From Candidatus Cloacimonadales bacterium (GTDB lineage: Bacteria > Cloacimonadota > Cloacimonadia > Cloacimonadales > JAIOQZ01), in contig OY762463.1 in NCBI GenBank assembly GCA_963665815.1, forward strand, positions 288,001-352,000: a stretch of 64,000 bases of DNA. The letters are read 5' to 3'. Below are positions 1 to 64,000 of the stretch, one piece after another. Within the stretch, counting starts at the first letter, position 1, and every line of letters starts with the position of its first letter. Both the position numbers and the translations under genes were made by a program. Below the pieces are notes generated by a model. It did not search any database. It saw only the letters and a list, made by a program, of their open reading frames with translations, and was not told the DNA's origin.

Positions 1-1
1 T

Positions 2-676
2 ATTATTTTTTTCCCTGTAGTATATGGAACGACATACAGATTCATCTTTAATAACCTTTTAAAGCTTCCTGAAGCAAAATCCTTGAAAACAATTACCGCA
101 TGTACTTATGGAGGATATGCTCCGGGATTGATGGAAACTGTAAATGGAATTTTGTCTTCAAAGGGTTATTATATACTGCAGAGCCATAAATTGAAAACTG
201 CTTCCATATTCAAGAAACAAGATATATCTGAAGATGATCTAAGATTAGTTGATGAATGTAGCAGATTTTTATGCAATTCTTTGCAAGAAGTTGTAAGTAT
301 AAGATATACAGTAAGCTCAAAGGATAGTTGTTCAGATTCTGAATATTCAGAAGACATTGAACTATGGGAAAACCTGCATAAAAGTATATCAATTGATATT
401 GATAGAGATAAATGTATAAAATGCGGTAAATGTATTGAGCTTTGTCCTACTGCCAGCATTGAAAATCGAAGTTTTAACATAAATTTTCAGGGATGCGATC
501 TCTGCTTCAGGTGTTTTCTGTACTGTCCTGTTAATGCATTTTCCATTAAGGGACTTGACATTTTTAGAAACACATTGTTTACAGGTAATGAAATAAATTA
601 TTCCTATGGATATACCAATGAAGACAAAAAAGAAGCAAAGCAAAGTAAAAAAGAAACACAAAAGATCACCATTTGA
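2..676 (+). CDS. EFR1-like flavodoxin/4Fe-4S ferredoxin protein, 5'-truncated by the window edge
   Basis: Frame is open from position 2 (IIFFPVVYG...TITACTYGG, flavodoxin-like). Two CxxCxxCxxxCP motifs follow (CIKCGKCIELCP, CDLCFRCFLYCP). Confidence 0.75.
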   Translation: MIFFPVVYGTTYRFIFNNLLKLPEAKSLKTITACTYGGYAPGLMETVNGILSSKGYYILQSHKLKTASIFKKQDISEDDLRLVDECSRFLCNSLQEVVSIRYTVSSKDSCSDSEYSEDIELWENLHKSISIDIDRDKCIKCGKCIELCPTASIENRSFNINFQGCDLCFRCFLYCPVNAFSIKGLDIFRNTLFTGNEINYSYGYTNEDKKEAKQSKKETQKITI

Positions 677-950
677 CGTATTTGAGAAGTTTAAGATAAT
701 CAGGTTCTTCAGAAGTTATGGATATACAGATAAAAATAATACAGTTGAGCTGAATGATCTTAAGGATTTCAAAGGCTATGTGCTGAAAGTACTGATCCAG
801 AAAGAAATTTTGAACACTAAAGATGGAAGACACTATTATATGAGAGAAAAAGCGGCTAATGCGTTTGTTAAGAAAAGAATGAATGCTTTTATCAAATTCT
901 CAGCCGGATTGATATTCTTTGTGACTATATTAATATGGGCAATGAAGTAA
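606..950 (+). CDS. small hypothetical protein with C-terminal TM helix
   Basis: 114-aa ORF with a basic N-terminus and hydrophobic C-terminus, overlapping its neighbours. Confidence 0.55.
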   Translation: MDIPMKTKKKQSKVKKKHKRSPFDVFEKFKIIRFFRSYGYTDKNNTVELNDLKDFKGYVLKVLIQKEILNTKDGRHYYMREKAANAFVKKRMNAFIKFSAGLIFFVTILIWAMK

Positions 951-2032
951 AGAAAATCCTGACAGGTCTGCTTCTTCTGCAGATTTTATTTCAGTTTGTA
1001 TCTTTACATGCAGCTGAAGATGAAAATGAGTTAAAGAAGACAATAGTCCCGGTCCTAATGTATTCTAACAGTGCAGGTTTGGGAAGTGGAGCTTATGTTA
1101 TGCTCAGAAGAAACTATAAAAAAACTTTCAAATTGGATAAATATTCTTTAGCAGGGATTTTCACTACAGAAAAGCAGATAATGACATTTGCTTCTCTTGA
1201 TAAGTATATCATGCAAAGCTTCAAGATGAAGGCAAGAATTTCATACAGAGATAAGCCTTCTACAATATACTTGCCCGGACATAATTCAACGTTTACAGAC
1301 CATGCTGATTACAATTTGCAGGAGTTCAGTATATCTTTGTATCCTACGATAGAAAAAGGTATATTTGAAGTTGGTCCAGCTGTTAACTATTCCTTGTTTG
1401 ATATTTCGGAAAGAGAAGAAGATAGAGAATATATCTTTGACTGTATAGATGGTTCCGATGATTATGTATTGTTTGGATATGGAACAAGAATATCAGCGGA
1501 CACAAGAGATAATGATAATTACCCTTTAACCGGATATTATTGGGAAACTGAATTTTTGAATTTTGATAAATCGCTTTATGGTGATTTTAGTTTTCAAGTT
1601 TTTGAATCTGATCTCAGGTATTTCTTTAATATCTCAGGAATTGTAATTGCTTCACAGTATTACTCCAAATTGACCTGGGGAGAAACTCCTGTACATAAAA
1701 TGCCGTCAATGGGATCAAATGATATCATGCGAGGTATATCGTCAAAAAGATATAAAGATATGGATATGATGGTTTTTCAATCAGAAATTAGATATCCGCT
1801 TTTCAGAAAATTTTCAGGAACGATTTTTGCAGGAATAGGGAACGTTGCTTCAAAAATTGAAAACCTTGAGATAGGAACATTGAAAGTCGCTTTTGGAATG
1901 GGATTACGTTATGCTGTTTCTTCTGACGATCGATTAAACCTTCGTCTTGATATGGGTTCTAATAATAGAGTTTCAAGCAATAAAGATGATGATTTGTTCA
2001 ATATCTATTTTTCAATAGGTGAAGCTTTTTAA
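935..2032 (+). CDS. Omp85/BamA-TamA family beta-barrel without POTRA domains
   Basis: Signal peptide; DTRDNDNYPLTG, MRG...RY.D, GLRY...LNLRLD motifs; C-terminal GEAF. Confidence 0.8.
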   Translation: MGNEVKKILTGLLLLQILFQFVSLHAAEDENELKKTIVPVLMYSNSAGLGSGAYVMLRRNYKKTFKLDKYSLAGIFTTEKQIMTFASLDKYIMQSFKMKARISYRDKPSTIYLPGHNSTFTDHADYNLQEFSISLYPTIEKGIFEVGPAVNYSLFDISEREEDREYIFDCIDGSDDYVLFGYGTRISADTRDNDNYPLTGYYWETEFLNFDKSLYGDFSFQVFESDLRYFFNISGIVIASQYYSKLTWGETPVHKMPSMGSNDIMRGISSKRYKDMDMMVFQSEIRYPLFRKFSGTIFAGIGNVASKIENLEIGTLKVAFGMGLRYAVSSDDRLNLRLDMGSNNRVSSNKDDDLFNIYFSIGEAF

Positions 2033-2064
2033 ATGTTTATATAAACTAAAATCTTGGTATATTT

Positions 2065-5000
2065 ATGAAAAAACAGGAAGCCGTAGAAAAGAAGTTCATT
2101 AGTCTGCAGACAAAATTCAGCTTACAGGCAGCAATGATCACAATTATTGTTGCAGCAATAATTACTGCCAGTCTGTACCTTAATACAAGGTATCAGTTTC
2201 GTAAGGATGTATGGGAACGTCTGCATGATGTAACTGCCGTGGCTTCTATGCATATTGTACCAGATGATTTCAAGTCAATTATGCACCCCAAGCAGGAGTT
2301 AACTCATTACAACCATGTAAAAAACAAGTTAAGTGAGCTGGAAAAAGCCGGAACGGAAATTAACTCTGTGTATCTGATAAAAGTAAAGGAAAGTACTTTA
2401 TACTATGTAATCAGCGATTCTATTGAAGCATTACAGAGATCTCATTTAAGTGGAAAGAGAGATATTGAATACAAGATATGGAAGCATTTCTCAGAAACAC
2501 ACGAAACTGACATAAAGAACTACTTTTTTAATGATGCTGCCGGTGCCTGGCTAACGGGTTATGCAGCAATTACGAAGGGTGAAAAACTAATAGGACTGTT
2601 TGCAATAGAACTTGATGCTCATGAGATTATTATGAGAGAAAAGAAAATTATCTTTATTGCTCTGTTTATATTTGCCTGTACAATTCCTTTATCGTTGTTT
2701 CTTGGTTGGTATAGAGGAAAAAAACTTACAGCTCCTTTAACAATGCTCAGGGAATCTGCAGAAAATATATCCAAGCATCATATTGAGGAGGTAGAAGCTA
2801 TTGAGTCAAATGACGAGATAGGGGAGCTTTCTTCTGCCTTTCAGATGATGGCAAAACAGTTAAAGCTGAGTTTTGAGAAAATTGAGAATCAGAATAGATT
2901 TTTGCGTCAGGAAATTGACGAAAGGAAAATGGTAGAGTCGCAACTTAAAGAATATCGGGCAAAACTGGAAAATCTGGTTGAGCGAAGAACTGCCGATTTG
3001 ATGGAAAATCAAAGAATATTGTCAACTCTGCTCTCTAACCTTCAGGGTATAGCGTACAGAAGAAATATGGATGAAAACTGGACAATGCTTTTTACAAGTG
3101 AAGGTTTGTATTATGTCACGGGGTATTCACCTGAAGAAATGGTAGGTGGAAAAGGAATGTCATTTAAATCTATTATTCTTGATGAGGATTTACCGGAACT
3201 TGAAAAAAAAATTATTAAAGCTGTTGAAAATAATCTTCCATTTGAACATAATTATCGAGTAAAAACTAAAGATAATCAGATTGTCTGGGTATGGGAACAG
3301 GGAAGAGCTATATATGACGACTCAGGTAAAGTCAGAACAATTGAAGGTTTTATTACGGATATCAATGATTTGAAAAAAGCAGAGGATGCTTTGATAGATT
3401 CAGAAAAGAAATACAGAATTCTTGTTGAGGATATCAATGATGTAATCTTCTCTATTGATTCGGATACAGCATTAACATACATCAGTCCTCACTTCAAAAT
3501 ATTGACCGGAGTTGATCCTGCTAACGCTATAGGCTACAGATTAACAGAGTTTGTTTATGAAGAAGATTTACCTATTTTGATGGAAACAATTGAAGAAACC
3601 CTTTACGGAGAGCTCAATGCTGATACTGAGTTCAGGATAAAGACAGTTAAAGGTGATCCTATATGGATTCATTTCCGTGGAAGGAATGAAATTGCTGATG
3701 GTAAATTTGAAGGAATGCGTGGAGTTTTCTCAGATATCTCTGAACGGAAACAGGTTGAAGAGGATCTCAGGCATGCTAAAGAAGAGGCTGATGAAGCAAA
3801 TAGAACAAAAAGTATATTCCTGGCAAATATGAGTCATGAGATTAGAACACCTATGAATGCAATTCTTGGTTTCACGGAGGTTCTTGAAGGAAAAATTAAA
3901 GATGAGACTCAGCTTGGTTACTTGAAGTCTATTTCTGCCAGCGGTAAAAATCTGTTGGGATTGATTAATGATATTCTGGACCTCTCAAAGATTGAAGTCG
4001 GTAAAATTGTACTGAATTATGATGTTCTTCATATTGAAACGTTAATGGAAGAACTCAAACAGATTTTCAAATGGAAGATAGAACAGAAAGAACTTGAATA
4101 TATATACGAAAAACAGGATAGCGTTCCGGAATCAATATTCTTTGATGAAATCAGATTAAGACAAATTCTTATGAATCTCATTGGAAATGCCATTAAGTTT
4201 ACTGATGTGGGGCATATTAAAATATCATTATCTACTGAACAGAAGAGAGAAAAGCGTTGTAAGCTGGTATTTGAAATAATTGATACAGGGATTGGAATTG
4301 AAGAGAACCAGCATTCCAGAATTTTTGAAGCTTTCAGACAGAAATCAGGACAGAATGAAGCAAAATATGGAGGAACCGGATTAGGTTTATCTATCACTAA
4401 GAAATTAGTTGAGTTGATGGGTGGAACAATTTCTCTGACAAGTCAAGTCAATGAAGGAAGCTGTTTCAGAATAGAGTTTCCTGATGTAGAAATGAGAGAT
4501 AATAATGTCGTTAAGACAAAGACCAATGTTGATCCATCAATGATAGAGTTTGAAGAGGCTACTATTCTTATTGTTGATGATGTTGAACTTAACAGATCTC
4601 TTATTATGAGTTTACTGGAGAAGCATCATTTCAAGATGCTGGAAGCAACCAATGGTAAAGAGGCAATAGAAAAAGCTTTTGATTATAAACCTGATTTAAT
4701 ATTCATGGATATGAAAATGAACATTATGAATGGTTATGAAGCAACTAAGTTCATAAAAGATGATGATGAACTTAAGAATATTCCGGTTGTTGCTGTAACA
4801 GCTTTTGCTATGAAGGGTGAAGAAAAAAGAATCTATGATGTAGGATGCGATGACATCATTTTTAAGCCTGTGTCAAATCTTGGATTGATTCTTGCTATGA
4901 TGAAGTATATTCCTTATACTGAAATTGATACGATAATTGAGGAAGATGTCAGCAATGCCGATATCAATGAAGAAATTTCAAAAGAAGTATTGGAGAAACT

Positions 5001-5268
5001 ACCTGAACTTGTTAAAATGATTAATTCCGATTTAATGAAAGATTGGGAAAGTCTCAACCAGACTCCAATAATCAGTAAAATGCAGGAGTTTGCCGGAAAG
5101 ATTCAGCTTGTCGGAGAAGATTATGGTCTTGCTTTTCTGAAGAAATGGGGAGATACTCTCGTTAATCAGGCTCAGAACTTCGATGTTGAGAATCTGCATA
5201 AAACTTTCGATAAGTTTCCTGATATGATTCAGAAAATAAAAGTTTTAAGTTTAATTAGTGATTCTTAG
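2065..5268 (+). CDS. hybrid sensor histidine kinase (TM-HAMP-PAS-PAS-HisKA-HATPase-REC)
   Basis: FLANMSHEIRTPMN H-box, NLIGNAIKFT N-box, DTGIGI, GGTGLGL, receiver ILIVDD...DLIFMD. Confidence 0.95.
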   Translation: MKKQEAVEKKFISLQTKFSLQAAMITIIVAAIITASLYLNTRYQFRKDVWERLHDVTAVASMHIVPDDFKSIMHPKQELTHYNHVKNKLSELEKAGTEINSVYLIKVKESTLYYVISDSIEALQRSHLSGKRDIEYKIWKHFSETHETDIKNYFFNDAAGAWLTGYAAITKGEKLIGLFAIELDAHEIIMREKKIIFIALFIFACTIPLSLFLGWYRGKKLTAPLTMLRESAENISKHHIEEVEAIESNDEIGELSSAFQMMAKQLKLSFEKIENQNRFLRQEIDERKMVESQLKEYRAKLENLVERRTADLMENQRILSTLLSNLQGIAYRRNMDENWTMLFTSEGLYYVTGYSPEEMVGGKGMSFKSIILDEDLPELEKKIIKAVENNLPFEHNYRVKTKDNQIVWVWEQGRAIYDDSGKVRTIEGFITDINDLKKAEDALIDSEKKYRILVEDINDVIFSIDSDTALTYISPHFKILTGVDPANAIGYRLTEFVYEEDLPILMETIEETLYGELNADTEFRIKTVKGDPIWIHFRGRNEIADGKFEGMRGVFSDISERKQVEEDLRHAKEEADEANRTKSIFLANMSHEIRTPMNAILGFTEVLEGKIKDETQLGYLKSISASGKNLLGLINDILDLSKIEVGKIVLNYDVLHIETLMEELKQIFKWKIEQKELEYIYEKQDSVPESIFFDEIRLRQILMNLIGNAIKFTDVGHIKISLSTEQKREKRCKLVFEIIDTGIGIEENQHSRIFEAFRQKSGQNEAKYGGTGLGLSITKKLVELMGGTISLTSQVNEGSCFRIEFPDVEMRDNNVVKTKTNVDPSMIEFEEATILIVDDVELNRSLIMSLLEKHHFKMLEATNGKEAIEKAFDYKPDLIFMDMKMNIMNGYEATKFIKDDDELKNIPVVAVTAFAMKGEEKRIYDVGCDDIIFKPVSNLGLILAMMKYIPYTEIDTIIEEDVSNADINEEISKEVLEKLPELVKMINSDLMKDWESLNQTPIISKMQEFAGKIQLVGEDYGLAFLKKWGDTLVNQAQNFDVENLHKTFDKFPDMIQKIKVLSLISDS

Positions 5269-5278
5269 AAGGATAATA

Positions 5279-6223
5279 ATGAAGAAAATATTTTTTATTT
5301 TGTTTGCCGTTTTTACTCTGTTTTCCTGCAAAAATACCATAACAGGTAATATTGTGGATGGAGAAGGTAAGCTTCATTTTGTAACTGAATACAACAATGG
5401 AAACTACTTCGATAAAGTAGCCATAAGTGATGAGTATATTCTGGCTAATGATTCAGGGGACGGATTGTCACTGTTTTACGAACCTAATTCATCATCTATT
5501 TCATTTCTCCATAAACTGTATGCTGATGCAGAGTCTGTTTTTTTCTTTGAGAACAGGTTTGTTGTATATTATAGTGGAGCACTTCATTATTACGAAATAA
5601 ACAGCTCAAATGATTCTGAATACATTACATCATATCCAATAGGAAGTATCAAGAAAGTGGAAAAATATGGAAATGACTTTTTTCTTCTTGGAACTAATGG
5701 GGATATCAGCAGAATACGTCTCTATGATGAAGAGTTTACTCTTATTTCTGAATATCCAATGTCTGATGCTGCTGTTGATATGGTTCTGATATATCCTGTT
5801 CTGGCAGTTGTTGATGATTTCTTCATTAACATTTTTGATATTTCAAATTCTGATTTCCTGAACCTTGAGCATACAACTGCTTTTATAGGAGCAAAAGCCA
5901 TAGATGGATACAATGATAACTTATTCATTGCATCTGATATTGGTATTAAGCATTTTACACTGAATGATGATCAGGTACTTCAGGAAGTTAAAACTAAGGT
6001 TATCGGAAACAACTATACAAAGATCATTGTAGAATATCCTGAGATATATTGTGCTAACGGTTCCGGTGGAATTGATCTGCTCACAATCACATCTGGGTCA
6101 ATAGATTTTGTAGAAACATATGATTCAAGCGGAATTGTAGAGGATATTGCAGTAAAGGGAAGCTATGTATATATGGCAACCGGATATAATGGCATAGTAA
6201 AACTTAAATATAACTATTATTAG
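5279..6223 (+). CDS. lipoprotein with LVIVD-like beta-propeller repeats
   Basis: Lipobox TLFSC after ATG 5279; repeats such as DIAVKGSYVYMATGYNGI and EIYCANGSGGIDLL. Confidence 0.65.
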   Translation: MKKIFFILFAVFTLFSCKNTITGNIVDGEGKLHFVTEYNNGNYFDKVAISDEYILANDSGDGLSLFYEPNSSSISFLHKLYADAESVFFFENRFVVYYSGALHYYEINSSNDSEYITSYPIGSIKKVEKYGNDFFLLGTNGDISRIRLYDEEFTLISEYPMSDAAVDMVLIYPVLAVVDDFFINIFDISNSDFLNLEHTTAFIGAKAIDGYNDNLFIASDIGIKHFTLNDDQVLQEVKTKVIGNNYTKIIVEYPEIYCANGSGGIDLLTITSGSIDFVETYDSSGIVEDIAVKGSYVYMATGYNGIVKLKYNYY

Positions 6224-6235
6224 AAAGGTAAAAGC

Positions 6236-6685
6236 ATGAGCGATGTAAAACTCACTGATTTAATGTCAAAGACTCATCCATCAAAAATGGAGACTTTGAT
6301 TAAGACAACTATTTTTGCGGTAATTATTATTTTCTTTTTAATATTTCCTGTAATTGTGCTGTCTCAGTGTTCTCAAAGTAAAATTCTGAATAGTGTTGAA
6401 ATTGTCGACTGGACTACTGAAGAAGACTACGATACAATGATTATTAACTTCAAAATATATAATGGCACTGATTTAAGAATCACGGAGCTGAATGTCAGAA
6501 TAGAGTATGAAGATGGTTCATTTGAGCACATTGGACTTGATAGTAATAAGCAGATAAGTATTGATCCGGATTATACAGAAAACTTGTTTTTGGCAAAACC
6601 TGTTTCACAGGAGATTATTGAAATAGTAATAAGCAAGGTTGGCGGATTCAGAGGTGATTCACATTTCATGTACATAAGAAAATAA
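6236..6685 (+). CDS. membrane-anchored hypothetical protein
   Basis: 149-aa ORF with RBS, one TM helix and a beta-rich domain. Confidence 0.6.
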   Translation: MSDVKLTDLMSKTHPSKMETLIKTTIFAVIIIFFLIFPVIVLSQCSQSKILNSVEIVDWTTEEDYDTMIINFKIYNGTDLRITELNVRIEYEDGSFEHIGLDSNKQISIDPDYTENLFLAKPVSQEIIEIVISKVGGFRGDSHFMYIRK

Positions 6686-6695
6686 AGGAGGGTAT

Positions 6696-9600
6696 ATGCC
6701 GAAAATTTTCAGGGCGGTAATAATCGGTATACTGTACTTAATTCTAACAATTTCTTCGCTATATGGCAGTTTTGAGGTTCTTATTGAGAGTAATCAGCAG
6801 TTGTCAGTAAAATTCAAATTACCTGATTACACAATTGATGAAAACAGGAGGATCCTGTTCGAAAATAATCCTGAGCCTGATGTTGATCTTCAGCAGATGT
6901 TTGGCTTTTATGCTTATATACCAACAAATTGTGAGTATACGATAACTCATGAAGTAACTTCCCGTGAGAAGATGGACTTTATTGCAGAGCAGGATAAAAA
7001 TGATCCTGTTTTTATTTCTATGGATGGCTATTCCAGAGATCACAGAATGATATTAGTGAATGTAAATCCTCTATATGTAAATGAAGATGCATCATATGTC
7101 AATGAAGAAGTGATTATCAATCTTTCTTTTACCCTGTCATCAGAGTTTACTGAGGGGGCGAATAACCACGAGTCATATAGCTTTGATCAATATGTCAGAT
7201 CTTTGGTGATTAACAGAAATACGTTGCAATCAAACACTTCACAAAGAGGATCATACCTGATAATTCATCCGGATAATTTTTCTGTTACTACCGATATGTC
7301 TGATTTTATATTATGGAAGAAGATGAAAGGTCTTGAGGTGCACACTCGGGCTTTCAGCAGTAATTCAGCAAATACAGAAATACTCCAGTATATAAGAAAT
7401 GCTTATAATACATGGGATGTTGCTCCGGAATATGTGTTATTGCTTGGAAATGCTTCAAGCTCATTTGCTGTTCCAACCTGGTATGAAGATTTTGGTAATA
7501 ATATAGTCTATGGAGATCATCCTTATAGTCTGATGAACGACGGAGATATATTTCCAGACCTGCAGATTGGACGAATAACATATGAAAGCGCTGGGCAACT
7601 TCGTTCAATTCTTACTAAAATAATCAATTATGAGTATAAACCTGATCGAGCAGGATCGGACTGGTTTGAAAGATTGCTTCTTGTTGGAGATCATATAGAT
7701 TCTGGTTCTTCAACTGTTTTAACAATGCATTATGTAAATGATATGATGGATGACTTTCCGGTTGATTACTCCTATTCACTTGTATACAATCAACCATACG
7801 TCAATGGTATTCAAAACGCATTGAATAATGGTGTCGGAGCATATTTCTATCGTGGATTCGGGACATTCAGTCACTGGACAGAAACTGACACAGAAAATCT
7901 TCTTAATTACAATATGACACCATTAATATCTGCTATTACATGTTTTACAGGAAATTTTGATCAGGATTATGTTTCTTTTGTTGAGAAATTCCTGCATATC
8001 GGAACTCCGAATACTTCAAAAGGAGCAGTTGCAGCTTTAGGTTCTACTTCTGCAACTCACACATGCTTTAACAATATTATTACTGCCGGTATTGCCAGTT
8101 CATTTTATCAGGACGGGAATTTTAACATTTCTGCCGGACTAAACAAAGGAAAGCTGCAGTTGTATAGAAATTATCCATGGAATCCGGAATACTATGTGGA
8201 TTGGTATACACTTGGTAAAGAGCATTTTGGTGATCCCGAACTTACTTTAAGATGCAAAACTCCCGGCATAATGACATCTGAGCATTCTGATACTGTTTCA
8301 ATACATAACAACTTCTTTACCGGAGTAATAGAAGATGAAAACAGTATTGGTATACCTGATGCCTCTGTTACACTATATGATGCGGCAATAGATTCTTTTT
8401 TTACAGCTATAACAGATGCTAATGGTAATTACCGGATCAGTATAAATATTGATTCACAAACTGATCTGATGTTAACTGCTTTTCATCCTCAGATGATACC
8501 TTATGCAGATACAATATATGTGATTAATGACTATTCTGATATAGATTTAAGAAGCGAATTCACAGATAACATTATATCCGGAACAGTAAACACACTTAGG
8601 TTCAGACTTATTAATAATACAAACTCGGATGTTCAGAACGTTACTGTAAGAGTGTCATGTGATTCTCAGTATGTAAATGTCATTGATTCGGTTATATCCG
8701 TTACAAATTTACCTGCTGTATCGTCATCTGAATATAATGTTAATATTGATCCCGCATTTGCGATTTCAGATGGTGGTTCTCTTATATTGCATACTGAGAT
8801 TGATTATGGAGATGTAACAGAAGCATTTTCACATTCATTCAATGTTGAAAATACGGTTCTTGAGATTGAGAGCATTAATTTGCAGACTATCCCATCTCCT
8901 CAGGCAGATATTGATTTCTCAATTGAACTTGAAAATATCAGTAATATTCCTGTTGATTCGCTGACAATGGAACTTGAAACATTTGATAACAGGATAACAA
9001 TCACAGATAGTATTGCATATTTACAGTATGTACTAGATAATTCAATGATTTTTGTAAATGATAATTTTACATTCAGTTTTAACGATATTTATAATACGGA
9101 AGATTTTCATTTCTATATAAAATTCAGCAATAATAAGGGATTTTATCAGGAATCAGAGTTTGTTGTAGAGAATTTAGATCCTTCTTTAGATCAACCTACA
9201 GGTCCGGATCCTTATGGGTATATTGCAGTTAATAATAATGATGCGGCTGTATACCAGCCTGAAACATATGGCTGGATTGAAATTGATCCAGAAAACGGTG
9301 GTTCCGGAACAGTTCTGGATATGGTCGATTATGATTATGAAGGTTCAGGTGATATGGTGACTGTTCAGTTACCGTTCAGTTTCAGATTTTACGGTGATCT
9401 CTATTACAATTTAAGCATATCTTCAAATGGATTCGTTATGCCGGGTATACACTTCAACTATGGTTGGATGAACAGGACTATTCCCGGTCCAATGGTTCCC
9501 AGACCAATAATTGCTCCTTTCTGGGATGATCTGTTAATCGGAGAAAACTCAAGAATATCTTACTTTGAAGATGATACTAATCACACTTTTATTGTGCAAT

Positions 9601-11846
9601 GGACTGATTTACTCAGCAGGTTTGATAATTCACATCAACGCTTTCAATTGATTATTTATGACAATGAGTATTATTCTCTTCCCGGAAGAGAGAACTCATT
9701 TAAATTCCAATATAGTGAAATACACAATACTGATCAAGGTAACTACGGTGGTTTCTATGTGGATCATGGGGAGTATGCAACAGTTGGTATCTGTGATAAA
9801 ACAGGGCAGACAGGTCTTGAATACACATTTGCCAGCAGATATCCGGATACTGCACAACAACTGACCAATGGAACAGCTTTGACTTTCAAACATAATTTTG
9901 AGACTCCTGATAACGCATTTGTCATCCTTGATGATTATTCATCTGTAGATGCAGATAATAGCGGAGAAGTAAACAACGGTGAATCGGTGAATATGACTGT
10001 GAGTCTCAGGAACATTGGAAATCAGGATTGTGACTCTGTGACTGTAAGTTTTGAATCGGGATCGCAGTACCTTAGTATATCAACTGACCCTGTAACAGAA
10101 TACAATATTACATCAAATGCAGTTGCAGATGTTGATACTGATATAAACTTCTCAATAGATCCTCTATGCCCAAACAATGAGAATGTCAATCTGTTTATTA
10201 TAATAGAACATGATGGAAGAAGATCAGAATATGAGTGTTCCTGGATTGTGAAATCACCGGAATTGATTTATGAAAAATTCGTGTATGATGATAATGATAA
10301 TAATCAAATTGAAACAATGGAGAGTGGTGATTTTCATATCATATTCAGAAAATCAGGTAGTATAGATATCCTGAATCCTCTATTCAATATCAGATCGAAT
10401 GTCCCAGGGATAACACTTGGAGCTGTATCTTTTGCTGAAGAGGAAGAGTATTTAACAGTGACTATGCCGTTTATTACTGATAATACACTTGCTCAGGGAT
10501 TGAAGGTTGAGTTTACCGGATCAATATCATACAATAACGGATATCATAATGATTTCACATTTTACGATGTTTGCGGTAATCTCGAGATGGTCTTTTCAGA
10601 TGACTTTTCTAATAACTGGCAGGAATGGTGGATGAGAAATGGTACAATAGTCGGTACTTCTAATGCTGGTGGTACTTCTCCGGAATTGCTTATGTCTACT
10701 AATCCTGACTACGAGAGTGTTGTTGCCAACTATTCTTTTGTCGGAGATATTTATAGAAAACTGAAAGTCAAATTTAAGAATAAACTGGTGAACAGCCCAT
10801 TAAAAAGGTCTGTCAGAATTGTTGATATGTCGCCATTACGTAGAAGTTATTACTTTATTAATGAAACATTACCTACAGATGGAGCTGTAGAGGAAGAACA
10901 TTTCGTGATACCTCCCGTTAGATTCTATGATTTTGCTAACTTATATTTTACAGCCGGTGTTGAACAGCAGTTTACTGCACGCTGGTATATTGATGATGTT
11001 GTACTTGAAGGTGTAAGAATTTCCCGAATTCGTCTTCATGGATTAGTGAATCTGGAAGGGAATGCTTCAGACTATGAAAATGTCAGGTTGAGTGTGGAGA
11101 ATCAAGTCTTTAATCCTTATTCAGATGGGTTATACGAGATATACGTTGATGGGAATGCTGTTACTCTTGAAGTTAATACAAAAGGTTATGTGAATCAAAG
11201 TAATTTTTATGTACTTGCTTCTAATTCAGAAGATTCGGACGAGTTCAATTTTCATGAGGTTAATCTGGAAAGACTTCCCGAACCGGAAAACCTTCAATAT
11301 GACCTGAATGGAAACCATATCGACTTGGACTGGGACTTTAACAATGATTCTGATGTTACCTTTTCTCAGTTTAAGATTATCAGGGAAGCAAACAATATAA
11401 CGATTATTGATTCTACTACAAATTCTGATTACAGTGTTGATCTGCTTGATGACAGGAACTACAAGCTATATGTTTATGCTGAATTTGCAGATAATATGGA
11501 AAGTCACAATTCGGATACTCTTAGTATAAATTTTGTAGATAATGATGACATTAATAATGTGAAATTCGTTACAAGGCTATGCAATAATTACCCTAATCCG
11601 TTCAATCCTTCAACTATGATAAAATTCAGCATTGCAGAGGACAATACACATACCGATTTATCTGTATATAATATAAAAGGTCAGAAAGTGAGAACTTTAA
11701 TATCAGAAGAATTGACATCAGGACTGCATGAAATTTTATGGAATGGAGATAATTCACAACAAAAATCAGTTGCTTCCGGAGTCTATTTTGTAAGACTGAA
11801 AGCTAAAGATGATGTCCAATACAAAAAAATAATATTAATAAAATAA
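6696..11846 (+). CDS. C25 (gingipain-like) family protein with Ig-like domains and C-terminal FlgD/T9SS-type sorting domain
   Basis: YLII, WKKMKG, PEYVLLLG, PDLQIGRI, ITCFTG, HFGDPEL motifs; PTGPDPYGY module; terminal NYPNPFNP...SVASGVYFVRL...KKIILIK. Confidence 0.85.
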   Translation: MPKIFRAVIIGILYLILTISSLYGSFEVLIESNQQLSVKFKLPDYTIDENRRILFENNPEPDVDLQQMFGFYAYIPTNCEYTITHEVTSREKMDFIAEQDKNDPVFISMDGYSRDHRMILVNVNPLYVNEDASYVNEEVIINLSFTLSSEFTEGANNHESYSFDQYVRSLVINRNTLQSNTSQRGSYLIIHPDNFSVTTDMSDFILWKKMKGLEVHTRAFSSNSANTEILQYIRNAYNTWDVAPEYVLLLGNASSSFAVPTWYEDFGNNIVYGDHPYSLMNDGDIFPDLQIGRITYESAGQLRSILTKIINYEYKPDRAGSDWFERLLLVGDHIDSGSSTVLTMHYVNDMMDDFPVDYSYSLVYNQPYVNGIQNALNNGVGAYFYRGFGTFSHWTETDTENLLNYNMTPLISAITCFTGNFDQDYVSFVEKFLHIGTPNTSKGAVAALGSTSATHTCFNNIITAGIASSFYQDGNFNISAGLNKGKLQLYRNYPWNPEYYVDWYTLGKEHFGDPELTLRCKTPGIMTSEHSDTVSIHNNFFTGVIEDENSIGIPDASVTLYDAAIDSFFTAITDANGNYRISINIDSQTDLMLTAFHPQMIPYADTIYVINDYSDIDLRSEFTDNIISGTVNTLRFRLINNTNSDVQNVTVRVSCDSQYVNVIDSVISVTNLPAVSSSEYNVNIDPAFAISDGGSLILHTEIDYGDVTEAFSHSFNVENTVLEIESINLQTIPSPQADIDFSIELENISNIPVDSLTMELETFDNRITITDSIAYLQYVLDNSMIFVNDNFTFSFNDIYNTEDFHFYIKFSNNKGFYQESEFVVENLDPSLDQPTGPDPYGYIAVNNNDAAVYQPETYGWIEIDPENGGSGTVLDMVDYDYEGSGDMVTVQLPFSFRFYGDLYYNLSISSNGFVMPGIHFNYGWMNRTIPGPMVPRPIIAPFWDDLLIGENSRISYFEDDTNHTFIVQWTDLLSRFDNSHQRFQLIIYDNEYYSLPGRENSFKFQYSEIHNTDQGNYGGFYVDHGEYATVGICDKTGQTGLEYTFASRYPDTAQQLTNGTALTFKHNFETPDNAFVILDDYSSVDADNSGEVNNGESVNMTVSLRNIGNQDCDSVTVSFESGSQYLSISTDPVTEYNITSNAVADVDTDINFSIDPLCPNNENVNLFIIIEHDGRRSEYECSWIVKSPELIYEKFVYDDNDNNQIETMESGDFHIIFRKSGSIDILNPLFNIRSNVPGITLGAVSFAEEEEYLTVTMPFITDNTLAQGLKVEFTGSISYNNGYHNDFTFYDVCGNLEMVFSDDFSNNWQEWWMRNGTIVGTSNAGGTSPELLMSTNPDYESVVANYSFVGDIYRKLKVKFKNKLVNSPLKRSVRIVDMSPLRRSYYFINETLPTDGAVEEEHFVIPPVRFYDFANLYFTAGVEQQFTARWYIDDVVLEGVRISRIRLHGLVNLEGNASDYENVRLSVENQVFNPYSDGLYEIYVDGNAVTLEVNTKGYVNQSNFYVLASNSEDSDEFNFHEVNLERLPEPENLQYDLNGNHIDLDWDFNNDSDVTFSQFKIIREANNITIIDSTTNSDYSVDLLDDRNYKLYVYAEFADNMESHNSDTLSINFVDNDDINNVKFVTRLCNNYPNPFNPSTMIKFSIAEDNTHTDLSVYNIKGQKVRTLISEELTSGLHEILWNGDNSQQKSVASGVYFVRLKAKDDVQYKKIILIK

Positions 11847-11864
11847 ACAAGATGAGGAGAAATC

Positions 11865-12617
11865 ATGAAAAAATTTGTACTTGCGATTTTTTTGATTATG
11901 GCTGTATTACCTGTATTTGCACAGGATTTGAAAGATCCTTATGAAATTCTGAGAAATGAACTTCAATCTCGGGGTGGAAAGGAAAAACTGGAATCCATTA
12001 CCAGCACAAGAACATCTCAAACAATTGAAATTAAAGCACAAGGACAGAAATTTAACCAGAAAGACACTAGCATTTTCTTTAATCCTGATACTTCAACAGT
12101 AAAAATCTATCAAAAGACTACATCCTCAAGAGGTAGTTTCGTTCTCGGATATAATGGTGAAACCGCCTGGAAAATTGAAAACGGTAAATTCTCATTAATT
12201 GAAGATGAAGATGAACAGGAAAATGTTGAAGAGAAAACGAAAACTCCGTATGATGAATACGAATATCTTAATCCTGAATCAGAATACTATTCAATTAAAC
12301 TGAAAGGTGTAAAGAAAGTAAAAGGAAGAAAATGCTATTATATCAGAATCAAAAATAAAGATAAAGGCATTACTACAAAGAGATACATTGATGTAGAAAC
12401 ATTCGATATTCTGAAGGACATCCGTACAGATAAAAATGGTACTACAGAAACTCTTTACTCCGATTACAAAACTGTGGACGGTTTCAGGAATCCTTATGTA
12501 AAAGAAATTCTTAAAGTTACTTATGATAGTCCTGAGCCTGTTAATTATAAAATAGTTGTTACACTTCTTGAATATAACGGCACTTTTGACGAAACAATAT
12601 TTGAACCACAAAAATAG
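11865..12617 (+). CDS. exported LolA-like/outer-membrane lipoprotein-sorting family protein
   Basis: Signal peptide; GGKEKLESI, YNGETAW, YSDYKTVDG..P, FDETIFE pattern. Confidence 0.6.
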   Translation: MKKFVLAIFLIMAVLPVFAQDLKDPYEILRNELQSRGGKEKLESITSTRTSQTIEIKAQGQKFNQKDTSIFFNPDTSTVKIYQKTTSSRGSFVLGYNGETAWKIENGKFSLIEDEDEQENVEEKTKTPYDEYEYLNPESEYYSIKLKGVKKVKGRKCYYIRIKNKDKGITTKRYIDVETFDILKDIRTDKNGTTETLYSDYKTVDGFRNPYVKEILKVTYDSPEPVNYKIVVTLLEYNGTFDETIFEPQK

Positions 12618-12714
12618 AAGAAACCTTTACAATATTGGGTAGTTGATTCGATTTCAGAATTCACAATAATCTAAACCCAATATCAGGTTCTCTGAGAAGT
12701 TTTTCTTAAAACTG

Positions 12715-12745
12715 AAAAAGGCTGTCAGTATTCGACAGCCTTTTC
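12715..12745. terminator. bidirectional intrinsic terminator
   Basis: aaaaggctgtc-agtattc-gacagcctttt between convergent genes. Confidence 0.85.
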
Positions 12746-12751
12746 ATGTAT

Positions 12752-13768
12752 CTAAATTTCTATTACCCAGCCGTCTGGTCCGGGAATATCACCGCATTGA
12801 ATTCCGGTTAGAAGTTTATAAAGCTCAGTTGTTTTTGGACCGGGAGTTTTTCCTTCATCATAGAAAAGTTTTTCCCTGCTATTATGTGTTATTGCCCCTA
12901 TAGGTGCAATAACTGCTGCAGTACCGCATGCTCCTGCTTCAATAAACTCTTCAATACTGTCTATCGGAATATCTCTTTCTTCCACCTTCATCCCAAGATT
13001 ATGCTCTGCAAGATATACAAGTGATCTTCTCGTTATACTTGGTAGTATAGAAGGAGAAACCGGAGTAACAAACACATTGTCTTTAGTTATTCCGAAGAAA
13101 TTAGCTGCACCTGCTTCTTCAATGTTTGTTTTTGTCTGGGCGTCAAGATAAATACAGTCGGCAAAGCCTTTTGCTTTCGCTTCTGAACCGGCTTTAAGGC
13201 TCGCGGCATAGTTACCACCTACTTTTACAGCACCTGTTCCGAAAGGAGCGGCTCGGTCGAACTTTGTTGTAATGAACTTACTTGTTGTAAAGCCATTCTT
13301 GAAATATGGTCCTACCGGTGTAACAAATATAGAGAACAGATATTCAGGGGCTGGCTTTACTCCAACATTTGGTCCTACTCCTATAAGATATGGTCTTATA
13401 TATAAAGATGAACCTGAACCGTAAGGAGGAATAAAATCACTATTAGCTTTTACTACTTTCTTAACAGCTTCAACAAACTTCTCTTCAGGATATGGTTTCA
13501 TTAAAAGTGCTTCACAGCTGTCTTTCATTCTTTTTGCATTTTCGTAAGGTCTGAAAAGAAGGATTCTGCCATCTTTGGCTCTGTATGCTTTCAAGCCCTC
13601 AAAACACTGCTGACCATAATGGATTGCTGTTGATCCTTCATGAATTCTAATGTAGTCATCTGTGGAAAGCTCACCTTCATCCCATGAACCATCTTTGTAA
13701 TATGAGATGAATCTGTAATCAGCTTTGATGTAATCGAATCTTAAATTTTTGAAATCAATATTTTTCAC
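12752..13768 (-). CDS. ilvE: branched-chain amino acid aminotransferase
   Basis: HYGQQCFEGLKAY, LYIRP, KVGGNYAAS, EEAGAANFF, ILPSITR, GTAAVI. Confidence 0.95.
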   Translation of the reverse strand: MKNIDFKNLRFDYIKADYRFISYYKDGSWDEGELSTDDYIRIHEGSTAIHYGQQCFEGLKAYRAKDGRILLFRPYENAKRMKDSCEALLMKPYPEEKFVEAVKKVVKANSDFIPPYGSGSSLYIRPYLIGVGPNVGVKPAPEYLFSIFVTPVGPYFKNGFTTSKFITTKFDRAAPFGTGAVKVGGNYAASLKAGSEAKAKGFADCIYLDAQTKTNIEEAGAANFFGITKDNVFVTPVSPSILPSITRRSLVYLAEHNLGMKVEERDIPIDSIEEFIEAGACGTAAVIAPIGAITHNSREKLFYDEGKTPGPKTTELYKLLTGIQCGDIPGPDGWVIEI

Positions 13769-13980
13769 GAATTCCTCCTTTTGTTTTTGCCATTCTCTTT
13801 GAATTCAGTCGGTTTTGTAAAGATAATTAAATGTTTAACTCCCATTAAAATGATTTTTCATTGACGAAGGAGCTTATAAAAGAAATTTGTCCATTCTTTA
13901 TAAACTGCTTATACTTACTAAGTAGTCGTATTTAAAAATAAACCGTTCAAATCGAATGAAAAGTATAAATGGAAAATTAA

Positions 13981-15264
13981 GTGACTAAACGAAAGGATAT
14001 TGATATGCCAGATAAATTTAAAACACAGGTTAATTCTGAAATTGGTGAACTGAAAGGTGTAATCTTACATACACCGGGACCGGAAATTGAGAATATGAAT
14101 CCGGAAAATGCCGAAAGGGCTTTGTATAGCGATATTCTTAATCTTGCCGTTGCTTCTAAGGAGTATGTACAGTTAAAGGAAGTGCTTGGAAAAACAGCCA
14201 GAACTTTTGAAGTAGAAGACCTTCTTAAGAACATTCTATATAACGAGAAAGTAAAACAAGATCTGGTAAAGAAGATTTGTGTTAATGAAAATGCTGAAAA
14301 TATTATAAATGACCTTTTAAGTATGAAGCCAGAAGATTTATCTAAAAGTCTGCTTCGTGGTGTACCTATGAAGAAGAATAATCTTACTAAATTCCTGAGT
14401 AAGGAATCTTATACATTAAAACCTCTGCATAACTTCTTTTTTACAAGAGATGCTTCGATGTCTGTAAGAAATCGTGTTTTGATTGGTAGAATGAAAAGCA
14501 ATATCAGAGAACGAGAATCGCTTATTATGGAGGCAATATTCGATTATAACTCCTATTTCAGTACAAAAACAGTCAACCCGGTCAATGACCCTGTTTTTGC
14601 CGGAACTGCCACAATTGAAGGGGGAGATGTTCTTGTAGCGAGAAAGGATATTCTCTGTATTGGTATTGGAGACAGAACTAACTCTCAAGGTGTAGATTTT
14701 ATCATTGAGCAACTCAAATCGAGAAAAGAAAAAAGACATTTGATTATACAGGAGCTGCCAAAAACTCCTGAGTCATTCATTCACCTCGATATGGTTTTCA
14801 CATTCCTTGATAAAGATGCCTGCATGGTATATAAGCCTCTGATTCTAAGACCAAACAGATTCCAGACAGTTCATATTGAGATAGATAATGGCAAAGTGGT
14901 TTCAATCAAAGAAAAAGAAAACCTGCTTTCAGTACTGAAAGAACTGGGTATGGACCTTAAACCTGTTCTCTGTGGTGGAGATAATGATGTCAGGATTCAG
15001 GAAAGAGAACAATGGCATTCCGGAGCAAATTTCTTTGCGATAGCTCCTGGCAAAGTTATTGGCTATGGAAGAAATGTTTATACTATAGAAGAAATGGCTA
15101 AAAACGGTTTTGAAGTAATTAAAGCTAAAGATATAATTAAGAATAAAGCGGATATTAAAAAAGCTAAAAAATGTGTTATAACAATTGATGGCTCTGAACT
15201 TTCCAGAGGCGGTGGCGGATGTCGCTGCATGACTATGCCGATAGTCAGAGCGGATGTTAAATAG
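13981..15264 (+). CDS. arcA: arginine deiminase
   Basis: SEIGELK, NFFFTRD, IEGGD, HLDMVF, SELSRGGGGCRCMTMP. Confidence 0.93.
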   Translation: MTKRKDIDMPDKFKTQVNSEIGELKGVILHTPGPEIENMNPENAERALYSDILNLAVASKEYVQLKEVLGKTARTFEVEDLLKNILYNEKVKQDLVKKICVNENAENIINDLLSMKPEDLSKSLLRGVPMKKNNLTKFLSKESYTLKPLHNFFFTRDASMSVRNRVLIGRMKSNIRERESLIMEAIFDYNSYFSTKTVNPVNDPVFAGTATIEGGDVLVARKDILCIGIGDRTNSQGVDFIIEQLKSRKEKRHLIIQELPKTPESFIHLDMVFTFLDKDACMVYKPLILRPNRFQTVHIEIDNGKVVSIKEKENLLSVLKELGMDLKPVLCGGDNDVRIQEREQWHSGANFFAIAPGKVIGYGRNVYTIEEMAKNGFEVIKAKDIIKNKADIKKAKKCVITIDGSELSRGGGGCRCMTMPIVRADVK

Positions 15265-15282
15265 AATTTTTATTGAGATAAG

Positions 15283-15314
15283 AAAAGCCTGTTGAAATTT
15301 CTCAACAGGCTTTT
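15283..15314. terminator. bidirectional intrinsic terminator
   Basis: aaaagcctgttga...tcaacaggctttt between convergent genes. Confidence 0.85.
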
Positions 15315-15333
15315 AACTTATATAATACTAATC

Positions 15334-16089
15334 TTAGAATAAATCAAAGCAGGTAATAACACCAAAACTTATCATTAATCCTTCGTAATCATGAAAATCA
15401 TCTTCATTCATGGGACTAGAGCAGCATACCTGGAGCTGAGCTTTAAGAAATGGTGCACCGACTCGAGCAGTTATAGCCGGTTCCCAGAACCAGATATCTC
15501 GAATTGCTTTCAACTCGTCCACTTCTTCCTTATAGTAATTGCTCAGGTCTTCAGTGCTGAAACTATAATAATCCACATAAGAAAATCTGGATGATACTGC
15601 CAACTCAAATATTTTAAATCTTAAACCAATAGAAGGCTGAACAAACGGACGTGTAAATTTGGCTTTTATAGTTCCATCATCATGCAAATCGTTAAAAGCA
15701 GAACCCCATCCCATTCCTCCATAGGCTTCCAATACTAACGGTCCGTAATTTGTAAAGTATCCAGCGCCAAGATTAAAAATGTGCCCAGACCCGGTACCTT
15801 CCTCATCATCTTCAGGATCTTCATTAACCTCATTTGCAAGCATTACGCTTCCCATGACAGCAACATTATCCATAATGGCCATTGATCCTTGGAAACCTGT
15901 TGCACCAACATCTGTTCCGCCTGAAGTTCCACCGGCGATTCTCAGTTCACCTGCTTCCTTATGGAGGGGAGCATGTACTGTATCCGGTGCGTAATAAACA
16001 GGTGAACATCCTGTAGTAATAAAAATTGTAACACTCAACAATATTAACCCTGATATTAATTTTAAGTACCTCATTATATTCTCCTTCAA
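15334..16089 (-). CDS. outer-membrane lipoprotein/beta-barrel, unknown function
   Basis: Lipobox TTGC, alternating beta strands, terminal Phe. Confidence 0.6.
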   Translation of the reverse strand: MKENIMRYLKLISGLILLSVTIFITTGCSPVYYAPDTVHAPLHKEAGELRIAGGTSGGTDVGATGFQGSMAIMDNVAVMGSVMLANEVNEDPEDDEEGTGSGHIFNLGAGYFTNYGPLVLEAYGGMGWGSAFNDLHDDGTIKAKFTRPFVQPSIGLRFKIFELAVSSRFSYVDYYSFSTEDLSNYYKEEVDELKAIRDIWFWEPAITARVGAPFLKAQLQVCCSSPMNEDDFHDYEGLMISFGVITCFDLF

Positions 16090-16103
16090 AGCCTTTTTAA
16101 ATG

Positions 16104-16565
16104 TTAAGCATTTTTTGAACCAATCTCTTTAACTTTACTCTTATGGATGTACTCTTCTTCGGCAATCTTTTGTATTTTCTGAGAAGCATCAAGCATAATT
16201 TCTGCTCTTGTTTTCATATATTTTGCAATCTGCTCATAAGCATATCCGAGCAATCCTTCAGCTTCTTCCAACAGTGAACTGATTTCATCCTGATCAGATG
16301 CATCATGCAGTTTATTAAGCAGATTGGCTTTCAATTTGTTCACAAAAGCCAGATATTTGGATTTATTAAATGGTGTATCATTATATCTGTCAACAATTCC
16401 ATGGAGAGTTTTGCTATGGTGTTGAGAGTGAATACTCATAAACTTGAAGATTTCATCGTATTTTTCCAGAGCTTTCATTTCATGCAGTTTTGTGTAGAAT
16501 TGAGCAACATCATCTTCAATTTGTGCCATCATTTGCAGAATATCTTTCATAAATATCTCCTTCAT
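16104..16565 (-). CDS. ferritin/rubrerythrin-like helical protein
   Basis: IE...FY and EEEYIH (ExxH) motifs. Confidence 0.55.
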   Translation of the reverse strand: MKEIFMKDILQMMAQIEDDVAQFYTKLHEMKALEKYDEIFKFMSIHSQHHSKTLHGIVDRYNDTPFNKSKYLAFVNKLKANLLNKLHDASDQDEISSLLEEAEGLLGYAYEQIAKYMKTRAEIMLDASQKIQKIAEEEYIHKSKVKEIGSKNA

Positions 16566-17935
16566 TAAGAAAAAGGGTAACCTTTTCTTTTTATTTTATC
16601 CAACAAAATATCTTTACTTATGTACGGGTTATCCATATAAATATCTTCAGCTATTTTCAAAGCAGTTCCAATATCACTGCCTTTAAGTTTCAAGTGTTTT
16701 ATAATATCTCTACCATTAACAGGCAATGGCGAAACTTTAAGTTCTTCTTCTGCGCTTTCGAGTTTTAGTCTTATCATCTTTGTCTGTTCCGGATACTGAT
16801 GTTCAGGGGCGTGAGAAATGTTATCGGCATGTATCAGATGCAGAAGATTATCGCAGTAATCCTTGGTGTCCCGTAAAAATTTCCTTGCAGCTTTCTTTGT
16901 CATATGTTCTGCATTCGCACCAAATGACTTTGTCCTCATATGGTTTTTAATCAGGAAGTTAACTTCTGAAACAAGTTTTCCGGAGTATTTCAATTTTTTC
17001 AGGATTTCCTTTGCTATTTTGGCAGAAGTGTTCTCATGGTTAAAGAATCGTCTGACTCCATCAACTTCATTCATACAACGTAGTTTGCCTATATCATGAA
17101 ACAAAGCACTTAACCTCAATTCGGGTAGTGGTGGAACGTTTTCAACAACAGACAATGTATGATGCCAGACATCTTTATCGTGATATTTATTCTGCTCCAG
17201 ATTAAGCATTTCTCCGAGTTCAGGTATAATGCTCTTATACATTTCAGTTTTGATAAGCAGTTCCAGACCTTTTGCCGGTTTATCCGATGTAAGGATTTTT
17301 GTGAATTCACAATTTATTCTCTCTATTGTTAGATTTTTTAATAAATGATGGTTTTCTTTAATGCTTTGAAGACAATCTTCTGATATGTCAAAATCGAGTT
17401 GCGCAGCAAATCTGACAGCTCTTAGTATTCTCAGTGGATCTTCAATGAAGACATCTGATGGAGCTGCTATTGTTCGAATCAGTTTGTTCCTGATGTCGTG
17501 AATACCTTTACCGGTGAGATCAAATATGCTGTTATCTTTCAGATTCAGAAGTAGAGAATTAATTGTAAAATCCCTTCTGAGAACGTCTTCATCAAGACTA
17601 CCGAAATCAACTGAGGGAAACCTGCATCTTTTTCGGTAGGATTCTTTTCGGGTCATTACAAACTCAATCGAGTAACCCAGAATATCTGACTTTGCAGTAC
17701 CGAATGTCTTATAGATTGCAGGATAAGTTGAGATTCCTTTTTCGTGAAGGAAAAATGCAAGATTCTGACCACCATTTTCGAGATTAACTACAATATCAAT
17801 ATCGTCAGAAGACCTTTCAAGCTGCAAGTCTCTTACAAATCCTCCTGCAACGTAAGTTCTACCTTCAAATTCTGTGTTTTTTATTGCCTCAGATATAAGA
17901 TTGAGGATTTTTGCTGATTGATTAGTACTATTCAT
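16565..17935 (-). CDS. cca: CCA tRNA nucleotidyltransferase / poly(A) polymerase family with HD domain
   Basis: GGFVRD, DIDIV, RRDFTIN, EDPLRILRAVRF, LFHDIGK. Confidence 0.88.
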   Translation of the reverse strand: MNSTNQSAKILNLISEAIKNTEFEGRTYVAGGFVRDLQLERSSDDIDIVVNLENGGQNLAFFLHEKGISTYPAIYKTFGTAKSDILGYSIEFVMTRKESYRKRCRFPSVDFGSLDEDVLRRDFTINSLLLNLKDNSIFDLTGKGIHDIRNKLIRTIAAPSDVFIEDPLRILRAVRFAAQLDFDISEDCLQSIKENHHLLKNLTIERINCEFTKILTSDKPAKGLELLIKTEMYKSIIPELGEMLNLEQNKYHDKDVWHHTLSVVENVPPLPELRLSALFHDIGKLRCMNEVDGVRRFFNHENTSAKIAKEILKKLKYSGKLVSEVNFLIKNHMRTKSFGANAEHMTKKAARKFLRDTKDYCDNLLHLIHADNISHAPEHQYPEQTKMIRLKLESAEEELKVSPLPVNGRDIIKHLKLKGSDIGTALKIAEDIYMDNPYISKDILLDKIKRKGYPFS

Positions 17936-17945
17936 TCAAAAACTA

Positions 17946-20015
17946 TTAATCGTTTAAGTTCAATCCGGGATATAGTTTTTTCTGGCACTCCGGACAGATT
18001 GAATGAGTAAACTTGAGTTCCGGTACTTTTTGAGAAAGAAAATCAGTTGGAGATTCCCATTTTCCTTTCTCTTCATCATCTCTGATTTTGAAGCATGAAG
18101 CACATATAGGAATAAGCCCGGTATGATTTACTTTTTGCTCACTGAGACGTTTCAGTATTGCTTTTTGCTCTGAGAAATCTCTGAAAACACAATAAGTTCC
18201 CGTCAGCTTACCCTCCCTATTCTTTCTCGGAGTTATCGTAACCAGTAAAGGCATTGTTGCATCAGGTCTTTGAAGTGGAATTTCAAAGGATGCTTTTCCA
18301 TGCAAAATCATTGTATCAATGTAATTCATTGCACGTTCAATATCTTCCGGACTGAAAATATCTGTAATGTTAAGTTTGCAAAGTTCTTCTCTTTTCATTC
18401 CAAATATTTTTTCTGCAGATGGATTGGCATATGTAAAATAAAAGTCTTCTGACAGTATAACAATTCCTTCCCCTTGGTTTTCCACGAGGGTTCTCAGAAG
18501 TTCTTCATTCTCTTTTAGTTTTCTTTCTGAAGTTATACGGTGAGTAATGTCAATTCCTGAAGATAGAACAGATACAATTTTCCCATTATCATCCCTAAGA
18601 TAAGTATTATGCCAGGAAATGGTCATTTCTCTGCCATCTTTTGCAATAATATCATTTTCAAAGTGCTCCGGGTAATCTGTTTCATTATCAATTACTTTTC
18701 TGAATACATGTCTGATTTTCTCTCTTTCATCTGCTTTGATACATAAATCAAACCAGTTTTTACCAACGACTTCATCACGATTATATCCAAGAAGAACAAG
18801 CCCTTTCTGGTTCATCATCAGTATATTCTCATTAGCATCAATGTTAACAAAAATTGATCCTGCCATATCAAGATAGAGCTCTGCTGTTTCCTTAGCTTTA
18901 ACTAATGCTTTCTCTGCGGCTTTTTCTCTTGTGATATCATGGATTATGGAGTACAACAAATCTTTACCTCTAATGTTAATTCTGTTAGTGAATACATTAA
19001 CATCTTTAATTAAATTATTGGCTGTCCTATGTTTAAAAATGAAGTGACTTCTGTTTCCTGCTCTTGCTTTCATCATTTCTGCTTTAACTTCATTATCGGT
19101 CAGGATATTAATATCTGATATACTCATTGAGGTCAGCTTTTCATAAGGGTATCCGTAAAAATTTACTGCGCTGTCGTTTGCGTCTTCAATTTTTCCATTT
19201 GCAGGATTAATGATCAGCATTATAGATCTGTTTTCTTCAAACATTTTTCGATATTTTAAATCACCCTGGTTGAATACATGATCATTAGAAATAGCATTAT
19301 CCAATTGCTTAACAATTCCAAAAACAACCATCTCTCCATCAATTTCATCCTTCCATGTTTGTACTTCAACAGGAAACTCATTACCAGATATAGCTTTGTG
19401 TATTGAATTAAGCAAATAGCGTTTTTTAGGATCTTTATTCATCCAGAATTTTCTAAACAAAGTATCACTATAGTACGTATCAATATCGGAAACAGATAAT
19501 TTCAGAATATCTTCTTTTGATCTTCCCAGTATGTTACAATATACTTCGTTTATATCCAGAATATTCCCATCTAAATCTGTAATAATCAGAGCATCTTCAG
19601 CATTAGAAAAGAAGTTACTGTGATATCTGTTACTCTTTTCAATTCTGTTAGTTTTAATCCTGAATAAAATCATTTCAATCCGGTTTGACAACTCTTTAAG
19701 TGAGTAACCGGTTACCAGAAAATCATTTATAGGGGATTCTATTGAACTAAAAGTCTCTAAGTGTTCTCTATAGCTAGTATTTAAGAATATCTTATATAGA
19801 TTACTTGAAAGTAGCATTTTTTGAAATTGTGAATTGAAGCCATTCATAAATTTTGTATCGATAATCAATATACTGAATGTATCCAAATCATAACTTGCTA
19901 AATCATCAGGGGTACTGCATATTCTGATATCTATATCTTCAGAAAAAACAATACTATTCAAATGTTCATGCAATTTATTACTCTCAGATACCAGTAGAAC
20001 TTTATTACTCTCCAT
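17946..20015 (-). CDS. multi-PAS sensor protein with degenerate N-terminal receiver and C-terminal Cys-rich motif
   Basis: Four PAS/PAC-like repeats; C-terminal IPICASCFKIRDD...THSICPEC. Confidence 0.75.
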   Translation of the reverse strand: MESNKVLLVSESNKLHEHLNSIVFSEDIDIRICSTPDDLASYDLDTFSILIIDTKFMNGFNSQFQKMLLSSNLYKIFLNTSYREHLETFSSIESPINDFLVTGYSLKELSNRIEMILFRIKTNRIEKSNRYHSNFFSNAEDALIITDLDGNILDINEVYCNILGRSKEDILKLSVSDIDTYYSDTLFRKFWMNKDPKKRYLLNSIHKAISGNEFPVEVQTWKDEIDGEMVVFGIVKQLDNAISNDHVFNQGDLKYRKMFEENRSIMLIINPANGKIEDANDSAVNFYGYPYEKLTSMSISDINILTDNEVKAEMMKARAGNRSHFIFKHRTANNLIKDVNVFTNRINIRGKDLLYSIIHDITREKAAEKALVKAKETAELYLDMAGSIFVNIDANENILMMNQKGLVLLGYNRDEVVGKNWFDLCIKADEREKIRHVFRKVIDNETDYPEHFENDIIAKDGREMTISWHNTYLRDDNGKIVSVLSSGIDITHRITSERKLKENEELLRTLVENQGEGIVILSEDFYFTYANPSAEKIFGMKREELCKLNITDIFSPEDIERAMNYIDTMILHGKASFEIPLQRPDATMPLLVTITPRKNREGKLTGTYCVFRDFSEQKAILKRLSEQKVNHTGLIPICASCFKIRDDEEKGKWESPTDFLSQKVPELKFTHSICPECQKKLYPGLNLND

Positions 20016-20169
20016 CTTGACTCCAGAATTTAAAGGTTAACTCTGATCAAAATATATTATTTTTTATCTTTAAGTCAATTTTTTATGGAAGATGATATTA
20101 TTAAAAAATACGAATATTTGTTAGCGTTTACAAGTAACATGGTTAAATTGTAAAATAAACGGAGGAAAA

Positions 20170-21069
20170 ATGAGAAAATTAATGTTAATTTTATTCCTCT
20201 TTACAGGAGTTATAATGAATTCTCAGGAATACAATAAATTGAATGAAATAGAAAAATACGTGATTGAGGAGAAAGGGACAGAGAGGCCTTTTTCAGGAAT
20301 TTATACCGATCATTTTGATTCTGGTGTTTATAAATGCAAAAAATGTAATACACCTCTTTTTGAGTCTGACAGCAAATTTCATTCAGGATGTGGTTGGCCG
20401 AGTTTTGATGATGCTATTGAAGGCAGAGTGAAACAGGTCCCCGATAAAGACGGTGTTCGCACAGAAATAGTATGTAGTAATTGTGGGGGGCATCTCGGAC
20501 ATGTGTTTAAAGGTGAAAAATACACACCTAAGAACACGCGATTTTGTGTAAACTCAGTGTCTCTTGACTTTTATCCGGATGAAGTAAAACCAGAAACTGC
20601 AATTTTTGCAGGAGGTTGCTTCTGGGGAGTCGAATACTACTTTATGAAACAGAATGGAGTAATCTCAACAGATGTAGGTTATACAGGTGGAACTCTGGAG
20701 AATCCGGAATACTATGACGTAACAACAGGTGCTACAGGTCATGCAGAGGCTGTTAAAGTAGTATATGATCCATCAAAGGTCAGTTATGAAACTCTGACTC
20801 GTCTTTTCTTCGAAATACACGATCCAACTCAGGAAAACAGACAGGGTCCTGATATTGGAACTCAATACAGATCTGAAGTATTTTATTCTGATCAAAAACA
20901 GAAGGAAACTGCTCAACGACTAATAAATATTCTTAAGGCAAAAGGATATGATGTAAAAACTAAGCTTACAGAGGCTGATGAATTTTATAAGGCAGAAAAT
21001 TATCATCAGGATTACTATAAGCGTAAAGGCTCTAAACCCTATTGTCATTTCAGAAACAAAAGATTCTGA
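20170..21069 (+). CDS. msrAB: bifunctional methionine sulfoxide reductase MsrB-MsrA, with signal peptide
   Basis: GTERPF, GCGWPSF, HLGHVF, RFCVNS, then AGGCFWG, GTQYRS, AENYHQDY. Confidence 0.95.
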   Translation: MRKLMLILFLFTGVIMNSQEYNKLNEIEKYVIEEKGTERPFSGIYTDHFDSGVYKCKKCNTPLFESDSKFHSGCGWPSFDDAIEGRVKQVPDKDGVRTEIVCSNCGGHLGHVFKGEKYTPKNTRFCVNSVSLDFYPDEVKPETAIFAGGCFWGVEYYFMKQNGVISTDVGYTGGTLENPEYYDVTTGATGHAEAVKVVYDPSKVSYETLTRLFFEIHDPTQENRQGPDIGTQYRSEVFYSDQKQKETAQRLINILKAKGYDVKTKLTEADEFYKAENYHQDYYKRKGSKPYCHFRNKRF

Positions 21070-21074
21070 ATAGA

Positions 21075-21106
21075 TGACCTGCTGATAATACGGCAGGTCA
21101 ATTTCT
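21075..21106 (+). terminator. intrinsic terminator after msrAB
   Basis: tgacctgctg...cggcaggtca followed by atttct. Confidence 0.65.
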
Positions 21107-21331
21107 ATAGAACCTGAGAGCTTTGCTAAATTGGTAGTACATCTAAAGGTTTGATGAGTACGTTCAGATGGAATATTGATTTCCATCATTAGTATTCCTT
21201 ATAATCAATATTGCGTTGATGTAATCAGTAATCATGTTATAGGATTCATAAAATTTATGATCAGTGATTATTCCAATTATGCAAAACATTCCAGTAATAA
21301 CCATGAAAGTTTATGAAAGGATAAATTCATC

Positions 21332-22222
21332 ATGAATAATAAAACAAAATCGTTGATATATATATTGCTGTCATCTTTATCATTCGCATTCATGTCTGTG
21401 ATAGTTAAAGATCTCAATAATATACCACTTATACATAAAGTATTCTTCAGAAATCTGATAAGTCTTCTAATAACACTTATTATAATCAGAAAATCAGGTC
21501 CGGAGAAATGGGGAAGACCTGAAAACAGGAAGTATCTTGTAATGCGATCAGTACTGGGATTAGGTGGAATATTCCTTTATTTCCATGCTATCAGTAATAT
21601 GGATCTCGCCGATTCATCCATGTTGAACAGAATCTCACCCTTTTTCGTGACTATCTTCGCTTTTTTCTATCTCGGTGAGAAGATATTCAAACAACAGATA
21701 TTCGCTTTATTTGTAGTGTTTGCAGCTTCTCTTCTGATTATTCAGCCTGAGTTTAACATGTCAGCACTTCCGGCAGTATCCGGATTTCTTTCGGCTGTTT
21801 TTGCCGGAGCTGCATATACTATTGTCAGACTCTTAGCCTTAAGACAAGAAAAACCACAGACAATTGTGTTCTACTTCTCATTAATTTCTGTTATTGCAGT
21901 ACTGCCTTTTTTCCTTATGGATTTCAGTATTCCTGAACCGGGAACAATGGTGAAGCTCCTACTGATAGGTGTTTTTGCTGCAGGTGGACAGTTTGGGCTG
22001 ACTTATGCTTATAAGTATGCAAAAGCTTCTGAAGTGTCCATATTTAACTATACTAACATTATCTTTGCAGGTATACTGGGTTTTCTTGTCTGGAGAGAAA
22101 TACCGGATATGCTTAGTCTCACTGGAACAATATTTATTGTTGCAGCCTCAGTTTATATTTTCCTCTTCAATCAAAGGAGTGTAAAACATGGGAAAAAACT
22201 TGGCAATTGTGTTCATTGCTAA
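21332..22222 (+). CDS. DMT/EamA family transporter (copy 1)
   Basis: About 10 TM helices; VFFRN, SPFFVTIF, IVFYFS, GQFGLTYAY. Confidence 0.9.
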   Translation: MNNKTKSLIYILLSSLSFAFMSVIVKDLNNIPLIHKVFFRNLISLLITLIIIRKSGPEKWGRPENRKYLVMRSVLGLGGIFLYFHAISNMDLADSSMLNRISPFFVTIFAFFYLGEKIFKQQIFALFVVFAASLLIIQPEFNMSALPAVSGFLSAVFAGAAYTIVRLLALRQEKPQTIVFYFSLISVIAVLPFFLMDFSIPEPGTMVKLLLIGVFAAGGQFGLTYAYKYAKASEVSIFNYTNIIFAGILGFLVWREIPDMLSLTGTIFIVAASVYIFLFNQRSVKHGKKLGNCVHC

Positions 22223-22397
22223 CAATTACACTAGAAAACAACAGTTCTGTGAGTTTATGGAAGAATAAATCCAATTATGTACATCCGGAGTTGAAATCAT
22301 TTAGTATAAACGTTTGAACCTACCTCAGACAAGTTTTCATCTGAATGCATTCAGCTCCGGCAGTGTGTAGTCCAAAAGCAGCATGTGAGCGTTAAGT
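22217..22397 (+). repeat. long imperfect palindrome with attC-like ends
   Basis: CTAAC-AA-TTACA ... TGTGA-GC-GTTAAGT ends; inner stem ccggagttgaa (22285-22295) / ttcagctccgg (22350-22360). Confidence 0.4.
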
Positions 22398-22481
22398 GTC
22401 CCTAATGGAAGGAAATCGACTTGGAAATTGATTTTTGACTTACAGGTTGACATAATGAGCTACATCAAAAATCACAACAGC

Positions 22482-23336
22482 ATGAATAACAAAACAAAAT
22501 CGTTGATATACATATTGCTGTCATCGTTATCATTTGCATTCATGTCGGTAATAGTGAAAGATCTCAATCATGTTCCAGTGCTGCAAAAAGTCTTTTTCAG
22601 AAATCTTGTAAGTCTGATTATAACTCTATTTATAATCAGAAAAGCACGTGTAAGACTATGGGGGAGACCTGAAAACAGGAAGTTCCTTATCCTGAGATCT
22701 TTGCTGGGACTAAGTGGAGTCTTTCTTTACTTTTTTGCCATAAGCAACATGAATCTGGCTGATTCTTCCATGTTGAACAAGATATCTCCTTTTTTCGTAA
22801 CTATTTTTTCATTTCTCTTCTTAAGGGAGAAGATATTCAAGCAACAGGTTCTTGCATTAATTGTTGTTTTTGCTGCCTCCCTGCTTATTATCAAGCCAGA
22901 ATTTAAATTATCTGTACTTCCTGCTTTATCCGGGTTTCTTTCAGCAATTTTTGCGGGAGCTGCTTATACTACCGTAAGATTCCTGGGAGTAAGGAATGAG
23001 AAACCTCAGGTCATAGTTTTCTATTTCTCGTTGATCTCCGTAATTGTTGTTTTGCCTTTCTTCCTGATGAACTTAAATTTACCGGATTTTGGTACATTGA
23101 TAAGGCTTTTCCTGATTGGTACATTTGCGGCAGGAGGGCAGTTTGGACTTACTTATGCCTACAAATATGCAAAAGCTTCTGAAGTCTCCATATACAATTA
23201 CACAAACATTTTGTTTGCAGGGATTATGGGTTTCTTAATCTGGAAAGAGATACCGGATAATCTGAGTATGGCAGGTTCGATAATTATCATTGCAGCATCA
23301 GTTTACATTTTTATGTATAACAGGAAAAAGTCCTGA
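22482..23336 (+). CDS. DMT/EamA family transporter (copy 2, tandem paralog)
   Basis: Collinear with copy 1 and shares the MNNKTKSLIYILLSS start at ATG 22482. Confidence 0.9.
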   Translation: MNNKTKSLIYILLSSLSFAFMSVIVKDLNHVPVLQKVFFRNLVSLIITLFIIRKARVRLWGRPENRKFLILRSLLGLSGVFLYFFAISNMNLADSSMLNKISPFFVTIFSFLFLREKIFKQQVLALIVVFAASLLIIKPEFKLSVLPALSGFLSAIFAGAAYTTVRFLGVRNEKPQVIVFYFSLISVIVVLPFFLMNLNLPDFGTLIRLFLIGTFAAGGQFGLTYAYKYAKASEVSIYNYTNILFAGIMGFLIWKEIPDNLSMAGSIIIIAASVYIFMYNRKKS

Positions 23337-23348
23337 CAGTAGTTTGGA

Positions 23349-24395
23349 TCAATTCAATATTTTGATTTTAATTACTCTGGATCCATTATCATCAAAGATT
23401 AACATTCTATCATCTTCGGTAAAAGTATATGTCTTAACAGTTATGTCCGGAATAGTAAAGCAACCCGTTTGAATTCCATCTGAGTTGAATCTCAGTAATT
23501 ATGACACCTCATCAGATTCGGATTTGCTATTTGTGATAGCGTAAATGTTTCCTGATGCGTCAACTGCTATTCCATTTGAATTAGGCTGTAATACCAATCG
23601 CTGCTGAGTATTATCTCCAGTAAGCTGTGACTTTGATTTTGAGAACGTTTCTCTAATTATATTCAGTTCAGGTAGAGTATCACTGTAAACTGTGATTTTA
23701 TCTGTTCCAACATAGTTCAGGTAGAGTTTATTTTTCTTATGTGTCAGTGCAAGCATATTCTTCAAATATGATTCCTGTGGGTTAGATGATAATCCTGCAT
23801 CTACAAATGATTTTACATATTTTAAATCTTTATCATATTGCTTTACAAGCTTGAGTGATTTACCTGTTCCTCCGGTTCCAAGTGCAAGTCCAACAGTATA
23901 GATCATATCATTTTCGTCAATTGTAAAGCCCATAGGGAAGAAGTCTTCAGTTTTGTTTGAAGTAACAAAGTTTCCATCTGAATCAAAGACAATAAAAGTC
24001 ATTCTCTTTACATCGAATGTGATCAGTCTATCATCGCTGGTAATAATAAGAGAAACGGCATTTTCAATTTCACCGGGACCAGATCCCTTGTGTGAGAATA
24101 CTTTGATGAAATTTCCATTCTTATCGAACTTCTTGATATTGCATTCACCGGCATCAATCATGTAGATATTCCCGTCTTTGTCTTCTGCGAAGTCAGAGAT
24201 TGAGTTGAATACATATTGAGAAGTATCTTCTGATATCTCCATCTCGATCTTATACTTCAGCTCCTCAACAGGATATTTTTTGTTAATGACAGTCTTTACA
24301 CCGTTTCTTTGTTGTATTTCCGGTTTATATTTGTTTGTGTTGCATGCAGTCAGCAAGAGAATAAAAATTGTTGTGAGGGCTATCTTTTTAATCAT
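23349..24395 (-). pseudogene. 6-bladed (NHL-like) beta-propeller lipoprotein with in-frame TAA at 23499-23501
   Basis: After the stop the frame continues LLRFNSDGIQTG... for 49 codons, matching paralog C-termini (VLQVFNPEGKQI). Confidence 0.7.
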
Positions 24396-25425
24396 AATTT
24401 TCTCCTGTTCCTGAATCAGTTATGAACGATCCGTATTTTCTCAAAGTATTGTCATCACATCCATATCCGTATATTTTGTTGTTTCTAATTTTGATTTCAG
24501 TTATATAGCCTGGTAAAGCCATGTTTGCAATCTGCTTTCCTTCCGGATTAAATACCTGCAATACACTAACAGGTTCTGATTCATTAATTTTTCTCATAGT
24601 ATCCTGAACGTAAGTTATAAGATAAATATTTCCTTCAGAATCCATATTAAGGCAGTTAGAAGTTGAATTTACAAATGTACAGTAATCATCTTTCTCAATA
24701 CCACCTTTGAAATAAAGCTTTCTTTTGATATGTAAAACAGGGATCTTATCTTTTAGAACAGTTATATCATTGTCAATTGTGTTATTAATGACGATCCTCC
24801 CATTATATTCAACAAAAGAATAAGGAGTATCAAGATTTTCAATTTCAAAGAAGGAATCAATTAATTCAAACTCAGAATTAAATCTGTGAAGCAAATAGTT
24901 TCTATTTACAGAATGTTTTAATAAAATACCTGAGACTAAGTAGGTGTTATCAGGGTTTCTTAAAATCTGGACAGGACGAACTATTTCTATCTTTTTACGT
25001 GAAAGGTAATTCCCTTCCGCATCGAATTCATTAAGTATAGTTAGTGAAATATCCTGAATCAATAAAGTATTGTGGGGAGTATAATACATGTAAGCTGGCT
25101 TGTGCAGTTCACCAGGACCCTCTCCTTTTTGGGATATGGTTCTCAGGAACTTACCTGTTTCATCAAACTTGAAAATTTTACTTTGAGACATATCAAGGAA
25201 ATAAATGTTATTATCCTTATCAACCTCTATATCCCTTATGTCTGTAATAGCATAATCAGGTGATTCTCCTGGGATTTCCAGCTCAGTTTTTAGAGAAAAT
25301 TGAGTTATTGGCATTTCCGGATTAACTGCTGTTTTGACTCCATCAATCATTTTTACTTCATAGCTCTTTTGTGTACAAGCTGCTATGCATATAAAAAGTA
25401 GAACAGCTATTATCGAATTCCTCAT
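24388..25425 (-). CDS. 6-bladed beta-propeller lipoprotein
   Basis: Lipobox IAAC; DKDNNIYFLD, KGEGPGEL. Confidence 0.8.
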   Translation of the reverse strand: MRNSIIAVLLFICIAACTQKSYEVKMIDGVKTAVNPEMPITQFSLKTELEIPGESPDYAITDIRDIEVDKDNNIYFLDMSQSKIFKFDETGKFLRTISQKGEGPGELHKPAYMYYTPHNTLLIQDISLTILNEFDAEGNYLSRKKIEIVRPVQILRNPDNTYLVSGILLKHSVNRNYLLHRFNSEFELIDSFFEIENLDTPYSFVEYNGRIVINNTIDNDITVLKDKIPVLHIKRKLYFKGGIEKDDYCTFVNSTSNCLNMDSEGNIYLITYVQDTMRKINESEPVSVLQVFNPEGKQIANMALPGYITEIKIRNNKIYGYGCDDNTLRKYGSFITDSGTGENYD

Positions 25426-25446
25426 TTCTCCCCCTATTCAGGCTAT

Positions 25447-26454
25447 TTATATTGGTTTGTATCTTGTTATACTGGATGAATTGTAATTGTATGTGTAGAT
25501 GAAATCATTGTCGAGACTAATGTAACATATATTTTCATCCAGAGCCATATTTATTATCTGAATACCGTCTTTGTTAAAAACCTGCAGTACGCTTTCCGGC
25601 ATGTCTTCGGCTTTATCTTCTTTCTGATAGTTATGAGTTGTTGCAATAGTATAAATGTTCCCTTTGGAATCTGTTGCCAAACACCGAGAACTTGGAGTAA
25701 CATGGGTTCCATGACCTACTCTTTCTATTTTCCCTTCTATATACAGATGTCTTTTAATAGAAAGTTCTGTCTTTTCATTTTTCAGAATATCAATTTTATT
25801 CTCAGTTCTTTGAGTTAATATAATTTTATCTCCAAACTTAACTATTGAAATCGGTGTTGAAACATCAGATACTTGATAATACGATTTTGTAACTTTCAGA
25901 TTTGAATCAAGGGTATAAAGTGCATTTTTTATATCATTTGCTTGCCCATAGTATTTACCAGAGCATATATAAGCAGAATCCGAAGTTGATACTAAATCTC
26001 TGAGAAAGAAGTTCTCCATTCTATACTGCATTACATAATTGCCTTCCAAGTCAAATGAATGTATGATTCCTCGACTTTTTTCGCGAATCAATATTTCATT
26101 TCTGTCAGTGATAAAAATACTTCCGGGATAAGAAAGTTCACCGGGGCCATTCCCTTTGTGTGAAAGTATTTTATTCAGTTTACCAGTTGTATCAAATTTT
26201 TTAATATTACATTCTTTTGAGTCCAACACATAAATATTTCCCTCTTTATCAAAAGCAATATCTTCTATATTATTAATTATGTAACCGTCACCTTCATCAG
26301 GTATTGTCATATCTTTCACCAGTGAGAAAGGTGCAATTGGCATTTCATGGTTAATAACGGTTTTCACCCCATCGATAGTCTTTACTTCGTAGTTCTTTTC
26401 TGTACAAGCTGTTAAGCATACAAAAAGTAGTGCGTAGATAAAAATCGTTCTCAA
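25447..26454 (-). CDS. 6-bladed beta-propeller lipoprotein
   Basis: TTG start with GGAGG; lipobox LTAC; DKEGNIYVLD, KGNGPGEL. Confidence 0.8.
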   Translation of the reverse strand: MRTIFIYALLFVCLTACTEKNYEVKTIDGVKTVINHEMPIAPFSLVKDMTIPDEGDGYIINNIEDIAFDKEGNIYVLDSKECNIKKFDTTGKLNKILSHKGNGPGELSYPGSIFITDRNEILIREKSRGIIHSFDLEGNYVMQYRMENFFLRDLVSTSDSAYICSGKYYGQANDIKNALYTLDSNLKVTKSYYQVSDVSTPISIVKFGDKIILTQRTENKIDILKNEKTELSIKRHLYIEGKIERVGHGTHVTPSSRCLATDSKGNIYTIATTHNYQKEDKAEDMPESVLQVFNKDGIQIINMALDENICYISLDNDFIYTYNYNSSSITRYKPI

Positions 26455-26474
26455 AGTACCTCCATGAAATAAAA

Positions 26475-27512
26475 TTAGATTTTCACAGGTTTATATCGGA
26501 TAAGACATGAATTCTCATTTGAATAAGCATATAAGTAGTCATTAATAATAGTGAAACTGTCGATATCCATATCAATAATACCTATATTTGCTATCTGAAC
26601 CCCATTATTAGTAAAGATTTGCAGAACATATTCAATCTCTGAATCATCATGTTCTTCTCCCAATGGAAACCTTGGTGCAATTATATAGACATTGCCTTTA
26701 GAGTCAACTTCATTGTGAAAAGCTGTGTAATTTCTTTGATAATAGACATTTTTACCGCCCAGAGAAATCTCTTTGGTGCCACCCTCAACATATACATGTC
26801 TTTTAATTACTAAACTTGGTTTCTTATCAACAACTTTCACAATCAGATTCTCGGTGAGAAAATTTATAAAGAAATCTTTGTTATACATACTCAGGGCAAC
26901 TGATTTCATTGGGGATTCCTCTTTACTCAAGGTTGGACTGAATGCCGCTAAATGTTCATAAGATTCAGAAAAAGGATAGATATCCATTTTTGAATTTTCA
27001 GTACTCCAGTTTGAGCCAACACAGAAAATAGTATTGTCATCTCCTATGCAAAAATCATTGATAAGAAAGCTCTCAACCTTATGGCTGGAGATGTAATTTC
27101 CATCTAAATCAAGTGTTTTTAGTATATTCTGACCTGAATCGTATACAACTAACTCATCTCTGTTGTTGATCCTGAATAAAATCGGATAGTTCAGCTCTTC
27201 AGGACCTTGCCCTTTATGGCAAAGAGTTTTCAGGTAATTCCCATTATGGTCGAATTTCTTTATATTCGCTTCTTCATAGTCCAGAACATAAACATTACCG
27301 TCCTTATCCTCAAGAATGCTGCTGATCTGGCTAATTGTGAATTGTGATAGATCTTCCCTGAAAAGAACGTCAGGCTCAAACTCATAAACCTGAATAGGCA
27401 TCTCCTTATTGATAATTGTTTTGACTTCGTCTGTGGTTGTAATTTCGTAGTTGGATCTTGTGCAAGCTGCTATGCACATAAAAACTAATGCGTACACAAA
27501 AATTGTTCTCAA
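26475..27512 (-). CDS. 6-bladed beta-propeller lipoprotein
   Basis: TTG start with GGAGG; lipobox IAAC; DKDGNVYVLD, KGQGPEEL. Confidence 0.8.
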   Translation of the reverse strand: MRTIFVYALVFMCIAACTRSNYEITTTDEVKTIINKEMPIQVYEFEPDVLFREDLSQFTISQISSILEDKDGNVYVLDYEEANIKKFDHNGNYLKTLCHKGQGPEELNYPILFRINNRDELVVYDSGQNILKTLDLDGNYISSHKVESFLINDFCIGDDNTIFCVGSNWSTENSKMDIYPFSESYEHLAAFSPTLSKEESPMKSVALSMYNKDFFINFLTENLIVKVVDKKPSLVIKRHVYVEGGTKEISLGGKNVYYQRNYTAFHNEVDSKGNVYIIAPRFPLGEEHDDSEIEYVLQIFTNNGVQIANIGIIDMDIDSFTIINDYLYAYSNENSCLIRYKPVKI

Positions 27513-27534
27513 ATTACCTCCTGTTATGAAAATA

Positions 27535-28572
27535 CTATAGTTTTGGCGGATTATATCTTATAAGCTTAGAACTATTGAGTCCATAAGTATATATCTTGTC
27601 ATTAATAACTTTTATCCTCATAATATCCTGATCAGTAATCCCCATGTTCATTATCTGAAAACCATTTCTGTCGAAGACCTGAAGTATTCTTGACGGTTGA
27701 GTTTCATCTGTCTCTTTACCTGGAAGAAAGCCAACAGCAAGTGTATAGATATTACCTTCAGAGTCCAGACAAATACTTTCGGAACTGAAATTCGTCATAT
27801 AGCCGATTTGTCCGTTCCCGAAATCAAGTTCCTGAGTCCCCCCTTCAACATAAAGGTGTCTTTTAATAATCAGATCAGAATTTTTATCATAAATTCGTAA
27901 AATTAAGTTTTCTGTCAAATAACTTAAATAAGTTTCACTTCCTTTATTACATATTGATACAAAATTCATTGGAGAATCATCTTTGCTCAGCGATTTGTAA
28001 AAAGAGGGAAGAGGTTCAAGATTTTCAGATAATGGATAAATATCATGCTTTTCTTTAGATGTATCGCTCCAGTTGATACCTACTCTATATAATGAGTTAT
28101 CATCTCTTATACAGAAGTCCGATACATTAAGGTTTACGTCCTTATAACTATCAACGTAGTTTCCGTTTTCATCGAAAATCTTTATTGTGGACTGAGTAGC
28201 ATCATATACTATAAGCTCGTTTCTACTATTGATAGCAAGTATTGTCGGTCCATTAAGATCTTCAGGACCGTTTCCTTTCTGGCTTATTGTCTTGATAAAG
28301 AGTCCGTCATGAGAGAATTTCTTGATGTTTGCTTCATTTGAATCAAGTACATATACATTCCCATCCTTATCTTCAGCTACATCTGCTATGCTGCTGATAA
28401 TGTAATTCTGATTCTCTGTAGCAAATTCTAGATCTACGTCCAGATTGAATTCTGTAATTGGCTGTTCATGGTTATTGATAGTTTTAATTCCATTAGTTGT
28501 AGTTACATCATAATTTTTTTCTGAACATCCCATAATCAGAATAATCAATGAAAAGAAAAGTGTGTGTTTCAT
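27535..28572 (-). CDS. 6-bladed beta-propeller lipoprotein
   Basis: Lipobox IMGC; DKDGNVYVLD, KGNGPEDL. Confidence 0.8.
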   Translation of the reverse strand: MKHTLFFSLIILIMGCSEKNYDVTTTNGIKTINNHEQPITEFNLDVDLEFATENQNYIISSIADVAEDKDGNVYVLDSNEANIKKFSHDGLFIKTISQKGNGPEDLNGPTILAINSRNELIVYDATQSTIKIFDENGNYVDSYKDVNLNVSDFCIRDDNSLYRVGINWSDTSKEKHDIYPLSENLEPLPSFYKSLSKDDSPMNFVSICNKGSETYLSYLTENLILRIYDKNSDLIIKRHLYVEGGTQELDFGNGQIGYMTNFSSESICLDSEGNIYTLAVGFLPGKETDETQPSRILQVFDRNGFQIMNMGITDQDIMRIKVINDKIYTYGLNSSKLIRYNPPKL

Positions 28573-28683
28573 AATTCTGCTCCTGATTTTAAAATCTGAC
28601 CTTTTTCAGGAATACTAGTATTCTGGTAAAAGGTTAGTTCTCTCTAAATAAATACAAGGATTACGGAAAGTTACAAAAAATAT

Positions 28684-28717
28684 AAAAAAAAAGACCTGTT
28701 GATATTCAACAGGTCTT
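28684..28717 (-). terminator. intrinsic terminator ending the rplM...frr-ferredoxin operon
   Basis: aagacctgttga-ta-ttcaacaggtctt with a T-run on the minus strand. Confidence 0.85.
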
Positions 28718-28735
28718 AAAGTCACATGTTATATG

Positions 28736-28912
28736 TTATAACTCTTTTTTTCCTCTAATCGCCTCGACAGGGCAAACTTCTTCACATTTACCACATGAAA
28801 CACAAGAATCAGTGATAATGTAAATTCCTTCACCTTCGACAATCGCTGAAACAGGACAAGCGTCAACGCATAAACCGCAGCTTACACATTCAGATGTAAT
28901 TACATAAGACAT
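28736..28912 (-). CDS. 2[4Fe-4S] ferredoxin, 58 aa (absent from ORF track)
   Basis: MSYVITSECVSCGLCVDACPVSAIVEGEGIYIITDSCVSCGKCEEVCPVEAIRGKKEL; AGGAG RBS. Confidence 0.92.
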   Translation of the reverse strand: MSYVITSECVSCGLCVDACPVSAIVEGEGIYIITDSCVSCGKCEEVCPVEAIRGKKEL

Positions 28913-28923
28913 TTAATCTCCTA

Positions 28924-29478
28924 TCAGATCTCTAAGACTTCTTTTTCTTTATTTTTTGCTGATTCAGAAATCTTTTCTATCCAGCTATCTGTTAAATCCT
29001 GAATATCAGAGAGCAGTTTCTTTTCATCATCTTCAGTTATTTCACTGCTTTTCTTCATTTTCTTTCCGGCATCATTACCATCTCTACGGATGTTTCTGAT
29101 ACCTATTTTTGCGTCTTCGGAAAGTTTTTTAACCTGTTTTACAATATCTTTTCTCTTTTCTTCAGTAAGCTGAGGGAAAGGAAGACGAATAACGTTTCCG
29201 TCATTCTCAGGTGTAATTCCGAGATTAGCAGCAAGTATTTCTTTTTCTATATCGGCTAAAGTAGTCTTATCCCAAGGTTGTATAACAATAAGACGTGATT
29301 CCGGTATAGAAATATTACATAACTGTTTTATAGGAGTGGAAGCACCATAATAGTTAATTTTAACATCATCCAGAACTGAAGCAGATGCTCTGCCTGTTCT
29401 GAGTTTACTGTATTGATTGAGTAAACTATTAAAAGCTTTTTCCATTTTCTCTTCAAGATTCATTAATAAAGTATCCAT
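28924..29478 (-). CDS. frr: ribosome recycling factor
   Basis: LRTGRAS, IQPWDK, LTEEKRK, IRNIRRD. Confidence 0.97.
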   Translation of the reverse strand: MDTLLMNLEEKMEKAFNSLLNQYSKLRTGRASASVLDDVKINYYGASTPIKQLCNISIPESRLIVIQPWDKTTLADIEKEILAANLGITPENDGNVIRLPFPQLTEEKRKDIVKQVKKLSEDAKIGIRNIRRDGNDAGKKMKKSSEITEDDEKKLLSDIQDLTDSWIEKISESAKNKEKEVLEI

Positions 29479-29493
29479 AATCTCTCCAATTGG

Positions 29494-30225
29494 TTAGCTT
29501 TGTGTAGGATAAACGTAAGTTCCAACATCTTTATTAAGGATAGCTTTTTCGAAGTTACCTTTTTTCAGGACATTGAATACTTTAACAGGCATGTTATTAT
29601 CTCTGGCAAGAGAAAATGCCGTCATATCCATCACGTTAAGTTTTTTACTAAGTACTTCGTCAAAATCGACTGCTTCTAGAAATTCAGCTTCGGGATCTTT
29701 TTCAGGATCTGAAGTGTAAACTCCATCTACTTTAGTACCTTTTATAACTATATCAGCATCTAATTCCACCGCACGTAGAACTGCAGCAGTATCGGTTGTA
29801 AAATAAGGATTACCGGTTCCGGCGCAAATAATGCATATTCTTCCTTCTTTAAGAGATGTTTTAGCTCTTAAAGGAGTATAAAATTTAGTGAATCTATCCA
29901 TCTGGACTGCAGAATAAACTTCAGAGTTAATATTATGCTGATGAAGATATTCGGAAAGTACAAGAGAATTCTGTACAGTAGCGAGCATTCCGATACTGTC
30001 TGCTATTACTCTTCTCATTCCTGCATTACTTCCATTGATACCTCTGAAGATATTTCCTCCTCCGAGAACTATGGCAATACTGACTCCAAGTCTTTTGACG
30101 GCGATTATATCATCAACGATAGATTTAATTGTTTCGTCATCATAGCCAAATCCTTTACTGCCACTGAGAACTTCTCCACTAAGTTTAAAGAGTACGCGAT
30201 GCACTTTTTCCGGTTTATAATACAT
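29494..30225 (-). CDS. pyrH: UMP kinase
   Basis: KLSGE, GGGNIFRG, GTGNPYFTTD, VDGVY. Confidence 0.97.
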   Translation of the reverse strand: MYYKPEKVHRVLFKLSGEVLSGSKGFGYDDETIKSIVDDIIAVKRLGVSIAIVLGGGNIFRGINGSNAGMRRVIADSIGMLATVQNSLVLSEYLHQHNINSEVYSAVQMDRFTKFYTPLRAKTSLKEGRICIICAGTGNPYFTTDTAAVLRAVELDADIVIKGTKVDGVYTSDPEKDPEAEFLEAVDFDEVLSKKLNVMDMTAFSLARDNNMPVKVFNVLKKGNFEKAILNKDVGTYVYPTQS

Positions 30226-30242
30226 AATTACAACCTCTGAGA

Positions 30243-30836
30243 TTATTCACCAAGAGAAAAACGTACAAATTTTGCAATCTGGATGTTTTCTCCAAGTTTT
30301 GCTACATATTCATGCACAAGGTTTTGTATTGTTTTGTCAGGGTCTTTTACAAATTCCTGATTTAAAAGACAATTTTCTTTCTTGAATTTTGCAACTTGAC
30401 CGGCAACAATCTTATCAACGATTTTTTCAGGTTTGCCATCGTTGAGGGCTTTATTTTTATAAATTTCAGCTTCTTTTTCAATTAAGCTACTGTCAATATC
30501 ATCTTCGCTGAGAGCAAGAGGATTTGTTGCTGCAATATGCATTGCGATGTCACGGCATAAACCTTTGAAGTCATCTGTATTTGCAACAAAGTCTGTTTCG
30601 CAGTTAATTTCTATAAGTACACCAAGTTTTCCGTTTGAGTGAATATATGACTGAACAAGACCTTCTTTTGTAGCTCTGTCAGATTTTTTTGCAGCCTTAC
30701 TGAGGCCTTTTTCTCTAAGGTATTTAACTGCAGCTTCGAGATCGCCGTTTGTATGTACGAGTGCTTTTTTGCAATCCATCATACCAACACCGGTTTTTTC
30801 TCTGAGATCTTTTACCATCTTTGCACTGATACTCAT
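30243..30836 (-). CDS. tsf: elongation factor Ts (short, 197 aa form)
   Basis: LREKTGVGMMDCKKAL, EINCETDFVA. Confidence 0.97.
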   Translation of the reverse strand: MSISAKMVKDLREKTGVGMMDCKKALVHTNGDLEAAVKYLREKGLSKAAKKSDRATKEGLVQSYIHSNGKLGVLIEINCETDFVANTDDFKGLCRDIAMHIAATNPLALSEDDIDSSLIEKEAEIYKNKALNDGKPEKIVDKIVAGQVAKFKKENCLLNQEFVKDPDKTIQNLVHEYVAKLGENIQIAKFVRFSLGE

Positions 30837-30861
30837 TTTGTTTCTCCCAAAATTTTATTTG

Positions 30862-30886
30862 AAAAAAAAGAGAGGCAATGCCTCTC
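30862..30886 (-). terminator. terminator-like hairpin between rpsB and tsf
   Basis: gagaggc-aat-gcctctc with T8 on the minus strand. Confidence 0.65.
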
Positions 30887-30894
30887 AATATTTA

Positions 30895-31698
30895 TTATTC
30901 AGAAGCTGAGGCTTCTTTCTGGTTTTCTGTTTTCTTTTCCTGTGTTCCCTCATCAGCTACTTCAACATTTTCAGTTTGTTCCGCATCCTGTTGTGCATCA
31001 TCAGCACCTTCGGCAGCTGTTTGTCTACCATCTATTACAGCATTTGCCATAATATCAGAAATAAGATTGATTGCTCTGATAGCATCATCATTTGCAGGGA
31101 TCACATAATCTATAATATCAGGATCACTATTTGTGTCGACCAATCCTACGATAGGTATATTAAGCTTTCTGGCTTCGTTTACAGCAATTTGCTCGTTCAT
31201 TGTATCTACAATAAATACTGCACCCGGAGTTTTATCCATACCACGGATCCCACCGAGAGCTTTTTCGATTTTATCATGCTTTCTCTGCATTCTAGTAGCT
31301 TCAAGCTTAGTAAAGCTGCTGATTCTGCCATCTTCCTGAATTTCTTCGATATATTCCATTCTTTCAATACTTCTGCGTATGGTTCTCATATTAGTAAGCA
31401 TTCCACCATACCATCTATTGCTTACAAAGAAAGCTCCACATTTTTTGGCAGCAGCCTGAACAGCATCTTGTGCTTGTTTTTTGGTTCCGACGAATAATAT
31501 ATGTTCACCTTGAGCTGCTATTTCTTTTAAAAACATGTAAGCTTCATTAACTGCATCTACAGTCTGTTTAAGATCCAGTATATGAATACCGTTTCTTTTT
31601 AAGAAGATATACTTCTTCATTTTTGGATTCCATTTATGAGTCTGGTGACCAAAATGAACTCCGGCTTCTAAAAGTTGTTTCATTGATACAACTGACAT
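30895..31698 (-). CDS. rpsB: 30S ribosomal protein S2
   Basis: LLEAGVHFGHQ, WNPKM, GTKKQA, PANDDA. Confidence 0.98.
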   Translation of the reverse strand: MSVVSMKQLLEAGVHFGHQTHKWNPKMKKYIFLKRNGIHILDLKQTVDAVNEAYMFLKEIAAQGEHILFVGTKKQAQDAVQAAAKKCGAFFVSNRWYGGMLTNMRTIRRSIERMEYIEEIQEDGRISSFTKLEATRMQRKHDKIEKALGGIRGMDKTPGAVFIVDTMNEQIAVNEARKLNIPIVGLVDTNSDPDIIDYVIPANDDAIRAINLISDIMANAVIDGRQTAAEGADDAQQDAEQTENVEVADEGTQEKKTENQKEASASE

Positions 31699-31722
31699 TT
31701 TGTCTCCTTTACGGTTGTTTCA

Positions 31723-31801
31723 TTATCGAGCATTCATCTATCAATCCCGCATGGGACACCGCTACATGAATTCTGGTAATCATCTGTAACCATCTCGATA
31801 A
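31723..31801 (-). promoter_or_regulatory. structured rpsB leader (putative S2 autoregulatory element)
   Basis: Minus-strand stems TTATCGAG/CTCGATAA, ATTCAT/ATGAAT and TCCC/GGGA just upstream of the rpsB RBS. Confidence 0.5.
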
Positions 31802-31814
31802 GTAGTGTTGGAAA

Positions 31815-32201
31815 TTAACGTTTAGAGAATTGGAATCTCTTACGTGCTTTAGGCTGACCACTTTTCTTACGTTCAACCATTCTTGGATCTCTTGTGAGTA
31901 ATCCAACTTTCTTCAACACAGGTCTCATTTCTTCATCATATTTTACTAACGCTCTTGCTATACCATGTCTGATAGCTCCAGCCTGTCCGGAAAGTCCGCC
32001 ACCAACTACGTTAACTTTAAGGTCAAATTTTTCTGACATATTAACGAGTTTGAAAGGGTGTTCAACAATCATTTCAAGGATTTCTCTACTGAGATATTCT
32101 TTCATGTTTTTCTTGTTGATGATGCGTTTTCCTGTTCCAGGTGTAAGTCTTACTCTGGCTACAGCATTTTTTCTTCTTCCAACTGCATCAAAATATTGCA
32201 T
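31815..32201 (-). CDS. rpsI: 30S ribosomal protein S9
   Basis: [29 protein letters not shown]. Confidence 0.98.
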
Positions 32202-32214
32202 TAATTTCCTCCGT

Positions 32215-32640
32215 TTAACTCAATGTTTTAGGAGCTTGAGCAATGTGTGGATGCTCTTCGCCGCAATAAACTTTAAGTTTCTTTAACATCTGTCTGCCTA
32301 AAGCATTCTTTGGCAGCATGCCTTTTACAGCATTCTCAATAATTCTTTCCGGATGTTCAGACATCATTCTTTTGTAAGAAATCTGCTTTAATCCGCCAGG
32401 ATATCCACTATATCGGTCGTATGTCTTCTGAAGCTCTTTATTTCTTGTAAGCTTCACATGCTCAGCGTTGATAACTACTACATAGTCACCAAGGTCAAGG
32501 TTTGGGCTGAATTGCGGATTGTGCTTTCCTCTGAGGATAGCAGCAATCTTAGTAGAGATTCTACCCAGTACTTGATCTTTTGCATCAATAACATACCAGT
32601 CGTGTGTAATATCCTTACCGCGTTTAGTAAGTGTTTTCAT
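32215..32640 (-). CDS. rplM: 50S ribosomal protein L13
   Basis: [30 protein letters not shown]. Confidence 0.98.
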
Positions 32641-32817
32641 TACAACTCCTTTTGTATTTTTGCGAATAAATCAGGTCAAAATATTGACATAGCTGATTTT
32701 GTGTCAAGTAAATTGACGTTTATGGACTTTAATTATCTGCAATTCATTTAAATATAAAAAAATAGAACATATTGTTCAAGCAAGTCAGAATATGGATTTG
32801 ACATGCTAAATCATTTG

Positions 32818-33348
32818 TCAGCTGTTCTTTATAAACTTCATTTTGAATTGATATTTTGTTTTCTCTTTGACAGGTATTCTCCAGTTTGTCATAATAATGT
32901 CTTCAATCTTGCTTAAGAACCTGTCTGAAAAGTAACTTCCCTGACCAGAAACGATATCTACTCCATCAACTCTGTCATTTTCATTTATATATAGAGTAAT
33001 CTCCAAAACCCCGTACATTTCTTCCAGTGATTTCTGAAACTCTCGCTTAATCTGTGACTGATATGTATTAACATAATTGCTGATGTTTACGGATTCTATT
33101 TCGCTTTGTTCCGGTTTCTCAATGTTCACTTGTTCCTCAGGCATCTTTTTGAACTTGTATGCCTGTGGATTTGCAACTTTGGAAGAACCTTTCTCACGAA
33201 TCACTTCTCTTCTGGATTTCACTGTTTTAGAGTTTGAAGCTACACTTTCGGTTCTGGCTTCCTTGTCTTTTCCACCAGAACATGATATTATAGTAAGCAG
33301 TGTACAAAGTGCAAGAGCTGATATGGTTATTACTTTTATCTTATTCAT
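32818..33348 (-). CDS. lipoprotein, possible TonB-C-like domain
   Basis: Lipobox IISC; C-terminal G.L.I.L.I...V..V.I...W pattern. Confidence 0.5.
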   Translation of the reverse strand: MNKIKVITISALALCTLLTIISCSGGKDKEARTESVASNSKTVKSRREVIREKGSSKVANPQAYKFKKMPEEQVNIEKPEQSEIESVNISNYVNTYQSQIKREFQKSLEEMYGVLEITLYINENDRVDGVDIVSGQGSYFSDRFLSKIEDIIMTNWRIPVKEKTKYQFKMKFIKNS

Positions 33349-33636
33349 TCATAATCTCCTTTTGTAGTAAAAAAACAGTACCTTCAAAATGAGTCAAACA
33401 AATTATTGTAAAAACATTGTAAATATAGGGGAATAATTATAGTAAGCTTAAACATGTCAATTAACATTTGCTTCGGATTCATCTCTGAATGATGTCTGCA
33501 GCTTCTTGTAGTAATCTAAGAGAAGTGGATATAGAGTATCAAACGGAGTACAATGGAAAGTGTTTAATTGCGCACAAAAATCAATTAAATAGCCTATTTA
33601 TTATATAAGTCCATTTTTTTTTTGAATTATATAAAC

Positions 33637-34746
33637 CTAATCACACCTACAAACAGACCTGTAAGTTTCCAGCAATTTCTGCATTCTTACTTGGTTGCTC
33701 ATATTCTCAACAATGAAATTTCGGATGTTCTTGCGATATTTTGCTGCAGCTTCAGGATTTTCCCTGATATCACACATAGCTTTATAAATAGCTTCTTCAT
33801 CCTTACATCCGACTAATAAACCAGTTTTGTGGTTCATTACAAGTTCTCTGTTACCTGCTACATCAGTACTTATGACAGGCAATCCAGATGCTCCTGCTTC
33901 TCTGATTGTTCCGGTAAGACCTTCCTGTGCGATTCCTGAGAAAACAAAGCCATCTAAACCAGCCATGCAATTCGACATATCTTTTCTGAATCCGAGAGGG
34001 ATGACTGTGCTATCGGGCAGAGACTGTACCATTTCCATAATCTTGGCAGTTTCATTAACTCCTATAAGAATCAGTTTGTCATCAGGATATTTCTTATGGT
34101 ATTCTTTAAATGCACCCAGCAGATATTTAAGACCTTTTCTCTTACCACCATTGCCTGCAAATCCCCAAACAAAAGAATCAACAATTTTCAGTTCCTGCCT
34201 GAGCGTGCTTTCCTTGTCAGGTGTGAAATCATCAGTATCAACACTACCGAAAACAACTTCAATTTTATCTGGATTGATTTTACCTGATTGTACCATTACA
34301 TCTTTTACAGATTGTGATACAGCAACAACTTTTGCTATTTTTGAAGTATGGTACTTGAGTGATTGAAATATATCAAGCTTATCTGTCACACCGCGATTTA
34401 CAATGAATTTGATCCCAAGCCCAAGTGAAGCCAGGAATACGAGGTCAGCTGTAGCGCTTTTATGAGCATGAATAATATCAAATTTCTCTTCTTTTAGGTA
34501 CTTTCTGAGTTTCAGGATAGATTTAATATCAATATTGTTAAACTTAAGCCTGGGCAGTTTCATGCGTCTAAAGTCTATATTGTTATTGTAGAACTCAGAA
34601 AAATGAGAATCATCTATTTGGGGATCATAGCCCATGACAGCTTTAATTGTGTGGTTAGTTTCGTTAAGTGATTTGGACAAACGAAAAAGCTGGATAGCTC
34701 CACCGCTTTTAAGTCTGGTCTGATAGGATATTTGCAGTATCTTCAT
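33637..34746 (-). CDS. GT4 family glycosyltransferase
   Basis: GGA, DIIHAH, AVS, RKG, EGL...EA...GLPVISTDVAG..E. Confidence 0.9.
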   Translation of the reverse strand: MKILQISYQTRLKSGGAIQLFRLSKSLNETNHTIKAVMGYDPQIDDSHFSEFYNNNIDFRRMKLPRLKFNNIDIKSILKLRKYLKEEKFDIIHAHKSATADLVFLASLGLGIKFIVNRGVTDKLDIFQSLKYHTSKIAKVVAVSQSVKDVMVQSGKINPDKIEVVFGSVDTDDFTPDKESTLRQELKIVDSFVWGFAGNGGKRKGLKYLLGAFKEYHKKYPDDKLILIGVNETAKIMEMVQSLPDSTVIPLGFRKDMSNCMAGLDGFVFSGIAQEGLTGTIREAGASGLPVISTDVAGNRELVMNHKTGLLVGCKDEEAIYKAMCDIRENPEAAAKYRKNIRNFIVENMSNQVRMQKLLETYRSVCRCD

Positions 34747-34957
34747 ATAGTTTTATATCTCCGATATGTTAAAGGATTGATATTTGACAATCTGTCAAGC
34801 CATATTCATTATCTCCTGATAAAATACTGATGAGTATACTGGATCCTTAACAATTCCTGAACAATACATTGACAGACTTAAAGATTATTTCTTCATTATA
34901 ATTAATCGAAACAATTATGAAGAAGAACGTTTTAGTTTTAAATAAACTGGAGAATGA

Positions 34958-35689
34958 ATGAAATATATATTAATTTTTATGCTGCTTCTATCAACTTCGA
35001 TAAGTATCAGCGCAATAGATGAAAGGTTATCGGCAGATGTTTATCCGGTAGATGATAACAGGATTTCAGACTACATATCATGGATAGTTCCTATATCATT
35101 TATCACTTATGGGGTAATAGGTATTGAAAGTGATGATCTCAAACTTTTCAATAGTGAAATTAAAGAAGAGGTTAACGAACATATTGATGAAAAGTTCACA
35201 ATTGATGATGTTTCCCAGTATGTTCCATTTTCTGCAGTTTATGTATTGAACAGCCTGGGAATAGATGGGAAGCACAGCTTAAGAGACAGAACTTTGATTC
35301 TCGGTACAGCTTATGGCATAATGGGGACTTCTGTTTTAACACTTAAGCATTCAATTACATTGAAGCGTCCTGATGGTTCTACAAATAATTCTTTTCCATC
35401 CGGACATACGGCTACTGCATTCATGGGGGCAGAGTTTTTGTATCAGGAATTTAAGCACGAGTCTATCTGGTTTGGAATTGCAGGATATACTATAGCTGCG
35501 GGAACTGGGGCTTTCAGAATGTATAATGACAGACACTGGTTTACTGATGTAGTTGCCGGAGCAGGATTTGGAATCCTGAGTACAAAGCTTTCCTATCTGC
35601 TGTACGAGAAAAAGCTCAGACATATTACATCTTTCAGTATAAGTCCTTATGCTAATGATAATAAATACGGACTGTCAGTTACGTTTTAG
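34958..35689 (+). CDS. PAP2 family phosphatase
   Basis: K....RP, SFPSGH, R....HWFTDV. Confidence 0.9.
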   Translation: MKYILIFMLLLSTSISISAIDERLSADVYPVDDNRISDYISWIVPISFITYGVIGIESDDLKLFNSEIKEEVNEHIDEKFTIDDVSQYVPFSAVYVLNSLGIDGKHSLRDRTLILGTAYGIMGTSVLTLKHSITLKRPDGSTNNSFPSGHTATAFMGAEFLYQEFKHESIWFGIAGYTIAAGTGAFRMYNDRHWFTDVVAGAGFGILSTKLSYLLYEKKLRHITSFSISPYANDNKYGLSVTF

Positions 35690-35970
35690 CCTTTTTTCGA
35701 TGAGTTGGCTATATGAAACATATAATTGGAAGGAGCTCCTGCTGACTATGAAAGACTGGGCTTCAGTGCTGAGATTCGAAATAATGTACATCGCATAGTG
35801 TTTTGCCTTATTGAACGAATTTAAATCACTTACAAAAGTGATTTGTCGAACGTATAATCTTGCATCTTCCAGTCTCCATAAAATCTAATACCTTGTAAGT
35901 CATATCAAACAATGGGAACAATATTATAAAGGAATCCCCATAAAAATCCAACAAATCTTATACTTTTTTA

Positions 35971-35998
35971 TTGACATCCTGAAACAAAGAGCTAACTT
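35971..35998 (+). promoter_or_regulatory. candidate sigma70-type promoter of flagellin
   Basis: TTGACA-N16-TAACTT. Confidence 0.35.
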
Positions 35999-36110
35999 AT
36001 TGTCAGGTTAGATAAGCACAATCTCCACAGAACAGGTTACCAAGGTCCCAATACCCTCTGACAATTATTATATTGATAAATCATGCAGCAGCTATATATT
36101 GGAGATATAT

Positions 36111-36998
36111 ATGGCTTTAAGTATTGATACTTCGTACTTGTCAAACATGATTTCAGGCAATCTGAACAATATTATTGATAATCTGACAACTTCCCTGGAA
36201 AGATTATCATCCGGGCTGCGTATAAACTCTTCTTCGGACGATCCGGCCGGACTTGCCAAAAGTGAATTAATGCGTGCTTCTATTGCAACCTACGATCAGG
36301 CCAAAGCAAATGCAAACGATGCTGTTTCTCTTATTCAGACTGCAGAAGGATCGCTGGATATCATTGATGAGAAACTCACCCGTATGAAAGAACTTGCTGA
36401 GCAATCATCTACCGGAACATATACAACATCTCAACGCTCAATTATGCAGTCAGAGTTTACACTTATGGGAGCAGAAATTGACAGGATTGCAGGTTCTACA
36501 ACGTATAATGGCATAAAACTCCTCGATGGCTCTCAGGATTCTTCTTCTACCTGGACATCAAGTGGGGGATGGACTGAACCTGATGGTGGTATTCGCATTC
36601 AGGTTGATGATGGTTCTTCAAGAGCTGAGGACTACTACTATATAACAATTCCTGATACAACTTCCAGTAGTCTGTTCAATAATCAGACAGTTGCAATCTC
36701 AACTCAGACAGCAGCTACTAATGCTCTGGATGTTATCAACACAGCAATAATCAATAAAGAGAATGCCAGAAGCTGGCTGGGAGCTCTGGAAAACAGACTT
36801 GAGGGCACAATAAACAATCTTGAAGCCAAAACTCTTGCACTTGAAAGTGCTGAATCAAACATAATGGATATGGATATTGCCACAGAAATGACCGAGTATG
36901 TCAAGAATACAGTTTTACTGCAGGCGGCAACTGCTATTCTCGCTCAGGCGAATGTATTTCCTTCTCTCGCTTTGGATCTTATAGAAGGACTTAATTAG
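36111..36998 (+). CDS. fliC: flagellin (short, ~295 aa)
   Basis: ERLSSGLRINSSSDDPAG, QTAEG, RMKELA, NGIKLLDG, LGALENRL, ESNI.D.D.A.EM, LAQAN; GGAG RBS before ATG 36111. Confidence 0.9.
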   Translation: MALSIDTSYLSNMISGNLNNIIDNLTTSLERLSSGLRINSSSDDPAGLAKSELMRASIATYDQAKANANDAVSLIQTAEGSLDIIDEKLTRMKELAEQSSTGTYTTSQRSIMQSEFTLMGAEIDRIAGSTTYNGIKLLDGSQDSSSTWTSSGGWTEPDGGIRIQVDDGSSRAEDYYYITIPDTTSSSLFNNQTVAISTQTAATNALDVINTAIINKENARSWLGALENRLEGTINNLEAKTLALESAESNIMDMDIATEMTEYVKNTVLLQAATAILAQANVFPSLALDLIEGLN

Positions 36999-37563
36999 TT
37001 TTTCTATGGATAATGAAGTATGCAAGTGTATAGGTGTCGTTAAATAACCAGATTAATCTCTCTTTCATCATGTTACGGATTTCAGTCTTAAGTGAATCTA
37101 CTCTAACAGAATCTGGTTCAGCTAAAGTTATCTCTGCTTTAAGCATATTCTGAAGCTTTTCTGTTTTATCGATCTTCTCCTGATCAAACTTCTCTCGTTT
37201 CATGTACATGTGTTGATCAACAAGTTTATCAATGTTTCTGGAGGCATATTCAACAGCAGCCTGAAGAGAATCCGGGAAAGCAATAATCAGCTTAACCGAA
37301 TCTTCCGTTTCACTTCTGTAGTATGTTTTAATTTCTTTGAAGTAGAGAAGAGTGTTAAACTGAGCGATAGCAGTTTCAAGTGAATCCACTTCGAACTCTC
37401 TTTTCAGCTTAAGAAAAATCTTATTCGTCTCAAAAACCTCATCAGGATTTAAATTCGCATAGATATTCTTTTTCTCTACTATTTGTTTGTTACACCCTGT
37501 TAATTGATATAATACCGTAAATGATACAATGAACACCAAAAGTGTTATAAAATTTTTTTTCAT
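36991..37563 (-). CDS. hypothetical lipoprotein
   Basis: Lipobox LTGC; helical. Confidence 0.6.
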   Translation of the reverse strand: MKKNFITLLVFIVSFTVLYQLTGCNKQIVEKKNIYANLNPDEVFETNKIFLKLKREFEVDSLETAIAQFNTLLYFKEIKTYYRSETEDSVKLIIAFPDSLQAAVEYASRNIDKLVDQHMYMKREKFDQEKIDKTEKLQNMLKAEITLAEPDSVRVDSLKTEIRNMMKERLIWLFNDTYTLAYFIIHRKTN

Positions 37564-37581
37564 TAAGTAAGTTCCATTCTG

Positions 37582-38415
37582 CTATTTATTTCTAATGATA
37601 TGATATAACCTTTGTCCCATACTAGAAACATTTTTATTAGAATCGCTTTTCCAATCTTGAATTGTTCTTTGAGTAAGCATAATGAATTCCTGAGTTTTGT
37701 CTCTTTTACTCTTCTGGATTACAATATTTGCTAGTTTTTTCATTGAAACCCAGAGTGTTTTTAGTCTTCTTTCATTGGCGTTTGTCAACCATTCATGAAT
37801 AAACGGATAACAGTCTGCAGGACGGCTTCTTGCGACCTGAGTAAGAATATGAGTGATTTTCTTCTGTACTTCCATGCTTTCGTCATCAATAGCTTTGTTA
37901 ATGAAATCCATAATGTAAAGAGGATCTCGGTGAGCTATATTTTCCATACCGTGAAATGATAATGCTCTTTGTTTTTCACTTTCGGATTCAAGCCAGACAA
38001 GCATTCTTTCTTTCATTACTTTAGGGAATCTTTTCCACATGTCGTTGATAATGCTTTCTACTTCCCATGGAACGCTCTCAAAGGTTTTGCCTACAATATC
38101 AAGAATTTTTACAGGATCATTTGAATACAGATTGTAATAATAGAACAACCCTGTAGCTCTGATTCCGTAGAATTTATGTTTAAGCATGTCATCGCATATT
38201 TCGCTCATTAATTCAATATTTTTATATTTCACCATGGCTTTTCCCATATACTCTCTAATGAAGTAGTTAGGGGATTTAGCATAGCCATTCAGTAACTTTA
38301 CAGCTTTTGCTTTTGATTGTTTAGTCCCTTTATCCAGTAAATCGAAAATTTCCTCTAAATTGGCGTCAATTTCCTTTAAAGTAGATGTTTCCAGTCTGCC
38401 AATATCTTTCAGCAT
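37582..38415 (-). CDS. HEAT-repeat protein (AlkD/DNA alkylation repair-like)
   Basis: Helical repeats, e.g. WLESESEKQRA and DDESMEVQKKITHILTQVAR..P. Confidence 0.55.
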   Translation of the reverse strand: MLKDIGRLETSTLKEIDANLEEIFDLLDKGTKQSKAKAVKLLNGYAKSPNYFIREYMGKAMVKYKNIELMSEICDDMLKHKFYGIRATGLFYYYNLYSNDPVKILDIVGKTFESVPWEVESIINDMWKRFPKVMKERMLVWLESESEKQRALSFHGMENIAHRDPLYIMDFINKAIDDESMEVQKKITHILTQVARSRPADCYPFIHEWLTNANERRLKTLWVSMKKLANIVIQKSKRDKTQEFIMLTQRTIQDWKSDSNKNVSSMGQRLYHIIRNK

Positions 38416-38707
38416 TGTTTCCTCTCTTTTGTTATACTAAGCGTACAATTAATAAGTGACAATAATGTGTTTATTACACAGGTTGTTATTAATAGATACG
38501 TGATTTCTTATTCTTAATGCAAAATCTATTCCAAATAGTGTCGGTTTTGCATGAGATTTTTTTTAATAATCGTAATCAGAGATAAATTAAGATAATTGTT
38601 TTAAATGTCAATAACAATTTTGCATAAATTATTGAAAAATATCGACATTGAAATGTTGAATGTAATGTTTGCCAGTTCGTTGCGAAAGATTTTCAAGCAT
38701 TTTAAGT

Positions 38708-38739
38708 AAAAAAAGAGATCACTCAAATGAATGATCTCT
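38708..38739 (-). terminator. intrinsic terminator after the 5'-nucleotidase
   Basis: agagatca...tgatctct with a T-run on the minus strand. Confidence 0.7.
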
Positions 38740-38764
38740 CAGGTATATATTACATAATATTATG

Positions 38765-40420
38765 CTATTTATTAAGTTCCTTAATTAACTGAGGATCCAT
38801 TTCAGAATTATCATCTTTTTTCCATCGATCATCAATTCTTGCTTTTACAGGTGAATTTTTACGAATATAATCAGCAATTACATCACGCATATTGTTCTCC
38901 AGACGTGTTATGTCTTCTTCAGGAACCTGCGTAAGGAGTGTAAGTCCTGCATTTCCCTGCATGAGAAAGTCAGTTGTGACAATAGTATAAATCTTGTCTT
39001 TATCCCAAGGCTCTCCACCGATAAGCAGTTTTGTCACCCTGTCAAAGTTTTTTCGTTTACGATTATACACAACGTTTACACCTGATACCCTCAAACCATG
39101 TCTTGAGCCTTCAACCCTTTTCTCGATGATTCTCTTGAGAAACTCACCGGAAGCTTTGAAGACAACAAGCTGGTTATCGAATGGCTGAACATTGAACACT
39201 TCTCTATAGGTTATAGGACCCAGATCGATTTCATCTCTGATTCCTCCAAGGTTAAGGAATGAGAAATCTGCATTGGTTGCTTCACGCATTACATCAACAA
39301 TAAAATTACCAATTACACTTTGAGCACCTGTACCGGATTTAGAAAGAAATACAGATGTTTCACCAATGACTTCATCCATACCTTTTTCGGCCTTTTTTCT
39401 TCTTTCTTCAATAAATCCATACATATCTTTATCAGGAATTATCTGGTCTTCAAACAAGGTTACAAGAATGCCCTTTTCAGTCGGAGCTTCCCAACCGGAA
39501 AGCTGTTTGGTTTCTTTATCTATTTTGATAAGAATATGTCCGAGACTGCTTCCATAAGCATATCCCTGAATACATAGAGTATGAGTTACAGGATCTTCCC
39601 AGGGCTCATCAAAACCTTTATGCATGTGTCCACCGATAATCAGGTCAATACCATCAACCTCATGAGCGAGTTCCTGAGAATCAAGTCCCCAACGGTACTC
39701 TCTTTCACGCTTTTTGTCACCATATCTGTAGTCATATGTAGGCTGCGGTGTGTAGGGGAGACCCATGTGACCGGCAACAATAACAATATCGGCACCTTCA
39801 TCTTTTACGATCTTGATATATTTTTCCACAGCAGGTTTTACCGGAGTGAAGTCTATATTCTTTATATGTTCAGGGAAACTCATCATTTCTGTATCTGTTG
39901 TTGTAACACCGATAATACCAATTTTAACTCCCATTTTTTCAACCATTAAATATGGTTGAACATAGTCTACGAGTTTTCCTGTTTTCTTATTTATAATGTT
40001 GCAGGCAAGAATAGGAATTTTGGAATGTTCATATGTTTTTATCAGCTCATCTTCACCAATATCATATTCGTGATTACCAACAACAGTCAGATCATAACCA
40101 ATCTTATTCATGTATTCCATAACAGATACACCTTTAGAAACAGTTCCAATAGGGTGTCCCTGAAAGAAATCTCCAACATCAATAAGCAGGTTATCTCTTT
40201 GTTCTCCTGATTTCTCTCTGACTTCTTTGATATATGTTGCAGCTACTGCACCTCCACCAAGCATAGGAGGAAATTCCGGATTCATGAATGTTGCAGGATA
40301 TCTGTCAATACCACCATGGATATCGTTTGAGAACATTATATCAAGTATTAAATCTTCAGCTGTCAGATATGACAGAAGGAAGAGAATTGCTGTAATTAAA
40401 AGTATTTTCTTTGAGATCAT
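38765..40420 (-). CDS. exported 5'-nucleotidase / UDP-sugar hydrolase (UshA family)
   Basis: NDIHG, DVGDFFQG, GNHEYD, GHMG, GGHMH, NLGGIR, PFDN. Confidence 0.92.
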   Translation of the reverse strand: MISKKILLITAILFLLSYLTAEDLILDIMFSNDIHGGIDRYPATFMNPEFPPMLGGGAVAATYIKEVREKSGEQRDNLLIDVGDFFQGHPIGTVSKGVSVMEYMNKIGYDLTVVGNHEYDIGEDELIKTYEHSKIPILACNIINKKTGKLVDYVQPYLMVEKMGVKIGIIGVTTTDTEMMSFPEHIKNIDFTPVKPAVEKYIKIVKDEGADIVIVAGHMGLPYTPQPTYDYRYGDKKREREYRWGLDSQELAHEVDGIDLIIGGHMHKGFDEPWEDPVTHTLCIQGYAYGSSLGHILIKIDKETKQLSGWEAPTEKGILVTLFEDQIIPDKDMYGFIEERRKKAEKGMDEVIGETSVFLSKSGTGAQSVIGNFIVDVMREATNADFSFLNLGGIRDEIDLGPITYREVFNVQPFDNQLVVFKASGEFLKRIIEKRVEGSRHGLRVSGVNVVYNRKRKNFDRVTKLLIGGEPWDKDKIYTIVTTDFLMQGNAGLTLLTQVPEEDITRLENNMRDVIADYIRKNSPVKARIDDRWKKDDNSEMDPQLIKELNK

Positions 40421-40429
40421 ATTACCTCA

Positions 40430-41761
40430 TTACCAATGGAAGGATAAACCTGAGTATAACAGCAGAGTTGACTCTTCCACTTCTTCGTTTTCATTATGAT
40501 TAACTTTTGCTGTTCTCCAGAATTTAGATTCTTCATAAGCGTTTGTATACTGAAGATCATCATAATATCTGTCTTCAAACAAGTCTTCCTGTTTGTAGAG
40601 TCTGTTTGTATAAATCGCCGAAATATCCATTGTAAGGTTATCAATAATTTCGAAACCTGTTCCAACGGTGATTGTCTGGTGAATAAGTGATTTGTCTTTT
40701 GGAGAATGTTCATACCTGAAACCGCATCTTAAAGGAATACGGTTTTCAATTTTATGCTCCATACCAACGTAATAGCTTAATACATCTTCGTAACTGTCAT
40801 ATACATCAGACCAGTTTGTCAGTTCCATTTCAAAGTTGAAGAAAGTTCTGAACTCGTTCCTTGGCATGAATGTTGTACCAAATCTGATACTGGAAGGAAG
40901 TGTGAAATCTGTTGTGGTTTCTTCAAGACCAGCTATTGTAACATCGCAATCTACATCTGTCTCAGGCTTAAAACTGAAACCAAGATTGATTCTTTCATTC
41001 ACATCAATTACTGCTCCGAAGTTTAATTGTGTACCTGAGAACTCACGTTTTTCAGTTTGATAATAATCCGGAAGCTGGAAGTAAGCAGCTACGGAATCTC
41101 TTGCTCTTTGTGTCCATGTTATAGATTTTGTATATTCATGTTCCCCGGTAAGGAATGATACTGTTACCCCAATAGAAGCTTTATCAATAAAATCCATACC
41201 ATATATGTTGTTGAACTTCGTGGCAAATGTTATGTCAAAAGCATTAAGAGCACCTTCATTTTCAATCTTGTTTTTTGCAACAACAAAAGGATACATTTCA
41301 AAATCTGAGTCACCATCAGTTCTGACATCTTCTGAGTAGTCAGAATTGAAGTCTATTGCAGGTCTGTAAGCGATACCGACAGAGTATTGGTTTTCGCCTG
41401 CTTTATATGAATAACCGGCAGCTGCAGCAAAGTTAGAATAGAAGTTTTGCTCCTGATTATAAACAGCATCTCCTACTTTTGAATCAAAATAGTTATAAGC
41501 AGGTATTTTCCTGTCTTCTTTATGATAAGAAGAAAGATTTACCAGTTGAAAGCTGAATTTATTGTCAGGCAGTGAGAGGGTTGCAGGGTTTATGGTTGCA
41601 TCGAGTCCGTTTACGGAATACGCAACCCCTGTTGATCCCATACCTGCGGATCTTGGGTTTACAGTATCAATTCTATTTCCGATGTTATCGCTGTCATAGA
41701 GCGAAAACGAGAATAGAGATGTACAGATTATCAGAAAAAGCATTATATTAATATATTTCAT
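40430..41761 (-). CDS. outer-membrane beta-barrel (FadL/PorV-like)
   Basis: Signal peptide; RSAGMG...NPATL N-terminal motif; terminal aromatic residue. Confidence 0.7.
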   Translation of the reverse strand: MKYINIMLFLIICTSLFSFSLYDSDNIGNRIDTVNPRSAGMGSTGVAYSVNGLDATINPATLSLPDNKFSFQLVNLSSYHKEDRKIPAYNYFDSKVGDAVYNQEQNFYSNFAAAAGYSYKAGENQYSVGIAYRPAIDFNSDYSEDVRTDGDSDFEMYPFVVAKNKIENEGALNAFDITFATKFNNIYGMDFIDKASIGVTVSFLTGEHEYTKSITWTQRARDSVAAYFQLPDYYQTEKREFSGTQLNFGAVIDVNERINLGFSFKPETDVDCDVTIAGLEETTTDFTLPSSIRFGTTFMPRNEFRTFFNFEMELTNWSDVYDSYEDVLSYYVGMEHKIENRIPLRCGFRYEHSPKDKSLIHQTITVGTGFEIIDNLTMDISAIYTNRLYKQEDLFEDRYYDDLQYTNAYEESKFWRTAKVNHNENEEVEESTLLLYSGLSFHW

Positions 41762-41771
41762 TCATCCTCCG

Positions 41772-44333
41772 TTAAAATTTCCAGTCTAACTGAACGAATA
41801 CTGATCTTTCAGTTACTTTTAATTCACCACCGTTAGCTGAAGATTCAAGCTCTTCGTTGGTCCAGGTTCTTAAGTCAAGTACCTGTGTTTTATATGATTT
41901 TATTTTATATTTAAGTTTTACATAAAGATTGTTGGATATTCTGTCATGGAGAGTAATCCAGTACTTTGTACCACCTTCACCCATGAAGTCAATTTCCATA
42001 TCTTCATAATCCCAGTGACTGATACCGTTTCCATCCCACATTACGAATGAACCCTGAACTTTCAGGTCATCGTTGAAGTTGTGAATGTAATCTACAAGAA
42101 CATAGTCACCGCGCATCAGAACATTACCGGATACTCTTGTGTTTTGTCCATCAGGGTCAGCATTATTGAAAAGGTAGTTATATGGAGGCATGTGAACCTG
42201 ATTGTATCTGTATTCTACAGAAAGTTGATCGTATCTGGAAAGATTAGCTGTGACTTTCATTGTAATTTCGTCTGTTGTAGATTTGGATCTGTCAGCATCA
42301 TTATTGTGACGGTTAACCTGATGCTTGTACTTCAATCTGTACCTGAGTGGGTGAGAAGGTCTATATTCAAGTTCTCCCTGGAATCTCATGGATTTTCTTA
42401 AATCAGATTTTCTTTCCCATACATCAATATAAGCATGATTAAGAGTCAGTGATTTGGTGAATTTATATCTTGTCTGGAAGAAGAAACCTCTTTCCGCCTG
42501 AGGTTGTACAGAGTTCTCATACAGATCCTGAAGCTCAGGATTTGTCAGAATGTGTGAGTATTTATCAAACACTGTGTCATCGAATTTCTGGTGCTCGGAA
42601 AAACCTCTGTTATAAGGATTATCGTAACCCAGATCGTAGTCTCTGTACATCATGAGGAAATTAAGGTTTTCATACTGAGTATAAATTGATGAAACAATAG
42701 CTTTAGGATCATCAGCAATTTTTAAGAATTTACCGTCTTTCTCCATTTCAGCATATTCACCCTGAAATGCTACATTATTAATAACAGTTCTCCAGTCGAA
42801 TCCGTAAACTCTTCTGTAGTTTCTGCTGTAGTCATCTGTTTTTGTTGAATAAAGTGACTGAATCTCTGCATCGGTAGACTTAATTTTTTCCTTGTCTGCT
42901 TCAGATATAATAATACTGTTAAAAAGGATGTCAGGATCTTCTGCCACATAGAAATGTCTGTCATACAGCATTTCGTAACCGGATAATCCGATAGAAGAAC
43001 CAACCATAGGCTCAAACTCTACATGATAACCAAGTACTTTTTCTTCGAGGGCATCTTTAACAGGAGCAAGTTTATATCCGCTTGAATTTGATTCTGTATC
43101 ATAGTCAGATCTGACTGTTGATGATATGTATGTAAGAACCATATCTTTATTGTTCTTGGAATTTCCGTCATCACCACCGAAGAGACTGTCTGCATTGCTG
43201 TCATAGAGTACAGCGTCTTTTTTATCGATGGAACCGAAAATAACAACATTTGTGTTTTTACGTTTCCATTCAACAGCAGCACCGCGAAGAGCATATTCCT
43301 GATTCTTGGAAATATCACCAATAACACCTTTAACACGATTGCTGAATCCCATACCTGTGTTTCTGGAACGGTATTCATCTGTGTTATCCATTACAAGTCC
43401 CTGACCGAATGCAACATGATAATTACCTGCATATATATTAACAAAATTAACATCGTTATTGATCTTATATTTTGCCTGATTACTAACAAAGAATTTGATG
43501 TCATTCCAGTGTTCGTCGGAGTCTTTATCAAAAATAGATTCTTCCATTTTCTTTTTCCAGACTGCAATTCCACCATTCCAGCTTTTTCCGTATCTGAATC
43601 TCATTTTGTTAGCGACTTCAGGGGAATAGTCAGCGACTCTTTTAGAAACAGAGACAATTGTTTCACCAGAATCTTCAGAGCTGTTATCTTCCTCTTCTTC
43701 ACTGTCAAAAGGTTTATCCGCATACTGGAATTGATAGTCGAACGAGAATTTCTTATCAATTGTTGAAGGTTTGTAACGTACATAGTCTCTCATGTTCCTG
43801 GCTCCAAAATAGGAAATTCCGTCAGATTTTCTGAGATCTCTGTAGTCTTTCACATAATCCTCATTTCTCGTTCTCTTGATTACAGCATATGCATCAATTG
43901 GAGTTACTCCGGGAAGATTCATAATGTCCTGCATGAACAATTCATTGATATTTCTCTGATTCATAAGGTAATCCAGATAGAAGTCAGACATTGAACTTTC
44001 TTCGGAGTTAAGCCTTTCAAGCTTGTAAGCAAGATCTTCTCTTCTCTGCTCAGTGTCAGACAGTCCCTTGAAATGGGAAATTATAACGTAGTCTTTCAGT
44101 TTCAGCATTGTTTTCTGATCAATTGATTCGATCTTTCTCAAATCAAAGATGCTTTCAAAAAATGCTATGTAAGTTCTGTAATCGTAAATATCTTTTGCCT
44201 GTTGTTCCGTTATGGGCAGATGTTTTATCTGCTCAAAGCTTGCTATGTTTAAATCAATTTTTTCTATTGATTCAGCGGCAAACAGAGGTAACAGAAGACA
44301 AAAGAACATCGTTGCTAAAAAAAGTTTCTTCAT
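41772..44333 (-). CDS. ComEA-like helix-hairpin-helix protein fused to an outer-membrane barrel
   Basis: Signal peptide from ATG 44333; IDLNIASFEQI..LP...A..I..YR; second HhH LPGVTPIDA; GNY...FGQGLV; terminal LDWKF. Confidence 0.75.
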   Translation of the reverse strand: MKKLFLATMFFCLLLPLFAAESIEKIDLNIASFEQIKHLPITEQQAKDIYDYRTYIAFFESIFDLRKIESIDQKTMLKLKDYVIISHFKGLSDTEQRREDLAYKLERLNSEESSMSDFYLDYLMNQRNINELFMQDIMNLPGVTPIDAYAVIKRTRNEDYVKDYRDLRKSDGISYFGARNMRDYVRYKPSTIDKKFSFDYQFQYADKPFDSEEEEDNSSEDSGETIVSVSKRVADYSPEVANKMRFRYGKSWNGGIAVWKKKMEESIFDKDSDEHWNDIKFFVSNQAKYKINNDVNFVNIYAGNYHVAFGQGLVMDNTDEYRSRNTGMGFSNRVKGVIGDISKNQEYALRGAAVEWKRKNTNVVIFGSIDKKDAVLYDSNADSLFGGDDGNSKNNKDMVLTYISSTVRSDYDTESNSSGYKLAPVKDALEEKVLGYHVEFEPMVGSSIGLSGYEMLYDRHFYVAEDPDILFNSIIISEADKEKIKSTDAEIQSLYSTKTDDYSRNYRRVYGFDWRTVINNVAFQGEYAEMEKDGKFLKIADDPKAIVSSIYTQYENLNFLMMYRDYDLGYDNPYNRGFSEHQKFDDTVFDKYSHILTNPELQDLYENSVQPQAERGFFFQTRYKFTKSLTLNHAYIDVWERKSDLRKSMRFQGELEYRPSHPLRYRLKYKHQVNRHNNDADRSKSTTDEITMKVTANLSRYDQLSVEYRYNQVHMPPYNYLFNNADPDGQNTRVSGNVLMRGDYVLVDYIHNFNDDLKVQGSFVMWDGNGISHWDYEDMEIDFMGEGGTKYWITLHDRISNNLYVKLKYKIKSYKTQVLDLRTWTNEELESSANGGELKVTERSVFVQLDWKF

Positions 44334-44651
44334 ATAACCTTTCCAATATTTTTTCAACTCAAACAATGATAATAAGAATTTACTTGTAAAGATATTCTTA
44401 AAAAAAATAGTACTCCGGTAAATATCTGAGAGCTTTGCATAATAGTAAATCAAGCTGCTTTAGTATTATGAATCAAAATAAAATACATTAGGTGATATTT
44501 TTGAGTTCATCAGGAATACTTCTTTGGAAAGCTTATTTTGAGTCGGGATTTGATTTAAAAAAGGAGGATTCCAATTTGACACAACAATTTTCTTGACCAT
44601 TTACCGCGAATGAGCTCAATTTTGCCATATTAATGGAGTAAGGAGGAAGGA

Positions 44652-44831
44652 TTGTTCGTAGGCACTAACTCTTTGAATTTTCAGGGAGACCATTATTATC
44701 CGTTCAGTATGGGGATACCGGGACTTTGCTACCAGTATATGAATTGTAAGTTTATTGGTGAAAACAGAGAAATTATTGACGAAATGGATCTTGACTGGAT
44801 ATATTGGGGAAAACGGTTCCTTGAAAAGTAA
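44652..44831 (+). pseudogene. Rhs core-tail fragment (unit 0)
   Basis: DHYYPFSMGIPG...REIIDEMDLDWIYWGKRFL, then a stop and the structured element. Confidence 0.8.
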
Positions 44832-44832
44832 T

Positions 44833-44910
44833 GTGCCTCCTATGATTCTCGGATTACATCCTACGAATTTCGGAGGTGAGACTCTCGGGCTTAGTCCTAC
44901 GAGCTCATAG
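44833..44910 (+). repeat. structured insertion element, long form (copy A)
   Basis: gcctcc-tat-gattc-tc-ggat-tac-atcc-tac-gaatt-tc-ggaggt + gagactc-tc-gggc-tta-gtcc-tac-gagctc; replaces DPQIG...NFVE of the Rhs tail. Confidence 0.75.
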
Positions 44911-45873
44911 CTTGACGGAGCAGAGTCCGCATATAACTACTATGTGCAGATGATACGCATAAAAGCTCAGTTAGTTAAACGGAGAATGGAATATGAGATT
45001 AGACTTGCAGAAGATCTTGCTAAATCACATATACCCATGTACTGTTGTCAAACCGGTCCTATGTTGGGTTGGTTTGAGGACATGGATGATGCAAGTGAGA
45101 AAGCGGAACAGGTAGCAGATGAGGATAGAACTACAGTAGATGGCTCAACAAGTGTTGATGGTCCGGCAACTCCGCCAACTGAACCTGCTGTTCCAGCTCA
45201 GGAAGATCCACCAGGAGAACCATATAATACAAGAGATACAGAGGGCAAATCTGAACTTGTAAGAAGTGAGATGATAATTGACCAGGAAGCAACTGAAGGA
45301 AGTGATAAAAATTATAAAGCACTATGTAAAGCCTCTAACGCTACCTATAAGTTCTTAAATGAAACTAGATTTATTTCATTGGGATATCATCCATCTGATA
45401 AATTATTTGGGCTAGTGAATGGAACAAAGTATGATATAAATAATGGTTTTATATCAAGGAATATTTATGTTAGAGGAAAAAGAACTAATGTAGTTTTGTG
45501 GGATCATAATTCTACATATGGAAAAGAAGAGAAAGTTAGTATATTTGGCAATATACCTCTTATCGGCAGATTATTCAGTAAAACTCATACTGCTTATTTT
45601 ACGCCATATCATACGTTTCAGCATGAAACATATCACGTGAAGCAGAAAGCTTCACTGGGTGCGTTTTACCATTTTAGAGGAAGAACACTAAACGAATTTT
45701 TCTGTATGAAAGCAGTAAAATATTCTAAACTAACAATGATACTTAACTTAGACGATTCGAAGTTTGAAAATATAATGCAGAACAATGACAATGCAATTTA
45801 TCATAATTTTAGGCAATCATACGGGAACACTGATTTCATATATGATAGTGATCTCTATGGAGTCCCTAAATAA
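44911..45873 (+). CDS. orphan Rhs C-terminal domain 1, putative HExxH metallopeptidase toxin
   Basis: Begins LDGAESAY at the Rhs junction and contains HETYHVKQ. No clear RBS for GTG 44944. Confidence 0.65.
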   Translation, partial: LDGAESAYNYYVQMIRIKAQLVKRRMEYEIRLAEDLAKSHIPMYCCQTGPMLGWFEDMDDASEKAEQVADEDRTTVDGSTSVDGPATPPTEPAVPAQEDPPGEPYNTRDTEGKSELVRSEMIIDQEATEGSDKNYKALCKASNATYKFLNETRFISLGYHPSDKLFGLVNGTKYDINNGFISRNIYVRGKRTNVVLWDHNSTYGKEEKVSIFGNIPLIGRLFSKTHTAYFTPYHTFQHETYHVKQKASLGAFYHFRGRTLNEFFCMKAVKYSKLTMILNLDDSKFENIMQNNDNAIYHNFRQSYGNTDFIYDSDLYGVPK

Positions 45874-45884
45874 GGTAGGTTATT

Positions 45885-47114
45885 ATGAAAGTATATTTGA
45901 TTTTTTACCTAGTTCTATTTTCTACAATACTCTTCTCAATTGAAGAAAGCACTACATGCAAAAATACTGTTAATATAATGAAATCGAAGAATTTCCCCGA
46001 TGAAATTTACGTTAGAACCTTTACAATTGATAGATTTGGCAACATAATTTTGATCACATCAAATAGAAACCAGAAAACAAAAATTAATATGTTCAATATG
46101 ATAAAGCTGAATAGTAAACTTGAGAAAATATGGGAAGTTCAACTCAATATCAATGGCGTTGTTCAGAAAATAACCACTGATAAAATGAATGATATTGTAA
46201 TTGTAAGTGAATACTTCTCATTTGAAAAAAGTATTTCATCTATCAGTAAGTACAATCAGGATGGTGAATTAATATGGACAACTACACCGAGGACAAAAAA
46301 CGAGTTTGCGATTAGGGATATTGATTTTGATGAATCAAATAATATTTATATTGTTGGATATCATAGTGGATATGTGCGGATTGGATTAGAAATTATGAAT
46401 ACGTTTTTACCTTCCTTCAGAGATGGTATTATTGCGAAATTAACATCTGATGGTGATTGGGTTAAATGTAAAGATACTGATTTTTCGTACAGTGATTATA
46501 TCAGTAACATAGAAATCATTGGTGAGACAATATATACATGGGGAGGGTTTGAGAGTTGGAGTGGAATTCTCAAATCTTTTTTCAGTGAAATAGAAGCTGA
46601 ATATAATCAAAAGTATTATATTGCAAAATATAGCACTAACTTGAAGAAACAGCTTGAGTTTCGGTTAAATGATGAAAGCAGTGCAATCTTAGGCCCTGAA
46701 TTTCCCATTGGATCTTATGTGTTAACTTCAAAGTATAACAAAAACTTTATTGCTCTAGATTATATTGACTACTCATCTACACGTTATAATGCAAATTCCC
46801 AATTAAATGTTGATGTAATGATTATAGATTCCAACCTGAAAGTATTATACTCCGTTTTTGAAATTAAGTCTTTTAAAAACCAGTCGATAGAATCTTTTCA
46901 GAGCTGCATATACAGGTCTGTTAATAGATCAAAGTCTTGTATATATGATTTTTCTAATCAAACAATGTATATTATCAAGCCAGAAGAAAATGAATGGATT
47001 GAACACGGTTTAATTGATAATGATCTGTTATATCTTCTTAAAGGAAAAAAAAATGAAAACTCAAAAAATAACTTTTACACTTTGGATATTCTCAAAATAG
47101 ATAAATCTGAATAA
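45885..47114 (+). CDS. exported beta-propeller protein, candidate immunity 1
   Basis: Signal peptide; SBBP-like DFDESNNIYIVGY and DGIIAKL...G.W; directly follows CT1. Confidence 0.6.
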   Translation: MKVYLIFYLVLFSTILFSIEESTTCKNTVNIMKSKNFPDEIYVRTFTIDRFGNIILITSNRNQKTKINMFNMIKLNSKLEKIWEVQLNINGVVQKITTDKMNDIVIVSEYFSFEKSISSISKYNQDGELIWTTTPRTKNEFAIRDIDFDESNNIYIVGYHSGYVRIGLEIMNTFLPSFRDGIIAKLTSDGDWVKCKDTDFSYSDYISNIEIIGETIYTWGGFESWSGILKSFFSEIEAEYNQKYYIAKYSTNLKKQLEFRLNDESSAILGPEFPIGSYVLTSKYNKNFIALDYIDYSSTRYNANSQLNVDVMIIDSNLKVLYSVFEIKSFKNQSIESFQSCIYRSVNRSKSCIYDFSNQTMYIIKPEENEWIEHGLIDNDLLYLLKGKKNENSKNNFYTLDILKIDKSE

Positions 47115-47122
47115 GAATTTAC

Positions 47123-47342
47123 AGCCTGCCTCGTGCAGGCTTTTCTTTCTCATAACTCAAAAGACAGAGAAGAAATTGACGAAATGGATCTTGACTGGAT
47201 ATATTGGCAAAAACGGTTCCTTGACCCGTAAATAGGTTTTGGGAGACTCTCGCCTAAGGCTCCGAGCTCTTTGTTGGCATTCTCTTGATCCGGCAGAGCA
47301 GTTTGACAGTCCGTATGTATATTGCGGTAACAATCCTGCAAA
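47123..47342 (+). repeat. cassette boundary: hairpin + Rhs core-tail repeat (unit 1), with stop and insertion
   Basis: agcctgc-ctcgt-gcaggct-tttc, then EIDEMDLDWIYWQKRFLDP*IG-[37 nt]-WHSLDPAEQFDSPYVYCGNNPA. Confidence 0.9.
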
Positions 47343-47350
47343 TAAACAAG

Positions 47351-47429
47351 GTGTCTCCTATGGTCTTCGAACATAAGTTCTACAGACTTCAGAGACGAGA
47401 CTCTCGGACTTAGTCCTGCGAGCTCATAG
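47351..47429 (+). repeat. structured insertion element, long form (copy B)
   Basis: gtctcc-tat-ggtct-tc-gaac-ataa-gttc-tac-agact-tc-agagac + gagactc-tc-ggac-tta-gtcc-tgc-gagctc. Confidence 0.75.
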
Positions 47430-48577
47430 CTTGACGGAGCAGAGTCCGCATATAACTACTATGTGCAGATGATACGCATAAAAGCTCAGTTGGTTTTACA
47501 GAGAATGGAATATGAGATTAGACTTGCAGAAGATCTTGCTAAATCACATATACCCATGTACTGTTGTCAAACCGGTCCTATGTTGGGTTGGTTTGAGGAC
47601 ATGGATGATGCAAGTGAGAAAGCGGAACAGGTAGCAGATGAGGATGGATCTACAGTATATGGCTCAACAAGTGTTGATGATCCGGCAACTCCGCCAACTG
47701 AACCTGATATGCCAGCTCAAGAAGGACCACCGGGAGAACCATACAACACAAATGAAATTGAAGAAGGTAGTCATAAAATAGATCATAGATCAATCACGGT
47801 TGACTCTGAAGCAACTGAGTACGTTCAGTCACAAGTAAAAGAAAAACTTGATGGTAAGACAAGGTCTGATGGTGAACCTATTGAATTGGGAGCAAATGGT
47901 TTGAATATCGATAATATAGTTGTGTTGAAACATAATGATTTTGATAATCCTGCCGATTTTAATGATACTTTGGTGGAGCAAATAGTTTTAACAGCAACTG
48001 AAGGAAGTGATAAAAATTATAAAGCACTATGTAAAGCCTCTAACGCTACCTATAAGTTCTTAAATGAAACTAGATTTATTTCATTGGGATATCATCCATC
48101 TGATAAATTATTTGGGCTAGTGAATGGAACAAAGTATGATATAAACAATGGTTTTATATCAAGGAATACTTATGTTAGAGGAAAAAGAACTAATGTAGTT
48201 TTGTGGGATCATAATACTACATATGGAAAAGAAGAGAAAGTTAGTATATTTGGCAATATACCTCTTATCGGCAGATTATTCAGTAAAACTCATACTGCTT
48301 ATTTTACGCCATATCATACGTTTCAGCATGAAACATATCACGTGAAGCAGAAAGCTTCACTGGGTGCGTTTTACCATTTTAGAGGAAGAACACTAAACGA
48401 ATTTTTCTGTATGAAAGCAGTAAAATATTCTAAACTAACAATGATACTTAACTTAGACGATTCGAAGTTTGAAAATATAATGCAGAACAATGACAATGCA
48501 ATTTATCATAATTTTAGGCATCATACGGGAACACTGATTTCATATATGATAGTGATCTCTATGGAGTCCCTAAATAA
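47430..48577 (+). pseudogene. orphan Rhs C-terminal domain 2 (paralog of CT1), 1-nt deletion near 3' end
   Basis: Same HETYH domain. aggcatcatac here versus aggcaatcatac in CT1 shifts the frame, so the ORF runs to 48647. Confidence 0.7.
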
Positions 48578-48588
48578 GGTAGGTTATT

Positions 48589-49815
48589 ATGAAAGTATAT
48601 CTGATTTTTTACATCGTTTTTATTTCTACGATACTTTTCTCAGTTGAAGAATACAACACGTGTAGAAGTAGTTTTAATTTAATAAAATCAAAGAACTTCT
48701 CTGATGATGTTTACGTTGAGTCTTTTACTACTGATAGAAATAGTAATATTATTATGATCACATCAAATAGAAAGAAGAAGCCAAAAACTTTTTCCTTCAA
48801 AATGACGAAATTAGATAAAAATCTGGAAAGAGTATGGGAAATTCAACTCAATTCGTTGGGTTTTCCAGTTATCTATACTGATAATAGCAACAACATCATT
48901 ATTGTTTGTCACGAGGGCACACCTATAAAAAATATTTCTTCAATAAGCAAGTTCAGTGAAAATGGAAAACTTCAATGGACAACTAAGCCGAAAGCAAAAA
49001 ATGATTTCAGTATTTCAGATATGGAATTTGATGAATCCAATAATATATATATTGTTGGAAATCTTCATGGATATGTGAGAGTTGGATTTAATATAATTAA
49101 TACAATATTACCATCTTTCAGAGATGGATTCATTGCGAAATTAACCCCGAATGGAGACTGGATTAAATGTAAAGATACTAATATTCCGTTCGATGATTAC
49201 ATTAGTGATATTGAAATCATTGATGGATGTATATATACATGGGGAGGTTTTGAGCGTTGGAGTGGATTATTAAGATCTTTGTTTAGAGATTTTGAAGCTA
49301 ATTATGAAGCCAAATGTTATGTTTCAAAATATAATACTGACTTAAAGAAACAGCTTGAATTCAAATTAAATATTGATAGTAATGCTTTTTTGGGTGAAAA
49401 TTTTCCACTATCACCATATATTTCTACAACTGTGCACAATAACAATTTTGTTGCTATAGACACTGGGTATTCTTTTGATGAAGAGAGCAATGGAGAACAT
49501 CAATGGAATGCTGATATAATGATTTTAGATTCTATGTTAAATATCCTGTTCTCTGAGTATGAAAAAAAACTATTCTCTGAGAAATTACCCGTATCATTTC
49601 ATGATTGTATATTTTATATTGACTCAAAATTCAAATCAATTCTATACGATTTCTCAGATCAAGCATTATATTTATTAAAGCCAGAAGAAAATGAATCATT
49701 TGAAAAAGGTTTTATTGATCATGATATGTTATATATTCTTAGTAGTAAGAAAGATATAAACTCTAAAAATTATTCATTCATTTTAAATGTTTTCAAAACA
49801 GATCCCTTTGAATAA
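48589..49815 (+). CDS. exported beta-propeller protein, candidate immunity 2
   Basis: Collinear but clearly diverged paralog of 45885..47114. Confidence 0.6.
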   Translation: MKVYLIFYIVFISTILFSVEEYNTCRSSFNLIKSKNFSDDVYVESFTTDRNSNIIMITSNRKKKPKTFSFKMTKLDKNLERVWEIQLNSLGFPVIYTDNSNNIIIVCHEGTPIKNISSISKFSENGKLQWTTKPKAKNDFSISDMEFDESNNIYIVGNLHGYVRVGFNIINTILPSFRDGFIAKLTPNGDWIKCKDTNIPFDDYISDIEIIDGCIYTWGGFERWSGLLRSLFRDFEANYEAKCYVSKYNTDLKKQLEFKLNIDSNAFLGENFPLSPYISTTVHNNNFVAIDTGYSFDEESNGEHQWNADIMILDSMLNILFSEYEKKLFSEKLPVSFHDCIFYIDSKFKSILYDFSDQALYLLKPEENESFEKGFIDHDMLYILSSKKDINSKNYSFILNVFKTDPFE

Positions 49816-49823
49816 GGATTTAC

Positions 49824-50065
49824 AGCCTGCCTCGTGCAGGCTTTTCTTTCTCATAACTCAAAAGACAGAGAAGAAATTGACGAAATGGATCTTGACTGGA
49901 TATACTGGCAAAAACGGTTCCTTGACCCGCAAATAGGTTTTGGGAGACTCTCGCCTAAGGCTCCGAGCTCTTTGTTGGCATTCTCTTGATCCGGCAGAGC
50001 AGTTTGACAGTCCGTATGTATATTGCGGTAACAATCCTGCAAACTTTGTAGAGCTGGACGGAGCA
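49824..50065 (+). repeat. cassette boundary: hairpin + Rhs core-tail repeat (unit 2), with 37-nt insertion
   Basis: Near-identical to 47123-47342; insertion at 49939-49975; intact NNPANFVELDG. Confidence 0.9.
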
Positions 50066-51085
50066 GAGTCCGCATATAACTACTATGTGCAGATGATACG
50101 CATAAAAGCTCAGTTGGTTTTACAGAAAATGGAATATGAGATTAGACTTGCAGAAGATCTTGCTAAATCACATATACCCATGTACTGTTGTCAAACCGGT
50201 CCTATGTTGGGTTGGTTTGAGGACATGGATGATGCAAGTGAGAAAGCGGAACAGGTAGCTGAGGAGGAGGATTCTGAAAGCATGAATGGAGCAGGCAGTG
50301 CTGAAACTCAAGAAGAACCTGTTGCTCCTCCACAAAGTGAAACACCATCTACAAGTGGTAATTCACCTGATAGTCAGGAAAGACAAGCTGATGAGGAAAT
50401 TAATCAAAAACAAAATGAGGTAATTGAAAATGACTCAGGAAATCTGCAGTTAGAAAACCCTGGGGAACAGGAGAATGGTTACTCCGGTGGTGGCGGAGGA
50501 GGTCCAATTACAATTGATATCTCTGCTTTGACTGAGGGAGATTCTCTGAGTAATGGTGCTATTTTATTTGAGTTAATAAAAGGATATGATGTAACTGAAG
50601 ATATTGACACTCCTGCAGCTCTAGAAGCAGCATTTCACAAGGAGGGGAAGAATAATCGTCATGCATCATACACTGCACCAGAAATTGATCTAAGTCTTGT
50701 AAAAGGATTCATAATTAGTAATTTAAAAGTACAACCAAATAGTGAACAAGATAATTCACATGATGCTATTACCTTCAAGAACTATCTCAATGCAATTGTC
50801 GTAATAGATCTTATACAAGGAAAGCAAATAAATCGAAAAATTTTTGATACTATTTTTGATAATGCGTTTAGTAGTATAGTTGATGGCATTTCGGGTGGTG
50901 CATCATATCTTCCAAGAAAGGCAGCATCTAGTGGAGCTACATTGTTAAAAACATCAAATGACTACAGGCAATTTCGAGAATATATACGTGAGGATATTAG
51001 TAATGGTTTAGATGTTCGTCACGGAAATATAGTTTTTTGGAACAGGCTATATTATGATTTTGATCGACGTAGAGAGAATAACTAG
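49940..51085 (+). CDS. orphan Rhs tail + C-terminal domain 3 (unknown putative toxin)
   Basis: WHSLDPAEQFDSPYVYCGNNPANFVELDG, then the shared linker, then a unique domain. Confidence 0.7.
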   Translation: MGDSRLRLRALCWHSLDPAEQFDSPYVYCGNNPANFVELDGAESAYNYYVQMIRIKAQLVLQKMEYEIRLAEDLAKSHIPMYCCQTGPMLGWFEDMDDASEKAEQVAEEEDSESMNGAGSAETQEEPVAPPQSETPSTSGNSPDSQERQADEEINQKQNEVIENDSGNLQLENPGEQENGYSGGGGGGPITIDISALTEGDSLSNGAILFELIKGYDVTEDIDTPAALEAAFHKEGKNNRHASYTAPEIDLSLVKGFIISNLKVQPNSEQDNSHDAITFKNYLNAIVVIDLIQGKQINRKIFDTIFDNAFSSIVDGISGGASYLPRKAASSGATLLKTSNDYRQFREYIREDISNGLDVRHGNIVFWNRLYYDFDRRRENN

Positions 51086-51098
51086 TAAAGGAATAGAA

Positions 51099-52307
51099 AT
51101 GAGAAATATTAGATTAACGGGTATTGTTTTAATATACTTTATATTATGTAGTTTGCTTTCTTATGAAGGAGTAAGTAATGAAATATTAAGAAACAATGAA
51201 GAAAACTATATTGCAACGACCTTTGCTTTAGTAAAAAAACTTAACATCCCTCAAAGAAAAATAAAGTTTGCAATTAGTCACAAAAATAGTAAATTGATAG
51301 AATTTGCAAAGACTTGTAATGATACTCTAAAGGAAATACCTCTTGAAAAAAGTTTTGAACATACTGCTCAAAAGTATATGATGCATAGTATTATGCACAA
51401 TCCTATTGGCTGTATTAAAGACGCTGTCAAAGAGTTTTCTGAAGCTGAAAAAATGTACAATGAATACATAATCGAGTCTGAGTCAATAGCAGATAGCCTT
51501 GGTATTGAATTAACTGATAGTTTATATTTTGAGTACGCATTAGGATTAGTCAGTAGAGTAAAACATCTTGAGATTACCTATAATTACCTTTTCAGAAGCC
51601 TCCTTCTATGTGAACAATACGATATAATACTCGAAGAAATAGAGAAATTCAAAATAATTTTCCTCTCAGCAAGACTTTTAGAACCCGGAATCACACTGTC
51701 ATCAGATATTACTTATGCTGATAATTTCAACTATTATTTTGCATTGAAAGCTTATTGCTACGATAAGATAGGGGAAATTGATAAGTCAGATATGAACCTG
51801 AGAGAAACATATTTATTCTTTGAGCATCCATATATAAACTCAATTTTCTATTCCGAAGTCTTAGCAAGAATATTCATAGAGTGGGAGTTAGATTACATTG
51901 AACCTAAGGTTTTTATAGATAATTTTATTAACCACATTTATATAGTTGCTGGACCGGAATTCATGCTGAGAAGTCATTTTTTAAGGAAAATTCATCCTGA
52001 TAATTACCTGAATATAATTGAAAATGAGTTGGATGCACACTTTATAAGAGTAAATAAAAAAAAGAACAATGCTGAAAGAGAAGGTTACATTAATAACTTT
52101 GAAAGGATATTCATGCATCTGGCATTTCTGCATTACGAAAAAGGAAATAGTAGTGAAGCAATGCATTGGTTCAAGAGATCACTTACTGAGTATTCAACAT
52201 TTGATGGTGACTGGGATTACTGGCTAAGGTATCGATATTATGAGAAAGGTGAAAAAGAAGCTTTGCTGAAACTGAAAGAGCAGTATTTGAAAGAAAAAGG
52301 GAAATAA
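51099..52307 (+). CDS. exported helical/TPR-like protein, candidate immunity 3
   Basis: Signal peptide from ATG 51099; LAFLHYEKGNSSEAMHWFKRSL is TPR-like. Confidence 0.55.
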   Translation: MRNIRLTGIVLIYFILCSLLSYEGVSNEILRNNEENYIATTFALVKKLNIPQRKIKFAISHKNSKLIEFAKTCNDTLKEIPLEKSFEHTAQKYMMHSIMHNPIGCIKDAVKEFSEAEKMYNEYIIESESIADSLGIELTDSLYFEYALGLVSRVKHLEITYNYLFRSLLLCEQYDIILEEIEKFKIIFLSARLLEPGITLSSDITYADNFNYYFALKAYCYDKIGEIDKSDMNLRETYLFFEHPYINSIFYSEVLARIFIEWELDYIEPKVFIDNFINHIYIVAGPEFMLRSHFLRKIHPDNYLNIIENELDAHFIRVNKKKNNAEREGYINNFERIFMHLAFLHYEKGNSSEAMHWFKRSLTEYSTFDGDWDYWLRYRYYEKGEKEALLKLKEQYLKEKGK

Positions 52308-52314
52308 ATTGATC

Positions 52315-52333
52315 AGCCTGCTCCGTGCAGGCT
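52315..52333 (+). terminator. cassette-boundary hairpin (unit 3)
   Basis: agcctgc-tccgt-gcaggct followed by T-rich sequence. Confidence 0.7.
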
Positions 52334-52353
52334 TTATCTTCTCTAGGTTTTGA

Positions 52354-53577
52354 AAAAACAGAGAAATTATTGACGAACTCGATTTAGACTGGATATATTG
52401 GGGAAAACGGTTCCTTGACCCGCAAATAGGTAGGTGGCACTCTCTTGACCCGGCAGAGCAGTTTGACAGTCCGTATGTATATTGCGGTAACAATCCTGCA
52501 AACTTTGTAGAGCTGGACGGAGCAATCTCATTATCATATCATCAGGAGCAGTATGCTAAATTACAAAGTTTGTACCGGGGATTCAGGGGAATATACACTG
52601 ATAGTAATGGATGGAATGATGTTGCAGAGTTTGAGCAAATGATGGATAGAGAGATACAAGAGTCTGGGCACTGGTTGCTTTGGGTGACTGCTGGAAGAAG
52701 TGCAATAAAGGATAAGAAAAAGGGGAAAGCTGAGGATCAACAAAAAAAATGGGAAGTAGAAGATGTAAAAAAAGGTTTGGAAATAAAGAAGAAAAAAGAT
52801 GATAGAAAGAAGTTCATTTTAAGTATAGTCAATGCAATTGTAAATAATCCACTAACCAATGTTGCCAGTACTATCCTGCAAGGAGCTATTGATATTGTAG
52901 GCTTAGAAGGTATTCTTGGTGATAATGGAATTGTTTCTAATTTTATAAGTAATATGTTTCAGGATCAGCCTAAAATAGAAATTACTACAGTTAGTGATGG
53001 AATATACTACTCACCAAGAATGCACGACTGGATCAATGTTCCACAAGGATCTAGTATGCAGCACCCTATTCCTTCAATTCAAGCTCAACAGCAATATGGT
53101 AAAGACCATACCGATAGAATAAGTATGGAAATAGTTAATTATAGCGATTATTATGGTATCTGGGGTGAAAACCAGGAGCATTATGAAAGATTTGCTGTTG
53201 GAGTCGATGCAACATCATCAACAGTCAGTGTAGCTGCTTCCAGTATATCAATGCGCATTGCTTATTTGAGAGGAAGCAATAAGGGAATGTTAAGATATGG
53301 GCAATTAACTGCTGCACACCTATCGCTTGCTTTAATGAAATGGACTGCATGTGGAACTGGGCAAAAACCTATTGATATTCCTCACATTACTGAAGCTGAA
53401 TTAGCCTTGACTATTCCAGCTAAACTAAAATGGGATGTTGAAGATTATATCTTTGCAGGAGTAACTTACGGAGGGGTTACAATGACTAAAATTGTTTATA
53501 ACAATACTCACTACTATTACAGATTCAGTCAGGAAATGAGAAGAAAACTTCTTGGTAAAAAGAAAGTAATGAAGTGA
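52354..53577 (+). CDS. orphan Rhs tail (uninterrupted) + C-terminal domain 4
   Basis: Frame opens after TGA 52351: REIIDELDLDWIYWGKRFLDPQIGRWHSLDPAEQFDSPYVYCGNNPANFVELDGAISL..., continuous with the 52570 ORF; no conventional start before the tail. Confidence 0.8.
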   Translation, partial: KNREIIDELDLDWIYWGKRFLDPQIGRWHSLDPAEQFDSPYVYCGNNPANFVELDGAISLSYHQEQYAKLQSLYRGFRGIYTDSNGWNDVAEFEQMMDREIQESGHWLLWVTAGRSAIKDKKKGKAEDQQKKWEVEDVKKGLEIKKKKDDRKKFILSIVNAIVNNPLTNVASTILQGAIDIVGLEGILGDNGIVSNFISNMFQDQPKIEITTVSDGIYYSPRMHDWINVPQGSSMQHPIPSIQAQQQYGKDHTDRISMEIVNYSDYYGIWGENQEHYERFAVGVDATSSTVSVAASSISMRIAYLRGSNKGMLRYGQLTAAHLSLALMKWTACGTGQKPIDIPHITEAELALTIPAKLKWDVEDYIFAGVTYGGVTMTKIVYNNTHYYYRFSQEMRRKLLGKKKVMK

Positions 53578-53595
53578 TAATTAAGGATAGCAATT

Positions 53596-54066
53596 GTGAC
53601 ATATAAAAAATTTATTGTATCTTTCCTTGCAAATTTGATTGATTATGCTTGCTTTACAATAGTTAAGTACTTAATTATATTTGATGACTTATATACAGTA
53701 ACAAGGCATATTAATGATAGACCATATCTTCAAGTATCATATATGATCTATCCGCTTCTTGTGTTCATTGTATCAATATTATTTAGACGGTTACCTTCCT
53801 TAGGTATTGGAGAATTAATTATGAGGATTAAAACTGAATATTCATATAATTGGAAAGATGTACTTATTTGGATAGCTGCAACATTGTTTATTTGTAATAT
53901 TATTGATATGATAATATTGAGTAAATTATTGTTAAAGATTATACTTTGTATTCCATTACTACGACTCACAAGAACATCTGCACATACAGGAACATCTTTT
54001 GGTACTGCATTGATTATTTTTCTTAAAAAGAAAAAAGGAGTTGGAATTATCCATGAAACTGAATAA
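53596..54066 (+). CDS. membrane protein, candidate immunity 4
   Basis: Several TM segments; RBS; follows CT4. Confidence 0.55.
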   Translation: MTYKKFIVSFLANLIDYACFTIVKYLIIFDDLYTVTRHINDRPYLQVSYMIYPLLVFIVSILFRRLPSLGIGELIMRIKTEYSYNWKDVLIWIAATLFICNIIDMIILSKLLLKIILCIPLLRLTRTSAHTGTSFGTALIIFLKKKKGVGIIHETE

Positions 54067-54784
54067 ACTTATTATGTTAGTATTCATGCTGGTAATGACT
54101 ATTGTTTGTCATTCTATTCCTGAAGAATATTTTGATAAATTAGTAACACTTGATAAGCAGTTAGCAGGAAGATACAGTTGCAAAATAAAATGTAAAGAGG
54201 GAATTGACTTTTTAAGTCAATTCCTTTCTGATGCCGGTATGAATGAAGATCAAGTAAAGAAATTCACAGAGAACATATATTGGCTCGTGACGTATGATAA
54301 TAAGAAACTTGTTGTAATTAACCCTAATCTTTCAAGAAGATTCAAAAAAATTCTTGAAATTAATCCATCTCCGGGATTAGCTGATTATGCTGATAAAGTT
54401 GAAGATATCATTGCTGCAGTAGGGAAAACACTAAACAGCATATTTATTTCAATAGATTATGAAGCTATTCAGAATTTTGGTACATCAGATGAAAAGAAAA
54501 CCGGATTGAATCTTGAGTTTTCCAAATCATTTTATGAGGAGAAAAGATTTATTAAATACAAAATGTCATATACATGTAAAAAGAAGGATGTTTACATTCC
54601 AACAGAAGTTGATTTTAGATCAAAGTTTGATAATACGGAAGCAGATTACAATTACAAGTACACATTCGGTAAACAGTTTGGAAAATATGTAATCAACTCA
54701 ATTATAAGTACACAGAAAGCTACATCAATGGGACAGACAACAACTGTCAATTTTCATTACAGAGTGTTTAACTGGAAATTTTGA
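54041..54784 (+). CDS. exported hypothetical protein
   Basis: Signal peptide MKLNKLIMLVFMLVMTIVCHS; AGGAG RBS. Confidence 0.6.
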   Translation: MELSMKLNKLIMLVFMLVMTIVCHSIPEEYFDKLVTLDKQLAGRYSCKIKCKEGIDFLSQFLSDAGMNEDQVKKFTENIYWLVTYDNKKLVVINPNLSRRFKKILEINPSPGLADYADKVEDIIAAVGKTLNSIFISIDYEAIQNFGTSDEKKTGLNLEFSKSFYEEKRFIKYKMSYTCKKKDVYIPTEVDFRSKFDNTEADYNYKYTFGKQFGKYVINSIISTQKATSMGQTTTVNFHYRVFNWKF

Positions 54785-55185
54785 TTCTCAGCATTTATTA
54801 CTTTACAATCTGTAAAAATACATGTAAACATAAAAATTTTTATACCGAAAGAGAGAAACTTATGGATGTTTTTGGATCAATATTTTTGATTTTAACTATC
54901 TTATCTGCTTTGATTTACTGGATATTACTACTTAAAAATATTAAGTACTTCAATACAGTTCTTAAAAATGAAAGAGTTTTTGTCAGAACAAGAAGAATCT
55001 TGTCTGTCAGATGGTATCATTTTCTTACATCTAAAATTGTAAGTCTTGTTGCTGAGAATGTTGATAAGAATGAAAAACCCAAAGTACTTAAAGTGTTGAT
55101 TGCAGCGTCATTACATCAAGGTTTCAGGATTGTCTATTTGCTGTTTTTACTTGAAAAATATTTTCATATTTCTAAGCTACTTTAA
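54781..55185 (+). CDS. small membrane protein
   Basis: Hydrophobic; likely starts at the internal MDVFG. Confidence 0.45.
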   Translation: MILSIYYFTICKNTCKHKNFYTEREKLMDVFGSIFLILTILSALIYWILLLKNIKYFNTVLKNERVFVRTRRILSVRWYHFLTSKIVSLVAENVDKNEKPKVLKVLIAASLHQGFRIVYLLFLLEKYFHISKLL

Positions 55186-55189
55186 AAAC

Positions 55190-55730
55190 CTACATTATCC
55201 GTAAGTGAATACTATGTAAATAGATATTATGGAACTCAGAGCAGCAGCAGTATGGGATGGACCAAAGGTGCCAGTTCATTTGTAAAATCAAGACTGTTCG
55301 AACCAGATGAACTCTCATATTCAAATACTATTGATAAAGATAATAACGGAGTTGTCATTCAGAAAGACAGAATTGGCAGACTTATATCCAAGACGACCTT
55401 CACCAGCGGAGCAATTCTTGAGAGAAGCTACATCTATGAAGAATATGAGCGTTTATGCGGAGAAATATCCCCTGCATTATCTCAGATTCTCAGTCTATCC
55501 GGTGCAACTGAAATTACACAGGCTCAGCAGGAAATGTATATGACTACATTCCGCTACGATGAGAAAAACAGACAGATAAGCAAAACTCTTCCCGGAAATC
55601 TGAGAATCGACGTTGTTTATGACCGTTACGGCAGAATAGTTCTGAAACAGGATAACAGACTGAGAGAAATGGATTACTGGTCATTCTCCAAGTATGATCA
55701 ATACGGCAGAACAATAACATTAAGGACATC
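55190..55730 (+). pseudogene. internal fragment of a Bacteroidota-type Rhs/YD-repeat protein
   Basis: FRYDEKNRQISKTLPG...VVYDRYGRIVLKQD...WSFSKYDQYGR; similarity ends abruptly. Confidence 0.75.
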
Positions 55731-55967
55731 TCAACTCTTGTTAGTAATCCTGAATTACTTTATGTATGGTTGGATAATAATAGAATAAATAGTGTTAAAC
55801 CATTGCTGAAATGCAAAAAACTGCTTGAAATTTGGGTAAACAACAATAAAAAATAAATTCGTACTATATACAGTAGTAAGCAATTCAAAATTAAAAGCTT
55901 ATTCTCAAACTGTAGAACATATTAGAAATTTTCTTTTCTATGAGTGGAATATCCAGTGATTTCTAAC

Positions 55968-56066
55968 GCCTGCCACGTGCAGGCTTTTCTTTTAATCAGA
56001 GGCAATGCAAAGAAATTATTGACGAAAAGTGGCTTTAACTAGATATATTGGGGAAAACGGTTTCAG
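55968..56066 (+). repeat. degenerate cassette boundary (hairpin + Rhs tail remnant), right edge of island
   Basis: gcctgc-cacgt-gcaggc-ttttc...gaaattattgacgaa...gatatattggggaaaacggtt. Confidence 0.8.
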
Positions 56067-56206
56067 GAAATAATTTTCATTTCTTGTCTTGAAATGACGT
56101 TCTATAATTTTCAAGAAAATTCTCATTTAAGTAGAATTATTTTAATTTACAAAAAACTTAAAATGAAATGATTTTAATAGTTTTGTGTTCTTAAAATGGA
56201 GGAACA

Positions 56207-57316
56207 ATGAAAAGAATCAATTATCCATTTTCAGCTATTGCCGGGCAGGATGAATTAATATTAGGTCTACTACTTAATGCTGTTAATCCCGGACTCGGTG
56301 GAATCTTGATTAAAGGAACAAAAGGTACAGGCAAGAGTACTGCCGTATACTCATTTGCAGATATTTTCCCGGAAAACAATGTGAATTCAGGCTGTAAGTT
56401 TCAGTGTAATCCTGATAAACCGGAAGAATGGTGTAATGATTGCAAAACAAGGCATGGATCAACCGAGTTTAGCACAGAATCAAAACCCGTAGAAATCGTT
56501 AACATCCCCATAAGTACTACAGAAGAAAACCTGCTTGGTACTGTAAACATCGAAAAACTTCTTAAAGAAGGGGAAATGGAATTTGTCCCCGGTATACTAT
56601 CTTATGCCCATCGAAACATTCTTTATATTGATGAGGTAAACCTGCTTTCAGACTATATCGTGGATGATATTCTTGATGTTGCAGCAACAGGGTGGAATCG
56701 CATTAAACGTGAAGGTTTCACAGTAGAGCATCCATCAAGATTTATTCTTATCGGTACAATGAATCCGGAAGAAGGCGAATTGAGACCGCAGATTCTGGAT
56801 AGATTCCCGCTTTCTGTAACGGTAAATTCTGTAAAAGATGCTGGGAAAAGATCAGAAATCATCCGAAGAAACATCATGTTCGAAAGTGACAGGGAAAAAT
56901 TTACAGCGGATTTTTCTGAGAGGAACAGACAGCTTCAGGCAACAATAAAGGTTGCACGGGGAATGCTGAATAAAGTCTGTACTGACCAGAAATATATAGA
57001 GCTGATTGTTAACTTATGCAGTAGTTTTGACGTTGATGGCCACAGAGCAGACATCGCTATATTGAAAACGGCACAATCACATGCTGCTCTCGAATTGAGG
57101 GTAAAAGTGGATGAAAGACATGTTCGTCAGGCTGCATTACTTGTACTGAGACATAGAACAAGGCAGGGTGGACTCAAAAAGCCTCTGACTGATGTTGAAA
57201 TAAATGAATTCTTTGATAATAATCTGATACAGGAAAGTGGCAATACATCCATCATTATAAACAAAGATATGGAAACTCCGGGAGGTGAGCTGCTTCAGCT
57301 TGAAAAAAAGTCTTAG
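56207..57316 (+). CDS. ChlI/BchI-like chelatase AAA+ ATPase
   Basis: YPFSAIAGQ, GTKGTGKST, LYIDEVNLL, GTMNPEEGELRPQILDRF, VDGHRADI, LRHR. Confidence 0.9.
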   Translation: MKRINYPFSAIAGQDELILGLLLNAVNPGLGGILIKGTKGTGKSTAVYSFADIFPENNVNSGCKFQCNPDKPEEWCNDCKTRHGSTEFSTESKPVEIVNIPISTTEENLLGTVNIEKLLKEGEMEFVPGILSYAHRNILYIDEVNLLSDYIVDDILDVAATGWNRIKREGFTVEHPSRFILIGTMNPEEGELRPQILDRFPLSVTVNSVKDAGKRSEIIRRNIMFESDREKFTADFSERNRQLQATIKVARGMLNKVCTDQKYIELIVNLCSSFDVDGHRADIAILKTAQSHAALELRVKVDERHVRQAALLVLRHRTRQGGLKKPLTDVEINEFFDNNLIQESGNTSIIINKDMETPGGELLQLEKKS

Positions 57317-57351
57317 AATATCTCAAACATCTTGTTTCCGAATTGGATATT
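57281..57351 (+). promoter_or_regulatory. putative -1 frameshift signal
   Basis: GGAGGTG at 57281-57287, A_AAA_AAG at 57304-57310, downstream stem aatatctcaa/ttggatatt. Confidence 0.7.
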
Positions 57352-58656
57352 GGAATAGATTATGACGAGAATGTTGATGTTAAACGGAGAATTATCGATC
57401 TGCGTGAAAAACTCATCAAAGAGAGAGGACTGCCAAAGAACGAGAAACTTTTGTTACAACAAGCCGAGAGTATGTATAAACGGTATGTTGATAATAAAGC
57501 AGATGGAGAATATCTGAGGTTAATGCTGAGTCTTTTCAGTAATCCGGAGACAATGCTAAGTTTTGAAGAACCTGTTATTGGTGATGATGGTAGAAATCGA
57601 TCTGTCTTTGGTATGTTCAGAAAAATAACTCTCAACCATGCTCTTAGACAAATAATGGGACTTGTGAAAAATAGACAAGTAGATGATATCGACAGCAATT
57701 TACCTAAGTATAAAGGTGTTTTAGATAAAATCAATAAGGTTGCTGAGAAAAAGGGTTTTAACATCGAGCCGGGAGATTTATCACAAATCCGAATGAATCT
57801 GGCAAAAAGGAAATCAAGCAAATTCAGTAGCTCTAAAGATTTTTATGATTGCAGATCCAGAGTAATCAGATCACAATCCGGCATTAAGAACTCTAGAAAT
57901 CCGATAGTGTTCAAAGATACGATTCTTAAGAGTATTAAAACCGGAGATTACAACTTTGACAACCGGCAATTTTCAATAAAGTCGGACAATATAATGAGAA
58001 CAGTTTATGAGAGCCGGATAACCTATAATATTATGATTGTGCTTGATGTCAGTAATTCAATAAAGTGGGTGATACCTGTTCTTGAGAGAATAATTCCGAT
58101 GATGAGCAGTAAAGTGGCAAGTATTAAGGACAGAATCGGCCTTATAGGCTTCCAGAATGACATGGCAAGAGTTTATCACTATCCTACTCATAACTCCAGA
58201 TTGATTATTGGGTCAATTAACAGCATGAAGATAGAAGGAATGACTCCGATTGCTGATGGACTGAATCTAGCAGGACAGATTTTCGCTGAACCAGGATATA
58301 AGACTCAGGGATTTAAGAATATGATTGTTCTTATCTCAGACTGTTATCCTGAGCCAATTACCGGAAAGTATGAAAATATGTTGGACGAACCATCTTACAA
58401 GGCTGTGGAACAGTCTGTTAAACTTCTTGACACTAATAAGATCAGCCTTATGATTATTAATCCTGTTAAACCTGTTGGTAAAATCCAATGGGGGAAAAAA
58501 CTTGTTGAAAAGCTTCAGTTATATAAGAATGTAAAATACATAGAACTTGATACCAGATTTTCAAATTCAGTATTTGGTGAAGAAAAGGCATTGATAAAGG
58601 AATCAGAACTGCAGAAAGTTTGTGATTCCATGCTTGAAATTAAAATATCTCTTTGA
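57310..58656 (+). CDS. ChlD-like C-terminal part with VWA domain (probably reached by frameshift)
   Basis: MIDAS VLDVSNS, DRIGLIGF, TPIADGL, VLISD; frame is open back to the A-run. Confidence 0.8.
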   Translation, partial: VLEYLKHLVSELDIGIDYDENVDVKRRIIDLREKLIKERGLPKNEKLLLQQAESMYKRYVDNKADGEYLRLMLSLFSNPETMLSFEEPVIGDDGRNRSVFGMFRKITLNHALRQIMGLVKNRQVDDIDSNLPKYKGVLDKINKVAEKKGFNIEPGDLSQIRMNLAKRKSSKFSSSKDFYDCRSRVIRSQSGIKNSRNPIVFKDTILKSIKTGDYNFDNRQFSIKSDNIMRTVYESRITYNIMIVLDVSNSIKWVIPVLERIIPMMSSKVASIKDRIGLIGFQNDMARVYHYPTHNSRLIIGSINSMKIEGMTPIADGLNLAGQIFAEPGYKTQGFKNMIVLISDCYPEPITGKYENMLDEPSYKAVEQSVKLLDTNKISLMIINPVKPVGKIQWGKKLVEKLQLYKNVKYIELDTRFSNSVFGEEKALIKESELQKVCDSMLEIKISL

Positions 58657-58713
58657 GTGCCTATACTTAATTTCTTTAACTTTATACTGATAGCGCATGA
58701 ATAAGGAGTGAAA

Positions 58714-59016
58714 ATGACAGAGTTTACTGAAAACGTTATTGATATAATCAAGTCTATACCATCGGGTAAAGTTGCAACATATGGTCAAATCGCTTCAATA
58801 GCAGGCAGTTCAATGGCAGCCCGGCAAGTTGTCCGAATTCTGAGATCCTGTTCTGAGAAGCACAAACTTCCCTGGCATAGAGTAATAAACAGTAAGGGTG
58901 AAGTAGCAATAAAGGATCCGGAAGGAAATTTTATTCAGCAGAACTTACTGAGAGATGAAGGAGTTGATGTTATTAATGGTAAAGTGGATCTTAAGATTTT
59001 CAGGTGGAACGGTTGA
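58714..59016 (+). CDS. alkyltransferase-like (ATL/YbaZ, MGMT family) protein
   Basis: IPSGKVATYGQIA, ARQV, PWHRV (Trp in place of the catalytic Cys). Confidence 0.9.
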   Translation: MTEFTENVIDIIKSIPSGKVATYGQIASIAGSSMAARQVVRILRSCSEKHKLPWHRVINSKGEVAIKDPEGNFIQQNLLRDEGVDVINGKVDLKIFRWNG

Positions 59017-59030
59017 TCGTATTATTCTTA

Positions 59031-59250
59031 TCATAACATTTTATTTTTCATTAACCTCATAATTTCGTCAAGTGCTTGGGTCGCTTCGGTAAACATTGGT
59101 GAGCATATAGGATAACAGTGTATCATTCTTTCTCCGATGATTAGGGTAGTATCTACACTTGCAGCTTTTACTTTTTCAGCATATCTTACTGCATCATCTC
59201 GTAATGTTTCATGGTTTCTGGTTGTAATTACTATTGGAAGTAATCTTGAT
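59031..59250 (-). pseudogene. C-terminal remnant of an HSL-type alpha/beta hydrolase
   Basis: LLPIVITTRNHETLRDDAVRYAEKVKAASVDTTLIIGERMIHCYP...EATQALDEI. Confidence 0.65.
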
Positions 59251-59640
59251 ATAGATATCTCCTGCTATACAATTTCTTATTATCAAGTAACAAATGTTGT
59301 AATAATAAAAAATAGCATGATAGTTGCTGCTTCTATTTCAAAAGACTCTAAAGTTACTATTTTGGGATGCAGTTTAGGTTATACTTATACAGATGGGTTT
59401 GAAGATGAGTTCAAGAAAATTGCTAAAAAAAGATAAACAACTATATCGAAACTTCGTTCCTAAGAAGCGAATTCTCTCCTTAAAGCTCCTGCTAATTTGC
59501 AAAACTGATGTTAGAATCTTACATGAACAGACTTAAATTTGCAATTTTGAATAAAGGTCTTCTTTTCCTATTTTTAATATCAAAGACAAAAATCCTCTCC
59601 ATTCTTTTGAAGTAAGAGTTGATCTCTATGCTTTTTTTAC

Positions 59641-59669
59641 TTGACACTATTATACAAGTATAATAGTGT
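59641..59669 (+). promoter_or_regulatory. promoter overlapped by a perfect palindrome (putative PadR operator)
   Basis: TTGACA-N17-TAGTGT; ACACTATTATAC-AA-GTATAATAGTGT. Confidence 0.7.
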
Positions 59670-59700
59670 ACATGTTAAATAGATAAAAAGGAGAATAATT

Positions 59701-60261
59701 ATGTCGTTGCCTATGGGTTTACTCGGTCTGTTAAATTATCTACCTATGAGTGGTTATGATTTAAAGAAAATGTTTGATGATTCCATTCACTTCTTTTGGG
59801 CTGCCCAAACCAGTCAGATTTATCGGGAACTAAAAAAACTCGAAAATAATGGAGACATTGGATCTGAAATGGAAGCAAGTTCAAAAGGTCCCTATAGAAA
59901 AGTTTACTCAATTACTGATCAGGGTCGTGAGACGCTAACAAATTGGTTAACCAGTCCTCCAGACCAAATAAAAGAAGATGTCCGCAATGAACTCAATTTA
60001 CGAATTCTGTTTTCATCAGAGTTGGGATTTACCAAACCTATTGAACAGTTAAAACAACAACTAGCTTTGTATGAACAAGAACTGGCAGATTTATCGGAAG
60101 TTGAAGAAAAACTCCAACATTATTTGCAACTTACAGGACGTAACGATTGTGGTCCATATTGGAGAGTTGCTCTGAGTAAAGGTAAATATATTACCGAAGC
60201 CAATGTCAAGTGGGCTAAAGATTCAATTGAATATCTTAGAGATATCTCAAAAAAAGTGTAA
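59701..60261 (+). CDS. PadR family transcriptional regulator
   Basis: LLGLL..PMSGYDL, FW....SQIYREL, RKVYSITDQG. Confidence 0.92.
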   Translation: MSLPMGLLGLLNYLPMSGYDLKKMFDDSIHFFWAAQTSQIYRELKKLENNGDIGSEMEASSKGPYRKVYSITDQGRETLTNWLTSPPDQIKEDVRNELNLRILFSSELGFTKPIEQLKQQLALYEQELADLSEVEEKLQHYLQLTGRNDCGPYWRVALSKGKYITEANVKWAKDSIEYLRDISKKV

Positions 60262-60393
60262 ATCAGAGAAAGTAACTTACAATTATTGATAAAGTTAAAT
60301 ATAATTATCATAAATATCACTGACTGTTTAATTTAATGTTGCTTCATAAGTTTAAAATTTCAGTATGTTCAAAAAAAAATTAATGGAGATTCT

Positions 60394-62007
60394 ATGTCTA
60401 AAATTAACAAAAAAACAAAGTTTCTGATTCTTATAGGAATTCTAATAGTTGTTTCCCCTTTTGTGTATAATGTATATACTTTTTCATACATTCCTAAGCT
60501 TTTCAAACTGAATAAAAAGTGTCAGGAAGAAGGATATTATATGGCTCTTTTTGAGTTTAAGATGCTGGGGCTTTCCTATTATCTGGATAAAGGGGAATAT
60601 CTTGAAGCCAGTAAAAGAATTCGAGAATTATACAATCAGATGAGAACCCGCAAAGGACTGATAAAGGTACCAAACTTCACCAGTAAGGAAGAAGAATATA
60701 ACTTCTATAGGAATTTACAAAATCCTGAAACAGGCTCTTTCATGGATAGTGAGTATCCTTTATGTACACATCACGAGCCAACAAAAAATGTAGTTGCTCA
60801 TCTTGAGAGACTTTCTCTTGAAATAGGTGTCCCATTATCCCTAAAGTATCCTCTAAGATACTTAGAACAGGTTGATACTCCTGAAGAAATGATCAACTAC
60901 TTAAATGATATATCAACTATAAGTTGGCCAGCTTATAAGCTTACTCAAACAACATTTCATCATGCCCGGGATATACTAAGCTTGGCTAATGAAAATGATG
61001 TAATTACACGTAACAAGTTATTTACACCTACGTCTGAGTTAAAGCAAATTTTATTACAATGGTTCTATGATGCTCAGGATCCAGAGACCGGATTATGGGG
61101 ACCTAAATCCAAAAAAGGTAAATTGCTAAAAATGGATCTGAGCAATACTTCATCGATTTTAAAAGCGTTCATCAACGCAAAGGGCGAATACATTCATCCT
61201 CAGTTTCCGGTACATTATCAGGATAAAATCTTCGCATCTGTTTTCAAAGTTGTTTCAGAAGGAACCCCTCAAAGCGATGATCTTGATTTATGGCACGAGT
61301 GGAGACTGAGAACATCCAAAGGATTAAGAGTTTTACCACGCTATCTCTGGAAGAAAGCTTCCATAGAAAATAAGGAAAAGACTGTAGATTTTTATAAACA
61401 ATACGTAGTTAATATTTTTAAACTATATTATGTAAAAAAGGATGGTGCATTTAGTTATTATCCAAAGTCCCAAAAAGCAACTCTTGATGGTACAGGTGTA
61501 TATTCTGTTCTAGTGGAAATGGGTGGTTTATCAAATGAGAATTACCAAAAACTTTGGGGAGATTTTGATCAATCTATCAAAAACAGAAAAAGTATAGAAA
61601 GAAAACACTTCACACAAGAACAATTGGATGGATTGAATAATCATTCGGAAGTAAATTCTATCCGCTTCTATACAACTGAACCGAATTTAGACACATATTG
61701 TTCTGGTGCGGAGTTTGTTTATTATCCCAAAGACACAGATATTCTTGATGCTGTAGAGTTGATTAGCAATATAAAATCATGGCTATCAATAACAGATCAA
61801 TCTATGGGTAATTGGGTAGCAAAAAGTCAAATTGAAAATTCACTAAAAGTTTTTAATTGGTCATCAACTAATTCATTTAAGGAATTACCTGAAAACTATA
61901 TCAACACAGCTTTAAAAGAAAACGGAGAAGTATACTTTATAGCATACAACACGTTATCTCTACCTGTGTACAAACTTAAAATTACATCAAATGAGAAGAA
62001 AAAATAA
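60394..62007 (+). CDS. membrane-anchored hypothetical protein with prenyltransferase/QW-like repeats
   Basis: N-terminal TM; LQNPETGSF, AQDPETGLWG, KDGAFSYY. Confidence 0.5.
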   Translation: MSKINKKTKFLILIGILIVVSPFVYNVYTFSYIPKLFKLNKKCQEEGYYMALFEFKMLGLSYYLDKGEYLEASKRIRELYNQMRTRKGLIKVPNFTSKEEEYNFYRNLQNPETGSFMDSEYPLCTHHEPTKNVVAHLERLSLEIGVPLSLKYPLRYLEQVDTPEEMINYLNDISTISWPAYKLTQTTFHHARDILSLANENDVITRNKLFTPTSELKQILLQWFYDAQDPETGLWGPKSKKGKLLKMDLSNTSSILKAFINAKGEYIHPQFPVHYQDKIFASVFKVVSEGTPQSDDLDLWHEWRLRTSKGLRVLPRYLWKKASIENKEKTVDFYKQYVVNIFKLYYVKKDGAFSYYPKSQKATLDGTGVYSVLVEMGGLSNENYQKLWGDFDQSIKNRKSIERKHFTQEQLDGLNNHSEVNSIRFYTTEPNLDTYCSGAEFVYYPKDTDILDAVELISNIKSWLSITDQSMGNWVAKSQIENSLKVFNWSSTNSFKELPENYINTALKENGEVYFIAYNTLSLPVYKLKITSNEKKK

Positions 62008-62213
62008 TGAAAAGAATACTCATACTATTATTCACTCTATCACTATTTACAAATGAAGCCAATGACAAGTTTTCGTTACAAGGAACAATCGTATATGAAG
62101 ATGCCCGGAAGATTCATTTATCTAATAGTACCGAAGCTAAGTTTAAAGGTAATGATGTTGGTAACTATGATAAACTGGTAACGAACCCAACTTATGTTGG
62201 ATTGAAAGGTTAA
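62007..62213 (+). CDS. short exported ORF, possibly a truncated gene
   Basis: TAATG coupling to the previous gene and a signal-peptide-like N-terminus; only 68 aa. Confidence 0.35.
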   Translation: MKRILILLFTLSLFTNEANDKFSLQGTIVYEDARKIHLSNSTEAKFKGNDVGNYDKLVTNPTYVGLKG

Positions 62214-62214
62214 T

Positions 62215-63282
62215 ATGTTTTTTTCAGCAAGTAAATATAGATACATAATAGTGGTATTTGCAATGGTCTTAAACTTTAATTTGATGGCCCAAGTTACAAA
62301 ACCGGAAAAGAATAAATTCCCCAAAGAGTCTTGGGGAGTAGGAGTACACCCAATAATAGGGGTTAGTGATACTGATGGTTTAACTTTGGGTGCTGCTATG
62401 GCTTTTTATTTTGAGCCAGAGGATAGAAATCAGGATACAGATGAACTGGGATCCTCAATAAGTTTTAATTTCTCCAGACAGTATGATATTTTGTTGGACT
62501 ATAGCAAGTATTTTAAAGATAACTGGCTGAGTTTAGACTTGAAGTCTGGTTATCAGAACTATCCGGATGATTATAATGATATGGATTATAATGCAGAGTA
62601 TATTCCATTTAGAATTGCAGCGAACTTTGTCGTTTCCGAAAATACTTATATTGGGGTGTCCTATAGCTTCAAATTTTCTAAAACTTCTTTTGTGAATAAT
62701 GAGACTGCTAACAGTACCATAATTGGAGTTGGTAAAAAGTGCCTTTCTGGTTTAGGAGGACAGTTAGTGTATAAGAATATTCCTAAAGGACAAATATATA
62801 GAAGAGAAGGTAATTTGTTTAAAGTTTCATTCACACATTTTAACCCGGCTTTAGGAAGTTCACTCAAGTTTACAGAATCTGAAATTGATTATAGGCATTA
62901 CTTTCCAGTATGGGAAAAATGTGTCCTGGCATTTCAAATTGTGGGGAAATCCTCCTTCGGAGATGTACCATTTTACGATATCTTGGAGCTTAAAGGGAAA
63001 ATGATTCTGCGAGGAGCTAGTAGTATGTCAGGAAATTATTTTTTAGCTGGGCAAACAGAGTTAAGGTTTCCTGTCTGGTGGAGGTTCGGTGCAACAGTGT
63101 TTGCTGGAATGGGTGAAGTAGAAGAAAACCTTAGTGATTTTTGTACAAGAAAAAGCGTTGCTGGTGGAATCGGTTTACGTATAGTTCTAAATAAGAAAAA
63201 GAATATAAATTTAAGATTTGATTTTGCTTTCAATGAAGAAGGAAGTAAGAGTGTAGTAATGAAAATTAAAGAAGCTTTCTAG
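62215..63282 (+). CDS. Omp85/BamA-TamA family beta-barrel without POTRA domains (second paralog)
   Basis: DYRHY, GDVPFY, LRG, ELRFP, GLR...NLRFD, terminal EAF. Confidence 0.78.
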   Translation: MFFSASKYRYIIVVFAMVLNFNLMAQVTKPEKNKFPKESWGVGVHPIIGVSDTDGLTLGAAMAFYFEPEDRNQDTDELGSSISFNFSRQYDILLDYSKYFKDNWLSLDLKSGYQNYPDDYNDMDYNAEYIPFRIAANFVVSENTYIGVSYSFKFSKTSFVNNETANSTIIGVGKKCLSGLGGQLVYKNIPKGQIYRREGNLFKVSFTHFNPALGSSLKFTESEIDYRHYFPVWEKCVLAFQIVGKSSFGDVPFYDILELKGKMILRGASSMSGNYFLAGQTELRFPVWWRFGATVFAGMGEVEENLSDFCTRKSVAGGIGLRIVLNKKKNINLRFDFAFNEEGSKSVVMKIKEAF

Positions 63283-63531
63283 TACCTTCCAGCAACTTGT
63301 GATTTTCCAGTTATGGACTATTAATTTATTTTTTATAAAAGAACTATACAAAGAGTTCAGAAATCAATATATTTATATATCAGAATAAAGTGGAATATTA
63401 ACATGATTGATTTTACATTTATTATGTCTTGTAAACTTTAACTTAATCTCTCGCTTCATGTAAGTAATCACTTAGTCAATTGACTTGCTGATTCTATATT
63501 TTACAAAATAGTCCTTGTACATTGAGTGAGT

Positions 63532-63648
63532 ATGAATAAAATAATCAACATATCTACTGGAGAAGTTAAAAAGGTAATAAAAAGAGTACACTGATATCAA
63601 ATGGTATCGGCTCCTGTATTGTAGTTGCAGCTATCAATTTTAAAGGAA
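63532..63648 (+). pseudogene. frameshifted, truncated cheD-like remnant
   Basis: MNKIINISTGEVK-(A-run shift)-GNKKSTLISNGIGSCIVVAAINFKG; the GxGSC motif is present. Confidence 0.6.
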
Positions 63649-64000
63649 AGTATATTCTTCTCAGAATTTTTCCCATAATTGCCTTTCATTGAATAAAAAT
63701 GGATTTAATATTGTCAAGGGAATCATAAAAATATTATCTTTTTCCTGTGCAAAAGAAATTTCGAAAAGAATTTATTTACAATATGAAATTATTTTCTTGT
63801 TTTCGAAATTATATTGGCTAAATTTTATTATAAACCTCATTAAGAACTGAGTATACAAGGAAACTCTATATGCTAAATTCTTTAAAATCCAGAATAATTT
63901 TTACAATAAGCGGCATAATTATAATCTCTTTTATAATTAAAACTGTAATTATAGGTTACATCGCTGAATCCAAAATGGAAGAGGCTTTTGAAAACAATGC

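Follow-up and report, generated by a model that had tools for sequence, protein, structure and literature searches.

A structured hairpin repeat that seems to spread with spare Rhs toxin-gene cassettes and to help them recombine

Integron attC sites are structure-defined imperfect hairpins in cassette arrays. The element described here differs from them in having neither an integron integrase nor a fixed crossover point, and in lying inside the homology arm of its cassette. It resembles the hairpins of REP/BIME elements with their RAYT proteins (PMC3333891, PMC8266576, PMC6006769), which are small and imperfectly paired, carry a tetranucleotide like GTAG at the foot, keep a bulge, and are arranged as mosaic tandem modules with local amplification and variable ends that capture flanks. 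Unlike these REP/BIMEs, the element is neither extragenic nor scattered (21 of 28 copies are in Rhs tails), its modules lie nested or in the same sense and do not form inverted pairs, its tetranucleotide is often GCAG, and no RAYT gene is flanked by it. Intragenic REPs and Rickettsia palindromic elements are in-frame inserts of 12–47 codons, sometimes two or three per gene (PMC3733652), and the element is likewise mostly in frame in one Rhs family of this genome (family 1); it differs from them in keeping to a single repeated motif region, where they are spread over many unrelated genes, and in being out of frame in the second family (family 2).

The Ssn GIY-YIG nucleases with their NTS/SRM repeats provide a further parallel, with hairpins of constant orientation that cluster around genes for variable surface or conflict functions, although NTS rarely lie inside genes (PMC11893778). 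Mini GIY-YIG cassettes linked to tRNA or tmRNA genes carry a related GTAG-loop module, and the one non-Rhs copy of the element sits at a tRNA 3′-end duplicate; the internal loop of the element is 2×3, whereas that on the nuclease side is 3×3, and no nuclease gene was found adjoining the element. Its setting is that of orphan Rhs/CDI cassettes, which PMC3150448 and PMC7043789 describe as arrays of tail, C-terminus and immunity gene, mostly lacking start codons and (PMC7043789) possibly served by an internal promoter. In the literature searched we found no description of hairpin repeats within the Rhs/CDI homology tail, and an Rfam covariance-model search gave no match on the element, in line with the original prediction, in which no named family was recognised. 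It is apparently an uncatalogued structured repeat living in one 130-nt protein-coding motif.

We analysed a window of 64,000 nucleotides from a Candidatus Cloacimonadales bacterium (contig OY762463.1, positions 288,001–352,000), which contains the following features, numbered from its first nucleotide.

44776..44805, + strand: sigma-70-like promoter match inside a tail, upstream of the element (also 47176–47205, 49877–49906 and 52370–52399)
44825..44908, + strand: long element, hybrid copy; three-stem hairpin plus terminal hairpin
44911..45873, + strand: orphan Rhs C-terminal frame 1, presumed toxin from its place after LDG
45885..47114, + strand: presumed immunity gene 1 (by position), 409 aa, beta-propeller-like, intact
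47123..47141, + strand: intrinsic-terminator-like hairpin closing the cassette (also 49824–49842, 52315–52333 and 55968–55984)
47238..47274, + strand: short element, consisting of just the terminal hairpin, in place of the Arg codon of G-R-W; +34, out of frame
47343..47427, + strand: long element at the LDG junction; 8 nt of tail replaced
47430..48647, + strand: orphan C-terminal frame 2; almost duplicates frame 1 but has a 1-nt frameshift shortly before its end
48589..49815, + strand: presumed immunity gene 2, 408 aa, intact
49939..49975, + strand: short element, identical to 47238–47274
50057..51085, + strand: orphan C-terminal frame 3; the LDG junction is clean, but the short element puts the tail out of frame
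51054..52307, + strand: presumed immunity gene 3, 417 aa
52354..52521, + strand: clean Rhs core tail, family 2; empty-site reference with a TIGR03696 match
56008..56065, + strand: truncated tail remnant at the array end

Comparison with the clean family-2 tail confirmed that four foreign inserts are present, that the short form replaces a single Arg codon for a net gain of 34 nt, and that TAG stands directly before the LDG codons in both long copies. For the long forms, the intervals first given (44833–44910 and 47351–47429) leave out the left flank and take in an AG present in the clean tail as well; one short form had been placed one nucleotide too far right (47239–47275), whereas the other is exactly as claimed. 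C-terminal frame 1 had no Pfam or NCBIfam match. The promoter matches in the tails agree at 10 of 12 consensus positions in a consensus scan only, and may just reflect coding sequence; the same scan gave 81 matches where 58 were expected.

A covariance model matched 28 sites in this genome (G000), 10 in its sister species (G001) and none in 149 other genomes; the family has so far been found in one genus, in both of its species. The strong preference for Rhs tails is clear from the 21 of 28 copies lying within 100 nt of tblastn-defined tails, which make up 0.32% of the genome, and the 25 lying within 5 kb, compared with 0 and 2, respectively, of 17 copies of an ordinary repeat used as a control. 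All 21 tail-overlapping matches share the orientation of the tail and its gene. No copy was found in any full-length Rhs core, 11 of the 28 tail clusters have no element, and orphan arrays occupy at least seven loci at a distance from any full-length core. The small hairpin is also found in tandem, for example as five successive copies at 3456 kb, as in BIME amplification, and one copy outside the tails lies within a gene fragment that the arrays carry on the opposite strand.

Exact patterns recovered three stretches from genome contigs, all from the sister species, in a search that would miss diverged relatives. The single metagenome match was a chance match in another transposase, and the viral-contig matches (12 and 3) were all chance by context. 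Seven of 232 genomes of the phylum matched the pattern, five of them outside the genus and without the hairpin; plasmids gave no pattern match and phages two weak ones. The translated insert matched seven proteins, six from this genome and one from the sister species. A lagging-strand rule was rejected, the copies lying in both orientations relative to the replication fork (cumulative GC-skew minimum 2.61 Mb, maximum 0.54 Mb).

The claim that structure is conserved above sequence was borne out by real compensatory base changes among 17 distinct long copies, in which 97.6% of cells are paired and 7 of 20 pairs are changed on both sides. Cells changed on both sides numbered 35, compared with 11.8 in shuffles (0 of 500) and at most 3 with partners slid, a comparison that ignores kinship; the 35 stem from few haplotypes, with about ten distinct compensated changes by hand count of the module lists, and they fall into few blocks. 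Single copies folded no better than shuffles (z from +0.3 to −2.3), and the evidence for structure is thus comparative, not energetic.

The element is one module repeated, comprising a stem, a purine-rich 2×3 internal loop and a tiny inner hairpin, and the long form nests this module three times. The loops, reported as fixed, are nearly so: TAC, TGC and TCC are all seen, a 2×3 loop was lost in only 1 of 23 distinct long variants, and in the decayed copy at 3358272 the loop has become complementary to the other arm and pairs with it. Read on the strand opposite the Rhs gene, the foot of the hairpin is GTAG or GCAG (GTAG is commonest, with GCAG, GGAG, GTAA and GCAA frequent), and the triloops are mostly NNA closed by C-G. 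That strand folds lower as DNA in 16 of 17 copies and as RNA in 14 of 17. Two features speak for pairing on the Rhs-sense strand: one G-T pair never varies, and A has changed to G opposite T. The basal stem is pyrimidine/purine, resembling an anti-SD/SD pair.

The suggestion of four independent insertions was not supported, as many copies share junctions, with identical junctions recurring across many cassettes and both species. Nor was a role specific to the toxin junction supported: within about 130 nt of tail the element occupies five or more different offsets, with zero to three copies per tail and with ragged left ends. Right-hand junctions are of at least seven distinct kinds, of which five lie in Rhs tails, one in the array-borne gene fragment and one at the tRNA-Arg 3′-end duplicate; by eye, some fit C|T and others do not, and neither strand fits all. 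A possible 3-nt repeat is seen only in the short form. A MITE of the TIR type was rejected, as the ends are not inverted repeats and target bases are lost.

The left breakpoints of the two long copies do differ, as had been noticed; the best explanation is that two copies in tandem recombined with each other. At the orthologous locus of the sister species two long copies still stand in tandem, and the window has in their place a single hybrid, composed of the first copy's long hairpin and an LDG-type terminal hairpin, with its left junction after the RFL codons, its right junction at LDG and the intervening tail missing. From these sequences, the copy at 44833 is best explained as a probable collapse between tandem copies. 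Similar collapses lie at 2108185 and 1057766, and at 813863 in the sister species.

Silencing of toxins, another early suggestion, fits the Rhs family of the window (family 2), in which none of 14 element-bearing tails opens into the toxin and an element at LDG leaves a stop before it, but not family 1, in which 9 of 11 element-bearing tails stay open and cassettes have their own ATG with element copies mostly in frame. The element records toxin-array recombination, both as tandem-copy collapse and as frame selection differing between two Rhs families of one genome. Three toxin N-termini that are unlike except for 13 shared nt follow one and the same type of LDG junction; two of these three toxin classes are also found behind a clean junction, and tails free of the element likewise lead into different toxins. 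A leader peptide running from an ATG in the element to the TAG before LDG held for one variant only and was dropped.

We found no cognate enzyme in the window, as first noted, and none of 30 Y1, GIY-YIG and DUF559 loci gave an element-model match above 10 bits. The genome encodes two RAYT-like Y1 transposases, each with its own hairpins and neither flanked by the element, and 17 Y1 loci from this genome and four relatives had other hairpins, no model match and no modules. None of its three or four GIY-YIG matches is flanked by the element, and the DUF559 genes (four here, two in the sister species) have other hairpins. Searches of the genome for reverse transcriptase and IS110 returned nothing, an IS256-like gene adjoins only one array, and of four tyrosine recombinases the one examined is not of the integron type. 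The nearest structural cousins are related 3×3 modules flanking small tRNA-linked GIY-YIG genes (8 in 31 loci, compared with a mean of 1.3 in shuffles when both loop types are counted). The two mini GIY-YIG genes of the sister species carry related but different hairpins, and that mini nuclease, used as the query, had no match in this genome.

A REP-like reading is plausible as first proposed, except that neither RAYT of the genome is flanked by the element. We favour, with a probability of about 0.6, a non-coding, non-autonomous hairpin repeat of REP/SRM-like type that was amplified by Rhs array recombination and now acts as portable homology. A founder would have been placed in a spare Rhs tail by a single-strand hairpin nuclease, with short local hops thereafter; the nuclease may have been a RAYT-type HUH enzyme or a small GIY-YIG protein, now lost or unrecognised. 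TnpA-REP cleaves at some distance from the resident REP and is able to take flanking DNA along (PMC3333891). The element would then have been spread by ordinary recombination between repeated tails and by their duplication, in which case no targeting is needed. Its copies would serve as portable homology, tandem pairs collapsing with deletion of the tail or cassette DNA between them. Selection would filter the outcome, keeping full-length cores clean and most family-1 cassettes, with their own ATG, in frame, while family-2 tails would tolerate stops and be lost as in-frame toxin donors with their immunity genes intact.

Several observations sit awkwardly with this preferred account. The internal loops are kept in almost all copies though these would be passengers; three unlike toxin starts at one LDG junction are poorly explained by plain homologous recombination; and no nuclease gene flanked by the element was found. 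In addition, the frequent GCAG lies outside the GT[AG]G consensus, not all junctions fit C|T cleavage on either strand, the signs of pairing on the Rhs-sense strand are at odds with the lower folding of the opposite strand, and most Rhs tails in other Cloacimonadota are clean.

The unlike toxin starts would be accounted for if the element were an active cassette-shuffling signal. A single-strand nuclease of the host would nick the DNA beside it and thereby initiate exchange of strands where the toxin begins, the element driving C-terminal displacement and the dispersal of orphan cassettes. The shared orientation of the tail-overlapping matches and the arrays distant from full-length cores agree with this, as do the insert-bearing tails of three other lineages (G003, G006 and G007), which lie away from the clean main cluster of G006, and the report that SsnA cuts single-stranded DNA beside its hairpin and modulates recombination (PMC11893778). 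We nonetheless consider such a signal unlikely: more than a third of tail clusters (11 of 28) do without the element, most relatives keep arrays without it, and different toxins follow clean tails as well. The stop before the toxin where the element is at LDG also counts against it, as do the failure of the nuclease and transposase searches and the contigs of one sample, whose loose ends match other loci of the same genome, leaving no distinguishable empty or rearranged allele. Doubtful as well is a cis-acting RNA leader, with transcription from a promoter in the tail, the element folded in the 5′ leader, and selection for blocking toxin translation or stabilising the RNA with the immunity gene still expressed. 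In all four window tails the sigma-70 match closely follows a terminator and lies upstream of the element, Salmonella rhs produces toxin from an internal promoter situated 89 nt ahead of the junction motif (PMC7043789), and the closed family-2 tails, the invariant pair (G-U in RNA) and the SD-like basal stem would suit a leader. Against this, the promoter match is also fixed by coding sequence and comes from the scan with 81 matches against 58 expected, family-1 copies are translated through, copies occur at many positions, including the tRNA duplicate and the opposite-strand fragment, and the opposite strand mostly folds lower as RNA.

Hairpin-templated repair (template switching) in neutral DNA copied between tails, with no enzyme and no selection on the fold, is very improbable in our judgement. 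It would explain the loop paired up at 3358272, the clustering of changes in few blocks and the ordinary folding of single copies, but should erase loops that are in fact nearly always retained, and it leaves the seven distinct insertion junctions and the thrice-nested module unexplained. The attC-like reading raised in the original prediction found no support, and it is scarcely credible that such sites are processed by the tyrosine recombinase that borders the 68-kb Rhs island. The hairpin is imperfect with fixed unpaired bases and present at roughly one per cassette, and an integrase does lie 1.4 kb from the last cassette; however, this integrase scores 76 bits against an integron cut-off of 265, follows tRNA-Val and converges on the array. 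The elements, moreover, lie inside the tail, one to three where present, at several offsets and without constant left ends, and by eye no attC core-site pair was seen.

The element points to a wider pattern, as unrelated inserts occur in orphan Rhs tails of four other lineages (G003, G006, G007 and G010), which suggests that these tails are a permissive niche. We regard as a long shot the broader proposal that hairpin repeats have been recruited to Rhs tails in several phyla, where breaks made by RAYT or mini GIY-YIG enzymes detach, disperse and swap cassettes. If true, it would supply a mechanism for Rhs C-terminal displacement with almost no junction homology and a host benefit for otherwise unexplained REP-type systems, the element being one lineage's version with its fold still selected; hairpins that start exchanges would link the origin of new Rhs toxin ends with the host role of REP-type repeats. 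Seventeen of 150 Rhs tails had at least four extra residues, a count from a query that favoured such inserts and hence no estimate of prevalence. Five short proteins look hairpin-coded, a reading made from protein sequence for four of them.

The orphan Rhs cassette array occupies 44.7–56.1 kb of the window, itself C1:288001-352000 of the 3.96-Mb single-contig genome G000. Each cassette runs from a short core tail through a C-terminal frame and a presumed immunity gene to a terminator. A TIGR03696 score was obtained for the clean (element-free) tail only, and the toxin and immunity frames matched no family above cut-off; from their positions we infer that the C-terminal frames are toxins and the downstream genes immunity genes. 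One cassette is duplicated in tandem (44911-47114 and 47430-49815), with toxin C-terminal parts approximately 99% identical and immunity genes just 72–84% alike; a 1-nt frameshift interrupts the second toxin frame close to its end. In the sister species G001, a deletion (L041 6967-7100) fuses the middle of a vWA gene to an Rhs tail that bears the element, removing the MoxR gene that the window has at 56207. The window also contains:

23499-28572, minus strand: five tandem beta-propeller (DUF5128-like) genes, about 300–345 aa

The four inserts originally described in Rhs tails are present, with small coordinate corrections, and the conserved pairing ascribed to them was borne out by covariation across 17 distinct long copies (three nested stems plus a terminal hairpin). 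In these, 97.6% of cells pair, 7 of 20 pairs show both-sided changes, and cells changed on both sides were fewer in every shuffle; because the copies are related, this corresponds to about ten distinct compensated changes (hand count). Taken singly, copies did not exceed shuffles in stability. The element is built from modules that combine a stem with a 2x3 internal loop and a short inner hairpin; its clusters contain 52 modules, every one with the 2x3 loop, and elsewhere in G000 such modules number 68 versus around 40 expected, mostly AT-rich. Rfam gave no match, consistent with the element not having been recognised as a named family.

A covariance model matched 28 sites in G000 and 10 in G001 but none among 149 further genomes of the class, confining the family to these two among the class genomes scanned; searching wider collections by pattern and by protein brought no occurrence outside the genus. 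When Rhs tails were located separately with tblastn, 21 of the 28 G000 matches were no further than 100 nt from a tail, a zone that makes up 0.32% of the genome; every one shared the tail's orientation, and 25 were within 5 kb. An ordinary repeat scattered through G000 gave 0/17 and 2/17, so genome-wide scatter without preference for Rhs is contradicted. Two of the three remaining matches directly precede LDG, the residues before the toxin frame, in decayed tails missed by tblastn; the third is a five-fold tandem array adjoining a duplicated tRNA-Arg 3' end, a setting in which G001 likewise has a copy. The element occurs in 17 of 28 tail clusters in G000, and all full-length Rhs cores examined in the two genomes are clean.

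Duplicates of the tRNA-Arg(CCT) 3' half lie 32 kb apart in G000 (C1:3423542-3456200), and G001 has four tandem 178-nt units, each beginning with the 3' end of this tRNA (L072). Two Rhs genes of full length (3337 and 1354 aa) lie in a 68-kb region of G000 (C1:2057162-2127465), together with numerous orphan cassettes, type II secretion or pilus-like genes and, next to tRNA-Val, a tyrosine integrase.

Rhs tails fall into two families, the window's being family 2. Right-hand junctions form at least seven classes: before LDG, RW, WYH, YH or NDP, within a small gene fragment that the arrays carry on the opposite strand, and at the tRNA duplicate. Left ends are ragged, with flanks resembling tail sequence of other sites. 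Because identical junctions are common to many cassettes, copies far outnumber insertion events. The long copies of the window do differ in their left breakpoints, as originally noted, but this is better read as recombination between direct repeats than as separate insertions: an orthologous cassette in G001 has two tandem long copies, and the window copy at 44833 shares its left junction and long hairpin with the first, and its terminal-hairpin type and right junction with the second, the intervening tail being gone. Three further cases of direct-repeat collapse are read the same way. At G000:C1:3358101-3358272 and eight other places, the 3'-end fragment of a 473-aa gene and a small downstream frame lie reversed between Rhs cassettes.

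We consider the element most likely to be a passenger amplified by Rhs recombination and now feeding back on it (probability about 0.6). An active cassette-shuffling signal is a live rival, though we regard it as unlikely; what speaks most strongly for it is the LDG junction, which has its own terminal-hairpin subtype and precedes three unlike toxin starts sharing just 13 nt, two of them also found at clean junctions. That pattern could reflect either exchange within the 13 nt or repeated hits at the same base. Clean tails, however, swap toxins at the same place, and the element is therefore not required. Contigs of one sample span this region piecemeal and distinguish no alleles.

On the strand opposite the Rhs gene, the hairpin feet are GTAG-like and the triloops mostly C(NNA)G; of 17 copies, 16 reach a lower folding energy on this strand when folded as DNA, and 14 when folded as RNA. 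In DNA, C(GNA)G triloops have very high stability. Against these features, an invariant G-T pair together with A/G changes opposite T would suit the sense strand. An RNA leader is a live rival to which we give a similarly low probability. Escherichia coli TnpA-REP requires a bulge as well as GTAG, and its cuts fall at CT close to the REP (PMC8266576); it is also able to cleave at more distant positions and to pick up flanking sequence (PMC3333891). Cutting of this type would fit local hopping of the element. The Y1/HUH transposase proposed beside copies was sought, and none was flanked by the element: the hairpins flanking the two RAYT-like genes of G000 differ from it, and 15 Y1 loci of relatives have other hairpins. 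The covariance model found no match over 30 nuclease loci, and neither a reverse transcriptase nor IS110 was found. The element behaves like REP/BIME or SRM repeats but fails on cognate enzyme and on dispersal. The two RAYT-like genes (L001, L002) each have their own flanking hairpin family, that of L001 also flanking truncated DUF559 genes at 1.48 Mb. The large-island integrase is not the integron-type recombinase that was also proposed; it is tRNA-linked and scores far below the integron cut-off.

Silencing of toxins, also proposed, agrees with family 2, in which 0 of 14 tails are open (one duplicate row dropped), but not with family 1, whose cassettes have their own upstream ATG: length modulo three is kept in 10 of 11 complete element-bearing tails (one truncated tail left out), and 9 of 11 are open. 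Five of six length-changing events in family 1 are in frame (hand count; post hoc P about 0.02). Upstream of the element, every window tail contains a sigma-70-like match, although this may reflect nothing more than codons. An internal promoter of Salmonella rhs yields toxin (PMC7043789), and expression of orphan immunity genes is considered likely (PMC3150448). Selection on the effects of inserts is therefore plausible. In G001, two Rhs tails (L155:6656 and L155:8213) are joined directly to a signal-peptide-like N-terminus, which suggests exported mini-toxins without a core.

In other lineages, an unrelated 18-nt replacement occupies the WYH position at six places in G003, G006 and G007, all six matches to its pattern falling in Rhs tails, and in G010 the sole copy of a common repeat sits in frame in the Rhs tail. 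Of 150 tails returned by a profile search whose query favoured such inserts, 17 have at least four extra residues. Five short proteins, similarly query-favoured and including one from a Marinifilum record, look hairpin-coded, with DNA available for one of the five. Among the matches listed, most tails of other Cloacimonadota are clean, so hairpins in orphan tails recur without being the rule. The literature searched, mostly outside subscription journals, yielded no description of hairpin repeats within Rhs tails; a preprint naming REPINs and Rhs handles the two separately (10.1101/2024.07.17.603846), and Rhs is unmentioned in the main texts of PMC6006769 and PMC3733652.

G001 has two mini GIY-YIG genes, beside tRNA-Asp and tmRNA; the G001 protein has matches in 89 of 232 phylum genomes and none in G000. 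Module matches occur in 10 of 31 mini GIY-YIG loci (11 versus 1.3 in shuffles); of the 11, eight carry 3x3 loops and the other three, with 2x3 loops, are AT-rich. These modules are thus relatives of the element and not copies of it. Members of the same superfamily, the Ssn nucleases, cut single-stranded DNA beside oriented hairpins and modulate recombination (PMC11893778). At L217 (G001:C13:1239772-1242990), two tRNA-Asp genes are followed by four tandem partial tRNA copies with a hairpin in place of the T-loop, an 87-aa GIY-YIG gene and another hairpin-bearing partial copy. G000 lacks the mini GIY-YIG gene and keeps the leader after tmRNA. The mini GIY-YIG gene adjoins a tmRNA or tRNA gene in 28 of 31 loci (L218, L223–L251), with a structured leader whose first base is the final one of the RNA gene.
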